From Paraphysomonas bandaiensis (Eukaryota > Protista > Chrysophyceae): a stretch of DNA of 64,000 nt. The translations under genes and the position numbers were made by a program. The stretch's first letter is position 1, and every line of letters begins with the position of its first letter. The notes beneath the pieces were generated by a model. That model saw only the letters and a program-made list of their open reading frames with translations. It searched no databases and was not told where the DNA came from. Where the stretch lies: positions 1-64,000 of the forward strand of contig CBFFRP010000435.1 of the NCBI GenBank assembly GCA_965644295.1, in the 5' to 3' direction. Positions 1 through 64,000 of the stretch are shown piece by piece.

Positions 1-1730
1 GCTTGGTGCTAGTGATCTTGGGTGCCAGCGGTATACCATTGCGCGGTGACTCTTCGCGGGAGTCACTAACTGAGTTTAGGTCTAAACTTGGAAAAGTGTT
101 TTAATAATAATACCGTTATTACTGTGCTTGTTGGTTCAGTGTAGGTGTTATAGTAGTACTATTGTTTACGAGCCAACACCCTGGTTATCAAACCGGGTGT
201 TGTTATACGGGATGTGGAGGGTGGGGTTTTGATTCGGGGGTGTGAGTCGGTGACAGAGGATCCGGGAGCTCCAGTCGTGTCTGGGTTTCGTTTGTAGGTG
301 AGAGTCGTTTGTATCCGGGCCGGATTTGCAGGCCTGCTTTGTGATCGAGTTCGCGTGGGGGGCTTGGCTCTAGGGGTGGATGTTGCTTGAAGGAGTTGAA
401 GGATTGCCGAGTTGGTGGTAGTGTGAGTGCGGTGTGGTTGTGAGCTTGTAGGAGTCGAGGGTTGCGTCAGTGGTGTTACCTTGATGTTGTGATGTCTGCA
501 GCCTCTGTTTTTGAGCATGTTCATCCCTCCGTTGTAGAGAGGGAGTAGGATCTTGGTGACAGATTGTTCGAGTTTGTGGAACTGATATTCGAGTAGTGGC
601 GTGGAGAAGTTACTGCCGAAGGCGTTTGCTAGTTGCGATGCGGTGAGTTGGCCGGTCCAGTATCTTTCAATTTGGGGTGTGTTAGGATCCCATGCGGCCT
701 TTGCCAATTTGTTCAGAGCGGTGTGGAACCATGGGCGAGGGAGTCGTTGCCTGTGAAGTTTGTCTAGTTGTGATTGCTGTGTTTGGAAGGCGTGTTCACG
801 TATGAGGGCAATCTCCGGTTGTGTGCATTGGAGGAGCATGTGTGTCATGTTGTCCGTTGTGTGATCGCAGTCTGTGCATTTGGCGGCTGTCGTGAGGTCG
901 TCTCCGGCTTTGCCCTTTGCTCGGTTTCTGCCGATTGCGTATGATTTGTCCCATACATATGCAGTTTCGCGTATGCGGTCTTGGAGCGAGACGTAGCATT
1001 TTGGGGAGTTATTGGTGCGGAGGGGGTGAAGTTTGTGTGGAAGCCTTTTACCGCTACGTGTCCAATACTGTGGGTCTCGGCTTGTACGTGCGGCGTACGT
1101 GCCATCTCTCGTGAGTGTGTACTGGTGGAGGTCCCATTGGTGTTGGAGTTCTGTGACGTCCCCTAGCATGGGGCCACTGTCTGTGAGAAGATACTTGTCG
1201 TATCTCCTCCAGTGCCATTGACCATTGGTGAGGAATTCCTCTTGGAGGTGTGTGATTTCAGTTGTGACCACTCTGTAGTTGGTGGCGCCGAGTATTTTGT
1301 TGATTGTTGTCCAGTCCCCGCTGGCGGCCGCGTCAGCTATGTAGATGCCATGGTCGTTGTAGGTCCATTTACTTTGGTCTGGCGTTCGGCGTTCGGGGTG
1401 GGACCGAACCCATTTGATTGGACGCTGTTTGTGATGTTCTGTGGCCAGGCATTCGTAAAAGACGCCCTGTGGCTTCGTGCCTTAGTAGTGCTCTCCTCCT
1501 GCGTGACAGGGCTTCTGTGGTTCGTGTTTGAACTGCCTGACAGTCAGTACACATGGGCACAGTGGGTGATATGACTTTGGAGAACATGAGGGCAGCTGAC
1601 ATCGCGAGGGACTGTATATTGTTATACTGCTTGTATGACACAGCCTGAGTTGTGGTTGTGTGTTGCAACACAGTGTGACATGGATGACGTTGTGTGTGTG
1701 CAGCTCTACGGTTGTCTTCATACTTTATGT
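1..1730 (-). mobile_element. 5'-truncated, frameshifted non-LTR retrotransposon (RNase H, C-terminal CCHC zinc finger, 3' UTR)
   Basis: Minus-strand RNase H motifs (PMCTDCQAV; IKWVRSHPE...HGIYIADAAA) run into ORF 159-1271, which carries CTDCDHTTDNMTHMLLQC. There is a frameshift near 1450-1480. Confidence 0.75.
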
Positions 1731-1740
1731 TTCTGTTGTG

Positions 1741-1965
1741 ACTCAGTTTTGTTTATGTTAACCATACTGGGGTACTAGCGACCTGACATCACTAGCGGTG
1801 GTGTTTGCGTGCTGATTCTTCGCGGGAGTCAGTCACTCGAGTATAGTTGATTGAAACATAAGTTTACCTGTAATAATATCACTTCTTTGGTCTCATTGTC
1901 TTGATTCCTATACAGTGATAGTAGTTAGCGTTATCACGAGCCATAGTCTTGGTTATCAAACCAAA
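1741..1965 (-). mobile_element. 3' end of a second copy of the same LINE family
   Basis: GLITKTMAR matches GLITRVLAR at the end of ORF 159-1271. The same 3' UTR stem-loop occurs at 1812-1832 and 46-66. Confidence 0.6.
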
Positions 1966-2665
1966 CTGTGAGATGACAGTTGAGTTGTCAAACGAGGCTG
2001 CGTCATAATTAGACTGCACATCATACTGCACAACTGAATCGACTAAATCACTGACAACTTTCTGCACAGCATAACACTCATCATCAGCAAGCTCCGAATC
2101 CTCACTGGCAATATCAGTAGACGACTCCTCAGTTTCACCATCCACCTCAACAACAACAATTGCATCCCCGATATCAACATCTTGCACTGACACAACAGAC
2201 TCAAGCTTAGTAAAATTAGAATCCACAACGCCAACACTTAATGACTGCACTGAACCAAATTCCATATTCATAGCACTGAAACCGTGACCTACGATTTTTT
2301 CACCACCTTGTACTGATTTCGAATCAGCCTTCGATGATTTTCGTGACCTCCTCTGCCGAAGCTCCTCGAGACTCTGTTGAACATACTGATTGAACACCTG
2401 TTGCTCGTGATAACGCTGCTCATTACGTTGTTCAATATTATCCAAACGCTGAAACAGTTGCTGGATATATACAGTGGAATCTGCTCCTCCTTAGCTCCAT
2501 CATCTGTTCCCTCCATAAAACACTCAAAATGAATTAAACTCAACAATATCCAATGTTTACTGTTCTTCTACTCAGAGTAATATTACTGTGATGTTTCTCA
2601 GAACTAGAAACACGTGAATGACAGAAAGCTCTCTCTAAAACCGTTTTAACAGATTTTAGAGATCC
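1966..2665 (-). mobile_element. Remnant of a Ty3/gypsy element (U5 end, PBS position, gag N-terminus) related to 24364-27751
   Basis: It shares ACA|GTAATATTACTCTG and U5 similarity with the element at 24364. The gag peptide IEQR..QR.H.QQ.FN..VQ.SLEE..QRRS..SS.A.S matches ORF 24904. Confidence 0.7.
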
Positions 2666-2907
2666 AAATTTTTGATTTTTCCGACTGAGTTGTTTGCTGA
2701 GGAGATTGCAGCGCATCATTAATTGGCTATCGGCCTCCTCCCACATAGTTTCAGCCATGTCTCTTATATCCAGGTATTGGTTCACCACCATGCACAATTC
2801 CGCTGTTTCGTAAATGTGCTCTTCAGCAAGTAGCTCATGTACTTTGTCAAGAACTGTCAACCTATTTAACCACTCGCGAACATTGGATGGTAATTGCAAT
2901 CCGTTTC

Positions 2908-5900
2908 AAGTCGATGGTAAGTAAAAACCTGGTCTAAGTACTACAATCTGGTCAAACTACTACATTTGTGTACGAATATGTAAATCGAACATGGATTACG
3001 CATTGTGATGAGTGCATATCGTCTTGGAATCGCTTTGTGCTACTGTGTTGTATTATATTTTAAAAGAATGTTTTATACTGGCCGTATTTCTGCGTACTAT
3101 AAGTGTAGTTACGTATAAGTGTAGTTACGTAACTACATATAGTCAAAAATCATTATTGCTTTTTATAAAAAGAAATTACATAATAATATATATAATATAA
3201 TATATATAAACAATTATCACTACCTTCGTTTTCTTTTCCCACTGATCACATTACTATCATCTAATGCTCCCTGTATCTTTCAATTTCTCACTCTCACTGA
3301 CAACACCATTTCATAATATATAAACAATTATCACTACCTTCGCTTTTTTTCCCACTGATCACATTACTACCATTATCTAATGCCCATTATGTATCTTTCC
3401 ACTTCTCACTTTCACTGACAATAACCACTTCATAAGTAGGTCGTCGTGTATTCTGAAGTTGTTCTGGCAGTTTCTTGATTACAAAAAAGTTAATTAACAC
3501 TAATTACTAATACATGCGACGTACCTTTGCATGGCTTTAGAAATCGTTGTTTCAGTCCTTCGTCTGTTCCATGCAATGCCTGAATATATTTGATGTCGTA
3601 AGCGCCGTTCCTATTTTTACTGATTGCACACAGTAGCAACTAGCCCATGAGTGGTTCTCACTTTCGAGCCCACTTCAAAACGAGATTCACTGAAATTTAC
3701 TCCACCACCATCCTCCAAATATTCGGTCAAGTCAGTCAAATCATCTCCACATTCGTCGGAACTATCATTGCAATCATCAGCAAGTGGTGTAGTAGAGAGT
3801 ACTTTCTTTGGGGCGGTTTTCTTCCTACTGGTAGTATTCTTTTTGGCTTCCTCACAGATTTTTTTCTAGGAGGACCATCAGGTTGAGCTTTTTGGCAGTT
3901 AGTACAGCATCAGACACATCATTTCCGTTCACATCTTCTACAATACGTCTTGCGGGCTGACCTTTCTTATACCAGAATGTCTTACAGATGAAGTAGATTC
4001 CACAACTCTCATTGGAGGAATGGTAGTCCCACACTTTAATTTCCGACTTACTTTCTCCTTGGGGCCAACTTCATATTCCGAAATAGTAGGACCGTTGAAC
4101 AAGACATCGAAAAACGGAATGTGCAATGCAATATAGTCGGTCGCAATATTTGTCTTAGGAGTCACTTCGTCACGCCACTTAATCCAGTCTCTGGCAACAG
4201 CGGGGTTTTTATCCTTGTACGTGTTTATCATACGGTCGCAGCAATCCGTGATGATCTTACGAGAGCCTTTTATGAAAGGGTCAACAGTTATTTGGTGAGA
4301 CTTAGGGGGAAGGGACTTCAAAATAAGCAGAGGCTCCTCAGTGTCGAGCGGACGTTGGGTTACCCTCGTCAACTGCGGAATCAAACCGGTGATGTTCTCT
4401 TTCTCTCCAGTGGGGCAAATTACATCTTTCTTTGGGTCATCAACAATTTCAATAACTTCTTTTGCTGAGCATATATGCCTGGTATAAGTGGACTTCACGA
4501 AATGCGGATATCTGTCGCCTTAGTGTCACCTACTCGTTCAAATGTAAATTGCAATTGCGTCCAATTGGTTTTGGCAAAATAGCCTATTAGCTAGAATCTA
4601 TGAATTGTGCAACCCAATCAGCATAATTAGGGAATGCAAATACATCAATAACTTTCACATCGTCAAACTTTTCAAACGCCATCATAATCATTGCCTTAAA
4701 TTTTGAAGGGGAGTAAACGAACTCATTTCTCAACAACGTCCACAACAATAATGCAAATAATGCGTCTATATCTTCATGAGTGTGTTCAGGAAGGAGTCTT
4801 GTCAATACCACTTTTGACACCAAACCACACGCAACAAGTAATAACAGATGGCTAAATATAAAACATTCGCAATCTCAGACCCTCCATCAATTTGATGAAA
4901 TATCGTGTTCGGAAGTTTTCCTTCTAGGTATTGCTTTCCAAACTGAGTAACCACGTATGGACACAATAGCTAGCATTCACAGATACATTTGCAAAACTCC
5001 TGTACATTCTGATATTGCGACCATGCATAAGAATACCTTGTAAGTGCTGCTTGATACCTATTCTGCTGCATACCGTCAGTGATTGTGGACATGTACTACC
5101 ATTTCTGATCAAAAGCAAGTTGTCGCCGACTATAGTACGATTCGCGTTCCCCATGTAAGTTAGACGATGCAAAATGAAAAGCATTGTGACTTCTTGCCTC
5201 CCATGATAATCATTAAAGCTTCTTCGCAATTCTGACAACGCCGAGCACAGGTTGCATTTCCCACAACAGTGCTTGAGCTTTCGAATTTTGACATGCGGAA
5301 AACAGTCTTTCCAAAAACTTGCAAGAACTGCTTAATCGTCAAAGGCTTCATAGCACTATCACCGTATGACTCAATATCGTGTTTATCACCCACAAGTTGG
5401 AAATAGTATCCCATCCATACACTTGTAGTCAAAGATTGCACCGAATTTGGAAGGCTTCCGCGGCTATACTGTTGACGGGAGAGGGATATTCCAAAGTGCT
5501 GGCAGAAGTTGCTAAGGTTTTGATCATTTACACCAAGAGTTCTTGTAGACGTCCGATCAATAAAATCCTTGGCTGTATTTCTCTCTCCTGACTTTAATCG
5601 ACAGACTAGAGAATCAGACAAGAAAGTGGTTCCAGTATTTTGTCACCAGAGAGTGGTAACAAAGACGAGGAGGGTAATGAGATGGGAAGCATACTACACC
5701 AGTTCAATTGCAACGAGGACTCCTTCACAGTTAACATTGGTGGTTACAACCAAACATACTGCCGCAAGAAGTTCATTTCAGATGGCGGTTCTTCTGTAAA
5801 GTGTTTCTTGGATTTGGAAATGCTATGGATGATCCCTTTATTGTTTAATTACTTATGTACTTTCAGCTGTACTTGGCAAAGACAGTTCATACGTTAACTA

Positions 5901-6205
5901 TTCTCACTGTTGGGTGAGTAAAAACTCTGATGGGAAACTATATACGTTGTTCTCTGTTATCTTCATTCGGACCAAATGTAACAAATAGCGCTGTAATAGT
6001 ATAAGTAGTAGTGATGTAACGATTTCGTAGTAGCTTTTAGTAAATAGAACATTAATATAATATAATAAATGTTTAATTAGTCCAATTATCCTATTATTAG
6101 CTACAAACAGTTAATTAGTATACCAGACTTTTTCGAATAACTTATATATATAATGCACATCACCTGGTCAAAGTACTTGACCAGGTTTTTACTTACCATC
6201 GACTT
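2908..6205 (-). mobile_element. Degenerate TIR DNA transposon with an HTHEDID-motif (DUF7869-like) transposase
   Basis: 27-bp perfect TIRs (AAGTCGATGGTAAGTAAAAACCTGGTC) with a TTC duplication. Fragmented ORFs contain HQIDGGSE and TRLLPEHTHEDIDALF. Confidence 0.8.
3195..3433. repeat. Diverged tandem duplication of about 117 bp
   Basis: Two copies of TATATAAACAATTATCACTACCTTCG...CACTGACAA. Confidence 0.8.
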
Positions 6206-7399
6206 TTCCTCGATTTAAAACTAGTTGGGCAAGTTGAGAAATATCTTCAGCAGAACTCTCTCTTGCTATTTTCATTTGCTCAAAGAAATGATCCTGTAAA
6301 CGATCAGTAACCTCAGTAGCTGTACACGCCATGTAAATTTGCTGCTACCAATGCTGCAGTGGCTCAGCAATATGGGCGGTGTACCGCTGTCCTGACCATC
6401 TGGTGGTGTGTACTCTTCTTCGATCTGCGTACTGCTGCAGGATGTCGAGAGAAATCTTTAAATCCATAATAGGGTCTCTAGCCCCACGATCCAGATACAG
6501 ATGATCCATATACGTGTCCTCATTTAAGTCTGGCCGAGGACGTAATCTTCTATGGCCTAATAGTATATGCACTTTTCTAAAGTGTCTGTGGTGGGTCTCT
6601 TTGATCTGAGTATCCCCCTTCTTACTCGGCATCGATAACATAAACCACCCTGAATTTCCATTGAATTTACCTGGTCCTTACAATCAATACATTGGTTTTC
6701 CGAGCAAAAATAGCATATTCCTCCTGCGGTGAGACGCTTGGGATCTGTTAGCCGCTGGCAGATCTGACACCGATCTGCGTCTTTACCCAAATGATGAGGT
6801 ATGCTGGTCTTATAACCGCCTTGCATTCCAGAGGTAGGATGTAGCACATTGTGTGCTTCATTCCTTGTGTGAGGAGAGGGTGTATAACAACACTCCTTTA
6901 CCTCAGCTTCCTTGTTATTATGTCCCTTGATTGACAAGGGGTCCATATATACTGGACTATCACCTGTCGCATCTGAATCAATTGAACATAAGTCATCCTG
7001 AGCCCTCAATGGTTGAATAGCGTCCTTACCGAATGCGAGAGGTTTTCGGGCTGACAAGGGTACCTCCTCCGGACTACTAAGACGATCCACCAGTTCTGGA
7101 ACAGTCGTTGCTTGACTGTCTGCTTCATGAGTTTCTGTCTCTCTAAGGTCGTCACCTCGTGTATTGAGAGATGAAATTTCTTCAAAAAATTGAGACACCA
7201 AGGCCTCTGTATCAGTATCACTCAACCCAAAAGCTATGCCTATATTTCGAATTTGTTCTTCATTGGCATTAGCAATTGATGGGTCTAACCCTCCTAGCAT
7301 AAGCCTAAGGGTCGTTCTAACTGAATCTAATGTAACAGACTCGCGTAGTTTGTTAAGAGTATCCTCATCCATGATAATAATAATATAATCAACACACAA
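6206..7399 (-). pseudogene. Disrupted ORF with a Cys-rich (CxxC x4) domain, continuing at 2540-2907 across the TIR insertion
   Basis: CQIC...CYFC...CIDC...CYRC, with a frameshift near 6600 and an in-frame stop at 6345. Removing 2908-6205 plus the TSD restores the frame (LNRG|NGLQLPSN). Confidence 0.55.
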
Positions 7400-9078
7400 T
7401 GAATATAATGATAACTACAGCTACTATGCTATCTACAAGCAATTTCCAGAGTGAAGAAATTGCATCTTATTATCAATAATTAATATGATTCTACCTACGA
7501 TTCCGTGATCAATGGAATGAACATCATTCATATTCAATACCAAACACATCAGTCTAACACAGTTGATCATAATAACTCATTACAACTGTATAAGGGAAGA
7601 TACATTCAGTATTCTCATTGTAGTTGAAGCCTGATATTCGTACTCCTAAGTACAATCAATCCCCAATAAGCACTGAAGGAAATACGTAATGTATAACTGT
7701 ATTACTGGATAATCTGGCAATACGCATCTATCAGCGTGGATATCAAACCCGGAATTCTCCAGTAAACTTCTCCAGCCTTAAAGTCAATATATATATATAT
7801 AATAAGAACATATATATATATCATCCATCATCATTATCATCATTATGTCTCATTATTGATAATCATGTCTTTCTTTGTCTTTTGAATGATTATGAACATA
7901 TCAATAATAAGCATGAGTTGTCATAGTCATATTATATCATATATCTTAGTGTGAGTTATGGTAATAATAATAATATTCAATTTATGTTGCACAGATAGTA
8001 TGTACAAACTTAAGCATATGCAATAGAGAGCTTGTAGAATAGAATAACCTGATAGCTGGTTGTTACAATATCGAGTGCTGATGAGCAGCGCGTCAGAGAT
8101 ATTGGACTCGTTACTGCATTAGATGATGCTGACACCAATAGGAGGGTGTTACAGAAAGGAATAAATACTACTTTACTGGAAGCATTATGTCAGAAAATGC
8201 TAGATAATTTTACGGTAAATGGTGCAGTGCCTGTAACTAGTACCCACCTCGAAAGTCTACGTGATATACACTTTTAGTAGAAAGTAGAACACGATGTAGA
8301 ATGGAGCAAATGTTCGTGCATTATGAACGCACTAGTCTCCAAAGCCATAGAGATGAACGAGATCGGAGCAGCTGAGGACATTAGTAAGCTACTACCACGA
8401 CAACGAGATACGTTATTCAGCAAAGTCTTTATACCTTGTTGTATGAGTATATTCGCGGCTGCTAATCCCGTTCTTCTCGATGATATGCGCATCGGAGAAA
8501 TGTCATATACGACATTCTACGATTAGGTAGAGCCGGGTGGGTACCTAACTAATACTTGATTTAAGTCCCATACGTTATTTGCTAGCTACCTACTGAACCC
8601 AACTAGCTACATCATTATCACACGGTATCCAGCGCTGAATATGCAGTGAGACCCCGAGTGGGGAACCGCTGAACTTAGCAATGTGTACATAGATAGAAGT
8701 GCGCGGTCGCAACACTCAGCAGCACCCACTGAGGGGGCCGCACGCAGTGATTAGTTACGCTGTCAGTATGGGGCAACATGAAGGGCCGCCAGAGGAATAA
8801 GCGTAAACGGAATGCAATGAAGCAAACGACAGAAGATAATAGACTGGTACATGTCCATGTTAGTGTCGTATGTACGTGAGGGGGGTCTGTGAGACTCTTA
8901 ACAGTCCCCTTCACGTATATATATGAACAGGCATCGCATTAGTGGAGGGGCTGATGAGAATATGACGGTCAAGTAGATAGATATCGGCTTCTGGTGTAGA
9001 AATCATCTTGTTTCATGGCATTATTGACAGTTTAAAGTAACATATAGAGATGAACGTTAGTGTACTCATACAACTCTA

Positions 9079-12000
9079 GGAAGGCGGGTATCTATCTTGG
9101 CGGTTTTTTTTTGCACTTTTCAGATGCACTTAAAATAACACTCACTGCATGTCTGATTGCAGTGAAAGCATCATTGGAAACGTAGTGATTTTACCCATAT
9201 TTCATTCTAAGTGACGAGCTACACTCATAATCTGAATCTTTTGATATTCATCCTCAAAGTGAGCCCCTTAAGAGGTTTTTGACCTCATTTCAGTTTTTGG
9301 TTTTTCAAAATGGCGGGATTTTTCCCTCTCAGATGACTGCAAATCACAGTCACCTAAATTAAATTGGAGTATTTGGAGATGGTCATTGCTCATAGTGGCC
9401 ATGTGGCGATACAGGTAGACTAATTTCATAGTGCTTGACACGATGGTGCTCTTACTTTCAACTGATTCGCAGTATTCATGGTGATAAGTTCTGGTTGGGG
9501 AGGAGGGGTCGATTTCGATACGCCGGCACACCACACCTGCGAATGACCTCAACTGACCTGTAGATATACACTCAACTATTGCTCATTATATGCGCAATAC
9601 TATCAGCACACTAATTTGAGTATATGCTCTCCTCTGCGGCATTGTGCATCACATTTCTGAAATAAGCGTGTGTTTAGATTAGCCACACGATGACTCTAAT
9701 GCTGCACCTCTGGAGCGAAATGGAGGCTCTGGTGAATTGAGGAGGAAAGAGGGAGGACTCTGGAGCTGTTTCTGGCTCAGGGTGATGCCCGGATTGAAAA
9801 TTCACTATTCTACAGGGGTCAGGGTGAGGCATGCGGAACAGCACATGTAGACAGTGAAATTCATTGCACGGGGCTCTGCACGCAGTGAAACGTAGAGGGA
9901 TCCACATTGACGCAGCCCACCAGCGATCCTTGGCCGAATGTTTTTGGAACTGTGGATGTGGTCAAACCGACTGGTGCTTCCCCCGTCATGACTGATCGCT
10001 ATCCTAAACTTTTCAATGGTTGAACACCCAGACTCATAGTGGGTCGACTTTGATCCATGGGACATAGGGTACCCCTCTTGAGGAACAGCGGGAGCTCAGC
10101 AACAGCCTGCACTGGATAAAGGTCAGAGGGAACCTGACCACCTCAGTATTCATACGATTCATAGTACTAAACCTTGCTCTCCAAATATATGTTATTGATG
10201 TCCAGTAGTATAGGAGTACTACAAGTGATAGATTAACTAAATTATTATTTTGAATTGTTTTTGTTCTGTTTCATATTTACTAAAATTGTTTCTACTTCTT
10301 AATTTATATTATGTTACACCCATTGAGATTTACTTAAAATCGGACATTGACTGTGTCGTAGAAGCTGGCATAGTTTGGTCAACAAGAAGAAGTGTGTAGC
10401 CATCAGTGTTGAACTTTATTACTTTCATTCAACTCGTAATTAAATTTCACACTGGAGAAAGAAAATATTAAAAATCCAAAACAAAAACGATGTTACGTAA
10501 AATCATACATACGACAGAGTTAAAGTAGATACGAATATGTACTGCTGGTTTGTGGTATGTATGCGTTGACTTTGCATGAGCTGAAGTGATTACAATTGTA
10601 TGCACTTTATCATGCGAAATATCCAAAGAAAATAAAGGACCGAACAGAATCTCAAAAGAAAATAAAGGACCAAGTGGGGTCAAAACAAAATAAGAGACTC
10701 GCAATTACGCGATTAAATAGCAAGTAACCTACGCCGCATCGATTGGCTCTCGATCTGATTCCGATACATAAACCTCCTCTCTCTCCACCTCCACTCCCCC
10801 GTGCAGCTGTTTCAACTTGTCAGACATCGGACCTTCGAGCTTGGCTATGAGGTAGGCCTTCGTGCCAACCTTTAGCTCAGGATCAATAGGAGTAGTTGCC
10901 TTAGGAAGGACAATTAGTGCGGCCTTTAGAACATCATTATTGGCCGTGCGCCAGTCATATTGCTGGTCGCGCACACGTACCAAAAGTGCCTCCAACGCCT
11001 CAACATGTCGGTGATATTCTTCCATCTGGCGGCGCTCCTTTTCGTCCTTACGGCGCTCTTTAGCCTGTCGCTCTTCCTCCCTCCGAGCCATGTAGGCCTC
11101 AATACGCTCGGCCGTTGACAGCACTGCACAGTGCCCCGTAGTGGTGTTGGGCATACCACCCCTGTCGTCCACCCCTCCCCCCTCCCCTTCTGCATCCTGA
11201 CCCCACACCTCATTCTCTAGGGCAACGTCCAAAACACTTAGCGCACCGCGGGGAATTGAGGCTTTCTTGTATCGGGCCTCCTCTGCCCTCGCTTGGGCCT
11301 GTTCACGTGCCGGAGCGAGAAAACTAGACTGGAAGAACTGTGCCGAAATACTACTAATAAGCACGCAATAGTTGATATCCCCAGGCTTGACCTCCTGGTA
11401 ACGAACCCGCTTCATATTTGGGTCCTCCTCGCTGGGCTCCATGACAGCGACAGGTCTGGGTGCCGAAAGCACCGATGCCTTACGGTCCATGTCCCGTTCA
11501 TCCACATCATACACTCCAGAGATAATACTATTAGATGTCACCTTGTCTCTGTGAACCTCGGCCACCTCCTCTCCCTCCAAGGGATCAACTAAAGGCCAAG
11601 TCAGCGTCTTAGCAAAGGCTTGCTTGATGCAACCAGGTAGCGTGGGGTCAGAGGTAAACTCATTCCATGCCTGATTGATTATTTTGTTGAAGTGAAAAAC
11701 AATCATAGGCTCTCCAGGGTTTCTGTGCTTCCACCAGGAAAAGCACCTCCGATAGGCAGCTTTGAGCTTAGCGTTGGGCCCGTTATCGATGGGGGCGTCA
11801 TTAACAGAGTTGTTAGCACAGAGGAAATTGATATACACATTATGAGTAATAGCGTGCCGGATAGAGTTGGGGTCAAAGTGTGAGCCATGCCCATCAATGT
11901 AGACCCACTTAGCCCTGCCCGACGCAGACATCTCCGATACAGCTATTCGAAAGGTATTCCGGTCAGCATATCCCGACGGAGTAGAATCCACATGGAAAGT

Positions 12001-13485
12001 GGGGTCGAGGTTGAGGTGCAAATGTCCCCTCATCGTCTCGCCATCACCACCCTGGTGAATGATGATGGGTCTTGTTGTCGACCCATTCGGGCGAATACCA
12101 TACAAAAGTGTTACCCAGAAGGATGTATGCTCACCGTGTCTTGCAGAGAATCGCCTTTCCTTCCGCTCCTGAAAGAGTTTGAAGGTAGGGAAGGCGTGCC
12201 CCCAAGGGTCGAAGCCAATTTCGTCCCAGTTCTCGATATCCTCCAGGTCTGGCCCATATGACGGAAAGACCCCTTTCTCTATACACTCCCTGAGGTGCTG
12301 CATGAACTTACGGGCCATAGTACTCGCCCGGGTCGGGCAGGCCGCTGCTGCCCGCTTGTAGGAAAGATCGGATTTCTTCGTCAAAGCGGGCAAGCAATTT
12401 TCACCAAGGTCAAAAGTGCAGGGTTTGAGAAAGTTGTCTCGAATAAAGGTTTTACTGCATTTTGCATGATCAAGGCGTACCGACTCCGGGGTATCCTTGC
12501 CTCCATTGGCAGTGCGTATAGCACTGGCATGGGCGCGGCAATACTCCCTGGCTAGGGCTTGCATATGGGCATTGCTGTACCTGCAAAAATAATTACAAAT
12601 CGTACACTGTACGTCATCATCCACATCATACACTTTCATGTACATACCCATATCCAGCTTTATCTTGAAGGTCCATCTTCGTAGCCATTATATCCCGATC
12701 CGCAATGGAGTGAAGCAATCCTTTAGGACCAGAAAGGGAGTAATCCAGCTCCATGATGGCCTCCTGCAGCACAGAATGGTTCGTTGGGTCGTTCCGAAAC
12801 ATATTAAACTCCTTCGTGGTGAGTCCAAACAACTCCCGGATGGTGTTCATATCCCGCTCCTGGGTGCGAATAGAGACACCGTACTCCGTGAGAACATATT
12901 TAGAGCTCTTGCCATCAATTACCCTGGCAATGAGCCCGGCCCTACGCTCTTCAACTGTGTAAACTTTGTAGCTCTGTTTGACGTCTACCTCAGGGATATT
13001 ATCGATTGCGTTGATAATCGCCCTTTCTGTCGCCATACTGGGGAAGCTGCTCGTCTCTTCGGGAAGATCCGGCAAAGCCTCCAACACCAAATTAACCTTT
13101 CGCTTGTGAGGTACATTTCCTGGAAGCACACCATACTGCTTGGCACGCTTAACCTCAATCACAACATCCCTTTTCCCCAATGGGGGCAGTGTGACTTCGT
13201 CAATACGACTGTCTGTATGAGTGTGAGTGATTCGGGGTCGCTGTGGACGTCCTCGCATCATACTCGATCAATTCTACATGAAAATCAGATCACACGACGT
13301 CATCATGAGCAGTGATTACTGTTTACTGTACCTGATACAATTATATATAATGTAATTCTTGTATAAGTATGTGGGGTTGGTTTATAGTAAGATTTAAGGT
13401 GGAACAATGATAGATTGACACACGAAAACCCGCCATTTTCAAAAACCTAAAAAAGAAAACCCGCCAAGATAGATACCCGCCTTCC
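9079..13485 (-). mobile_element. pogo/Fot1-like Tc1/mariner-superfamily DNA transposon
   Basis: 25-bp identical TIRs (GGAAGGCGGGTATCTATCTTGGCGG), TA on both flanks, and a transposase inside. Confidence 0.9.
10729..13261 (-). CDS. DD35D (DDE_1 family) transposase, two exons (13261-12648, 12580-10729), about 821 aa
   Basis: Motifs NWDEIGF, YIDGHGSH and APIDNG with 35-residue spacing. A 67-nt GTATGT...TTTTGCAG intron joins the two ORFs in frame. Confidence 0.85.
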
Positions 13486-13779
13486 TATATACAGTAGATA
13501 CAACACACTACCGATCCGTTCGAGGACTTTCTTGTGTGTATATACAGCAGAGTACCTGTGGATAGGGCTGTATATACGCTGTATATATCACGTACAACAG
13601 AGTACATACATATATACTCAGTGCATTGTAATTAAATTTTCACGAAAAATATTATTCTTGATTAGTGGTCAAGTATAGCTTATCACTGCATCTCGTGGTT
13701 GACTTAAGTCCTTAATGCATTCGATATGACATGCAATCACGGTTATACTATGGGATTGTCGTAATACGCTCATACTCAT

Positions 13780-15155
13780 ATGTTATCTTGGCTACTGGGT
13801 GAACCTGATCCTCCAACTGCAGTGTACTCTATCGTACACCCTCCTGGTCAAGATGTAATCGACACTTCCCCATTACGTGTGGATGAGGAAGCTCATGAGT
13901 TTGCAATATACAGTATTCATATAGCCTTTGGACGAGTGGTAATATCAGGGAGCTATGAGGTCATACATGTGGATGATCTCAACACTGGTGAGGCAATCAA
14001 GCGAATATATGGAGATTTTGACTGGGTTTATGCCTTACGAATGGTGTATGGGATCACTCCTCTTATTGTCTCAGGGCATCGTGATGGAACAATTCGTCTT
14101 TGGGATTTCTTTGAAGATCTAACTGATTCTCCTTTGAAAATTTTATCTGGGCACAGTAATGCAGTTGTCGCACTTCAAGTTATGCAAGGCGTATATCCTC
14201 GCATAATCTCAGCTTCTTTTGATGGTCTGCTTAAAGTTTGGGATGTAACTGAAAGCAGATGCCTACGTACTTTGAGAGGTCATACCAAGGCCATTAGATG
14301 TCTAGCTGTGTTCAGCAGTGCAAACACTGAAAGGTTTTCGTTGAAAAGCAAAAGCGCCGCACCGGCTATGGCTTCAGGAGATGAAAGTGGAGAAATATTT
14401 CTTTGGAGTGGTGAATACATTCATTTGCGAACCATTCTAACCTCAACAAGTATGGCGAAGTCGATGGTCTGTTGTGTTCACAACGACACTCCGTTACTGT
14501 TAGTGGGAAGAGATAACGGCGTAATTGCTGTGTACGATACACTTTCCTCTGCAGATTCACCCCTATTAGAGATACAGGCTCACATGGAAGCCGTCAGATC
14601 GTTATGTGTGCCTGAGGTACAACGTGTGCATGAGACTCATATTGAGGACACATTTGTAGTAGTATATCATTTCGGGGTGTTTTGTTATATACCCTGTGAT
14701 ATTAATTGTATATTTACGAACCTTTCATGCAGGAGCCCTCAGTAACGCCAGTAATTGTTAGCGGTAGTTATGACAACATGGTTCGTGTGTGGGATATTGA
14801 GTCAGGTGGGTGCAGAGTAATCCGAAGGCAGTAAACCCGACGGCAATGTCGTTATGTATAAAACTCCTCGAATTGAATATATTGTACAATATAAGGTGCC
14901 TTGTTGGTATATATGTTGCCATATTGGAAAATATGCGTTGGTTGTCACGTTGTGGTTGATCCTGGTTCTTTGACAGGCGAATTGTTAAAAACTTGTGTGG
15001 GTCACGAAGGAGAAGTTTACGCATTGGACAGTTGCCGAGTCGCCCAAGGTCCAGCTGTGTTATCCTGTGGAGTGGATATGAGCATACACATGTGGGGCAT
15101 ACGGGATGTCTTGCTAGAGTCCAAGATCACTGACTACAATAGTGATACTGACTGA
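13780..15155 (+). CDS. WD40-repeat protein, three exons (13780-14616, 14733-14805, 14977-15155), about 362 aa
   Basis: Repeated GH...SGxxDGxxxxWD motifs. GT-AG splicing restores IVSGSYDNMVRVWDIESGELLKTCVGHE. Confidence 0.85.
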
Positions 15156-15583
15156 GTATATTGATAGAATATGCCGTTATTATATATAATTGTGGTACGA
15201 GTTCTGCCTCATATTCTGACTAATTGCTGGAATTGTTTTATATCTTACAATATACAATCCAGCGAAATATTATAGATGTTTTACTTAGAGAAAAGACGTG
15301 TTCTTTAGGATCGGAAAGTTATCGATGTTAGATCTTATTGCAGAAATGTGTTGAAATAGAGAAAAGAAGTGCTGTGAGCAAACTTTTTGTTCTGTAATAT
15401 GTATCGAACCAATATGCGTGACCGCCAGTTAGAAGCACACATACAAATTTACATTACACATTACACACGCCATAATCATATTACTAAACAAAAAAGTCTT
15501 TGTGTTTATAGTTTTCATGCGGCACCTATATTGCGGAGTTGTGGAAAAACTAAAATATTTATTGCTATCCAGATAGCCAGGGT

Positions 15584-18500
15584 TATTAGAATATGGATCT
15601 TATTCTAGTATATTCAGTATGTCACTTCAAGACAATGTACGAGAATACAGTGAAATATAGTGATGTACAAATGCTGTGATGATATTGAGAAACTGAAATA
15701 GTTTGATCGTTCAAGATATGTTCAGTAACGAGAGGTTCGCATATGTAGGATATTATGCAGGGATTATAATGAGTTAGTGTTGGTTATCACAACTTCGTGT
15801 AAACGATATTAATAAATCTATCTAGTCTTACGACAAATTCTCTCTGTGATCTAGTGTAAAATGAGCGTTTCTCAATTTGGTAGCGAGCGAGGAGGAGAGA
15901 AGGAGGATAGAGGAGTAGTGCCACAGTTTAATGAGAGCAATGTTGAACAATGGATTGAAGACTTCGAAACGTTCCTCATGAGGAAAGAGCAAAGTGAAGT
16001 AGCGGTGGAGCCACCACCGAAGGAAAGCGACTTTGGGGAACAGCCACTCACGTTAATGGAGGAGAAGTCTTACAGACAGGCTGTGAAGAAGTACTGGAAG
16101 GCGAATGCCATAGCGTATTCGTACTGCAGAGAGGCAGTGCAAACATCTTCGAAGGCGCTTCAGAAATTCCATCTTCTACATAAAGGGTTCAAGGCTGATG
16201 GAAAAGGAAGCAACAGGTTTAAGGCGCATATTATGATTGATGAGTTGAAGAAGTGCTTTGCTGGAGGGAAGCAAAACAAGATCAGTGAGCTGTTGACTCA
16301 GTATGGATCTTTCCGTATGCGTCCGGAGGAGACTGCGAAGGACTATATAATACGGTTTGAAATACTGCTGAAAGAGCTACAGGAGCAGCAGCAGGACATA
16401 TCGGAGCTCTCAAAAATAACACGGTTACGAGAAGGTCTGTTGAATGAAGAATATGCTCCTCTGAATGTTGCTTTGTATTTGATGCCTGATGATGTTGATT
16501 ATGCAACATTATCAAGGAAGATAGAAAGGTATGATGATACCATTCCTGGAAGGATTGCGTTAGAGCGGAAACGCAAGAAGGTGGAGGAGCTGAATTTCAT
16601 TGAAAAGAGCAAACGGTCTCGAACAGAACGGGATAAGCGTAAGAAGGGCAATTGTAGATATTGCAGGAAAGAAGGAATTCCTCATAGCCATTCAACTGAA
16701 CAGTGCAGGAGGAAGCAGAGGAAGAAGGATGGAGAGATATCAGGGCAGCGTCCTGGAAGTGCTGAGTATACGGGATGCAGAAATTGCAAGTCTCTGGAAC
16801 ATCTTGCTGCTGATTGTCCAACGACGAAGAAAAAGCATTCTAGAAGAGGAGAGAAAGGGAAGAATCATGGTAGGAAGCCGGACAAAAGGCTGCTGACAGT
16901 AGAGAATATACGGCGTGGAGAACCAGCAGATTTCTCTGATGAAGATGAAGCAAATATGATCGAGGATGTTATGAAATTGTCATGCAATATACATGAAACG
17001 AATATATGTAATGTAAATGATGACATGCATTATACATATATTGACACCTGCTGTTCATCATCAATGTTCTTGATGAATGATGTGACCATGCTTGACACTC
17101 ATATGAATACATCAAAGGTGATAAACGGCTCTAAGAAGGGATCAGAGATTCATATTACAAGTGTGGGTTCCCGTGGAGCATGGAGAGACATTGAAATTTC
17201 AGATCAGATCAATCGATGCCTGTGCTCCGGACGTAAGCTGAACGAAATGGGCTATCGATTCACGGTGTGGTATGGGATCCAAATTTATGACTGTAATACC
17301 GGTGAGCTGGTACTGGAGGGACCCATGAAGAATGGAATGACTGCAGTTCCAACTCAGCAGCTGTTAGAGCTTCCAGATGTGTCTACACCGAGTAATTGTG
17401 AAGTAAATCTTAGCGATAGGACTGGTGAGGACGAGCTGGAGTTGCTGCATCGGAGAGCGGGTCACTTCAACAAACATGCCTTAGTAGAGGCACATAAGAG
17501 GATGCTCATCATGGGTACAGGGTTGAAACGAAAACACCTCACAGCCAAGGTACACAAAAATCAGTGTTTGTGTGATGTGTGTGCCAGGTCTAAGATAACC
17601 CGAGTCAGCTTCCGAACGAAGGACGAGAATTCCGTTAGACCGAATTTTTCAGCAGATATCGCTGTGTACTTAAATTGTCCTGCTAGAGGAGGTGAGAGGT
17701 ATGTGTTAAAGATAACGCATCATCATGCCACGGGTTTAGTCCACAGAACTGGGGAAGCGGTCTTAGAAGTCTTCAAAGAGCTATTTAGAGGAGATGTTAA
17801 AAGGTACAAGCTCAAGATGGAGCACTATCATGCAGATGGTGCAAGAGAGTTAATCAGTGAAGAGCTGCGTCAGTATCTTAGGACACAGGAGTGCTATCAA
17901 CATACGTGGAGCTCAACAGACTCTCCAGAAATGAATGCCATAGAGGAGAGGAAGTTCAGAACTGCTGGAGAGATGACTCTTGCAATGCTAATCCAATCTG
18001 GACTGCCACCGCAATTTTGGCTGGATGCATACATGGCAGCCAGATATATTTTGATTCGATTGCCAACGAAAACAGATAAAGGGTATATGTCTCCTATAGA
18101 GTTTCTAACGGGTGAGCCTCCAAATTTGAGATATCTTAGGGTATGGGGGTGTCGAACTTATGTTCTTTCACCGAAGGCGGATCGACGAAAGGATTGGGAG
18201 GATAAGGCTCTAGTTGGATATTTAATGGGTTACTCTGATGAGAAGGTAGGATACCATGTATATCTTCCTGAATCAAACAAGGTGGTGACTACAGTCCATA
18301 TATTGACTGATGAGTCAACGCCATCACAATCCGAGAAGTATTTCGCAGAGATTGATGCTCTTCGAGTGCGGGAGGCCGCTAGACCCAAGCTTGCATCCGA
18401 CTATGTCAGCTTAGAAGGAACGTATCATATTGATGATGAGGACGGACTTCTGTATAAGACAACAAGAGTTGTAGAACGTAAGGGTGTGATTGTAGCATAC

Positions 18501-21078
18501 CGTTCACTTGTTACTGCAGGTCGCGAGCATATAGAGCACCGGGTGCCTATATACACGTCGAAGACGTGGTGCGTATGACTGCAGAAACCCCCGGGAATAC
18601 CGGGTACATAGGAAAGGGGGACGCCCTGAGTACTACGCCAGCCAGGGAGCTGGACCAGGGAAGACCTGGAGGGTTCCAGGAGAGTCCTGACCCAACCTGT
18701 CAACAGACAGTCGTGAGGTTGCAGACCTTGACAGACCGTGGGTCTGGGGATGCGAGCGGGGCTCCTCCCACACCGCAAGATTTGCGGGCTCAGGATGAGC
18801 AAGGTATGGGTTCGTATATATCTACTAGACGACCTATTGAACTAGATGGTGATGGTCGTGTACGGCGGAAACGGCTACAGCGTAGGTTGGCGAACGCATC
18901 GGTGTTAGGAGAAATAAATATGGTTGAGGTGCCAGATGCATGCACTGTTAATTTTAAACATGCAGAGTTTCAACATGATGACTTTAAGATACCAGACTCC
19001 TATGCTGAAGCGGAGAGATCTCCACAGTACATGAAGTGGCGAGAAGCTCGGAAGGTGGAGAAGACCTCACTACTGAAGAGACGTGTCTTAAAGATTGTGC
19101 GGACTCCACGGGAAGTGAAGTTGGTGCGAGCAAAGTATGTTCACACGGTGAAGAGAGACCTTCTGGGGAATGTAGTCAAGTATAAGGCGCGGCTGGTTGC
19201 ATTAGGAAATTTACAAGAAAAAACGGAGGAGGAGCAGTCCACGTTTGCTCCAGTGGTCAAAGGAATAACCATTCGACTGGTGCTTGCAATTGCCTTTATG
19301 TTTCATATGCATGTACATCAGTTGGACGTATCATCAGCGTTTTGTTATGCCGATCTTGAGGAGGATGTTTATATGGCACCTCCACCTGATGAAGAGTTGC
19401 CAGCGGGGTGGTGTTTTCAATTGATCAAGGCCTTATATGGTTTGCGGTCATCACCGAGGCAGTGGAACAAGCATATTGACAAGTTTATCAAATCGTTACA
19501 TTTTACTGCTTGCATTTTAGATACATGCTTGTATATGCGATGGAGTAATGGTCAATTGCACTTATTGCTGATATATGTTGATGATATTATCATTGCATCT
19601 GCTGATCTCACCTACTTAGAAAGTGTTAAACGTAGGTTCTGCGAAACGTTTGAAATGCACGATCTGGGTGTGTGCAAACGGTTTCTGAATATCAGAATCA
19701 CGAGAGGCGAGGACTGGTACATGTTAGATCAATCGGAATATGCCAAGAATATTGTAAAGAAATTCGATTTGTTTATGGGGAAGAGCAGTAAGAATAAGGA
19801 GACTCCACTACCTACCAATGTTCAGGATTTGTTGGCAGAGCAACGTGAGCTGACGGAGGAGCAGAAGCAGTGGGTCGAATCATTTCCGTATAGAGGAATT
19901 ATTGGAGCGGTGTTGCATTTGGCGATTCACACTAGACCTGATCTGGCTTACGCTGTGGGGTTATTGGCTCGATTTAGTACTTCTCCAACATATGTGACTT
20001 GCAGATTAGCTATTCATTTGTTGAAATATTTACGTGGTACAGTTGATAAGGGAATCAGATTCAGTGGGAGTGAGTTTGATTTACATGTATTCAGTGATTC
20101 AGACTGGGCTGGTGATAGGATGACTAGGCGGTCCACAACGGGATACATCGTGCTTTTATGTGCGGGCGCTTTGGCCTGGCAGTCCAAGCTTCAGACCACA
20201 GTTGCGACTTCGAGCATGGAATCTGAGTATATGGCGGAGTATGCGGCTTTGCAAGAACTGATGTGGCTTCGGGGGGTGTTCAAGGAGCTCGGACTCTTGG
20301 TAGCGAAGCCGACTCCATTCTTTATGGATAGTAAGAGTGCAAAGGATCTTTCAGAGAATCCAGTGTATCATAAGAGGTCGAAGCATATTGACATCAAGTA
20401 TCACTGGATAAGAGAACATGTTAATGGAAAATTTCCTACAGCAAAGTTGATTCATGTATCTACGGATGATATGGCGGCCGATATTTTTACAAAGGCGTTG
20501 TCCACGAAGATCTTCAGCCGTCATGAGAAAACGATTACCGGGGTTAAGAGGAGTGTGTCTAACAGTGTGGAGGAGCAGCAGAAGAAACGACCCCGAAGAG
20601 GTTAAAGGTGTGTTTTAGTGGGTGAAAATCCCACATAACTGTATATCTAGTTGACTGCTAGATATATATGTATCTTTAAAAGATTTCACATCTGTTTTTA
20701 CCTATGGGACTAGATAGTCATAGCATTATCAGATTATTGTGATCACTGTTGTTTTATCTCACTGCATTCTACATTGAGTGGGAGTATTAGAATATGGATC
20801 TTATTCTAGTATATTCAGTATGTCACTTCAAGACAATGTACGAGAATACAGTGAAATATAGTGATGTACAAATGCTGTGATGATATTGAGAAACTGAAAT
20901 AGTTTGATCGTTCAAGATATGTTCAGTAACGAGAGGTTCGCATATGTAGGATATTATGCAGGGATTATAATGAGTTAGTGTTGGTTATCACAACTTCGTG
21001 TAAACGATATTAATAAATCTATCTAGTCTTACGACAAATTCTCTCTGTGATCTAGTGTAAAATGAGCGTTTCTCAATT
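15584..21078 (+). mobile_element. Full-length Ty1/copia LTR retrotransposon with one frameshift
   Basis: Apparently identical 294-bp LTRs (15584-15877, 20785-21078), 5-bp TSD AGGGT, PBS TGGTAGCGAGCG and PPT GAGTGGGAG. Confidence 0.95.
15861..20605 (+). CDS. Copia Gag-PR-IN-RT-RNase H polyprotein, frameshifted near 18550
   Basis: Zinc knuckles, HxRxGH...CDVC, integrase core, KYKARLVA, LIYVDDII, FSDSDWAGD and ADIFTK. An ATATAC two-base duplication explains the shift between ORFs 15861-18578 and 18566-20605. Confidence 0.9.
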
Positions 21079-21402
21079 AGGGTTGCTTATCAATTACCTG
21101 TTGTCAATTAATTAGAATAGTGAATGTCTGATCCTTATTAGCAAAATGAGCGAGTAAGAGGCAGAACTAATGTAGCATTGAATTTAAACTAACTAGAACT
21201 GAACCCTGATATCCTACTATATGGCTGTACGGACGCAGTTAGTGCGTCACCACAAGCACCAAGGTGCAACCACTTTTGCTCTCTGTCCTTAAGAGGTGAA
21301 CTAGCCCGGATGTATGTTGAGATCTGAAGATTCTATATACTTGCAATTGAGTGCAGTATTATGTGAGATGCAAGGATTGAAAGATATATATGTAATTAGT
21401 AC

Positions 21403-23622
21403 ATTATATTGTGTAGTATGAAACTGAAGTAGAAGTGGGTGACTATACAGGATACGATCACTGAGTGTGTGGTTTGTACACTATAGTAGTAAATGAATGG
21501 TGTTGAACACATCGAACACAACTTAGGTTCTTTATCATGTAATGTCTATAATTTCATCTTATCATTTGAGAATAGTAAACCTTAGCAAATAATGTCAACT
21601 TCTGATATGGTAGCGAATGCTAGTTGTAGGGATGGGGAAGATGACAAGAAGCTACGGTTTGACAAGAACCAAGCAAACTATTCAGCGAGAAAAACCAAGA
21701 TGCATCTGATGAAGAAAAACCGAAACCATCTTGGCTTGGAGGACCCGCCAGCCGGAGGAAGGAATTTAGAGTCATGGAGAGAGCGTAATGATACCTGTGT
21801 TAGTACTACTTGGGAGGCTTGGGAGCATGACCCTGATGTATGTGTTGGAGGTAGCCAATCAATATTTGGAGGGGAAGGCAATTTTACCTGCTGATGATCC
21901 TGCTAAGGAGGTGTTATCCAGTGAGCTCCTTCAGACACTGGTTGATAGGTTCAGAGGCGAGATTGGGACTGTATTGGAGAAGACTACGGCAGAATACCAT
22001 TCGTTCAAAATAAGGCCGGGGGAAAAGGTGTCTGTTGGGGTAGATCGACTGAACGGTATAATCCAGAAGATCATAAAATTGGGACAACTGCAGATAGAGG
22101 AGTTACATGATTAATGGATGTCGGTAGCGATGATGCCTAAAGCAACAACTACATTTGATTCGGTGAAAGAGGCTTGTGAAGAGTATGACGAGGCTATGAC
22201 GCAGATGAAGAAACTAAAGGGAGACAAATCTGAAGAGATCAATTTTACAGCGTCGAAGGAGCCAGTGGTTTGTTCATTTTGTCGGAAGAAGGGACATGTA
22301 GCAGCGCTGTCTAACTAGAAAGGGTTCTCAATTGGAGACACAGGGAACTGGTACATTCGGGGAATGGAGAGACATCAGAGTTAGTGAAGAAGCGGTGAAG
22401 AACATTGTGTCAGGAGGAATGCTGAGATCAATGGGGTACGGATTACAACTGCTCCGAAAGCCTAAAACTGTGGAAACGAGGTGTTGACTGGAGAGTACGA
22501 TGAGCACGGAAGAATGCCGTATGTGGACTTGATGGAGGTGTTAAATCTGCCAAATGTGTCTATGGGCAATCAGATGGAGGAGGTAAATTTGTCGGATAAT
22601 ACAGGACAAGATGCGTTTGACCTCTTACATGAGCGTACTGGACATGTCTCGAAATCGAAGTTAATAGAAGCTCACCGACACATGTTATTCAGAGGATCAG
22701 GACTACAACGACATCACCTTTCGAAGGCAAAGGAGAAGAGTTGCAAGAAACCCCTATGTAAATGGTGTGCCAAGGCGAAGATAACCAGACACTCGTTCAA
22801 ATCACGGGACAATGAAGAGCTAAGCGCAGTCATCTCAGTGTACCTGAATTGTGAATCCAGACAAGGCTATAAGTATGTGCTTCTATTTACGGTGGCGACA
22901 AAGATGATATGGGAGTATGGTCTAAAGACTCGAAGCGGAGATGAGGTGTTCAAATGTCTACGACACTTGTGCGAGGTCCACTTAGTGAAGGACGAGGGGT
23001 GGAACCGTATAGTAGAGTATCATGCCGATGGAGGATCCGAACTTATTAGTCAGCAGATAAGAGAGTATCTGTTACAGCGATATGGGACATACAACACGAG
23101 ACACGCCAGAGCTGAACGCGGTGTTGTCTGTGAGAGGGAATTCCGAACAATTGGGGAGATGACACTGACGATGTTGACGGCATCCGGACTTCCAAAGTCG
23201 TTCTGGTTTGATGCTTATCAAACTGCATGTTACATATTGTGCGACGAATGCCAACTCGGACGTGGCAAGGATGGATGTCTCCATATGAGTGTGTCCCAGG
23301 GGGGAGCGTTCCCAGCCTATCGTGGCTACGGAAATGGGGGTGTAAAGCATATGTGCTAACACCCAAGGCCGACAGGAGGAAGGACTGGGAGGACAAAGCA
23401 ATGACAGGTTATTTCATATTATATTGTGTAGTATGAAACTGAAGTAGAAGTGGGTGACTATACAGGATACGATCACTGAGTGTGTGGTTTGTACACTATA
23501 GTAGTAAATGAATGGTGTTGAACACATCGAACACAACTTAGGTTCTTTATCATGTAGTGTCTATAATTTCATCTTATCATTTGAGAATAGTAAACCTCAG
23601 CAAATAATGTCAACTTCTGATA
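21403..23622 (+). mobile_element. Degenerate, internally deleted copia element of the same family
   Basis: LTR segment repeated at about 21403-21607 and 23418-23622, PBS TGGTAGCGA, and frameshifted gag/integrase with PKADRRKDWEDKA identical to the 15861 element. RT is absent and the 5' boundary is uncertain. Confidence 0.85.
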
Positions 23623-23625
23623 CAG

Positions 23626-24010
23626 TAGGCAGCCCAATACACCGGACGCCTGTGTATTTGTCAAGGCCCAACGACGTATACACAAGGGACACTTGTTAGT
23701 GTACCTTGTACCACACAAGCATTTGGCTATGAGTGAGCAGAATATATCTACTGACTATATATATACGGCTCAGGTTAGTTTCCCGGAGAAATATCTCCGT
23801 TGACTTCAGCAGGCAGCCCTATACCCCGGTTACCCTTCAGGTGGGCCATTCCCAGATGTCTGTTTATTCATCAGGGCCCAAAGACGTCTACACAAGTGAC
23901 ATTTACGTGTTGGTGTCCCTTGCACCACACGAGCATTCGGCTATGAGTGGGCAGAAGAATATCTGCTGACTATGTTTGCGGCTCACGTTAGTTTCCTAGA
24001 GAGAATCTCT
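23626..24010. repeat. Diverged tandem duplication of about 190 bp
   Basis: AGGCAGCCC...GGCCCAA.GACGT.TACACAAG...GGCTATGAGTG occurs twice. Confidence 0.7.
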
Positions 24011-24903
24011 CCGGTACTTATCCCCCAGAACACCACGAAAAGGTGCGAGTCCGACTTTGTTGAAGGCTCCTCGGGCTTATTTCAGGGCATGGTTACCGTG
24101 TTACCGTTAATGGGTGTCCAGTGTCCAGATAGCTTAGTCTGTAGCCTATTGGATTTTAATGCAAAATGGGATTTTACATGTAAAAAACCTATAAAATGAC
24201 GAGAACGACGGTAGCTCGATTACTTATTATAAAAATATATATATACTTAAGTTTTATTTTGTTTTATGCGTCTACTATACGTTAGTTACAACATTATTCA
24301 AAAGTTTAAAATTCGCAAAGCTAACATTCCAGTTCTTAGTGACCACGATGCAATCGATTAGGGTGTAACGCAGTACTGGTTATTTTCTGCGTTGGTAGTA
24401 GTATTATATGTTACTCTTCTGTTGTACTCTCTAACACGTACAGAGTGTTTTTGTATTTTCAGTTTTCAGTTACATATTCAGTTTCTACTCTTTCAGTGTA
24501 TACACGGAGTGTTGAAGCTGTACATACGTACCGGATAAAATACTTCTGATCTGGTGTGTTGTGTGCTGAAGTGAAATGCTGAACATGATGTTGTATGTGT
24601 GTGTTACTGTAGAGTTGTATAGCAGTGTTACTCACTTTTCTATATAACGTTTTAAATAACGATTTATTTAAATTCTTTCGCGGTTTGCGTCTGAGTTGAG
24701 GAGCATCACCCGCTGGTGAGTTCAACAGTGTAGCAGCCCGCTGGCGTGCACTTAAAATCTTTTTAAAACGTTATAGATCAGTGTTGTTTTTGTGTGAGCA
24801 TACGTTGTTCTTAAGAACAACTACAGTAATATTACTCTGTTGATAAGAACAATACATTATACATTCATTGTGTTATTGAGCCCTTTGAACTGTTTTAAGA
24901 GTC

Positions 24904-25956
24904 ATGGAGCCTGCAGAAGGAGATGCGAAGACAGAGCTTACTCTGGAAGACTTGATGCAGTATATGCGTGAGCAACGTGAGTATATGGAGCAGCGTTTCG
25001 GTGGTATAGAACAACGTTTTGGTGATATAGAGCAGCGTTTTCATCAGCAACAGGCGTTCAATGAGCATGTTCAACGGAGTCTTGAGGAGATCAATCAGAG
25101 GAGATCTGGAAGGTCATCGAGAGCTAATTCAGAAATTATACAAGTTGATCAGCTTTCGGAGATACCGTTTGAAGAGTCTAAATTAGATGGTCATGGGAAT
25201 GGTGAACAGCCTGTAGCTGCAACTATTGAGCGACGTGAGCAGCAGTATATTGACCCTGAGTTGTTGCATACGCGCATAGAGAATGCTGTGCGTGAGGGTG
25301 TATTGAATGCTACTCAAGCTCTCAGGAGTGAAGAGGAGCGACCACCGGTCAGACCTAAACGTCAGACTATTCAGGAAGCACTTCGTGAAATTGATCGTCA
25401 ACCGAAGGCTAAAGTTACGTTGACCAAAGAAGATGATTCATACCTGGAGATAAGGTTGTCGGAAATTACTTTAGATGGGTTTTTGGTTTTCTTGGAACGA
25501 ATTGCTGAGTTTGAGAAATGTCGTGACAATGGACCAATTCCTTCTGTGTTTACATTGTTGGAAGGCAGGGCTAAGGAAATGATTAGGTTTACGTTGATGG
25601 AATTATATCCTGATGATTATACTGAACCTTTGGAATGCATAGATGCAAGTGTAACGCGAGTTATTGAGGCAGCGAAGTATCAGTTCAGACCTTTGGATAT
25701 GATGGATTTTAATTCGATGTTGCTTGAATCGTGTTTGCCGTACAGAGTAACAATGGACAAGTTGGAGGATTTTCGTCGAGTTGATGAGGATCTTTGTATT
25801 TTGGAAACGAAGTTCAATCAGCGGTATGATTTCTTAGAGGAGGCTGCTAAGATGAACAAACTTGATGAGAGTATACCTTTAGTAACGACTAAGAGAGGTG
25901 GTTCGTTGGAACAGTGGATGAGTCTTATTCCTGCGTGTATGAGAGATACTACTTAG
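24904..25956 (+). CDS. Gypsy Gag-like protein, probably truncated
   Basis: First ORF after the 5' LTR, coiled-coil N-terminus, ends at the deletion junction. Confidence 0.7.
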   Translation: MEPAEGDAKTELTLEDLMQYMREQREYMEQRFGGIEQRFGDIEQRFHQQQAFNEHVQRSLEEINQRRSGRSSRANSEIIQVDQLSEIPFEESKLDGHGNGEQPVAATIERREQQYIDPELLHTRIENAVREGVLNATQALRSEEERPPVRPKRQTIQEALREIDRQPKAKVTLTKEDDSYLEIRLSEITLDGFLVFLERIAEFEKCRDNGPIPSVFTLLEGRAKEMIRFTLMELYPDDYTEPLECIDASVTRVIEAAKYQFRPLDMMDFNSMLLESCLPYRVTMDKLEDFRRVDEDLCILETKFNQRYDFLEEAAKMNKLDESIPLVTTKRGGSLEQWMSLIPACMRDTT

Positions 25957-27057
25957 AGAACTCATAGAGAGACATTACGATTTCTAAGTGCTCTTGTACA
26001 TGATGAAAGGTTGCAAGATTGCTGGGGAGAGCCGGAGTGCTATATGGTAATCCAGTTCATACTGAATGATGAAATAAGTAGCGAAACGGGATTGTCACCT
26101 TTTGAGTTTACATTTGGTACAATAGACAAACCTTATTTCAAATTGTCAGATGCTGTGTCAGATTCGGTTGATACTACGGAATATTTATCTCTTATAAATC
26201 AGAATTTGAGAACTATACGTGAGATTGCATGTGATGTCCAACGCAAGATCCAAGCAAAGAGAAAATCCAAAACACCTCCGGAGACCTTAACGGAATATCA
26301 ACCCGGACAGCTTGTTTTATTCCAACCAAATTCTTCGAAATTTAAACCGTCAAAACTATATCCTAGATTTAAAGGTCCATACGAGGTTGTCTCTACGTAC
26401 AAAGCAGATATCACCTGTACACATATTGTAATGCGATTTGAGGTAGTCTTTCATATGTCTTGGCTTAAACCATTTTTTGGTACTCATGATGAGGCATTTC
26501 GCATTGCTTTAGTAGACTATAACCAGTATGAAGTGCGAAAGATTGTGGCATATCGGGGAGATCCTGAAAAGAGATCTACTATGGATTTTCTCGTATTATT
26601 TAGTGATGATTCACAAGTGTGGATTCCATACAATTCCGATCTTGCAACCGCACGGGCTTTCCAGCAGTATTGTAAAGACGTTCCTGCGTTGTTTCCACTT
26701 TTATTTTCTGCTAAGGAAGCTAAAGAACAACGACTACGAATGCGGAAACAGCAGATTGATGGAGTTCAACCAGGCCAAGAGGTGTACATCAACCTACGAG
26801 CTTGGGGAGCAGATTTTTACGACGCATTATCATTACCGGATTGCTATGTCACAAATTATGTAGTATTATGCCGTTATAAACGATGGGCAGGCAAACGCCG
26901 TCTACGCATCGATTTATACTGCCCACTCTTTGACACTACCTATGAATGGAGTGCGTATGACGTTTACTGCTATGGACTATGCTTCGACTTCAATCCGTCT
27001 ACCATGGTGCTTGTCGATGTGGAGTTTTGCAAGAGTTTTCCTGATATACTCTTGTAA
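25957..27057 (+). CDS. Integrase C-terminal half with GPY/F motif, chromodomain and an extra C-terminal domain
   Basis: TGLSPFEFTFG, KLYPRFKGPYEV and YEVRKIVAYRG...FLVLFSDDSQVWIP. Confidence 0.85.
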   Translation, partial: RTHRETLRFLSALVHDERLQDCWGEPECYMVIQFILNDEISSETGLSPFEFTFGTIDKPYFKLSDAVSDSVDTTEYLSLINQNLRTIREIACDVQRKIQAKRKSKTPPETLTEYQPGQLVLFQPNSSKFKPSKLYPRFKGPYEVVSTYKADITCTHIVMRFEVVFHMSWLKPFFGTHDEAFRIALVDYNQYEVRKIVAYRGDPEKRSTMDFLVLFSDDSQVWIPYNSDLATARAFQQYCKDVPALFPLLFSAKEAKEQRLRMRKQQIDGVQPGQEVYINLRAWGADFYDALSLPDCYVTNYVVLCRYKRWAGKRRLRIDLYCPLFDTTYEWSAYDVYCYGLCFDFNPSTMVLVDVEFCKSFPDILL

Positions 27058-29188
27058 ACAGGTTTTATTCTTCTATTATATTATATGATAATATTTGCAA
27101 TATTCTTTTATTTCTATTATAATACTACCTTGTCTATCTAGTTTATTCTCAATATCTGTTTAAATCTGATTTTGTTTGTTTATACTTAGAATGACGCTAT
27201 CTATTATATGGCCGATTTCAGTATTTGCATACATGAATCACAGTCTGTATTCACAATCTAATTTCTCCAGCTGGGGGGAAAGAGGGTAGTGTAACGCAGT
27301 ACTGGTTATTTTCTGCGTTGGTAGTAGTATTATATGTTACTCTTCTGTTGTACTCTCTAACACGTACAGAGTGTTTTTGTATTTTCAGTTTTCAGTTACA
27401 TATTCAGTTTCTACTCTTTCAGTGTATACACGGAGTGTTGAAGCTGTACATACGTACCGGATAAAATACTTCTGATCTGGTGTGTTGTGTGCTGAAGTGA
27501 AATGCTGAACATGATGTTGTATGTGTGTGTTACTGTAGAGTTGTATAGCAGTGTTACTCACTTTTCTATATAACGTTTTAAATAACGATTTATTTAAATT
27601 CTTTCGCGGTTTGCGTCTGAGTTGAGGAGCATCACCCGCTGGTGAGTTCAACAGTGTAGCAGCCCGCTGGCGTGCACTTAAAATCTTTTTAAAACGTTAT
27701 AGATCAGTGTTGTTTTTGTGTGAGCATACGTTGTTCTTAAGAACAACTACAAGGGCTAGATATACAAAATATTATAATATACTATTATATACAATGTATA
27801 TTATACAGCTGTGTTGTATACAATATATAAAAGACAAAGTTTGTCACGCCCTAGTTCTCGCTACCAATCTGTCCATCAATGATTGTCTAAAAGTGGCGGG
27901 CAACGTGATCGGAACCATGATGAATGGTCATGCGACGACGAATCCCGAGAGCCTACCCTGTGAAAAGACCGAGGCCTGTCCCTTGAACGATACCTATAAT
28001 ATCTCTGCAAAGACGGGCTACGCAATGCAGTCGAGGAAAGCTTGGAGGAGAACGAGAACGCCTTCGTCGCTCTAGCAACAGCAACGCAAGTTTATAGCGA
28101 TTCCAAATCAAGAGACGATTCCCAGCAACGTGGATGGTGTGTTTCAACTTGGAGATGCCATTTTAAGAATTTATGGCCGCAGAAGATGCGTGGTCTCTTG
28201 TCTTCCCGACGACATATATACACTGTCAGCTACAAGGATGGTAGTAGAGGACAAAAAACAGCTCGAACATTCAAGCCTCCTGCCCACAAAAACAAGGCGC
28301 CTGGGTGGGAGGCTGTACCGGAGTTAACATCAACATGAATAGAAATGTTACTGAACACACACCGAACAAACTAAACCACATGTGGTTATTAGTAAGAATA
28401 TTCGATGGATTTCTCCGCGAATGCTTGCCTCCGAATTCAAGCATTATATGCACCACCTGCAATAACGATAACGCCTGGTACAAGTTGTAGGTGATAAATG
28501 CTTAGTCATTAATTGCATTGGTGGATGAAGGGGGAAAGTACTCATCAGTAATATAGACTCAATACTACTGTGTGAAACAGGAATCAGATTTGCACTTTTA
28601 CGATATCGACCAAACAAAGTAACCAAATATGCACCTGTTGATATACTGGAATAGTTCTCACGTACATATATATTACAAGTATAGATGCTATACACAAGTA
28701 TACAGAAGAGTGACAATTAACTTCGATGCGTCAATAAATATTCACCATACAGTGTGCAATTCGACTCACCATTTCACAAGTTGGAATACAGACAATACCA
28801 GCCCGGACAGTCATCAAGTCTCATTACTTCATTTTTTCCTTTACGAGTCTCCTACTGTGCAGGTTCCAAACTAGCTACATAGATGCCCATAGTAATTTTG
28901 TCTACGGTACGGTCAGACCGATAGCGACGGGAAGAACACAGACGCCATTTCCATGCTAGACATCAACATCCGGATGAAGAGTATCGTGCAGTACATCTGC
29001 CTGCTCACGATCCCTCTCGGCGTAATTTCGACGCACCTCATCATCATGTTCGTCGATGAGAGACGCTGAGTGCGGAGCCCATCGCAACACCCACCACAGC
29101 GAACACGAAAGATAGAAACAGAACAGTTACATTAAAGTTTATTCGGCGAGATGGATCGACAGTCTGATCGATGACCGCATTGACTTGC

Positions 29189-29343
29189 TTGAGGTTGTGT
29201 ATATACTAACATGACGAGAGGTGCGAGTGAAGAGGCTCTTATCTGCCATATTTTGGGATTTTATTCTGCAGCGGCCTGTCAGTCTGAAACACACGCAGGC
29301 TTCACCCGCTCCTCTCGTCATGTTGGTATATACACAACCTCAA
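29189..29343. repeat. 155-bp foldback with 44-bp inverted arms (MITE-like)
   Basis: Arms at 29189-29232 and 29300-29343 with 3 mismatches. No clear TSD. Confidence 0.7.
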
Positions 29344-29425
29344 CAGCAGAGCGTATAATAATGCAGCGACTCCTTGTGACTCTTGAAAGGCAAGAACTGC
29401 TGCCTGAGTTTCCTCCCTGTGTCAC

Positions 29426-29502
29426 TGTGTCCAACAGTACAGGTATACAGGTACATGTACTTGGTGATGTGTCCAACAGTACAGGTATACAGGTATATGT
29501 AC
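29426..29502. repeat. Minisatellite with a unit of about 42 bp
   Basis: TGTGTCCAACAGTACAGGTATACAGGTA occurs twice. The inverted form is at 50724-50851. Confidence 0.8.
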
Positions 29503-30316
29503 ATTGGACGGAGTGGGGGTGCATGTTAATGAGGAATATAGAGTTGTGTGGACTGGAGCCGCAGAGAAAAAACACTGTACTCGGTCGTAGCTAAAGTTAC
29601 GGATGCTACAGATCAATAAACGGACGGAATACCCCCGTTGCCTTTATTACATACTCGACTAGGGTCAACCCATACTAGGCCAAAACTCGAGAAATGCAAG
29701 CAAAACTCGACTTTTTCAAAACTCGACCAGTTTCGTACCATACAAACAAAAATCTCGAGAAATGCAAAACTCGACTTTTGCCAAACTCTAGAACTCGAGA
29801 TTCACTCGGCAACCTCGGTCGAAAAGAAAATGAAGTTAGGCCGTTCCTTAGGCCACTAATTATGGTGAAGACATAAAACAAAAAGACAAAAGACATTTTT
29901 TCAGCAGAATTGTTTTTGTCCAGGTGCGAATGGAGCTGGAATTAGGCCGTTCCTTACGGTTGGGTAAAAAATAAAATGAATTTTTTTTTCTTTCGCATTC
30001 TCAACACACCGTTCCTTACGGTTGGTCAAAAAAAAAGAAAATTTATTTCTTCATACACCACTTCTCGTTCCTTACGGTTGACAAAATATAGAATTGTAGG
30101 GTGATGAAAATCCCCATTTTCTGGGAGAACCCAACAAAAATCACTGTTTTATTAGGAAAGGGGGTTTTCATCACTCTACAAAATACAGAGCGCTGTTAAA
30201 GTGATTGTCAGACATTACAATCACAATCAGTGTTAAAAGCAATTGGACTACACCTTCTTTTGACCCAGTATTTATAGAAAGTAATATGTGGAAGAGTCAT
30301 TATTGTAAGTGATAAT

Positions 30317-31617
30317 ATGCCACGACAAACTTACAGTATTACTGATGCAAGAGCTCATAAAATGTTGCAGGCCATTGCGATCTTCTCATCGTACGCAATT
30401 GTCAGCACGACAAAGCCACAGATGAAGGTGTCAGACCTTCATAAAGAGATAAATAAATGCTTTGCAGGAGTGAGAGGTGTTTATGCGTCGCAAGTAATTC
30501 AGATGATGGACGGCGACGGTGAATATTTTAGTAATCTATGGGAGAATCAGACAGTTAGTGGAGCAGAAGTACAGAAGACGCTGAAGCTAGATTTCAGTCC
30601 TCATAGAGTAATATATGCTTTACACTTTCCCAAGGAGTCTCTTTTGAACACCACTCTGAAGGGTTCTTTCAGAATGCGTCCAAAAGCATTGTGGAATAAG
30701 GCGAAGGTGAGACGCTATTCACTGTATTCATTACGTTTATCTTCTTCTTAATTATTGTTTTCTAGGACATACATAAGTACTTGAGAAAGTGGTACGCCTA
30801 CTGGCTTGAGGAATGTGACAGCACTGGGAAGTTCCCTTCAGGTAATAACTAAACATTGTATATCTATTGATACAGTTAATGTGTTGTGTTTTCAGGGACC
30901 AACGAATCGGATGTTGCAGCCAAAGTATTGGATAGAATATGGGCTGATGAACGGGGAGGGTTATATGATGAGGGCAGTGGCAATGATGAGAGTGAAAGTG
31001 AAGGTGAGGCTGCTGATGAGGAAAGTAGTGGATTTGAGAAAAAAGATGGGGAAAGGGAAAGTTTGGGAGCTGCAGCGACGGAGGAACGAATGGAAGGTTG
31101 GCGTCCACTTTATTGGTGGGTGTTCTTGTTATATGGGCCTTACGGTGCTGCCAAGTTTGCTTGTGATGTGCACCCTCTGCTTTCCATTAATGTGAACACA
31201 TATACTCGAAGTGATGGTCGCAATGCTCAACGTGAAAGAATTAGGTCACAAGAAGAATTGGAGAGGAAGACCACATCGGGTAGAGGGTACTCCGAAGCTA
31301 CTCATATTTCTTTTGCACTTCAAGATGATGAAATAAGTCATAGTTATATTGCAACTGGACTTCTTGCATTGACCCAAGAGCTCACATCCCTGAAAACAGG
31401 CTTCGATGAAGCTCGACACATGTACGAGTTGTTTAATGAAGAGGTGTTCCGAACAAAAATGTTAGAATATCATGATAGATCTGAAAGAGTTCGCTTGGAG
31501 TTAGAGCGTATACGCACTGAGACGATAAAACGGCCACGCACATATAATGCTGGTGATTATAGCAGTCGTGGTGCTGATAATGAAGATCATTCATCAAAAC
31601 GCAGCCGTCACGACTAG
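30317..31617 (+). CDS. Harbinger accessory (putative DNA-binding) protein, three exons (30317-30706, 30766-30841, 30896-31617), about 395 aa
   Basis: Two GT-AG introns join the ORFs in frame. It lies convergent with the transposase inside the TIRs. Confidence 0.75.
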
Positions 31618-31831
31618 TTTGTTTGTGACAAGATTTTCTGGTAGACCAGATGTGTAATAGCTATAAAGCTATATATTCTTACTTATTTTTGACATTTTGG
31701 ATTACTTTAATGAACGCTGAATTCACTCAATTATTGAAATTATACTAAATATCCCTTATCATTCATTGTCTTTCACTAAATTCGAATATTTATACTACAC
31801 TTGTCCTACATAAGTACTAGCTAATATATAT

Positions 31832-33409
31832 TTACAAAACAATCATACCATGATCCCAACCATATGGTACACCTTTTCCATTTCTTGAAGGCCATTTAAT
31901 ATCTCGACGCTGCCATCTATACTCAAAATGGTTGATGAGTAACCCACGGAACTTGTCCAAAGAATATGTACGAATATGGCGAATTGCATGTTGAGCAGTT
32001 TGAGTGCTAAACTGAACATCAGTGGTATCGTCACAGTCGTCATCACCGAATCCCACGCCAGAGCAATCATACTGACGATTTCCGTTGCAGCGTGCGTTGT
32101 CTTCAGTATCATGCCAACCCAATTCACCAGCATAACGGCTTGGAACCCCTTCTCGCCACCGTTTATCAAGACCATCCACTTCTAGAAGGAAGTTGTGAAA
32201 TGCACAGCATGTTTTCCAAATCTTGTCACAACAATGAGGATGCTTCAGACGGATACCTGTCTTTAATATGCGCCATCTACCCTTCAAAATACCAAACGTG
32301 CACTCTACATCTTTACGCATAGATTCAAGCCACTTTGACCATCGTATATCTTTGAATAGACCTGTATCCTTCATTGGAGGCACTGTGCATGACCAGTCCA
32401 AGTATCCATTGTCTGATAGGACCCATGCACCTCTGAATCGATGTGGGATACCATGGTCATCATACAGCTCGTACTCTACATCCTCATATAGCCTACCTGC
32501 ACGAATATCGCATATAAATTTATCAAATTTCACAACACTTTTATCATTCCAACTGCCTGGGCAGGATGGTGATGTTGCAAGAATTCTTCGCCGATGGTTT
32601 ACAGACACATTAAACACTCTTGTTGTCTGCTGAGCTTTATGACTCAAATGACTATTCTTTAACTTCGCAGCTATCTTTTCATGAATGATATGAACTCCAT
32701 CGGTCGATGCGATAGCTCCGTTCATTCCGGCCTCTGCATATTCATGCATGCAATCATGAATATCTGCTGGAGTCTTCGGTACTGACACCCACTTCTCAAA
32801 CATAACTGTTGATCCGACATTTATAAATTCATGGAAAAATACACGATGGACCTCTTCACTTATATAAGTGGCTTCCTCAATATCATCAAAAGTCCACCCA
32901 CGACCCATATATCGTAGGCTCCCCAACAACAATAATTCGAGTGGTGAACCAGGCCTTCCAGTGCAGTCTTCTTTCTCATAACTTTTGAACCATTTTTCCG
33001 TTCTTGCCAAACTAAGGAATTCTTGAAACGAAGCGTATGGAAGCCTAAATCTTCTCCTAAACTTGCGCAATTGTTTTTTGCTCCTTTGATCTCTCAACAC
33101 ATACTGTACGTACCAAGAGGATTTGCGTGGGTCATAATCAACCCACTTGCCTTCATCGTCGTCATAATATCCTCTCTTTCCTCTCTTTCGCTTTTTCTTC
33201 GGTTCAGGTGATGGTTGATTCTCTTCTTCGATGATCTTTTGTAGAATTCCTTCCTTGCGTCGTTTTCTCCTGCTCTCCATATATTGCATGTATAACATTG
33301 GATCCAGTTCACCGTTTGAATCAAGACAAGCACTCAGCCTAATCGACATAGGCTTGATAAAACTCGTGATAACAATATTATGACTCGAGGTTCCTAATAT
33401 AGGCCGCAA
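31832..33409 (-). CDS. PIF/Harbinger DDE transposase (DDE_Tnp_4-like)
   Basis: FRRRFRLP, STDGVH, GSWND, SDNGY and RKDVECTFGILKGRWRIL. Confidence 0.93.
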   Translation of the reverse strand: MRPILGTSSHNIVITSFIKPMSIRLSACLDSNGELDPMLYMQYMESRRKRRKEGILQKIIEEENQPSPEPKKKRKRGKRGYYDDDEGKWVDYDPRKSSWYVQYVLRDQRSKKQLRKFRRRFRLPYASFQEFLSLARTEKWFKSYEKEDCTGRPGSPLELLLLGSLRYMGRGWTFDDIEEATYISEEVHRVFFHEFINVGSTVMFEKWVSVPKTPADIHDCMHEYAEAGMNGAIASTDGVHIIHEKIAAKLKNSHLSHKAQQTTRVFNVSVNHRRRILATSPSCPGSWNDKSVVKFDKFICDIRAGRLYEDVEYELYDDHGIPHRFRGAWVLSDNGYLDWSCTVPPMKDTGLFKDIRWSKWLESMRKDVECTFGILKGRWRILKTGIRLKHPHCCDKIWKTCCAFHNFLLEVDGLDKRWREGVPSRYAGELGWHDTEDNARCNGNRQYDCSGVGFGDDDCDDTTDVQFSTQTAQHAIRHIRTYSLDKFRGLLINHFEYRWQRRDIKWPSRNGKGVPYGWDHGMIVL

Positions 33410-33719
33410 TATTATTTCTTACCATGCCATGAATTTTGGAAAGATATGAAATCATTTCTTTCCAAGGTCCAAAATATTTTTATTTTTGACCACCGTAAGG
33501 AACGGGAAGAGCAAAAAAAAAAAATTTCATTTTTTATTTTTACCCACCGTAAGGAACGGCCTTATGGCGCAGACAGAAAGACAAAAGACAAAAACATGGA
33601 TTTTGTGTTTGAATTTGAATTTCTGTTCATTCATACTCGCTTGTTCTCACTGAATGCATTGTGAATCAGAGCATTAGCATTATAACACAAGTCACAAGTG
33701 ACAGTGTAAAGTTTATAGT

Positions 33720-34799
33720 ATGATATTTCGCGTGGGTACATTGTCCCGAAAGTACTTAGTATACAAAAAGGAGAAAACATCCTTCATCAAACAGCTTGTG
33801 AAGAAAACTCGAGCGTCCTCTGAGGATCGTATAATTGCAAGAAGAAATGTGTATGAACGTATTGACTACGATGACACGCCATGGGGCCTCCTGCTGAGGG
33901 ATGCAAGGATAAGAGACCCAACAACTCGTGAAGGTATGACTTCTGGTACTGTTTTATATATCACGTGACTCTGCATCAGGCAAGCTTTTCAGAACGCGTT
34001 TTCGAGTTCCGTATCAAATGTTTCAAGAAATAGTCCTATGGGCTAAAGATTCCTCACTTCGTAAGAATAAGTTAACAGGGCAACCCATCGCTGATACTGA
34101 CGCGATAGGTATTTTCCTGTTTAGAATATTTGAGGTTGTTTGAACTGTGTATTCTAGGTCGTAAAAGTGAAGAATACACATGACGACAACGAAGAGGAGA
34201 TAAAGGGTTTATATTTCATTTGTGATGGAGGATATCATAAATGGAGGTGCATGCAGTGTCCAGTTAAAAATACATCTGCCCATGACCTCAGAATCTGGTC
34301 AAAGTGGCTAGAATCGGTTCGCAAGGACATCGAATGCACATTCGGTATACTCAAGGGGCGTTTTCGAATTCTAAAAATTCCTATTCTGCTTCAAAGTAAA
34401 GAGAAAATTGACAATGTATTTTTCACATGCTGTTGTCTACACAATGAGATCATGAGGGATGATAACTTGTTTAAGCTGTGGGAGCAGGGTGTGGAATGGA
34501 ATGGACCAGATGGATTTCATGATTTATGCGACATAGATAAAGCATTTAAAGTTCACAGAGAAAATAACGGTAAGTTGAAAGAAGTTGTGCTTAGAGTACA
34601 GAGAGACACAGATCTAACAGATCCCAAACATCGATGTGGTACATTGTTTGATACAGTTGAAGCTGTACGTACTGAAGTTGAAAATGAGCACACTGTCCTC
34701 AGAAATAAATTTGTTAACCATTTCATGCGTATGTGTAGTGATAAAACTGTTAACCATTTCATGCGTATGTGTAGTGATAAAACTGTTGTATGGTCATAA
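33720..34799 (+). pseudogene. Internally deleted Harbinger transposase of the level-3 element
   Basis: FRTRFRVPY followed by CDGGY...RKDIECTFGILKGRFRIL; the first catalytic D region is missing. There is a 39-bp tandem duplication near the end. Confidence 0.85.
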
Positions 34800-35006
34800 T
34801 TAAAAACTGATTTGTTTCATAAGTACAGTTGATTACTTAGCTCATGCAATTAACATAGCAAATAGCATATTATTATGCAGTAATTATAGTATAGCTGATA
34901 CCAACATGTGATTATATGCTATAACTAGAATTGCATTGGCATTTTGATAATCTTTCAATCGGAAACGATATCCGAGAGGTCCACAGAGTTCTCAATGACA
35001 GAAGTC

Positions 35007-35605
35007 TCAGGAGAGTCGCAAGTAAATTGCAGCATGTGAGGTGTGCTGCTCGTTGAGTTCGATGTTATAGTAAACATAGTAAACCGGAAACATAGTAAAA
35101 TAATATCTGAACTCCTCCATACGATTGTGACGGGCTGTCATTCTGACCTCATATTCTCCTATGCTATTAGAATCTCCTTCCGAATAACCAGACTCCTTCA
35201 AGCTCTTATTGCGCTGCTCCTTTCTTCCTTTCGAACCTTTTGGTATCTTTTCTTGGGGTTTCTCACTGGAAGGACCATTACCGACAATAACTTTGAAACC
35301 ATCCCAATAATGTTCCCCAGCTGGTAGGCCTACTTGCATGAACACAATAAAATCGATCGGACCAAGATAACTACCATTGGGGTCAAATGGCTTGGGGTTG
35401 CTGTCATTATTATCATATAACTCGCCTCCCGAATTTGTGCTAGAGCTCTCCTTTTCACCCTTTCAGCTTCTTTACGATTCCAGGAGAGCTCCAACGTCTT
35501 TATGAGCAACTCCCTCATCTGTACGCCGGACGGTATTGTTCCGTTGCTCTGCAATCGTCGTGGTCTTGACACCATGGGTCTCCATGCCTGCCAAAGCAAT
35601 AGCAA
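35007..35605 (-). pseudogene. Degenerate Harbinger accessory ORF (level 3)
   Basis: IPSG and FMQVGLP resemble FPSG and FLLYGP of 30317-31617. Frameshifted. Confidence 0.55.
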
Positions 35606-36259
35606 GCTTCTGCCAATGTTTGAGACTGTAAATCATTGCGATCTGTGCTGTTTATCAGGCATATAAGCCCTAATTAGTGCTCTATTGTGTAAAAATGTCT
35701 TCCACTCTTGATTTATGTCTTCGAAGACAAAAAGACATAAATTTGCTCATATTTATGTCTTTTTGTCTCCCGAAGACAGAAAGACATTTTGTCTTTTGGT
35801 CGATTTCTGTCTTTTGTCCCATTAATTCCTGCTTTTCATGCCAGGAAGACAAAATGTCTTCCGTCTTTTTGTCTTTTGTCTTCACCATAATTAGTGGCCT
35901 TAGGACATGTCAAAATCAAAATAATTATTTTGATGTGAAATCAATATTTTTGTGGATTTCGGTGGATTTTGACTTTTGATGTGCCATTCCTTAGGACATC
36001 TCGCATCAAAATAGTATATACGGCCACGTATACACCTGTATAGCCTGGGTTGAATTCAAATGTTCAAATCAAGCAGTGTTGTCATTTAATGTGACATATA
36101 TAGTGTCATTATTATGAGCAGTGGGAGACAGGAATAACATGACACGTTTGTTCAATGCTTTCGAACGTATGAAGAGGAGACGACGCTGCAGTAAGATTAT
36201 GCTGGAGTGGTTTCATCCTACGAAGAAGATCAAGAGTAAACTTCGGAGAGAGAGGAGAT

Positions 36260-36607
36260 TTAAAAACAATTGATAATGTCTTCTTTACAAGTTGCATTCT
36301 GCATAACATATTGCTGAGTTATGATGGATATGATAAGAAGTGGGAAGAGGCGTATGACTGGAATGAATCAAACCCAGATGACGAGTACGATGACCTGTAC
36401 GATGGTACTCAGCGCAGAGTAATGGAAACCAGAGCAATGAATCGCGCAAGAAATGGTAATACACCTGTCGCAGAAGGAACTATGTTGCGTCCTTTTATTG
36501 CAGATCATATCGAAGAAGAAGTGCAGACTACACACTATGAGCTCCGTCGTGACCTTATTGTTCATCATTCTGTTGCCAGAAGGAAGCGTGAATTGATTTG
36601 GTTATAG
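36260..36607 (+). pseudogene. C-terminal remnant of a Harbinger transposase (level 2)
   Basis: IDNVFFTSCILHNILL matches IDNVFFTCCCLHNEIM in ORF 34167. Confidence 0.75.
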
Positions 36608-36882
36608 CTTGCTATATGTTAAGTAATTAAAATTTAAGATCCCACCCATTGTGAGCTCACATACTGTAGCTGAGGAAGTATGCAATCTTACCTAGAGACT
36701 ACTGTAGAGACTGTAAAATGAACTTAGCTGCAGACTGGAGACTGTAATATGCTAGTAGCAGAAGAATAAATGTATGCAAGAAATAAAAAGACAGTTGTGC
36801 TTGTTTAATAAGTAGTGTTAGCTTAGTAGCAATAACTGTAAAGCACACAACGAAAAGATCATACATTAGACGGGCTTTCATC

Positions 36883-38000
36883 TTAAGGAGATGGTGTCTG
36901 GAAAGGGTTAATACGCTTCTTCTTCATTGGATGATGCGGGTTACCATCGTCATCGCTATTATCTTCAGCAGTGAGATCAACAAGCGTGGGTTTGGATGGC
37001 ATACTGTTGTTTTCATAATACGACAACAATTCTTTACGAAGACGATTTGCTGAGTCTTTGTCTCCTAAGGCCTCATGCAATGCAATTTTCTTCTCAAAGT
37101 CTTCGATTTTCTGACCGTAGCATTCCAAGTCAGTGACGTAGGATTCCAATTTGTTACTCTCCTGTTGCGCAACCAAGAATTTTTTAGTTCTCTTCTTTTC
37201 GATGGCGAATTCTTCTTCCATTCTGTGCTGATTTCGTGCATCTGCTCTGCTTAATGGCGTGCTTCGATCCGCGGGCTTCGATAGATCGCAAGCCTTAATC
37301 ATTAAACTATCAGAGGAAAGAGTGCCCAACTTTTTCTTCGGTCCACAGCTTAATTCGCCACGAAGGACTGGTGAATCAAATGGTGCAGCCGGCGGACCTA
37401 GTTTTATAAATGCCAGATATGTTTGATGCATGTAATCAGGTGGGAAGTTCTTCAGCAATTGGCATTTCTCTATTTCTCGTTTTGTCATAAGGTTTGAAGC
37501 ACTGGGCTCTGTCAGAGCAGTAGAATCAGGTGATTTATCTTCACGATCATCTTGATCGTCTTGCCGGAGTTCTTTTGGACAAGGGCATTCCATAAAGGGA
37601 TATCCTCATTCTGCATCGCTCCTCCGAGTCTTTTCCATTTCTTCCAAAGCGAATTGCCTTTCGCTTGGTTGATCTTGCACTTCGCAAGTTCTTCGTGCTT
37701 CTCGATGAAGCAATCAGAAGCTGTTTTCAACAATTTCTGCCTTTCTTGTGTCGATAGCCGCGAGACAAATGCGTCGCCAGAAGCCAAATACTTATCCACT
37801 TGCCTGTTGACCATGTAAGCAATGAATACAGTGTCACAGAACTCTGATAACCTGGAGTAATAAAACGCAACCTTGAGATCCAAGAAGGATTGGTTTCCTT
37901 CCTTCTCAGCCACGGTCTCCAGCGCCGCTTCAACTGTTATTAGGTTCGAAACAAGCGTGAACACGCTTGGGGTGTTCACTTTGGTCACACTGGTGCTCAT
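36883..38000 (-). pseudogene. Harbinger accessory ORF (level 2), split across two frames
   Basis: SLWKKWK...SG and YLAFIKLGPP motifs are shared with the other accessory ORFs. Convergent with the transposase remnant. Confidence 0.6.
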
Positions 38001-38444
38001 CGTGTGTTACTTCTGTCTAAAAGATGACTTATTGTGGTTATAATGGCCTTATCAACTATTTTGACGCGAGGTCAACTATTTTAGAAAGGCAGGATTTTGG
38101 GAAATGTATAGTCAATATATGTATTACATAATACAGTGAATGAGGTTATACATGTATCGTAGAGGAATGAGAGGATGTTCTTTTCAGTTTAGTACTTGAA
38201 GTGACTGTATAAGATATGCATAGGGCACATAGAGGTGTATGGTGTTATATTATGCAGTGTGTAGTGTACGGCTGTAGAATAGAGGCATAATTTCCTCTTA
38301 CTGAGAAGTTCTGTAGTAACGATAAAGAGAACCTTGCTTTGACTACCTGTAGTGTAGACTGTGTGAAAGCAACGGGGGTATTCCGTCCGTTTATTGATTA
38401 GTAACATCCGTAACATTCGACCGAGTACCGTATTTTTCTCTGCG

Positions 38445-38459
38445 TAAGAGGAAATTATG
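38445..38459 (+). promoter_or_regulatory. Putative self-primer binding site
   Basis: TAAGAGGAAATTATG directly follows the 5' LTR and is the exact reverse complement of LTR positions 38286-38300. Confidence 0.8.
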
Positions 38460-41400
38460 AAGAAGACAACGAACGACAAGCCAACAAGATTTGCAAGATT
38501 CGGCAAGAAACCGAGCACCGATAGACCAGAACATGTACCGACTTTAAGATATGGTGCCAACTCGAACTTCGCCACATTCAAACAGAGGCTTGTAGTGGTG
38601 GGCATGCAAAAGTACGGTGATCTTGCACGCCTAGTAGAGCTGGACAAATATTATGAGCCCGATGCGATAAACCCAGAGGATTTTGATTTGGAAGACGACC
38701 CCTATGGAGTTAACCTCGACCTGATGAAGGACAAGACCAAGACCAGAGGGAGATTAATAGACAAGATGCGGAACGATAGATCGGCATTCTACTCATTCAT
38801 GGTAGACCATCTGAGCCACGAATCAATGGATGCAGTCAAGCTATTAGATGAATACGAGCTCATGAACAGGACTAAGGATCCTCCACTACTATGGCTGGCT
38901 ATCAAACAAACCCACAAAGTATCCACTAACTCCAGCGTAAGTACAGTGGTACGAGCAGAAGCGAGGAAAAGGTACAAAGACGCTAAACAGGGAGCATATG
39001 AGAGTATAGTTACTTATAAGGAGAGGTTTGATCATCTATTAGAAGCCTACAAAGACATGAACAACGCGGAAATGAATGAAGAAGACATCGCGATGGATTT
39101 CTTCGAAGGGCTGGACGACACGAGATATGGCGAGTTCAAAACTAGCTATCTCAACGATCTAACAATGGGAACGCAAACAGCACCTACGCATGTGAATGAG
39201 ATATATACAAAAGCATCAAAATATCTGACGCCGAAGAGAGCAACGAGAGCAGGCGGTGGATCCGCATTCGTGAGCAAATCGAAGTCTGACAAAGGCAAGA
39301 AATCAGCAGATAGCGATGATACACCAGAGCAGCAACAAGGGAACGACACGAAGTCGCACAACAGCAAACGTGGTCAGAAAAAAAGGCAGCTCATATGTTG
39401 GGGCTGCGGTGAGCCAGGCCACAGAATGAACGAATGCCCAGACAGTAGCCAAGAATCAGAAAACAAGCACTGCACGACAACAATGTTGAACGCCTTCACG
39501 TCAGGAAGCGAGCCATTCCAATGGTACGAGGTATTACTCGACAACCAGGCGGATGTCTCGGTAGTACACCCAAGACTACTGAACAATGTAAGACCGGCGT
39601 CCAAAGGATGCACCGTGGCGGGATTATCGGGACACGCACTGGAACTACCGAATGTAGGCGAGCTAGACCAATTCTTCACCTGTAAGACAGCAGATGAGCT
39701 AAGGGCAAGCGTGCTATGTCAGGCGGACGTAGAAGACATATATGAAGTGACATATAGGCAGGGAGAGTCTTTCACTGTCCACTTACCTGACAGTGATTTG
39801 ACTTTCTATCGAAAGAACAAGATGTATGTGGCCGACATGCGCGACTGGGCGACGGCCAAAGTCAACGTAACGACTGTAGCGGAGCGCGAAGCCCAATATT
39901 CGAAAGTAGAAGTCGCGAGAGCACGAGAAGCACGAGACCTGATCCGAAACTCGGGCTTCGACTCGGAGAGAGATGCTGTGCAGCTAGTGAGCGACGGAAA
40001 CGTTACAGGGGTGCGACTTACCCCGAGTGATATCAGAAGAGCTTTTGACATATATGGGAGGCCGTTCGAAGCAGTGAGAGGCAAGCAGACGAATAAGAAA
40101 GTCAGCCGGCAATACGCGGATCCGGAACTGAAGGCAGAACAGCAGAAGGAGCAAAGGCTGTACACAGACATCTTCAGTGTGAGACAGCAATCGTTCATGC
40201 TCACACTAGCGGAACCATTGGGACTAACCATCGTTACTTCACTCGAAAACGAAACAACGGATCAGTTGGGATTGGCCCTACAGGAACAAGTAAACCTGTT
40301 AAGAAGCTACGGGTACATACCGACAGTTACCTACCTGGACCCTCAGCCGGGATTCAAGGCCCTGAGAGGCAAAATCACAGGGATGGAGATTGACGTGGCA
40401 GGGGCTGGAGATCACCTGGACAAGATCGACGCGAAGATTAGGCGACTCAAAGAGACAATACGCAGTGTACATTCAGGGCTACCATGGAACCTACCAGATG
40501 CCAACGTCAGAGACCTGGTGAGATACGCCAACAGCCGCATGAACTTGAGGAGGCCATCCACCAATGGCACAACTGTAGCACCGCGAGTGGCATTGACTGG
40601 TCGGAAACCCAATTATAAAAAGGAACTGTCACTGGCTTTCGGGGACTACGTAGAATGCTATGACCCGAAGGTCAAGAGCAATAACGCGGAGCAGGCCAGA
40701 ACAGAACCATGTATCGCGCTGTACCCATCCGGCAACGCAAACGGGAGTTGGATATTTTTAAACCTTAAAACAAATAAATATGTGAGTAGGACCAACTGGG
40801 TGAAGATGGTGACCACGCAAATAGTAATCGACGCCGTGAATAGAATATCGTCATTGCACAACAAGTCACACTCACCTGTCACGACCAGTGAGAATGAGAG
40901 TCGAGAGATCGAGGATACCACGCCACCAGCTGAGAATGACGAGATCGATAAGCCGAAGGAGCCTCACGAGGAGGGGCAGATGACAGCCATTGACACAGAC
41001 GAAGGGCACGGCCACACAGAAGAGAGAGAGAGAACAAAAATCACGGAACTAGTCGACGATGATGGCGACAGGGCTGATGGGCCGAGCGAACAGGAACCGG
41101 GCGCTGCAACACCCAACGACATCGACGATCCGGAAATTACAGGGGTGGAAACTACAGGGATGACACACAATACAAGCGAAGTACTATCATCACCATCAGC
41201 CGGAGTATCATCACCATCAGCCGGAGCAAGGATAGCGGCAGGCACAAGAAGAAAGCCCGTAATGTATCGAGCCTATCACACAAGCGTAACCAAAGGCTTA
41301 AAGGAACACGGCAAAGAAGCCTACCTGGCGATAGTACGGGAGCTGAAGCAGCTGCTGCATGAAAAAAAGGCGATAGTTCCAGTACACCGGAGTGACCTGT

Positions 41401-42860
41401 CCAAGACTCAACTCAAACGATCAATTCGATCGCTGATGTTCTTGAAGACGAAATACGACGGACTCGGAAGGTTCGAGAAAATCAAGGCGAGGCTGGTTGC
41501 GAACGGGGCGCAGCAGGACCGGAAACTGTACCCAGACACGTCGTCACCCACTGTGGACATACAGTCAGTATTCGCATGCCTAGCAATAGCAGCGAGAGAG
41601 GGGAGACATGTATCGACAATTGATATAGGTGGTGCATACCTCAATGCGGAGATGTCAGGCGAAGAGGTAATAATGGAATTGGAGCCGATGTTGGCCACAA
41701 TACTCAGAAAACTAGACCCCACAATCCAGCCGTATGTTGATGAAAGAGGCAAAATATTGGTGCGCCTAGACAAAGCGTTATATGGATGCGTGCAGAGCGC
41801 CAAGCTCTGGTACAACACGATAAGAGCTTACCTGGAAAGCATTGGTTTCGTGGCTAACCCGGTGGATCAGTGTGTTCTCAATAGGACTGTCAACGGCAAG
41901 CAGTGCACTATAACACTACACGTGGACGATCTGCTAGTGCTATCACAAGACAAGCGTGACACCGAGTGGTTGGTGGAACAACTAAAGAAACAATATGGTG
42001 AGGTAAAATACTGTGATGACAAAGACATGTCGTATTTAGGTATGCATGTGAGCATGATAGATGACAGGGCAGTGGTGTCAATGAGGGCTTACCTAGACGG
42101 AGTGCTGGAGGAGGCAGCGGTCACTGGCAGAGCAGCATCTCCAGCGACATCATCACTGTTCACAGAGGGCGCAGGACAGAAATTGGGGAGGAAGGAGGCT
42201 GCCAATTTCCATTCAGTGGTGGCCAAATTGCTATATCTGTCAATAAGAGTTAGACCAGACATCCTGCTCAGTATAGCGTACCTCACAACAAGAGTGAAGG
42301 GTCCGACAATCGGAGATCAGCAGAAGTTGAATCGAGTGCTGAAATACCTTGCGCACACAAGGGATCAAGATCTGCAGCTGAAGATTGGAGAACAGCTGCG
42401 GGTAAGAAGCTTCATCGACGCTTCGTTCGCCACCCACGAAGACGGAAAAGGGCATACAGGCGTAGTTGTACAGCTTGGGGGGGCCACAGTACTATGCCGA
42501 TCAACTAAGCAACGAATCGTGACGAAAGACTCGACCGAATCCGAGCTGGTCGGCCTATCTGATATGATGTCTAATGCAATGAGATTACATGAGTTTGTGT
42601 GTGGGCAGGGCTATGCGCTTGACCCACCTGTTATTTATCAGGACAACTTGTCGAATCTCAGTCTCGTAACGAAAGGAGGAGGCAAATACCGATCGAAATA
42701 TCTACGAGTAAGGCAGGCTTTAGTCGAAGAACACCATGATAGGGGAGACGTGAAGCTTCAGTACTTACCTACAGGAGAGATGTTGGCTGATGTGCTGACT
42801 AAACCCCTACAAGGAAAATTGTTTCGTCATTTGATATGTCTGATCGTTGGGAACGAGTAG
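38457..42860 (+). CDS. Copia polyprotein Gag-PR-IN-RT-RNase H, 1467 aa
   Basis: CWGCGEPGHRMNEC, LLDNQAD, integrase core before RT, KIKARLVA, KALYG, LHVDDLL, FIDASF and ADVLTKPL. Confidence 0.95.
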   Translation: MKKTTNDKPTRFARFGKKPSTDRPEHVPTLRYGANSNFATFKQRLVVVGMQKYGDLARLVELDKYYEPDAINPEDFDLEDDPYGVNLDLMKDKTKTRGRLIDKMRNDRSAFYSFMVDHLSHESMDAVKLLDEYELMNRTKDPPLLWLAIKQTHKVSTNSSVSTVVRAEARKRYKDAKQGAYESIVTYKERFDHLLEAYKDMNNAEMNEEDIAMDFFEGLDDTRYGEFKTSYLNDLTMGTQTAPTHVNEIYTKASKYLTPKRATRAGGGSAFVSKSKSDKGKKSADSDDTPEQQQGNDTKSHNSKRGQKKRQLICWGCGEPGHRMNECPDSSQESENKHCTTTMLNAFTSGSEPFQWYEVLLDNQADVSVVHPRLLNNVRPASKGCTVAGLSGHALELPNVGELDQFFTCKTADELRASVLCQADVEDIYEVTYRQGESFTVHLPDSDLTFYRKNKMYVADMRDWATAKVNVTTVAEREAQYSKVEVARAREARDLIRNSGFDSERDAVQLVSDGNVTGVRLTPSDIRRAFDIYGRPFEAVRGKQTNKKVSRQYADPELKAEQQKEQRLYTDIFSVRQQSFMLTLAEPLGLTIVTSLENETTDQLGLALQEQVNLLRSYGYIPTVTYLDPQPGFKALRGKITGMEIDVAGAGDHLDKIDAKIRRLKETIRSVHSGLPWNLPDANVRDLVRYANSRMNLRRPSTNGTTVAPRVALTGRKPNYKKELSLAFGDYVECYDPKVKSNNAEQARTEPCIALYPSGNANGSWIFLNLKTNKYVSRTNWVKMVTTQIVIDAVNRISSLHNKSHSPVTTSENESREIEDTTPPAENDEIDKPKEPHEEGQMTAIDTDEGHGHTEERERTKITELVDDDGDRADGPSEQEPGAATPNDIDDPEITGVETTGMTHNTSEVLSSPSAGVSSPSAGARIAAGTRRKPVMYRAYHTSVTKGLKEHGKEAYLAIVRELKQLLHEKKAIVPVHRSDLSKTQLKRSIRSLMFLKTKYDGLGRFEKIKARLVANGAQQDRKLYPDTSSPTVDIQSVFACLAIAAREGRHVSTIDIGGAYLNAEMSGEEVIMELEPMLATILRKLDPTIQPYVDERGKILVRLDKALYGCVQSAKLWYNTIRAYLESIGFVANPVDQCVLNRTVNGKQCTITLHVDDLLVLSQDKRDTEWLVEQLKKQYGEVKYCDDKDMSYLGMHVSMIDDRAVVSMRAYLDGVLEEAAVTGRAASPATSSLFTEGAGQKLGRKEAANFHSVVAKLLYLSIRVRPDILLSIAYLTTRVKGPTIGDQQKLNRVLKYLAHTRDQDLQLKIGEQLRVRSFIDASFATHEDGKGHTGVVVQLGGATVLCRSTKQRIVTKDSTESELVGLSDMMSNAMRLHEFVCGQGYALDPPVIYQDNLSNLSLVTKGGGKYRSKYLRVRQALVEEHHDRGDVKLQYLPTGEMLADVLTKPLQGKLFRHLICLIVGNE

Positions 42861-43276
42861 ACACATCACAGGGGTGCGTAGAGGAATGAGAGGATGTTCT
42901 TTTCAGTTTAGTACTTGAAGTGACTGTATAAGATATGCATAGGGCACATAGAGGTGTATGGTGTTATATTATGCAGTGTGTAGTGTACGGCTGTAGAATA
43001 GAGGCATAATTTCCTCTTACTGAGAAGTTCTGTAGTAACGATAAAGAGAACCTTGCTTTGACTACCTGTAGTGTAGACTGTGTGAAAGCAACGGGGGTAT
43101 TCCGTCCGTTTATTGATTAGTAACATCCGTAACATTCGACCGAGTACCGTATTTTTCTCTGCGTGTATAATGGTATGTATTACATAATACAGCGGTATGT
43201 ATTCTAGCTGTTGATATGGTTTGATACATACATGACATTACTATGAGATTACACGCATGAATAGAAGGTCTATAGC

Positions 43277-44340
43277 ATCAGTAAAACAATGATCTCAGCT
43301 CTTCCGTAGACGTGTTTCGACGGAGTTGTGTGTATGGATCATATCCAAGGTGAGTTGTTCCTCCCTATGATCTCAGAGACAACAATACAAGACCTATAGA
43401 GAGGTACACACAGAAAGGCTAAAAGCGCCCTCATTGCCCTCTTTATGTGTGTGGTACGACACATAGGATGGCGGAATAAGGTGAATACAGAACTTAAGCC
43501 ACTACAGCTACCAGTATGGCTATGTATAATATATATATGGGGTAGGGGATGTACGCACTATATGTATGTATATATATATGTATGTGTTCCATTAAATATC
43601 TCACAGGATTAACATCAGTCTGTATGTACAGGACGATGAATACGACTGAGGGTGTCATATTTAGATATTACAAGTATGATATTTCAGCTGTGGATATATT
43701 GTGGAGAGGAATTATCGAAGAAGTCACCCCACTTGAAGTCATCCACAGAAGACATGCAATGTATGTATCATTGAATTGTATGATGATCTTATATAGCTTC
43801 TTTTGTGTGATTAGTCCTATATGTTAAGCCTTATAGAATGTATATCACGATTTAAATAATGTATGTATAATATATATGTATGTATGCATGTAAGTATTTT
43901 GCATCACTAACTTATAGGCTGTGATACAGATAATATCATCACGACTCACAACTGGGGAGTACTCACAGACTTCCCGCTCCATGAACTACGAAAAGAGGTG
44001 CGTATTAGTTGTGGCATGATGTATGTATTATAACATAGTAATGTATGACACTATGTATTACATACTATACCATTTATATGTGATAAATATGGTATAATAT
44101 ATTGCCAGCAAGAAGACACTGGGTGATATGTAATTGATGTAGGATGACGAAACATCCCAGACTTTTTCTTGGCAACAAGCTTCGGATATGCTGGGAGTGG
44201 AAGTGTAATTCGCGTGTTTAGTTGTCTGTGGTGGGAAATCTCTATTACCCCATGTGTAATATAGTTATTAGTTACGTGTTAATATATTTGGTTTTTTGTC
44301 TGATATGTAACAATTGAGCCCTTACGCTCCATATAGTAAT
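43277..44340. repeat. Dispersed non-coding repeat with a second copy at about 54571-55810
   Basis: Colinear similarity, e.g. CTTCCGTAGACGT and TCGAAGAAGTCACCCCACT.GAAGTCATCCACA. Confidence 0.8.
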
Positions 44341-44384
44341 AATTTACTTGAACTGCCGAACTATACCATTACTTTTACCTTTTA

Positions 44385-44650
44385 ATTGTCTTTTAAAAAG
44401 TAGTACACGTGACGCACTGTCATCTAAACTGTTTCATACACTTTCATATGAACCGTGGTATAAATGTCATCTGAATGATTGTTGCATGCACTGTCATACG
44501 AAATGCCGATTAAGGATTAACAGCGTGCGCTGTCATCTGAACTGCTGCATGCACTCTCATATGAACTGTCATACGAAATGCTGACAAACTGTTGCGTGCA
44601 CTGCCATCTAAACTATTGCATAAACCGTCATATGATCTGCCGATGGACTG
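44385..44650. repeat. Degenerate short tandem repeat (CACTGTCAT...AACTG units)
   Basis: Several imperfect copies are visible. Confidence 0.6.
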
Positions 44651-47319
44651 CCTCTATTTTACCGGATATTGCTTACTGAGTTGTAGAAAAATTTCTTCAT
44701 CCAGAATGTAGTCACCTCCGTTACCAATACATATGACCAAAAACTTCAATCAAAGTATCATTCGGAAACTCTCCAGTATGAGAGTGGTACAATGAAGAGG
44801 ATACTGGTGGATCTTCATGTATGTATCGTATCCATCATTCAGGGAATAGTTTCATCATGCCGCCGTCATATCTATCTGTCTTGGTGCATAGACGCTTTGA
44901 GACTACCTCCTGAGCGCTTCCGATCGCTGTTCTCTGTCTTCTTGTCAGTGATATGTAGCAATTGGGCCGTTAGTGTGATGATATGATTCCACTCTTCCAT
45001 GACAGTGTATACCATACCACTATACGTACTATACAGTCACCCCACTACCATACATAACCAACGAGACAGCACATATTTCCCAAAATCCTGCCATTATTCA
45101 ATGGTTGTTTTCTACAGAGGAGTCTCACGATATTTTTGTCTAATATTATCTGATTTCAGGATTTTGGGAAATCTCTTCTTCCCACCCTCACCTTAATATT
45201 AGGCTGTTTTTTCCTAAAATCCTGCTATTTTGATGCGAGCCGGGTGTCAAAATAATATTTTGCCATTATTTTGATTTTTGACTGCAAAACGCACCCCACT
45301 GTCAAAATAATACCATTTTTTTGATTTTGACATGTCCTAAGGAACGGCCTTACCGACTTTTTTATCGACTTTGGCCAAAGTCGATATTCATCTACATTCG
45401 ACCGAATGGTGCGTGTATACAACAATGTAACATATTATTGTGATTTGATTCAGTGTCGGGCACATTGTATTCGCAGAAGATGGCTGAAAGTGGCGTTGTG
45501 GAAGCGAATATGTTGTCGTAGATATCGAATAATTGGTCTTACTCAGCCAGAGATATAAGAGCTTTAAGCGAGCTCAGACGACTTTAGTTTGGGAACAAGT
45601 TTACTGTTGCGTGCGAGAGTGCCTTTGTCGCACGAGTCATTCTAATTTATACTTTACCTCCTCGATGCTTCTTTATCAGTTATCATACAAGGCGTCGATG
45701 TGGACACAGCCACGTGGGGATCGGATTTCCCCTAATTTTTGTGCAGGGTAGGAATAAGAAATTGAACTGGGAATTCACATGCTCCGATTTATGGCATCGG
45801 AAGGGCCAAGCACTTGTTTATCTGGACGCTCTATGGAGTGAGATCACTGCATCTGTACATTTCACTTCATAACGGCTTTTTGTGGATACTTATACGAGGG
45901 AAGTTTGTCACTGAGGGACCAATGTGTCAATATTTCTTATTCGCTTTAGTCAGGGACAGGATCTCTTTGACGATTAATTTCTTGACCAATGGGCTAGGCA
46001 ATCCTTTCAGGCAATTGTGCACTATGAGTCAATGTCCAATAATATACATGTCAATGTACAATATATTTAAGCATTTCTAATTTAGCATCAAGAAAATCTT
46101 GGAATTTTTCGTTTCCTTGTATTATCTCAGTTTTGCTTAACTAGTTCTCACTCTTACATCTTACACGCCTATTGCTAAAACCAGACATTCACTGCTGTAT
46201 TATCTCATCTGTTGCATTTTGGAAACTTTCGGGACAAGTTATTTCATCTCCTTTTATTCACTTATTAGTATACTTGCTTAAAATATCTATCCATGCATCT
46301 AATAAACCATCAGACACAATAATGTCAAGTAAATCTCTATCAGTCATCGGTCATAAGATAAGTCTAAGTCATTTTGGTACACTTTATCCATGATGCAGAT
46401 CAATAAAATACATGACGTCAGAGGCAGCGAAATAGCAGTTGCGTCTAGCCAACTAGTACCTTCATAAATACTTGCCTTCTTCTTGGCTAAGGTGGTCTCA
46501 CATGTCTCGGGTAGCTCCTTCTTTTCCTTCAAAATTTTCAGCACTTTTATTCGCTTGCGTGCCAAGTTTCAGACCCTTTGTTCCGAATAGATCGCAGATC
46601 TCATTCTCTCCCATTCAAACTCTTTAAGTGTATCGATTTCAGTGGTCATTCTTGTAGCTTACTATGATTATATACATAGGAAGTAATAAGCAATATGACT
46701 GATCAGTTTGCAGTATTTCTTGTATGGTGAGAAAATAAAAGTCGAGTTTCTCAAAAGTCGAGTTTTGCAATTCTCGAGAAATTTGCTTGTATATGGAGAG
46801 AATATTGGCACTCGAGTTTTGCAAAAGTCGAGTTTTGCATTTCTCGAGTTTTGGCCTTGTATGGGGTGGCCCTTAATACTGCAGACAAAGTGTTTGGAGA
46901 GATGAGATGGTGTGGGGGGTCATGTATCATCTCTGGGGCTTCGATTCTAGGCAAGTCAGTATTCGACCGAAAAAGATGGGATCCCACACAGTGTACTGTG
47001 AGGTAATATACTCACCGGAATTTGGGACATGCCCAAATAATATGTCATAGCAATGGATGGAGGACATTGGTAATAAGCCATATCAATCAATTTGATTAGA
47101 TTTAAGTGCATCACTGCCATCTATAGAAATTTTGTGGATATATATGCTACCTTAAGTAACATTATGCAAACGTGGGAATTTTACAATATTTTGGGAAATT
47201 TAGGAGTATTTACAGCATATAAATAGAAATGTTTTAAAAACTATACAATTTGTAGTATTAGGGTTAGAGACAACAAAAAATATTAATTTTATTAACATTT
47301 TAAGCCCTATAGGATGTAA

Positions 47320-48600
47320 GAGAAGCACGTGTTCGCTTACCAGCAACCACGTTATCTGCCCTTATACTACACCACTGTCAACCCATTGATCATCATGAGC
47401 AACATAAGTGTAGCTGCCAGCAGTCATTGTCCTATTCAAACCTACTTTGTTTCGAACTACTTGTGGTCTTAAATACAATGACTTAAGTCTATCAGTACGA
47501 CCATCAATAATATAGGTAACATCATATAACTTTCCATTCAATGTAGTAACTATACCATTGAGCCCATGAATATTTCTCACTTTCTCATCCATCTCTACAT
47601 CGTCAGGTGGAAGGTCCTCCGGAGCGTAGTCGACGGGAACCTGATCAGATGGGGCCTCCAGTCTACCAAGTTTCCACAAGCCAGATTCTAAATTTCGATT
47701 CCAGTGAACCAGGGGTACCATTATATCTAAAACACAGTTGGATTGCGAGTGTACTTCCAGTACACACGCTTCTGCGTACCATTTCGAAGTAAAAATTCTT
47801 GTCCCTCTCTGTCAAATGGAGCGGTGGGATCGTTTAATCGGCGTTAGGCTAAAATAAAACTGGCCCCTGGTAGCTCATCATCCTTCAATTTATACCGCTC
47901 CTTCCATTTCCGGAACACTTTAGGCTGCATTGGTAAAGCATTCTGCCCAACTCTTTCTCCTCCAATAATATAAGTCCATTCAACACGAGCATTGTGCTCA
48001 GCACAGTGATCGTCTCTTTTGTATCCCCAGCGAGACCAATTTACACAATATCAGTGGTTCGCATTCGCTGCAAATCAGAGAAAGCTGACTCATGTAGTGG
48101 AAGTACGACAGTACGGTCGGGTGGTTGGTCATTAAACAAAACTTGGCCAAGCGAAACATGCAAAGGATGGCCTTCTCTAATATACTCCTCGACATCTTCT
48201 GACCGTGGCATATCTTTTTCCCAATTCCTCCATTCCTCGGACACTGCAGGGTGCTTTGTTCCTAAACTTGTCTCAACTTTAACCATAACATCATCCAATA
48301 GATCTCGGCAACCTCTAGTAGAGGGGTACGGTGAAGGGCGCCGGGGTGGAATTCTACGCAAAATCTTCATACCGTCAACCATAATTCCAGCTTTAGGATA
48401 TTTAGCTTTCAAAGACATTGGTTGCCTTTGCGTGAACTCCACACGATTTACTCATATATGTGATAATACTGACGTGTTCTTCGCTCGCATATGCTCGATA
48501 CAATACTCTCACACCGTTGGTAAAGTAGATTTCATCAGGAGTAACAGTCTCAAATGACCTAGACTCTGTGCAAGCTGTATGTCGCAATGTATAGACGATG
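47320..48600 (-). pseudogene. C-terminal remnant of the HTHEDID-family transposase
   Basis: KHPAVSEEWRNW matches KNPAVARDWIKW (ORF 3938). WVDSGVV...AGKRTR matches WVHTGTV...TGKRTR (ORF 60183). Confidence 0.65.
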
Positions 48601-50723
48601 CCATCAGTACAGGTGTGTTTTCGTGTTATTATGCATTGCATTATATTTTTATATATTTTCAAAAAAGGTAGCGTCGAGGTGGATTATGACGATGATTCCA
48701 CTGAAGCTGCGAAGCGTCACGAAAATATTTCTGGTATTTGTTGCAGTGAGTGGTATTTAAGCATATTAAACGTATTTTAAGCAGATGGAATGGATATTTC
48801 AAATTGATGGTGATGAGGAAGTGTGAAGTAATGAGGAGGAAGAGGACGAGAAGGCGGGTGGCGATACAATTGGAAAAGATATGGCATGCATTCTATGCAA
48901 TATTCTATACGCCCTTCCCGAATGATACCGGATCGAGGTACGACGTTGCAGTAAATGGTGTGACATGTCAGTCACTAACACACTGTCTGTCACTCTCAAT
49001 ATATATACACATGTCACTACAGAGGTTTACCTCACCCCCAGGGTAGACACATTAGTCAAGACCCTTCCTTCGGGTTCTCGTACACTTACTACTGGTCTCA
49101 CTAAACTCAGCAAGTACGTTATCACTGGTCTCTCTAGACTCAGCAGGTGAAATATCACCGACACGCTTCACGCTGACCCCACTTGGTACAGCACCCGCAC
49201 CACACTCTGGCAAAAAGTACGAAGGGACTTACTCTTCCTTAAAATCTCATCCGCTGTATAGACTTCTTGGGCGTGCCCCCGAAGCCGGCGTCGATGTAGA
49301 TCCACCCATCTCGTCACACGAGTAATGGGATTTTAGTACCGCCTGCAGTTATTATAGATGGCTTAACACTGAAACAGTCCAGGCCAGCGGGTCACTCATG
49401 ACTCCCGCAACGCTCATCATAGATCGTATTCCTGATCTAGCGGGGAATACTCTCATCAACAGCACTCACCCCCCCCCATACGCATAATATCAACACATCT
49501 GATACTGAACCACCATCGTGTTCACACTCCATGATGCACCCGCTATACTATACATCATTCTGATGATTAGAAAATAACTACTGTTTCATCATCATAATAC
49601 GTTGAGTTACACTCATTAAACAGCAACACATGATATGCTGCCCAGTTCAACACTTGTTTTCATGGGTTTTATGTCTTGAAGACTCCACTTTGTCTAAAAT
49701 GCTAGTTTTAGTCTCTTCCTTCTGTGTACGACTCAAACGATAGCCTCACAGCTTGTTCCTGCTCAAGCACTGCTGCAGAAAGTCACTATTAGAAGGATAT
49801 AATAGAGGTTCAGTCATCATCTCCAAATAGATCTGATTAATAACAGCCAAACGCTACCATGATGGAAATTGGCATAACTGAACAATAATTTCACTTATGC
49901 TTAGATTATAAGTTAGAAATATATAGTAACATAATATAATAAACTTATGATCAATATCACTTGTCAACCGCCAAATTCAAGATGTCTCAACTACAAATCA
50001 AATTCCATGCAATATTAGATATCACGATCTTATACGGTCAATATATTTCAGTTTCACTACTATGATTGCTATCATGACATTTTTTTCTCATTATACAGTT
50101 AGCCTGTAATCTTCCTTTAACAGTCATAGGTCAAATATCTTTGAACATCTTCCCTTGATCTGGTTGAAAATATAGCCCAACAAAAAGTTACATCTTTTTA
50201 TCTCGCACCACGCTCTATGTCTCAGTTGAGACCGTGGCTGGGTTACACTGGCTGGCCCAGGCCTAGTATGGCCTCTTCTCCGCACGCACTGCTGCATTTT
50301 GTATCACACCACCTTACCGACAAACTCTTGTCCAAACATATTGTACACGTTCCAAGCTCCATTAATTGCTTGGTATTGCAATTCCCGTCTTGCTAACTGT
50401 CTCAGTTAAATCATGTGCCTGCACCACTGCAGCGCTTCAACCTACTCTCTACTACCACCCTAGTAGACACCCCCGCTTAGTACACCGATCTCTCCGGTTA
50501 CAGCGATTTATAGCGTTGCTCGCGTGGACAGGTAATCGCAAACTGCCTCCTCGTACATGCTCTGCACCCACTGCATCTTATTGACCCCATTCCATGGTAC
50601 AAATGGACTATCTCTTACACACAAGCCAAGTCAACATGGTTTGCCAGAGGTGCATTTATCAAGCAGAGTCCCCCATCACCCTGCCTACCTATCATCCCTA
50701 CAGTATGCACACCTCATTGGGTG

Positions 50724-50851
50724 ATGTATATGTACTTGTATACCTGTACTGTTGGACACATCACCAAGAAGTACATGTACTTGTATACCTGTACTGTTGG
50801 ATACATCATCATGTACTTGTACTTGTGTACCTGTACTGTTGGACACATCAC
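50724..50851. repeat. Minisatellite, about three units, inverse of 29426-29502
   Basis: TGTACTTGTATACCTGTACTGTTGGA.ACATCA repeated. Confidence 0.8.
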
Positions 50852-51039
50852 CGGCTCTCTCTCTCTGTCCAACACGACACTCATAACACCGCTGCTCTTT
50901 CATACACACGCTACATCCTCCTCGAAAACCTCCAGACAAACCATCTCCCCTCCCTTCGTCTCTGATACCTTGCCGTCATCTCTCTTCCACACACACTCTA
51001 TGCCTCAGCCTGTACCCCCATGCACTAACGTACACACTA

Positions 51040-51420
51040 ACATGGGCAGCTGAGGACATCCGAGTCTCTCCTCCAGACCATCATGATCATCTCGTGCATA
51101 GGTCTATCAGAGTACTCGACCTTGGTAGACCTAGTTATATTACACAGTCTCACACTCCTCAATCAGATAGTGTGCCTCTTCTTGGATCATCACACTCCCT
51201 CTCGACTCCCTGTTGCTGGACACACCGGATAACACTCATAAATCTCCCTTCACAGCGCCACATTCCACCTCTCCACCCACCTCTCAGACCACACGCCTAA
51301 CACTAGGTACACTCAGAACCTTACTACAGAACCCTGTACCTCTACACAGCCCGGTGGAATCTCATATCAAGGGGAGGCCCCCTGATCACATCCGCCAGTG
51401 AGTCCTAGGACACACGATCA
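51040..51420 (+). mobile_element. LINE 3' fragment
   Basis: CCACCCACCTCTCAGACCACACGCCTAACA...CAGAACCCTGTACCTC is shared with 63886-63971. Confidence 0.6.
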
Positions 51421-51941
51421 CGGCGAACCTCACAATCAACATTAAGAACGGAAGTGGTCGCACCTTGGAGATTGCGGCGACGCGCAAGCAGCTTCTGTAG
51501 TGCTAAATAGTAGGATAATAGAGTCTGTGCTGATTAGTTATGGGTAGAGGTCTAAATAGGATGACTAGTATTCAACTAGCCACTACATTGGCACGAGTTT
51601 TTAACGCCTATTGCTAAATAATAAGACTTTCAATATATATATCTTTGAACTACAGCGTTCAATTGCTCTCAAATAGCAGAACTCAACACGCAGCCCTGAA
51701 AAAACCACACTTTGGGCCATTTTTAAAAACAATTTAATGTTATGCCAGCTTGTTGGTAAGTGTCACATAGAACAAGAAGTGGCCAAAAGTTAAGTGAGTG
51801 GTATTGTTACATTGACACCTATGCACAAATATTCCAAAACGAACAATAGCAGCATATTCAAATAATGCGTTTATAGAACCAATACAGTATAGCAGAAGTA
51901 AAAATCAAGAGAACTGTTACGTCTGGGATGAATGATCAAAG

Positions 51942-54153
51942 CTATAAAAACAGTTTTTGAGTGCCGCTTGGATCAAGCAAAATGTCCTCGACGTCAATTA
52001 GAACAAAATAGGGGTATTGCTTTTTGTACTTTTCTATGTACTCCTCGATACATCTTAAGTGTCTTAGTAATGTGAGCATACAAGTCTGATCTGGATCGGA
52101 CTTCATGCATTCCAAGCGATACTAAAAAAATACTTAACCAGCAACGAATAGTTTGGTATCACTAACCTTTATCCTCGGATATGCTGATATTCTTGTCATC
52201 GTATTGCGTGTATTTTGACGTTTTGTAGGGCGCCGAGAGTCATCGTTGCCATCCAGTAGCTTTGATAACTGTGACGCTGCATCTGAAGATGTGTACTGAC
52301 TATCCGGGTTAGATGGTTGGGGAGACTTGACCTTCTCTGGTTGATTAGGACTGAAGTAATACTGATGCAGCATCCATAAGTTTGATGCATCGAAAGGGAG
52401 CTTAGCGATCTCTTGGAGAACAGGCTGTATACATACATTATATCGAGCACATATGACGTTGGAAATTATCACCTCAAAGAGAATTTCTAACTTCTTCATA
52501 AGAATTTGTGATTGACTGGATTGTGGAAGAGAGGTTTCAGCGTTGAACGTCACACTGGTAGCGTCAGAAGGGTCATAACAAGGTGGTAATAAGTTTGAGG
52601 AGCGACCGTTGCCCTCCTTGTCGTCCGAGTGCGCTCGTTTTGTGTGAATCTGAATCTCATTCGCGAGCTCGGTAAGGTCATCTGTACTATGTGACGCCAA
52701 AGATGAACCCAGTCCTGCACTACGTATCATTCTTTTGTGAGGAGGTAAGGTATGTGGACGGGAAGCAGGAGGAGGGGAGAGTTTTACCGTGTCCATTCGC
52801 TCTGTGTCAGCGTAGGATGCCCACATATCGCGTACATAACTCAGCACCTGAGTGTTCGTGTAGTCCGCTAAAGCAGGCGGGGAGCCCAACTCTGTCATAA
52901 GCACGCCTAACTGAACTCCTGTGAGCACATTCAAGCAGCAGTCCTTACAGGTGGCAATACTGGTGGCAATATGTCTCACACCAGTGTGTCCAATATTCAT
53001 GTGATCTAGATACATCTCACGCAGAGGGCTACCGCCCCGATGCCCAATGATCCCAGCGAGAACCTTCGCTCCATCTGTGTTCAAGCTGTTCCCCCCCAAA
53101 GCAATCAAAACTAGGCGAGATATGCCTCTGCTTACCATGCTCGATATGGCACTCACTATAGCTAGAGTAGCCATTGCGCTGAATTCATTAAACCCAATCT
53201 GCAGTTCTTCCAGCCCCATACTAGGGAGCATATCAGCTAGCGCCCTGGCTGACCGATCACCCAATCTGTTTTTGGTTAAGTTCAGGGATGTCATAGCTTT
53301 ATATCCATGCAGTGACTTTGTCAATGCAACACACCCTTCATCCGTTAAGCTATTGAAAGACAAGTTCAGCACCTGTAAATACATGTCGTTAGCCATACTT
53401 CGTTTATCACACTGCGCGAATGTTCTACCTCAATGCGCGTATACAATGAAAGCGTTTGGGCAATAGCGTGAGCACCAGCATCATCCAGCTCGTTGTTATT
53501 CTGAAACAACACTAAAAGACGTAGAACAAAATATTAAATATTCGCACCAAATTCAGGTATGTAAGGACGCTATCGCGAGAAAAGCATTTCGGCATGAACG
53601 AAATGTTTCCCTGTCCAAGCCGGCATGATCCAAGGTCCAACGATACCAGCCATTTGAAAGAGTTCAGGGCCAAATAGATGTCAGCAGCGCCTTCAACTCC
53701 GATAGAGTTGCCTGCCAGAGAGAGGTGATTGATCACATGATTTCGCCTTAACAACCCAGCAACGAATCCACAGCCAGTTCTCGTGATATTATTACCAGGT
53801 AAGTGGAGAGTCGTCAGGTATTCATGGTTACACAACTTTGAGCACACAGCCCCAATGCCATCGTCTCCAATACCATTAAATCCAAGGTCCAGAAGTGAGA
53901 CATATCGAGTATTGGGCAAATACTCTGCTAGTAAGTTTGCTCCTGCATCTCCTAAGCAATTAAACCCAAGCCTAAGCTCCGATATGTATTGAAAAGTATT
54001 TCTATATTTCAACATTGTTCGCAGAGCTGTAACATCGAGACCCTTATTCGTAAGGTTGACAGAAGACTGCCCCATTTCAAGACGAACTGTCCTGATATGA
54101 TCAACTTCCATTGTTAACGTAGTTGCCATCATACAGTTAATCATATTAACCAC
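51942..54153 (-). CDS. Multi-exon leucine-rich-repeat protein (RI/NLRC3-like LRRs)
   Basis: Repeated LxLxxNxLGDxG units. GT-AG introns link ORFs 53512-54153 and 52134-53396 and a last exon ending at 51942. The start is uncertain. Confidence 0.85.
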
Positions 54154-54570
54154 TCATGAGATATAACTCGTCCCTTATTAACGATGCCCATACCTATGCC
54201 TCCTCAGTATACTCATTGCATTGCGTGTTACTTCCAGCCTAGAGAGCTGGAACAAAAGAAATCCTGTTTGTACTGTCTCTCTCAAGCGGGGAACTCACAA
54301 ACATTTCGTGTCGATTGTGTGTATGTTGATGTCGTACTTGGTCAGGTACAGTACAAAACTTTCGTTCCATCGTGCCCTTGCTCCCTTCTGACTGTATTCG
54401 CGGTCTGTATTCCCTGATGAATACGGTATTTTGTACAGCGAGGTATATTGGGAGAACACCAGGATTAGTTATACATACTGTACTGCTGTATATATGGAAT
54501 GTATTGTATTGCTTATGTGAATTATACTCCTACTGCTATGAGATACACGTATGAATTGTTGATCTTTTAA

Positions 54571-55810
54571 CATCAGTAAAGCATTGATATCAGCACTTCC
54601 GTAGACGTATTTTGACGGAATTGTGTGTATGGATCATAAACAGGGCGAGTTGTTCCTCCCTATGATCTCAGAGACAACAATACAACACAATAAAGAGGTC
54701 CGGTACATGATGGTAGAATAAGGCGAATACAGAGCTTAAACTACCACAGCTCCCAGTATGGCTATGTATAATATATATATGGGTTAGTGAATATACGCAC
54801 TATATGAATGTATATATATATATATGTATTTGTTCCATTAGATGCCACATAGGATTAACATCAGTCTGTATAGACAGGACGATGAATAGGACTGAGGTGT
54901 CATATTAATAGATTACAAGTATGATACTTATGCTGTGGATGTACTGTGGAGAGTAATTTATCGAAGAAGTCACCCCACTCGAAGTCATCCACAAAACACA
55001 TGGAATGTATGTATCATTGAATTGTATGATGAGCATATATAGTTTGATACCAGAGTCTCTGGCCCTGGCTCATCTAAACCAAACGGTGTGCTCACAGCTC
55101 TGATTTGATCTTCATGAACTGTGTCACGAGAAGGATTGTATCCTTCTAACAATATCCCAATGACTCTACCAACAAGATAGGTCCTAGCAGAGCCCTGCCC
55201 TCAACGTTAGGTACCTTCATAATAATAATATCGTATATATAATGACATGTAACTATACAGTATATACCACTACTGGCCATAAGCTACATGCAACTTCCAA
55301 CATAAAGAAATTGCATCTTATTATCAATAATTAGTGTATACTACCTACGATTCCCAGGCCAAAGGAAGGCCCAAAGGACAAAGAAATGTCCTTCATCCAT
55401 AAGCAAGCATATTCAGTAGAGAGCTCATTGTATGAAATAACTCGATAGTCGATAGTTGATTATTAAAATAGCTTGTTTGATTAATCCTATATCTTAAGCA
55501 TTATATAATGTATATCACCAGTTAATTAATGTATGTATAATATATATGTATGTCTACTGTCTACATGCATGTGAATATTTTGCGTCACTAACTTATAGGC
55601 TGTGATACAAATAATATCACGACTCAGCACTGGGGACTACTCACATATATCCCGCCCCATGAATTCCAAAAAGTGGTGCGTATTAGTTGTGGCATGATGT
55701 ACGTATTATAATACTATGTATTACGTACTATACCACTTATATGTTGGGAAATCTCTATTACCTCATGTGTAATATAGGCACTAGTGGCGTGTTAGTATAT
55801 TTGTTTTTTT
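54571..55810. repeat. Second copy of the 43277-44340 repeat, with an insert partly similar to 7400-7620
   Basis: Colinear similarity. AAGAAATTGCATCTTATTATCAATAATTA is shared with 7454. Confidence 0.75.
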
Positions 55811-55824
55811 GCTTCGCTTCATAT

Positions 55825-56375
55825 TGGAGATCGCTTCACCACCTCCCTGCTGAATGAATAGGCGCGCATTTTCCCTCCAGTGTTCTTTTCCGGCTTGCTT
55901 GAATGATTTGGCCTCAAGCTTGTTTGGCGGTGGATCCCTGAAGTCCTCTTCCTTTGTTGACCTTTCCAGTGCTACCTCACTCCGTTCCTTTCGCATAAGG
56001 AACGTCTCAAAATCCTCTATCCATTGTTCCACATTGTTCTCGTCGAACCATGACACATTGGCTCTATCCTCCTTCTCTCCTCCGCATCCGCTACCATATT
56101 GACTTTTGAACATTTTACTTGTTTAAGTCGTTAACGGAAAGGTATGTCGTTAGACAAGATGGAGTATTATTGCATAGGCCATTATGCATTGTCATGTAAA
56201 ACATATCAAGAACATAATTTATACTTCTTTCATGTCAACCTCTGATAAGCTTCTGTTTTTTGAATCGTCATGATACTTATAGCTATATAAGTAAATTTGA
56301 CTACGTATTACGGTTCTATATAACGTATTCTACAGTTCTATCTTAGGGAAATCATACTTTTTCCGTATTCTAACA
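55825..56375 (-). mobile_element. 5' remnant (LTR, PBS, gag start) of a copia element related to 15584-21078
   Basis: LTR 56375-56097 starts TGTTAGAATACGGA, PBS is TGGTAGCGG, and NVEQWIEDFETFLMRKE is identical to ORF 15861. Confidence 0.85.
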
Positions 56376-56707
56376 GATATCCCCAAGTCGCGTCAGATTT
56401 GATAGTATTGACCAGTAGTAGTGACGATGAAATAGATTTAGAATAAAGTATGAGTGGTATTTATTATTTTAAGAAATTGAGTGTGTGTCTAGTATAAATG
56501 TTAAGTTATGTTCAGTAACCGTACAAACTTTTGATTTCATTAGAACTCTACATCTTAGTGCCCCATTTTAGCGCATTCGTATAAATATTCCATATGGTCA
56601 CAACTTTATGATTAAAGATAACTCATGGTGTGTATTTAACAATGCTATATCAATATATATCCCATGGGATATTCATATGTAAAATTGACACAAGTGAGTG
56701 AAAATTA

Positions 56708-57547
56708 TTATTGCAAACCGACACCGCTTTTATCCCGTAAAGTGGCCATAATAGTTCTCCAGCAGCCTGAGCGGCTACAAAGGAGGTATAAGCCACTTTC
56801 CATTGCACATTTTATATGGAAATACATTTCCATCACCGCAGAATAATTAGTCCACAAGCAAGCAGTAGCTACATCTGAAGATATGTTCAGGTAAGACCAA
56901 TACAGCTTCGCGCTGAAATACATATCTACTGCCCGCAAAAATTCCAGAATAATATCGCCAGAACCTGTAGGACCGGAATAATGAGTGTAAACATAGCCGT
57001 GTCGCTGTAATAGACTGCCTTTATACCGCAATAATATATAGAGCCCTAACATATGAAAATGATCCAGAGATAAGTATGGAGATGCTGCCACTACATCGCT
57101 CAATACTAATTCCATGAAGCACTTCATAAAAGTACCGTTATTACATAGGTCTTTTCTATCAGCGCAGTGGCACAGGTGGCAATAGAGCTCTAAGCACATT
57201 CCGAATACTCTCTTATTCTCCGATTCCTCTGCCGACACTTGTCTATCTAAAGTTGGAAGCACACCACACCAACTCAAAAATTCGGAATTCGAGCCGGTAG
57301 ACCAAACTCGCTTCAACCATAGCAAAAATGTAATCTCCTGACTATTGTCAGTTAATGAAGGACTGGGGGTCAATAAGTACACAGCATAATCTGCGTTCAG
57401 AATAATAACAAGTTTAGAGTTGTCTCCATGCACAGTGGAACGGCGTAATATGTGTAAATATTGCCCCCCATTAATATAGCTGACGGAGAAGCGACTACCG
57501 CCATCTGCACTGTTAGTCCCCGTATCATCCATATCTGAGTTACACAT
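56708..57547 (-). CDS. Hypothetical protein, 279 aa
   Basis: Long ATG-started ORF in non-repetitive DNA. No motif recognised. Confidence 0.45.
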   Translation of the reverse strand: MCNSDMDDTGTNSADGGSRFSVSYINGGQYLHILRRSTVHGDNSKLVIILNADYAVYLLTPSPSLTDNSQEITFLLWLKRVWSTGSNSEFLSWCGVLPTLDRQVSAEESENKRVFGMCLELYCHLCHCADRKDLCNNGTFMKCFMELVLSDVVAASPYLSLDHFHMLGLYILLRYKGSLLQRHGYVYTHYSGPTGSGDIILEFLRAVDMYFSAKLYWSYLNISSDVATACLWTNYSAVMEMYFHIKCAMESGLYLLCSRSGCWRTIMATLRDKSGVGLQ

Positions 57548-58159
57548 TCCACTTAACGATTGAGATAAAAAACTCTTTTACTAATTCTGCGTACATGCCG
57601 CGGAATTCGTCATAAATTTCCAATTGGCTTGCAAGTGAATGATAATGAATGGCAAGTACCACACTTTATTACAGTTTACAGAAATGACAGATTATGATGC
57701 TGATCCAAGAATTCATCTGTGCTTGTGTGTACAGCCAGTGTAGTGTATATGTTTCAAAACTGTAGGCAGCAGAAAAAACTGGGAATTTCTAGCTAGCTAG
57801 GCCATGGTGTTTCAGTAACATTTCAGTAAACATGGGAAAAAGGTAGGATTTTTCCAGTTTTTTTGGTAGTTTTTTTTGTTAAGAATGACTGTGAGGAATG
57901 CCCTTATTGCCTCTATATCCATGGATATCTAGATATTATTATGATTATGAACCATTTTGACTCTTTTGGATCCTACTATGAACCATTATCTGAAACGAAT
58001 TTCGAAGATTTATGAACTCAATCATTATTTCCTCAAATGAAGTACTGACAGCATGTGTATTCGTATATACGGTCATATGATTTACACTAACTTGAATATG
58101 TTTGACACACTGGCCCCTTCAGATCCCACTTTCTTTTCATATTTATAGAGATAGGTGAC

Positions 58160-59372
58160 ATGAACCCTCATGGTGGCCTCCCACCATTAGGAGCACGATG
58201 CAAACGACCCGCCCTCTCCACAATTAATATAATTGAATCAGTAATGAAAGCAACTAATTCTGGAAGTATGCCTGTATCAATACCTGAAAAAAGGGTTGTG
58301 AGTAGGTTGTTGGGGGCACTCCCGTCAATAGATCATCTTACTTGAAGCATCCCTCCCCGACATCAATATTCCACCAAGCTGGAAGGTCCACTAACTTGAG
58401 GAACGTATGACAGCCCTGAAGCCCGCGATATTGGCAAAAAGAAGTGGAGCGAAGTCCTGGAGCAGTTCGGAGTTCCATTTTCTACTCTGACCAGGGATTT
58501 AAGCCTTCTTCGGGATGCCTCGATATGGAATCTATATTGGTTTTGAATGCCTTTGTGGCAGACGAGTCTAATCACTTCTGTTGGCCAGTATCATCGACGA
58601 GTTGCAGTTTCCTCTCTCCGGACCACCTCCCCTCCTTGCAGGGAATTGATGGCAGTGACGTTCGACCTCCATTGACCATGCTGGTTGTGGGTATAATCGA
58701 AGAAGCGACATATGAGAATTTGCAGTGCAACACTACCACCAATATGCGGATGCTGTCTGTGCGGCGAACGGGGGGGGGGTCGCTACGAGTCAGTCTGAAC
58801 GTCTCAGGAAGGCCAAATGTGGGGAGAACTTACTAAAGGAAAACTTCTTAACACCGAAGGATTATGATTGGGCGGAGAACACCAGGTCAACAATTAGCAA
58901 GACTTCTGAGATGAGATTCAGGCGTGCGGAGGCCGCAGATCCGACACAGCAGAGCACTATGGCCTCCTGCATCCACTCAGGCACTCTCCCCAAGGGTACG
59001 ACAGATGGAGAGGATGCTGAAGACTTGGATGAGATCGGCTTCGATCTCTGGGGAAGGGCTTTCAAAACCTTCAGCCTATGAAAGGAGACTGTAAATGAGA
59101 AGGCTAAGAATACCCTCATGAATCAGCAGGTGGTATACAATTGCGTCATAAAATCTATCCACGAAATTTCCACCTTCAATTTGAGATATGAAGCGGTCAA
59201 TATCCTCAAGGCATTGATAGCCGTACTCCCCAGGTCATCTAAATCAATCAGCGCCCTAATCAAGCCGGGAACTGAAGCCTACATGTTTGCCTTATTGGAG
59301 TCGCCGATGAAGGTACGGTTAGCAAGTCTGAATTTAGTGGATGGAGATCTTGTATGTGACACCATGGTGTGA
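58160..59372 (+). pseudogene. Degenerate, internally deleted copy of the pogo-like transposase
   Basis: LPPLG, ENFL and DLDEIGFDLWGRAFKTFSL match NWDEIGFDPWGHAFPTFKL and neighbouring segments of 10729-13261. Confidence 0.75.
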
Positions 59373-59962
59373 GAAATTTGTGTATGATTTATTTTATCTT
59401 TGCGATTAGCTTTAATTTTTATATGATTAACTAACTTGAGTGGTTTATCTTTTCGATTATTTCCGTTAATATTATTATGATTAACTGAGAGTAAACACTT
59501 TTAATTATCAAGTCTTCATTAGTGCATATTAAGAATGCCAGCCAGGTAGTTACTAGTGGGTAGTTGAGTAGGGCCTCAGTGTCCGACTATATCCCATATC
59601 CTACATATAATACAAATACGACTGTAACGGGGCTCTACTGTGTCACCAAACGACCTATGAAATGCTGGAAGGTTTACCTAGTAGGTCTATCAGCATTTAC
59701 ATTACTCCTAACGTTACTAGAAAACCTCGGCACGATTGTGGGTCCCTTGCTATATTCGGGTCTATGGTTTGTTAGATTTGGATTATCACATGAATATAAC
59801 TTCGGTATTGGCGCCATGGAGTAAAATTGACTTTTGATTAATTCAAAACAATGGTACTAGCTCTATTCTAACACATATAAGTGAGTATAGAGTCACACTT
59901 CAGATGTGACACTCATGAATCACAAACACGACGAATCACATAAAATCTACAATATCTATATA

Positions 59963-60875
59963 AAGTCGATGTGATGCCCAAACCTGGTAAAGCGGTCGAA
60001 ACCTGGTGAAATTTTGAAAATGTTGATTTAAGTTGAAGTTTTGTTGCGTTTTGCAATTAATAATGTAGTAGTTGTAAAGAGAACATCATGTTTTTAGAGA
60101 CATTTAATAAATTTTATATTAGTTACAGGTCAAAAAAGTGAGAATGCAACGGTTACATTATACATAATAGTGCTATCTATACTTACAAACGATAATCAAC
60201 TGAACTTCTGGTACGTTTACCAGTAATAATAGAAGTAGAATCAACTGTACCTGTATGTACCCATTCCTTAGTAGGTTCCTCAATATAACTCCACCTCGGT
60301 ATGCTGTCTCTTTTACTGGAGGGGGTATTATGAGGCTTATCCTGGTGGGCTATATCCAATATCAGGAACATATTACACAAACAAGCATATATATAAAGTA
60401 TACCAGATGCAAGCGAGAAGTATTTGGAGCGCACTGCCTTATCCTCCCTGATGGCCCCACATCTCTTCCTGCTTTTGTAAACAAGATGATAGGTGCCATC
60501 ATCATTGACAGCGTGGACAGTACCACGCATTCTAGTGACAGTAATAATTTCGTCACCAGGAGTATACATGATAGAGGGGCTACCATCATCAGACGATGAC
60601 TCCACCTCTTGTTCTGATTGTATAGAAATAAACAAGGCATTATAGTATATATATAATATTATACAACACAACATACCAGATTGATTACTATTGTCTGAGT
60701 CATTGGTAACTATATCACCACAATCCCAACCCTCTTCCCTCCTCCTGGCATCAAGCCTCGCCTTCTTATCCCGTGCTGCCTTCTTTTCAACACTAAGTTT
60801 CTCCTTTCGTGCTTGACGCTGCTCATCTCGTCCAGGATACACGCTGTTCAGGCATCCGATGGGTACGTCAACCAC
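59963..60875 (-). mobile_element. 3' end of a third HTHEDID-family element (TIR-like end plus C-terminal exons)
   Basis: AAGTCGATG...AAACCTGGT resembles the TIR at 2908. The ORF ends in GKRTR and has a Tudor-like GTVHAVNDDGTYHLVY segment. Confidence 0.55.
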
Positions 60876-61339
60876 AGTTCCGTCCGCTTATAGACGTAGA
60901 ATGAATTACAAGGATCAGTGCACACAGGCGTGTCAAGCAGTATAATATTACTCTAACTGTCATAAAACATGTCTGCACTATTTTATATGTGTTGAGATAT
61001 ATATAGTAATAATGTGTATAACTCTGTCAACTCTGTGTTTTGAAAGCGGTTCATAATAGGGGGCATATTGTTTTGAACGACTGAAAATCGCCTTAAGGTG
61101 TTCACTTTGGCTAACTATAACATTGGAACCAAATTATGAGTGAAGCTGACCAAATAATATGAAATTAAGTTGAGAGAAAGTCCGATCTAATGATATACTC
61201 AGATAGGAAAGTCATATTTATAAGGTTGACTATTTGAGTGATAAAAATGGCCAAAAAACGGTTCATAATAGAGCCCCCTCTTTTTATATATCAATCGTAC
61301 ACGGGGTTACGAATAGAACATGGTGTGGAGTCCACCTGC

Positions 61340-62560
61340 CACAAATTATTGCTGGAGAGCTGCTGTAGTACAGTGGTGGTCCATTGGGGTAGTACCGGAT
61401 TTCTCAGTTCTTCTTGAAGCGCGTTTTTGAGGCTGTGAAATGCAGACTCCCTTCTTATCTGCGTTATGGCATCATTTGTACAGTATAGACACATGTGCTT
61501 GAGTGAGTCTAGTCGAAATCTGCAGTCAGAACATGCGGCTTTAGCCAGGTCGAGTCCGTGTTTGGTTTTAGCCCCGGTTTCTTCCTATGCTGAAAGATTT
61601 GTCCCATGTCAATGCTGCATTGAGTACTCGCTGGAGCAGGTGGGAACTAACTTTATCCTTTGATGGACCACATCTGCTTGCGCCAGTTTGCGCGGAAGTA
61701 GTGCCCGGTCGGGATTGTGACCGTAGCGTTTTGGTCTCTGAGGGCAGTGTAGGCCTCCAGCGTCCGTTGACTGCGGAGGGATTATTGGAAGTCCGTGAGC
61801 AGGGGGGGCTCGTGCGATGCGGCCGTCGTTCCCCGGTTAGGCGTCAGTGTCATAAACCCTCGGTGAGTATTCGCTCAATGGCTTGGTTCACTTCTATGTT
61901 ACAGACATACAGTGTAATTTTGTCGTCCCAGTAGTCTATCAACCTCAAGCCAGTCCTCTCCTGCTACTGCGTCTGCAAAGTAAATGCCTTTGTCTTCATA
62001 TATGTCCATTCATCAGAGGTACGTCTCCATGCTACGTTCCTTGTACAATCGTTATTTGCTGCAATGCTTTCGAGCAGTACACCTTTGGCACGATGTCCCA
62101 GTGCCCGACGTCTAGTAGAAAGTGTTTCGTGTGTGCGTATGCAGACAGCCTTACAGTCCGTGTTTATCGGTATGTTGTGTGCAGGGAGCCGCGCAGATAG
62201 TATAAGCGCCATTGCAGCCCCCATGAGTTCGTATGCATACGGGCCAAGTCCAGGAACGTCGCTGAAGGGTGTCTCTAATCGCAGTATTTTTGTGGTACCG
62301 GCCTTCCATTCATCCTCCAGGGGGAGCCAGTCGGCCGCCGCTCCTCCATGATGTGTCCATCGTGTGCGTGGGTGTACATACGTGATGCGGCGTGGGGAGA
62401 GGGCTGCAGGCGTGTATGATCCGTCTGTGAAGATTGCTTGATAGGTATCAGAGTCTACATCATCCAGTCCTCTAATGTGCGTATATAATGTTGGTCAGGG
62501 TGTGCGTATCTTGAGGTTCCGGAATGTCGGGTTGTTGGAGTGTGAGGCCGACCTCAGTAC
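61340..62560 (-). mobile_element. Degenerate RNase H LINE fragment
   Basis: AYELMGAAMAL...INTDCKAV...RRRALGH is homologous to 1369-1671. Confidence 0.75.
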
Positions 62561-62769
62561 CCCATTCCCGTAGGCTTAAGGCAAAGTGGTGGTAGTTTGG
62601 TTCTCATGTAATAATCAGACTTTCCTATATGGTAGTTTGGGTGCGGAGCGATTGTCTGTATTATAGGAGAAAGTGCGCTGCGTCACCTGCATCCCCACCT
62701 ATAATAAAAAGCCTGTACAAGGAAAGTAGCATGGGTACGATCACACCCTGAACGACGTACCACTGATGA

Positions 62770-64000
62770 ATCTGAATGGACATATGAAGACAAAGGCATT
62801 TACATTGCAGACGCAATGGCCGAAGAGGACTGGCTTGAGGTTGATAGACTACAGGGACGACAAAATTACACTGTGTGTCTGTAACATAGAAGTGAAACAA
62901 GCCATTGAGCGAATACTCACCGAGGGTTTATGACACTGGCGCCTAACCGGGGAACGACGGCCGCATCGTACAAGCCCCCTACTTACGGACTTCCAATCCC
63001 TCCGCAGTCAACGGACGCTGGAGTCCTACTACACTGCACTCAGAGAGATCAACGCTATGCACCTGGATACTGGACAGACAGCGGGGCACTACTTCCGCGC
63101 AAACTGGCGCAAGCAGACGGTGATCCATCAAAGGATAAAGATAGTTACGCCTGAGAGTGCTCAATGCAGCATTGGCATGGGACAAATCTTTCAGTATAGG
63201 GAGAAACCGGGCTAAAACCAAACACGGTCTCGACCTAGCTAAAGCTGCATGTTCTGACTGCGGATTTCGACTAGACTCCCTCAAGCACATGTGCCTCTCT
63301 AGACTGCACACATGACACCATCATCACTCAGAAATACGGGAGACGGCATTTCACAGCCACAAAAACGCGCTTCAAGAGATACTGAGAAACCAGGACCTAC
63401 CCCACTGGACCACCAATGAGCTACAGCGGCTCTCCGGAAGAGCCTGAAACCCTTCCCTCCCACAGGTGGAGAGATTCTGGACGGGCACCATCACCATTGC
63501 TCAACTTGAGACAGTTTTTGGAGATCATATCCATAAGTCCCTGACATCTCTAGGACTGCGCAACCTTGAATTAGCGGTCATCAACCTGCTTCTCCTGATT
63601 CAAGATCGAGGTCGAAGATGGATCACCCTACAAAAAGTACCCCCTACTAGGCTACTCCTGCGATCGCGTCAACCACGTAGACAGCAACGGAAACGTCCAA
63701 GAGTGCTACAATTACTAGAGGAGTCTGCAGACGACCCGAGACTGCTGGACCATCGCCCACCGCACACACGAACCCTACCACTCACACACACAGGAGCACA
63801 TCATCAGTCCTTCAGGCCCTAGACAACGACGCCGGCTCCGGCAACTCCACCTATGCCTGACGCCTAAACGGTGCACTGAGACAACGCCACATTCCAACAC
63901 ACCACCCACCTCTCAGACCACACGCCTAACAATAGGTACACTCAGGACCTTAATACAGAACCCTGTACCTCAGAGTCTGGTGGAAACTTACCCCAAGGGT
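62770..64000 (+). mobile_element. Degenerate LINE fragment, inverted relative to 61340-62560
   Basis: 62780-63430 is the reverse complement of about 61360-62010 with scattered substitutions. ERFWTG matches ERYWTG in ORF 159-1271. Confidence 0.75.

Follow-up and report, generated by a model that had tools for sequence, protein, structure and literature searches.

The LTR retrotransposon located at 38158-43163 (5006 bp) of a Paraphysomonas bandaiensis contig (CBFFRP010000435.1) carries within its own LTR a perfect complement of the sequence that follows this LTR, and self-priming of reverse transcription, of the type known from Tf1, is probably the best explanation for this organization. The whole stretch of DNA analysed, referred to as the window, has a length of 64,000 nt. 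The reading is based on the position of the complementary site, on the predicted fold of the leader and, above all, on paired changes of both arms in related elements from aquatic protists.

Structure of the element

Detection of direct repeats returned two copies of 288 nt with 100% identity (38158-38445 and 42877-43164), which were trimmed to 287 nt after the flanks were read (Table 1). The LTR start, CGTAGAGG, is the same in an independent insertion with a different flank, a 98%-identical element present in two metagenome assemblies (L092/L093), and the LTR end in CG was seen also at the junction between 3' LTR and flank in L004. The polypurine-like motif recurs in L001, L003, L086 and L092. 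TG...CA termini are usual for Ty1/copia elements, without being strictly defining; the focal element has CGT...GCG instead. In L002-L012 and L040 the LTR ends read CGT...(A/G)CG, and the 3' junction ACG/T (the slash marks the LTR end) is kept across much of the clade. With this junction, the 3' AC of the putative primer pairs with the G and T which span the boundary between the LTR and the site.

The identical LTRs, the duplication and the intact ORF point to a very recent insertion of an apparently autonomous element. The earlier annotation had named the same three features as signs of recent activity, and all of them were confirmed: 287-nt LTRs with 100% identity, TGTAT on both sides and an ORF of 1467 aa. 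A 19-nt direct repeat, TATGTATTACATAATACAG, stands on either side of the insertion point (38118-38136 and 43174-43192), and a minus-strand ORF (37512-38000) starts about 155 nt away, with the insertion on its upstream side. GTAT ends each of the two known 5' flanks of the family (window and L092), a hint of target preference.

Table 1. Features of the focal element in the window and complementary arms of distant relatives
Feature	Position or locus	Strand	Remark
5' target-site duplication TGTAT	38153..38157	+	same 5 bases at 43164-43168, just outside the LTRs
5' LTR, 287 nt, CGTAGAG...CTCTGCG, not TG...CA	38158..38444	+	100% identical to 42877-43163
TATA-like TTATATTAT, presumed U3	38245..38253	+	33-41 nt upstream of 38286; read from sequence
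Putative self-primer segment CATAATTTCCTCTTAC with initiator-like CA at its start	38286..38301	+	exact 16-nt complement of 38444-38459
Extension helix, 5' arm GAGAA	38303..38307	+	pairs with 38436-38440 in minimum-energy and centroid folds
Extension helix, 3' arm TTCTC, end of U5	38436..38440	+	fold prediction
Putative PBS: last LTR base G38444 and 15 nt TAAGAGGAAATTATG	38444..38459	+	abuts U5; includes gag ATG at 38457
gag-pol ORF, intact, 1467 aa	38457..42860	+	open reading frame
Polypurine-tract-like CACAGGGGTG	42867..42876	+	directly upstream of 3' LTR; read from sequence
3' LTR with second copy of primer segment at 43005-43020	42877..43163	+	repeat and exact match
3' target-site duplication TGTAT	43164..43168	+	read from sequence
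Distant-relative arm TAATATAGTTTTAC	L005
Distant-relative arm CTTTTAATTAAGAC	L006, L086
Distant-relative arm CTTTTTCCTTTAAT	L085
Distant-relative arm TTAATTGAGTAATAC	L012
Distant-relative arm CTTTTTAAAGTAAAC	L088 (Chaetoceros)
Distant-relative arm, 28-mer complement	L017

Encoded protein and classification

A reverse transcriptase domain of the RVT_2 family was identified by Pfam at aa 989-1225 of the gag-pol ORF (E 1e-26, 94.5 bits versus a cutoff of 31.6). The zf-CCHC zinc knuckle at aa 314-328 scored below the curated Pfam cutoff and gave nucleocapsid matches in a profile search of the PDB, where it was the sole match of the focal ORF. No Pfam match was obtained in this ORF for integrase (rve), protease or RNase H. 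The integrase, at about aa 470-800, was recognized by structure: a model of aa 470-850 (pLDDT 77) matched retroviral integrases in Foldseek with an E-value of 5e-10 and a probability of 1.00. The C-terminal region is conserved and is taken as a putative RNase H from conserved motifs alone in the alignment of relatives (A1).

Since the ORF stops about 240 aa after the reverse transcriptase, there is no space for a downstream integrase, and the succession of zinc knuckle, modelled integrase and RVT_2 gives the order gag-(PR)-IN-RT, which is that of Ty1/copia. With RVT_2, an integrase upstream of the reverse transcriptase and a target-site duplication of 5 bp, the focal element is of the Ty1/copia type. 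It lacks one usual feature of this superfamily, a PBS that pairs with a tRNA, either at its 3' end or internally, and has in its place an AT-rich site which differs per lineage. Elements of the Tf1/sushi clade carry a gypsy-type reverse transcriptase and an integrase with chromodomain after RNase H, whereas here RVT_2 is found with the integrase upstream. The element would work like Tf1, yet falls outside the Tf1/sushi clade.

Complementarity between LTR and primer binding site

The exact 16-nt reverse complementarity of 38286-38301 and 38444-38459, reported in the first-pass annotation, was verified on the sequence. Within the window the 16-mer is confined to these two sites and the 3' LTR copy at 43005-43020, and only 0.07 matches would be expected by chance in the window with up to two mismatches allowed. 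Neither TGG nor a tRNA-like site follows the 5' LTR, where TAAGAGGAAATTATG was read in agreement with the same annotation. A tRNA search of the window gave no hit and an Rfam search across the focal element no family; a scan for bacterial promoters and terminators is irrelevant to a eukaryotic LTR. Because minus-strand DNA can regenerate U5 only from the site at 38444-38459, the PBS must lie there. An operational criterion for self-priming has been published, namely an LTR complement of at least 10 bp that starts 0-5 bp after the 5' LTR (PMC6317226), and the complement of the focal element, with 16 nt starting at the last LTR base, falls within it.

The leader of 177 nt folds with a minimum energy of -52.7 kcal/mol (z = -4.24), and none of 200 shuffled sequences was as stable. 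In this fold the 16-bp duplex closes the leader. Pairing beyond a small internal loop, which had also been proposed, is present as a 5-bp GAGAA/TTCTC helix. This extension helix was found in L002 as well; TAACGAG stands in its place in L003 and L004.

Other elements in the window

Two further LTR elements of the window served as controls. The first is a second copia, very distant from the focal element (25% identical in the reverse transcriptase), with essentially identical LTRs of about 294 nt at approximately 15584-15877 and 20785-21078 and a canonical TGGTAGCGAGCG site from 15878. The gag ORF of this copia starts with an ATG within the 5' LTR (15861), and two overlapping ORFs encode gag-IN and RT (15861-18578 and 18566-20605). 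Directly downstream, a pair of LTRs of about 209 nt with 98% identity (21403-21611 and 23418-23626) was found 2015 nt apart. TGGTAGCGAATG follows the first copy of this 2.2-kb pair, which encloses an ORF of 292 aa (22481-23359); from its sequence it looks like a small LTR element, possibly non-autonomous, with the same tRNA-type site as the second copia.

In both controls TGGTAGCG, the usual type of site for a tRNA 3' end, stands directly after the LTR, and the complement to their own LTR reaches just 6-7 nt. Ordinary tRNA priming is thus available in this host; the focal element has no site of that kind. Pfam analysis of ten neighbouring ORFs identified WD40, LRR and Harbinger transposase domains as well as the second copia. 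A search started from the WD40 protein gave no informative names. The transposase is encoded on the minus strand (31832-33409, 525 aa) and has a DDE_Tnp_4/Plant_tran domain of the PIF/Harbinger type. Together with the three LTR elements, this ORF marks the window as transposon-rich eukaryotic DNA.

Conservation and covariation in related elements

About 200 relatives were found by protein search, nearly all from aquatic metagenomes (Tara Oceans and JGI) and one from the transcriptome of Chaetoceros sp. GSL56. The product of this Chaetoceros transcript, 38% identical, is the nearest named relative. DNA was fetched for 93 loci, most of them LTR-collapsed metagenome contigs in which LTR ends were placed by pairing and by the conserved ACG/T junction, not by flanks.

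In 19 lineages with 29-98% protein identity, the sequence after the LTR is complementary to a segment in the middle of the LTR over 10-28 nt, and the letters vary by lineage. Among close relatives the changes can be followed base by base: in L003 (68% protein identity) a C-to-T change of the LTR arm is compensated by G to A in the site, each arm of L004 (59%) differs at three positions, and both elements retain 16 of 16 pairs. Further away, down to about 29% identity, the arms are unrelated to those of the window and still complementary to each other over 10-28 nt (L005, L006, L007, L012, L015, L016, L017, L037, L040, L085, L086, L088 and L090). The arms listed in Table 1, from relatives at 29-48% identity, match as exact complements of 14-28 nt. 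The longest complement between LTR and leader was 14-28 nt in 17 of the 26 near-full-length relatives, above every control, with controls of about 40 internal windows and 200 shuffles per locus and maxima of 8-15 nt. In L008, L010, L013, L022, L025, L026, L027, L030 and L063, some of which have an incomplete ORF start or LTR, it was merely 7-11 nt.

As divergent leaders could not be aligned in register by MAFFT, a scripted comparison in the same register was performed for 18 lineages. The arms of one and the same lineage paired at 14 of 14 positions in 15 of the 18, and arms combined across lineages at a mean of 6.7 of 14 and at no more than 11. Two to four types of Watson-Crick pairs occur at each of the 14 positions. 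The duplex formed part of the minimum-energy fold in all 18 leaders, and in the RT-RNase H tree the trait spans the whole sampled clade, including the deepest branches. The first-pass annotation had made its proposal depend on complementarity of LTR and PBS being conserved in relatives; this complementarity is both conserved and covarying in the 18 lineages compared in register.

In view of these data, a chance origin of the complement has a negligible probability. Background pairing is raised by the AT-richness of the arms, and shuffled sequences occasionally reach 13-15 nt; nevertheless, the controls were exceeded at 17 independent loci and own arms pair at 14 positions against 6.7 of 14, beside the 0.07 matches expected in the window, so that chance is refuted as an explanation. 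Host priming, by a tRNA, a tRNA half or another small RNA able to pair with TAAGAGGAAATTATG, with the copy in the LTR as an incidental match, would have a precedent in copia-type elements that use internal tRNA fragments (PMC6317226). It is very improbable here and close to refuted, because the site varies by lineage, the LTR segment varies with it, and the other LTR elements of the same genome have an ordinary TGGTAGCG site.

L092 and L093 represent one genomic copy in two metagenomes; its 5' LTR belongs to the window type, its partial 3' LTR to that of L003. The site of this copy pairs at 16 of 16 positions with the 5' LTR and at 15 of 16 with the partial 3' LTR. The unlike LTRs may come from a true recombinant or from a (repeated) assembly chimera.

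Position of the transcript ends

The dinucleotide CA borders the LTR arm on its 5' side in 17 of 18 lineages (in one lineage TA is read) and was found again in L088 and L090, while the surroundings diverge. The first paired base of the duplex is the C, the A or the one that follows the A. Such a conserved CA fits an initiator-type transcript start at the A. The TATA-like sequence TTATATTAT that had been annotated upstream of 38286 is indeed present at a distance of 33-41 nt; its position is, however, not conserved in relatives and the motif is degraded even in L003, which makes it weak evidence.

In the Chaetoceros transcript contig (L088/L089) the poly(A) site was located 14 nt past the primer segment. 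R must therefore be short, not above about 30 nt, and either contain this segment or border on it. The 5' end of the contig lies 12 nt inside the primer segment and keeps its last 3 nt; it is the sole transcript contig with a 5' end there. This end is compatible with a start at the CA followed by the usual loss of 10-20 nt from RNA-seq 5' ends, with RNA left over from primer cleavage, and with a real start further downstream. Since L088 and L089 are isoforms from a single assembly, they are not independent. Other candidates for start-site evidence were rejected: L087 and L091 are internal antisense fragments, and L085 and L086, from Logan, are cycles with collapsed LTRs in which RNA and DNA are indistinguishable. 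Apart from L088/L089, and from L087 with its minus-strand tail, no fetched locus has a poly(A) tail.

The same contig bears on a different form of self-priming, in which the capped 5' end would not act in cis and the 3' LTR copy, or the segment of a co-packaged RNA, would pair with the PBS and prime or cyclize the genome. The segment is surely present 14 nt before the poly(A) in Chaetoceros, where the 5' end has only the last 3 nt of it, and it occurs likewise in the 3' LTR of the window (43005-43020). We regard this form as unlikely, since the CA is conserved at the 5' edge of the segment, a local fold is strongly favoured across leaders of 110-230 nt, and a cut in the 3' copy would presumably sever the 3' R required for strand transfer. 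The better match of the L092/L093 PBS to the 5' LTR also speaks against it, with the reservation that this contig may be chimeric.

Proposed priming mechanism

According to the preferred reading, self-priming from the 5' end, transcription would start at the conserved CA (38286/38287), so that CAUAAUUUCCUCUUAC would form the first 15-16 nt or so of the RNA. This 5' end would fold back over an R-U5 leader of about 140 nt onto the last U5 base and the 15 nt after the LTR (38444-38459). The RNase H of the element would cut the 5' strand where the duplex ends, probably near 38301/38302, and the predicted primer is an RNA of 15-16 nt, CAUAAUUUCCUCUUA(C), derived from the 5' rather than the 3' copy. 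Synthesis from its freed 3'-OH would proceed across U5 and what remains of R, followed by transfer of the product to the 3' R. During plus-strand synthesis the primer would be copied into DNA, and the PBS would be matched again to the LTR in every cycle. By analogy with the inheritance of tRNA-primed sites, such rewriting would explain why the arms match perfectly in almost every lineage.

A wider reading would be that the relatives form an old copia clade of diatoms and other aquatic protists which is wholly without tRNA primers, uses about 14-16 nt at the start of its own capped RNA for priming, rewrites the PBS from the LTR in each cycle and originated independently of the Tf1/sushi chromoviruses and of plant TAR. 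This is put forward tentatively, as quite possible though short of probable.

Leader structure and gag start codon

The gag AUG lies inside the duplex solely in the window copy (38457), L001, L003 and L004; it is found 7 nt downstream of the duplex in L002 and 2-76 nt downstream in the others. The annotated overlap of duplex and start codon is thus true for the window copy and these three relatives and does not extend beyond them. A switch between translation and reverse transcription by burial of the AUG, which had been suggested as a possibility, is consequently not a feature of the clade. As the presumed cap-proximal end is sequestered in all lineages, some competition between folding of the leader and translation is plausible.

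The same structure could form a panhandle of the leader that acts in packaging, dimerization or translation control, the primer being some host RNA; pairing of U5 with the AUG region in HIV-1 is a comparable case. Such a role would be in line with the presumed cap-proximal end being sequestered in every lineage and the gag AUG in the sublineage of the window, and with a further conserved hairpin in U5, which marks a structured leader. This reading is improbable, given that the start of the 3' arm coincides with the U5 boundary, the one position for a minus-strand primer, that the arm is AT-rich and different per lineage, so that no shared host RNA could fit, and that no alternative TGG or tRNA-like site follows the LTR, the searches for tRNAs in the window and for Rfam families in the element having been negative.

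The U5 hairpin is located about 65-110 nt into the leader (38343-38357 in the window) and is present in L005, L006, L008, L010, L085 and L086. Its stems covary (gac/gtc, agc/gct, ggc/gcc, gatac/gtatc, ggtttc/gaaac and ctac/gtag). The loop CUGUACA contains the palindrome UGUACA and is a candidate kissing-loop site for dimerization; in the sublineage of the window the loop is CUGUAGU or CUGUAGC and non-palindromic.

Antisense RNA of the family

Two transcript-derived contigs, L087 and L091 (one MMETSP fragment and one from a Tara Oceans run), are without short segments of 46-112 nt. The missing segments correspond to minus-strand GT..AG introns with good donor consensus at 39976-40021, 40278-40334, 40416-40494, 40764-40875 and 41273-41324, and L087 carries a minus-strand poly(A) tail. 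These findings indicate that the interior of the polyprotein gene gives rise to an antisense RNA which is spliced and polyadenylated. It is without a long ORF, the longest having 151 aa. The splice dinucleotides are kept at 5 of 5 introns in L001 and at 3 of 5 each in L002 and L003, and are mostly lost in L004.

Comparison with known self-priming systems

Self-priming has been inferred for the Tf1/sushi and Tcn1 groups of Ty3/gypsy. For Tf1 of Schizosaccharomyces pombe it was shown experimentally: the first bases of the RNA are complementary to the sequence right after U5, and a fold-back duplex forms before the proposed RNase H cut (PMC7175516). The focal element resembles Tf1/Tf2 and the Tf1/sushi elements in the absence of a tRNA-type site and in a 5' LTR segment complementary to the post-U5 sequence (PMC7175516). 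It differs by a duplex which reaches 14-16 and up to 28 nt in its clade versus 11 nt in Tf1, by its superfamily (RVT_2, integrase upstream of RT) and by LTR termini of CG...CG, and is known from sequence alone.

Among copia elements, a GalEa type from fungi also has no tRNA-type site; there a Conserved Hairpin Site replaces the PBS and the authors found no LTR sequence complementary to it, whereas the complement of the focal element is exact and conserved (PMC5445492). The CoDi lineages (CoDiI, CoDiII, CoDi6) are Ty1/copia-like elements of diatoms which also occur in ocean metagenomes, and their primer binding sites are not discussed in the paper that describes them (PMC2806351). By description they are similar to the focal clade in copia type and in diatom and aquatic-metagenome sources, the one link being the 38%-identical Chaetoceros sp. 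GSL56 product. No report of self-priming in copia elements of diatoms or other protists was found in the literature searched.

Demonstrated self-priming has so far been limited to Tf1-type gypsy elements, with a sequence prediction for one plant lineage in copia. The focal clade shows the same signature in an unrelated host group, together with compensatory changes in 18 lineages, the strongest evidence short of biochemistry. This suggests that self-priming is widespread in the genomes of aquatic protists, where the elements are abundant and transcribed. The apparently active copy of the window (identical LTRs, intact ORF) and the natural variants of the arms could serve directly for compensatory-mutation tests in a transformable diatom. 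Elements independent of tRNA would escape annotation tools based on the PBS and host silencing aimed at tRNA-type primer sites. If the independent origin of the clade is true, self-priming would be a recurrent solution across superfamilies of LTR retrotransposons, and the elements would escape any host control based on tRNA fragments.

The view in the first-pass annotation that copia elements are solely primed by tRNAs or tRNA halves is outdated. The copia families Houba and Osr-1 have been suggested to prime themselves, and the same is predicted of the entire TAR lineage of plants, which includes both (PMC6317226); a self-priming copia is therefore not new in kind. Plant TAR elements are among the closest parallels, being Ty1/copia elements whose post-LTR sequence is complementary to their own 5' LTR under the same operational criterion (PMC6317226). 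The hosts of TAR are green plants, whereas the clade described here belongs to marine and freshwater protists and shows covariation of the two arms across 18 lineages.
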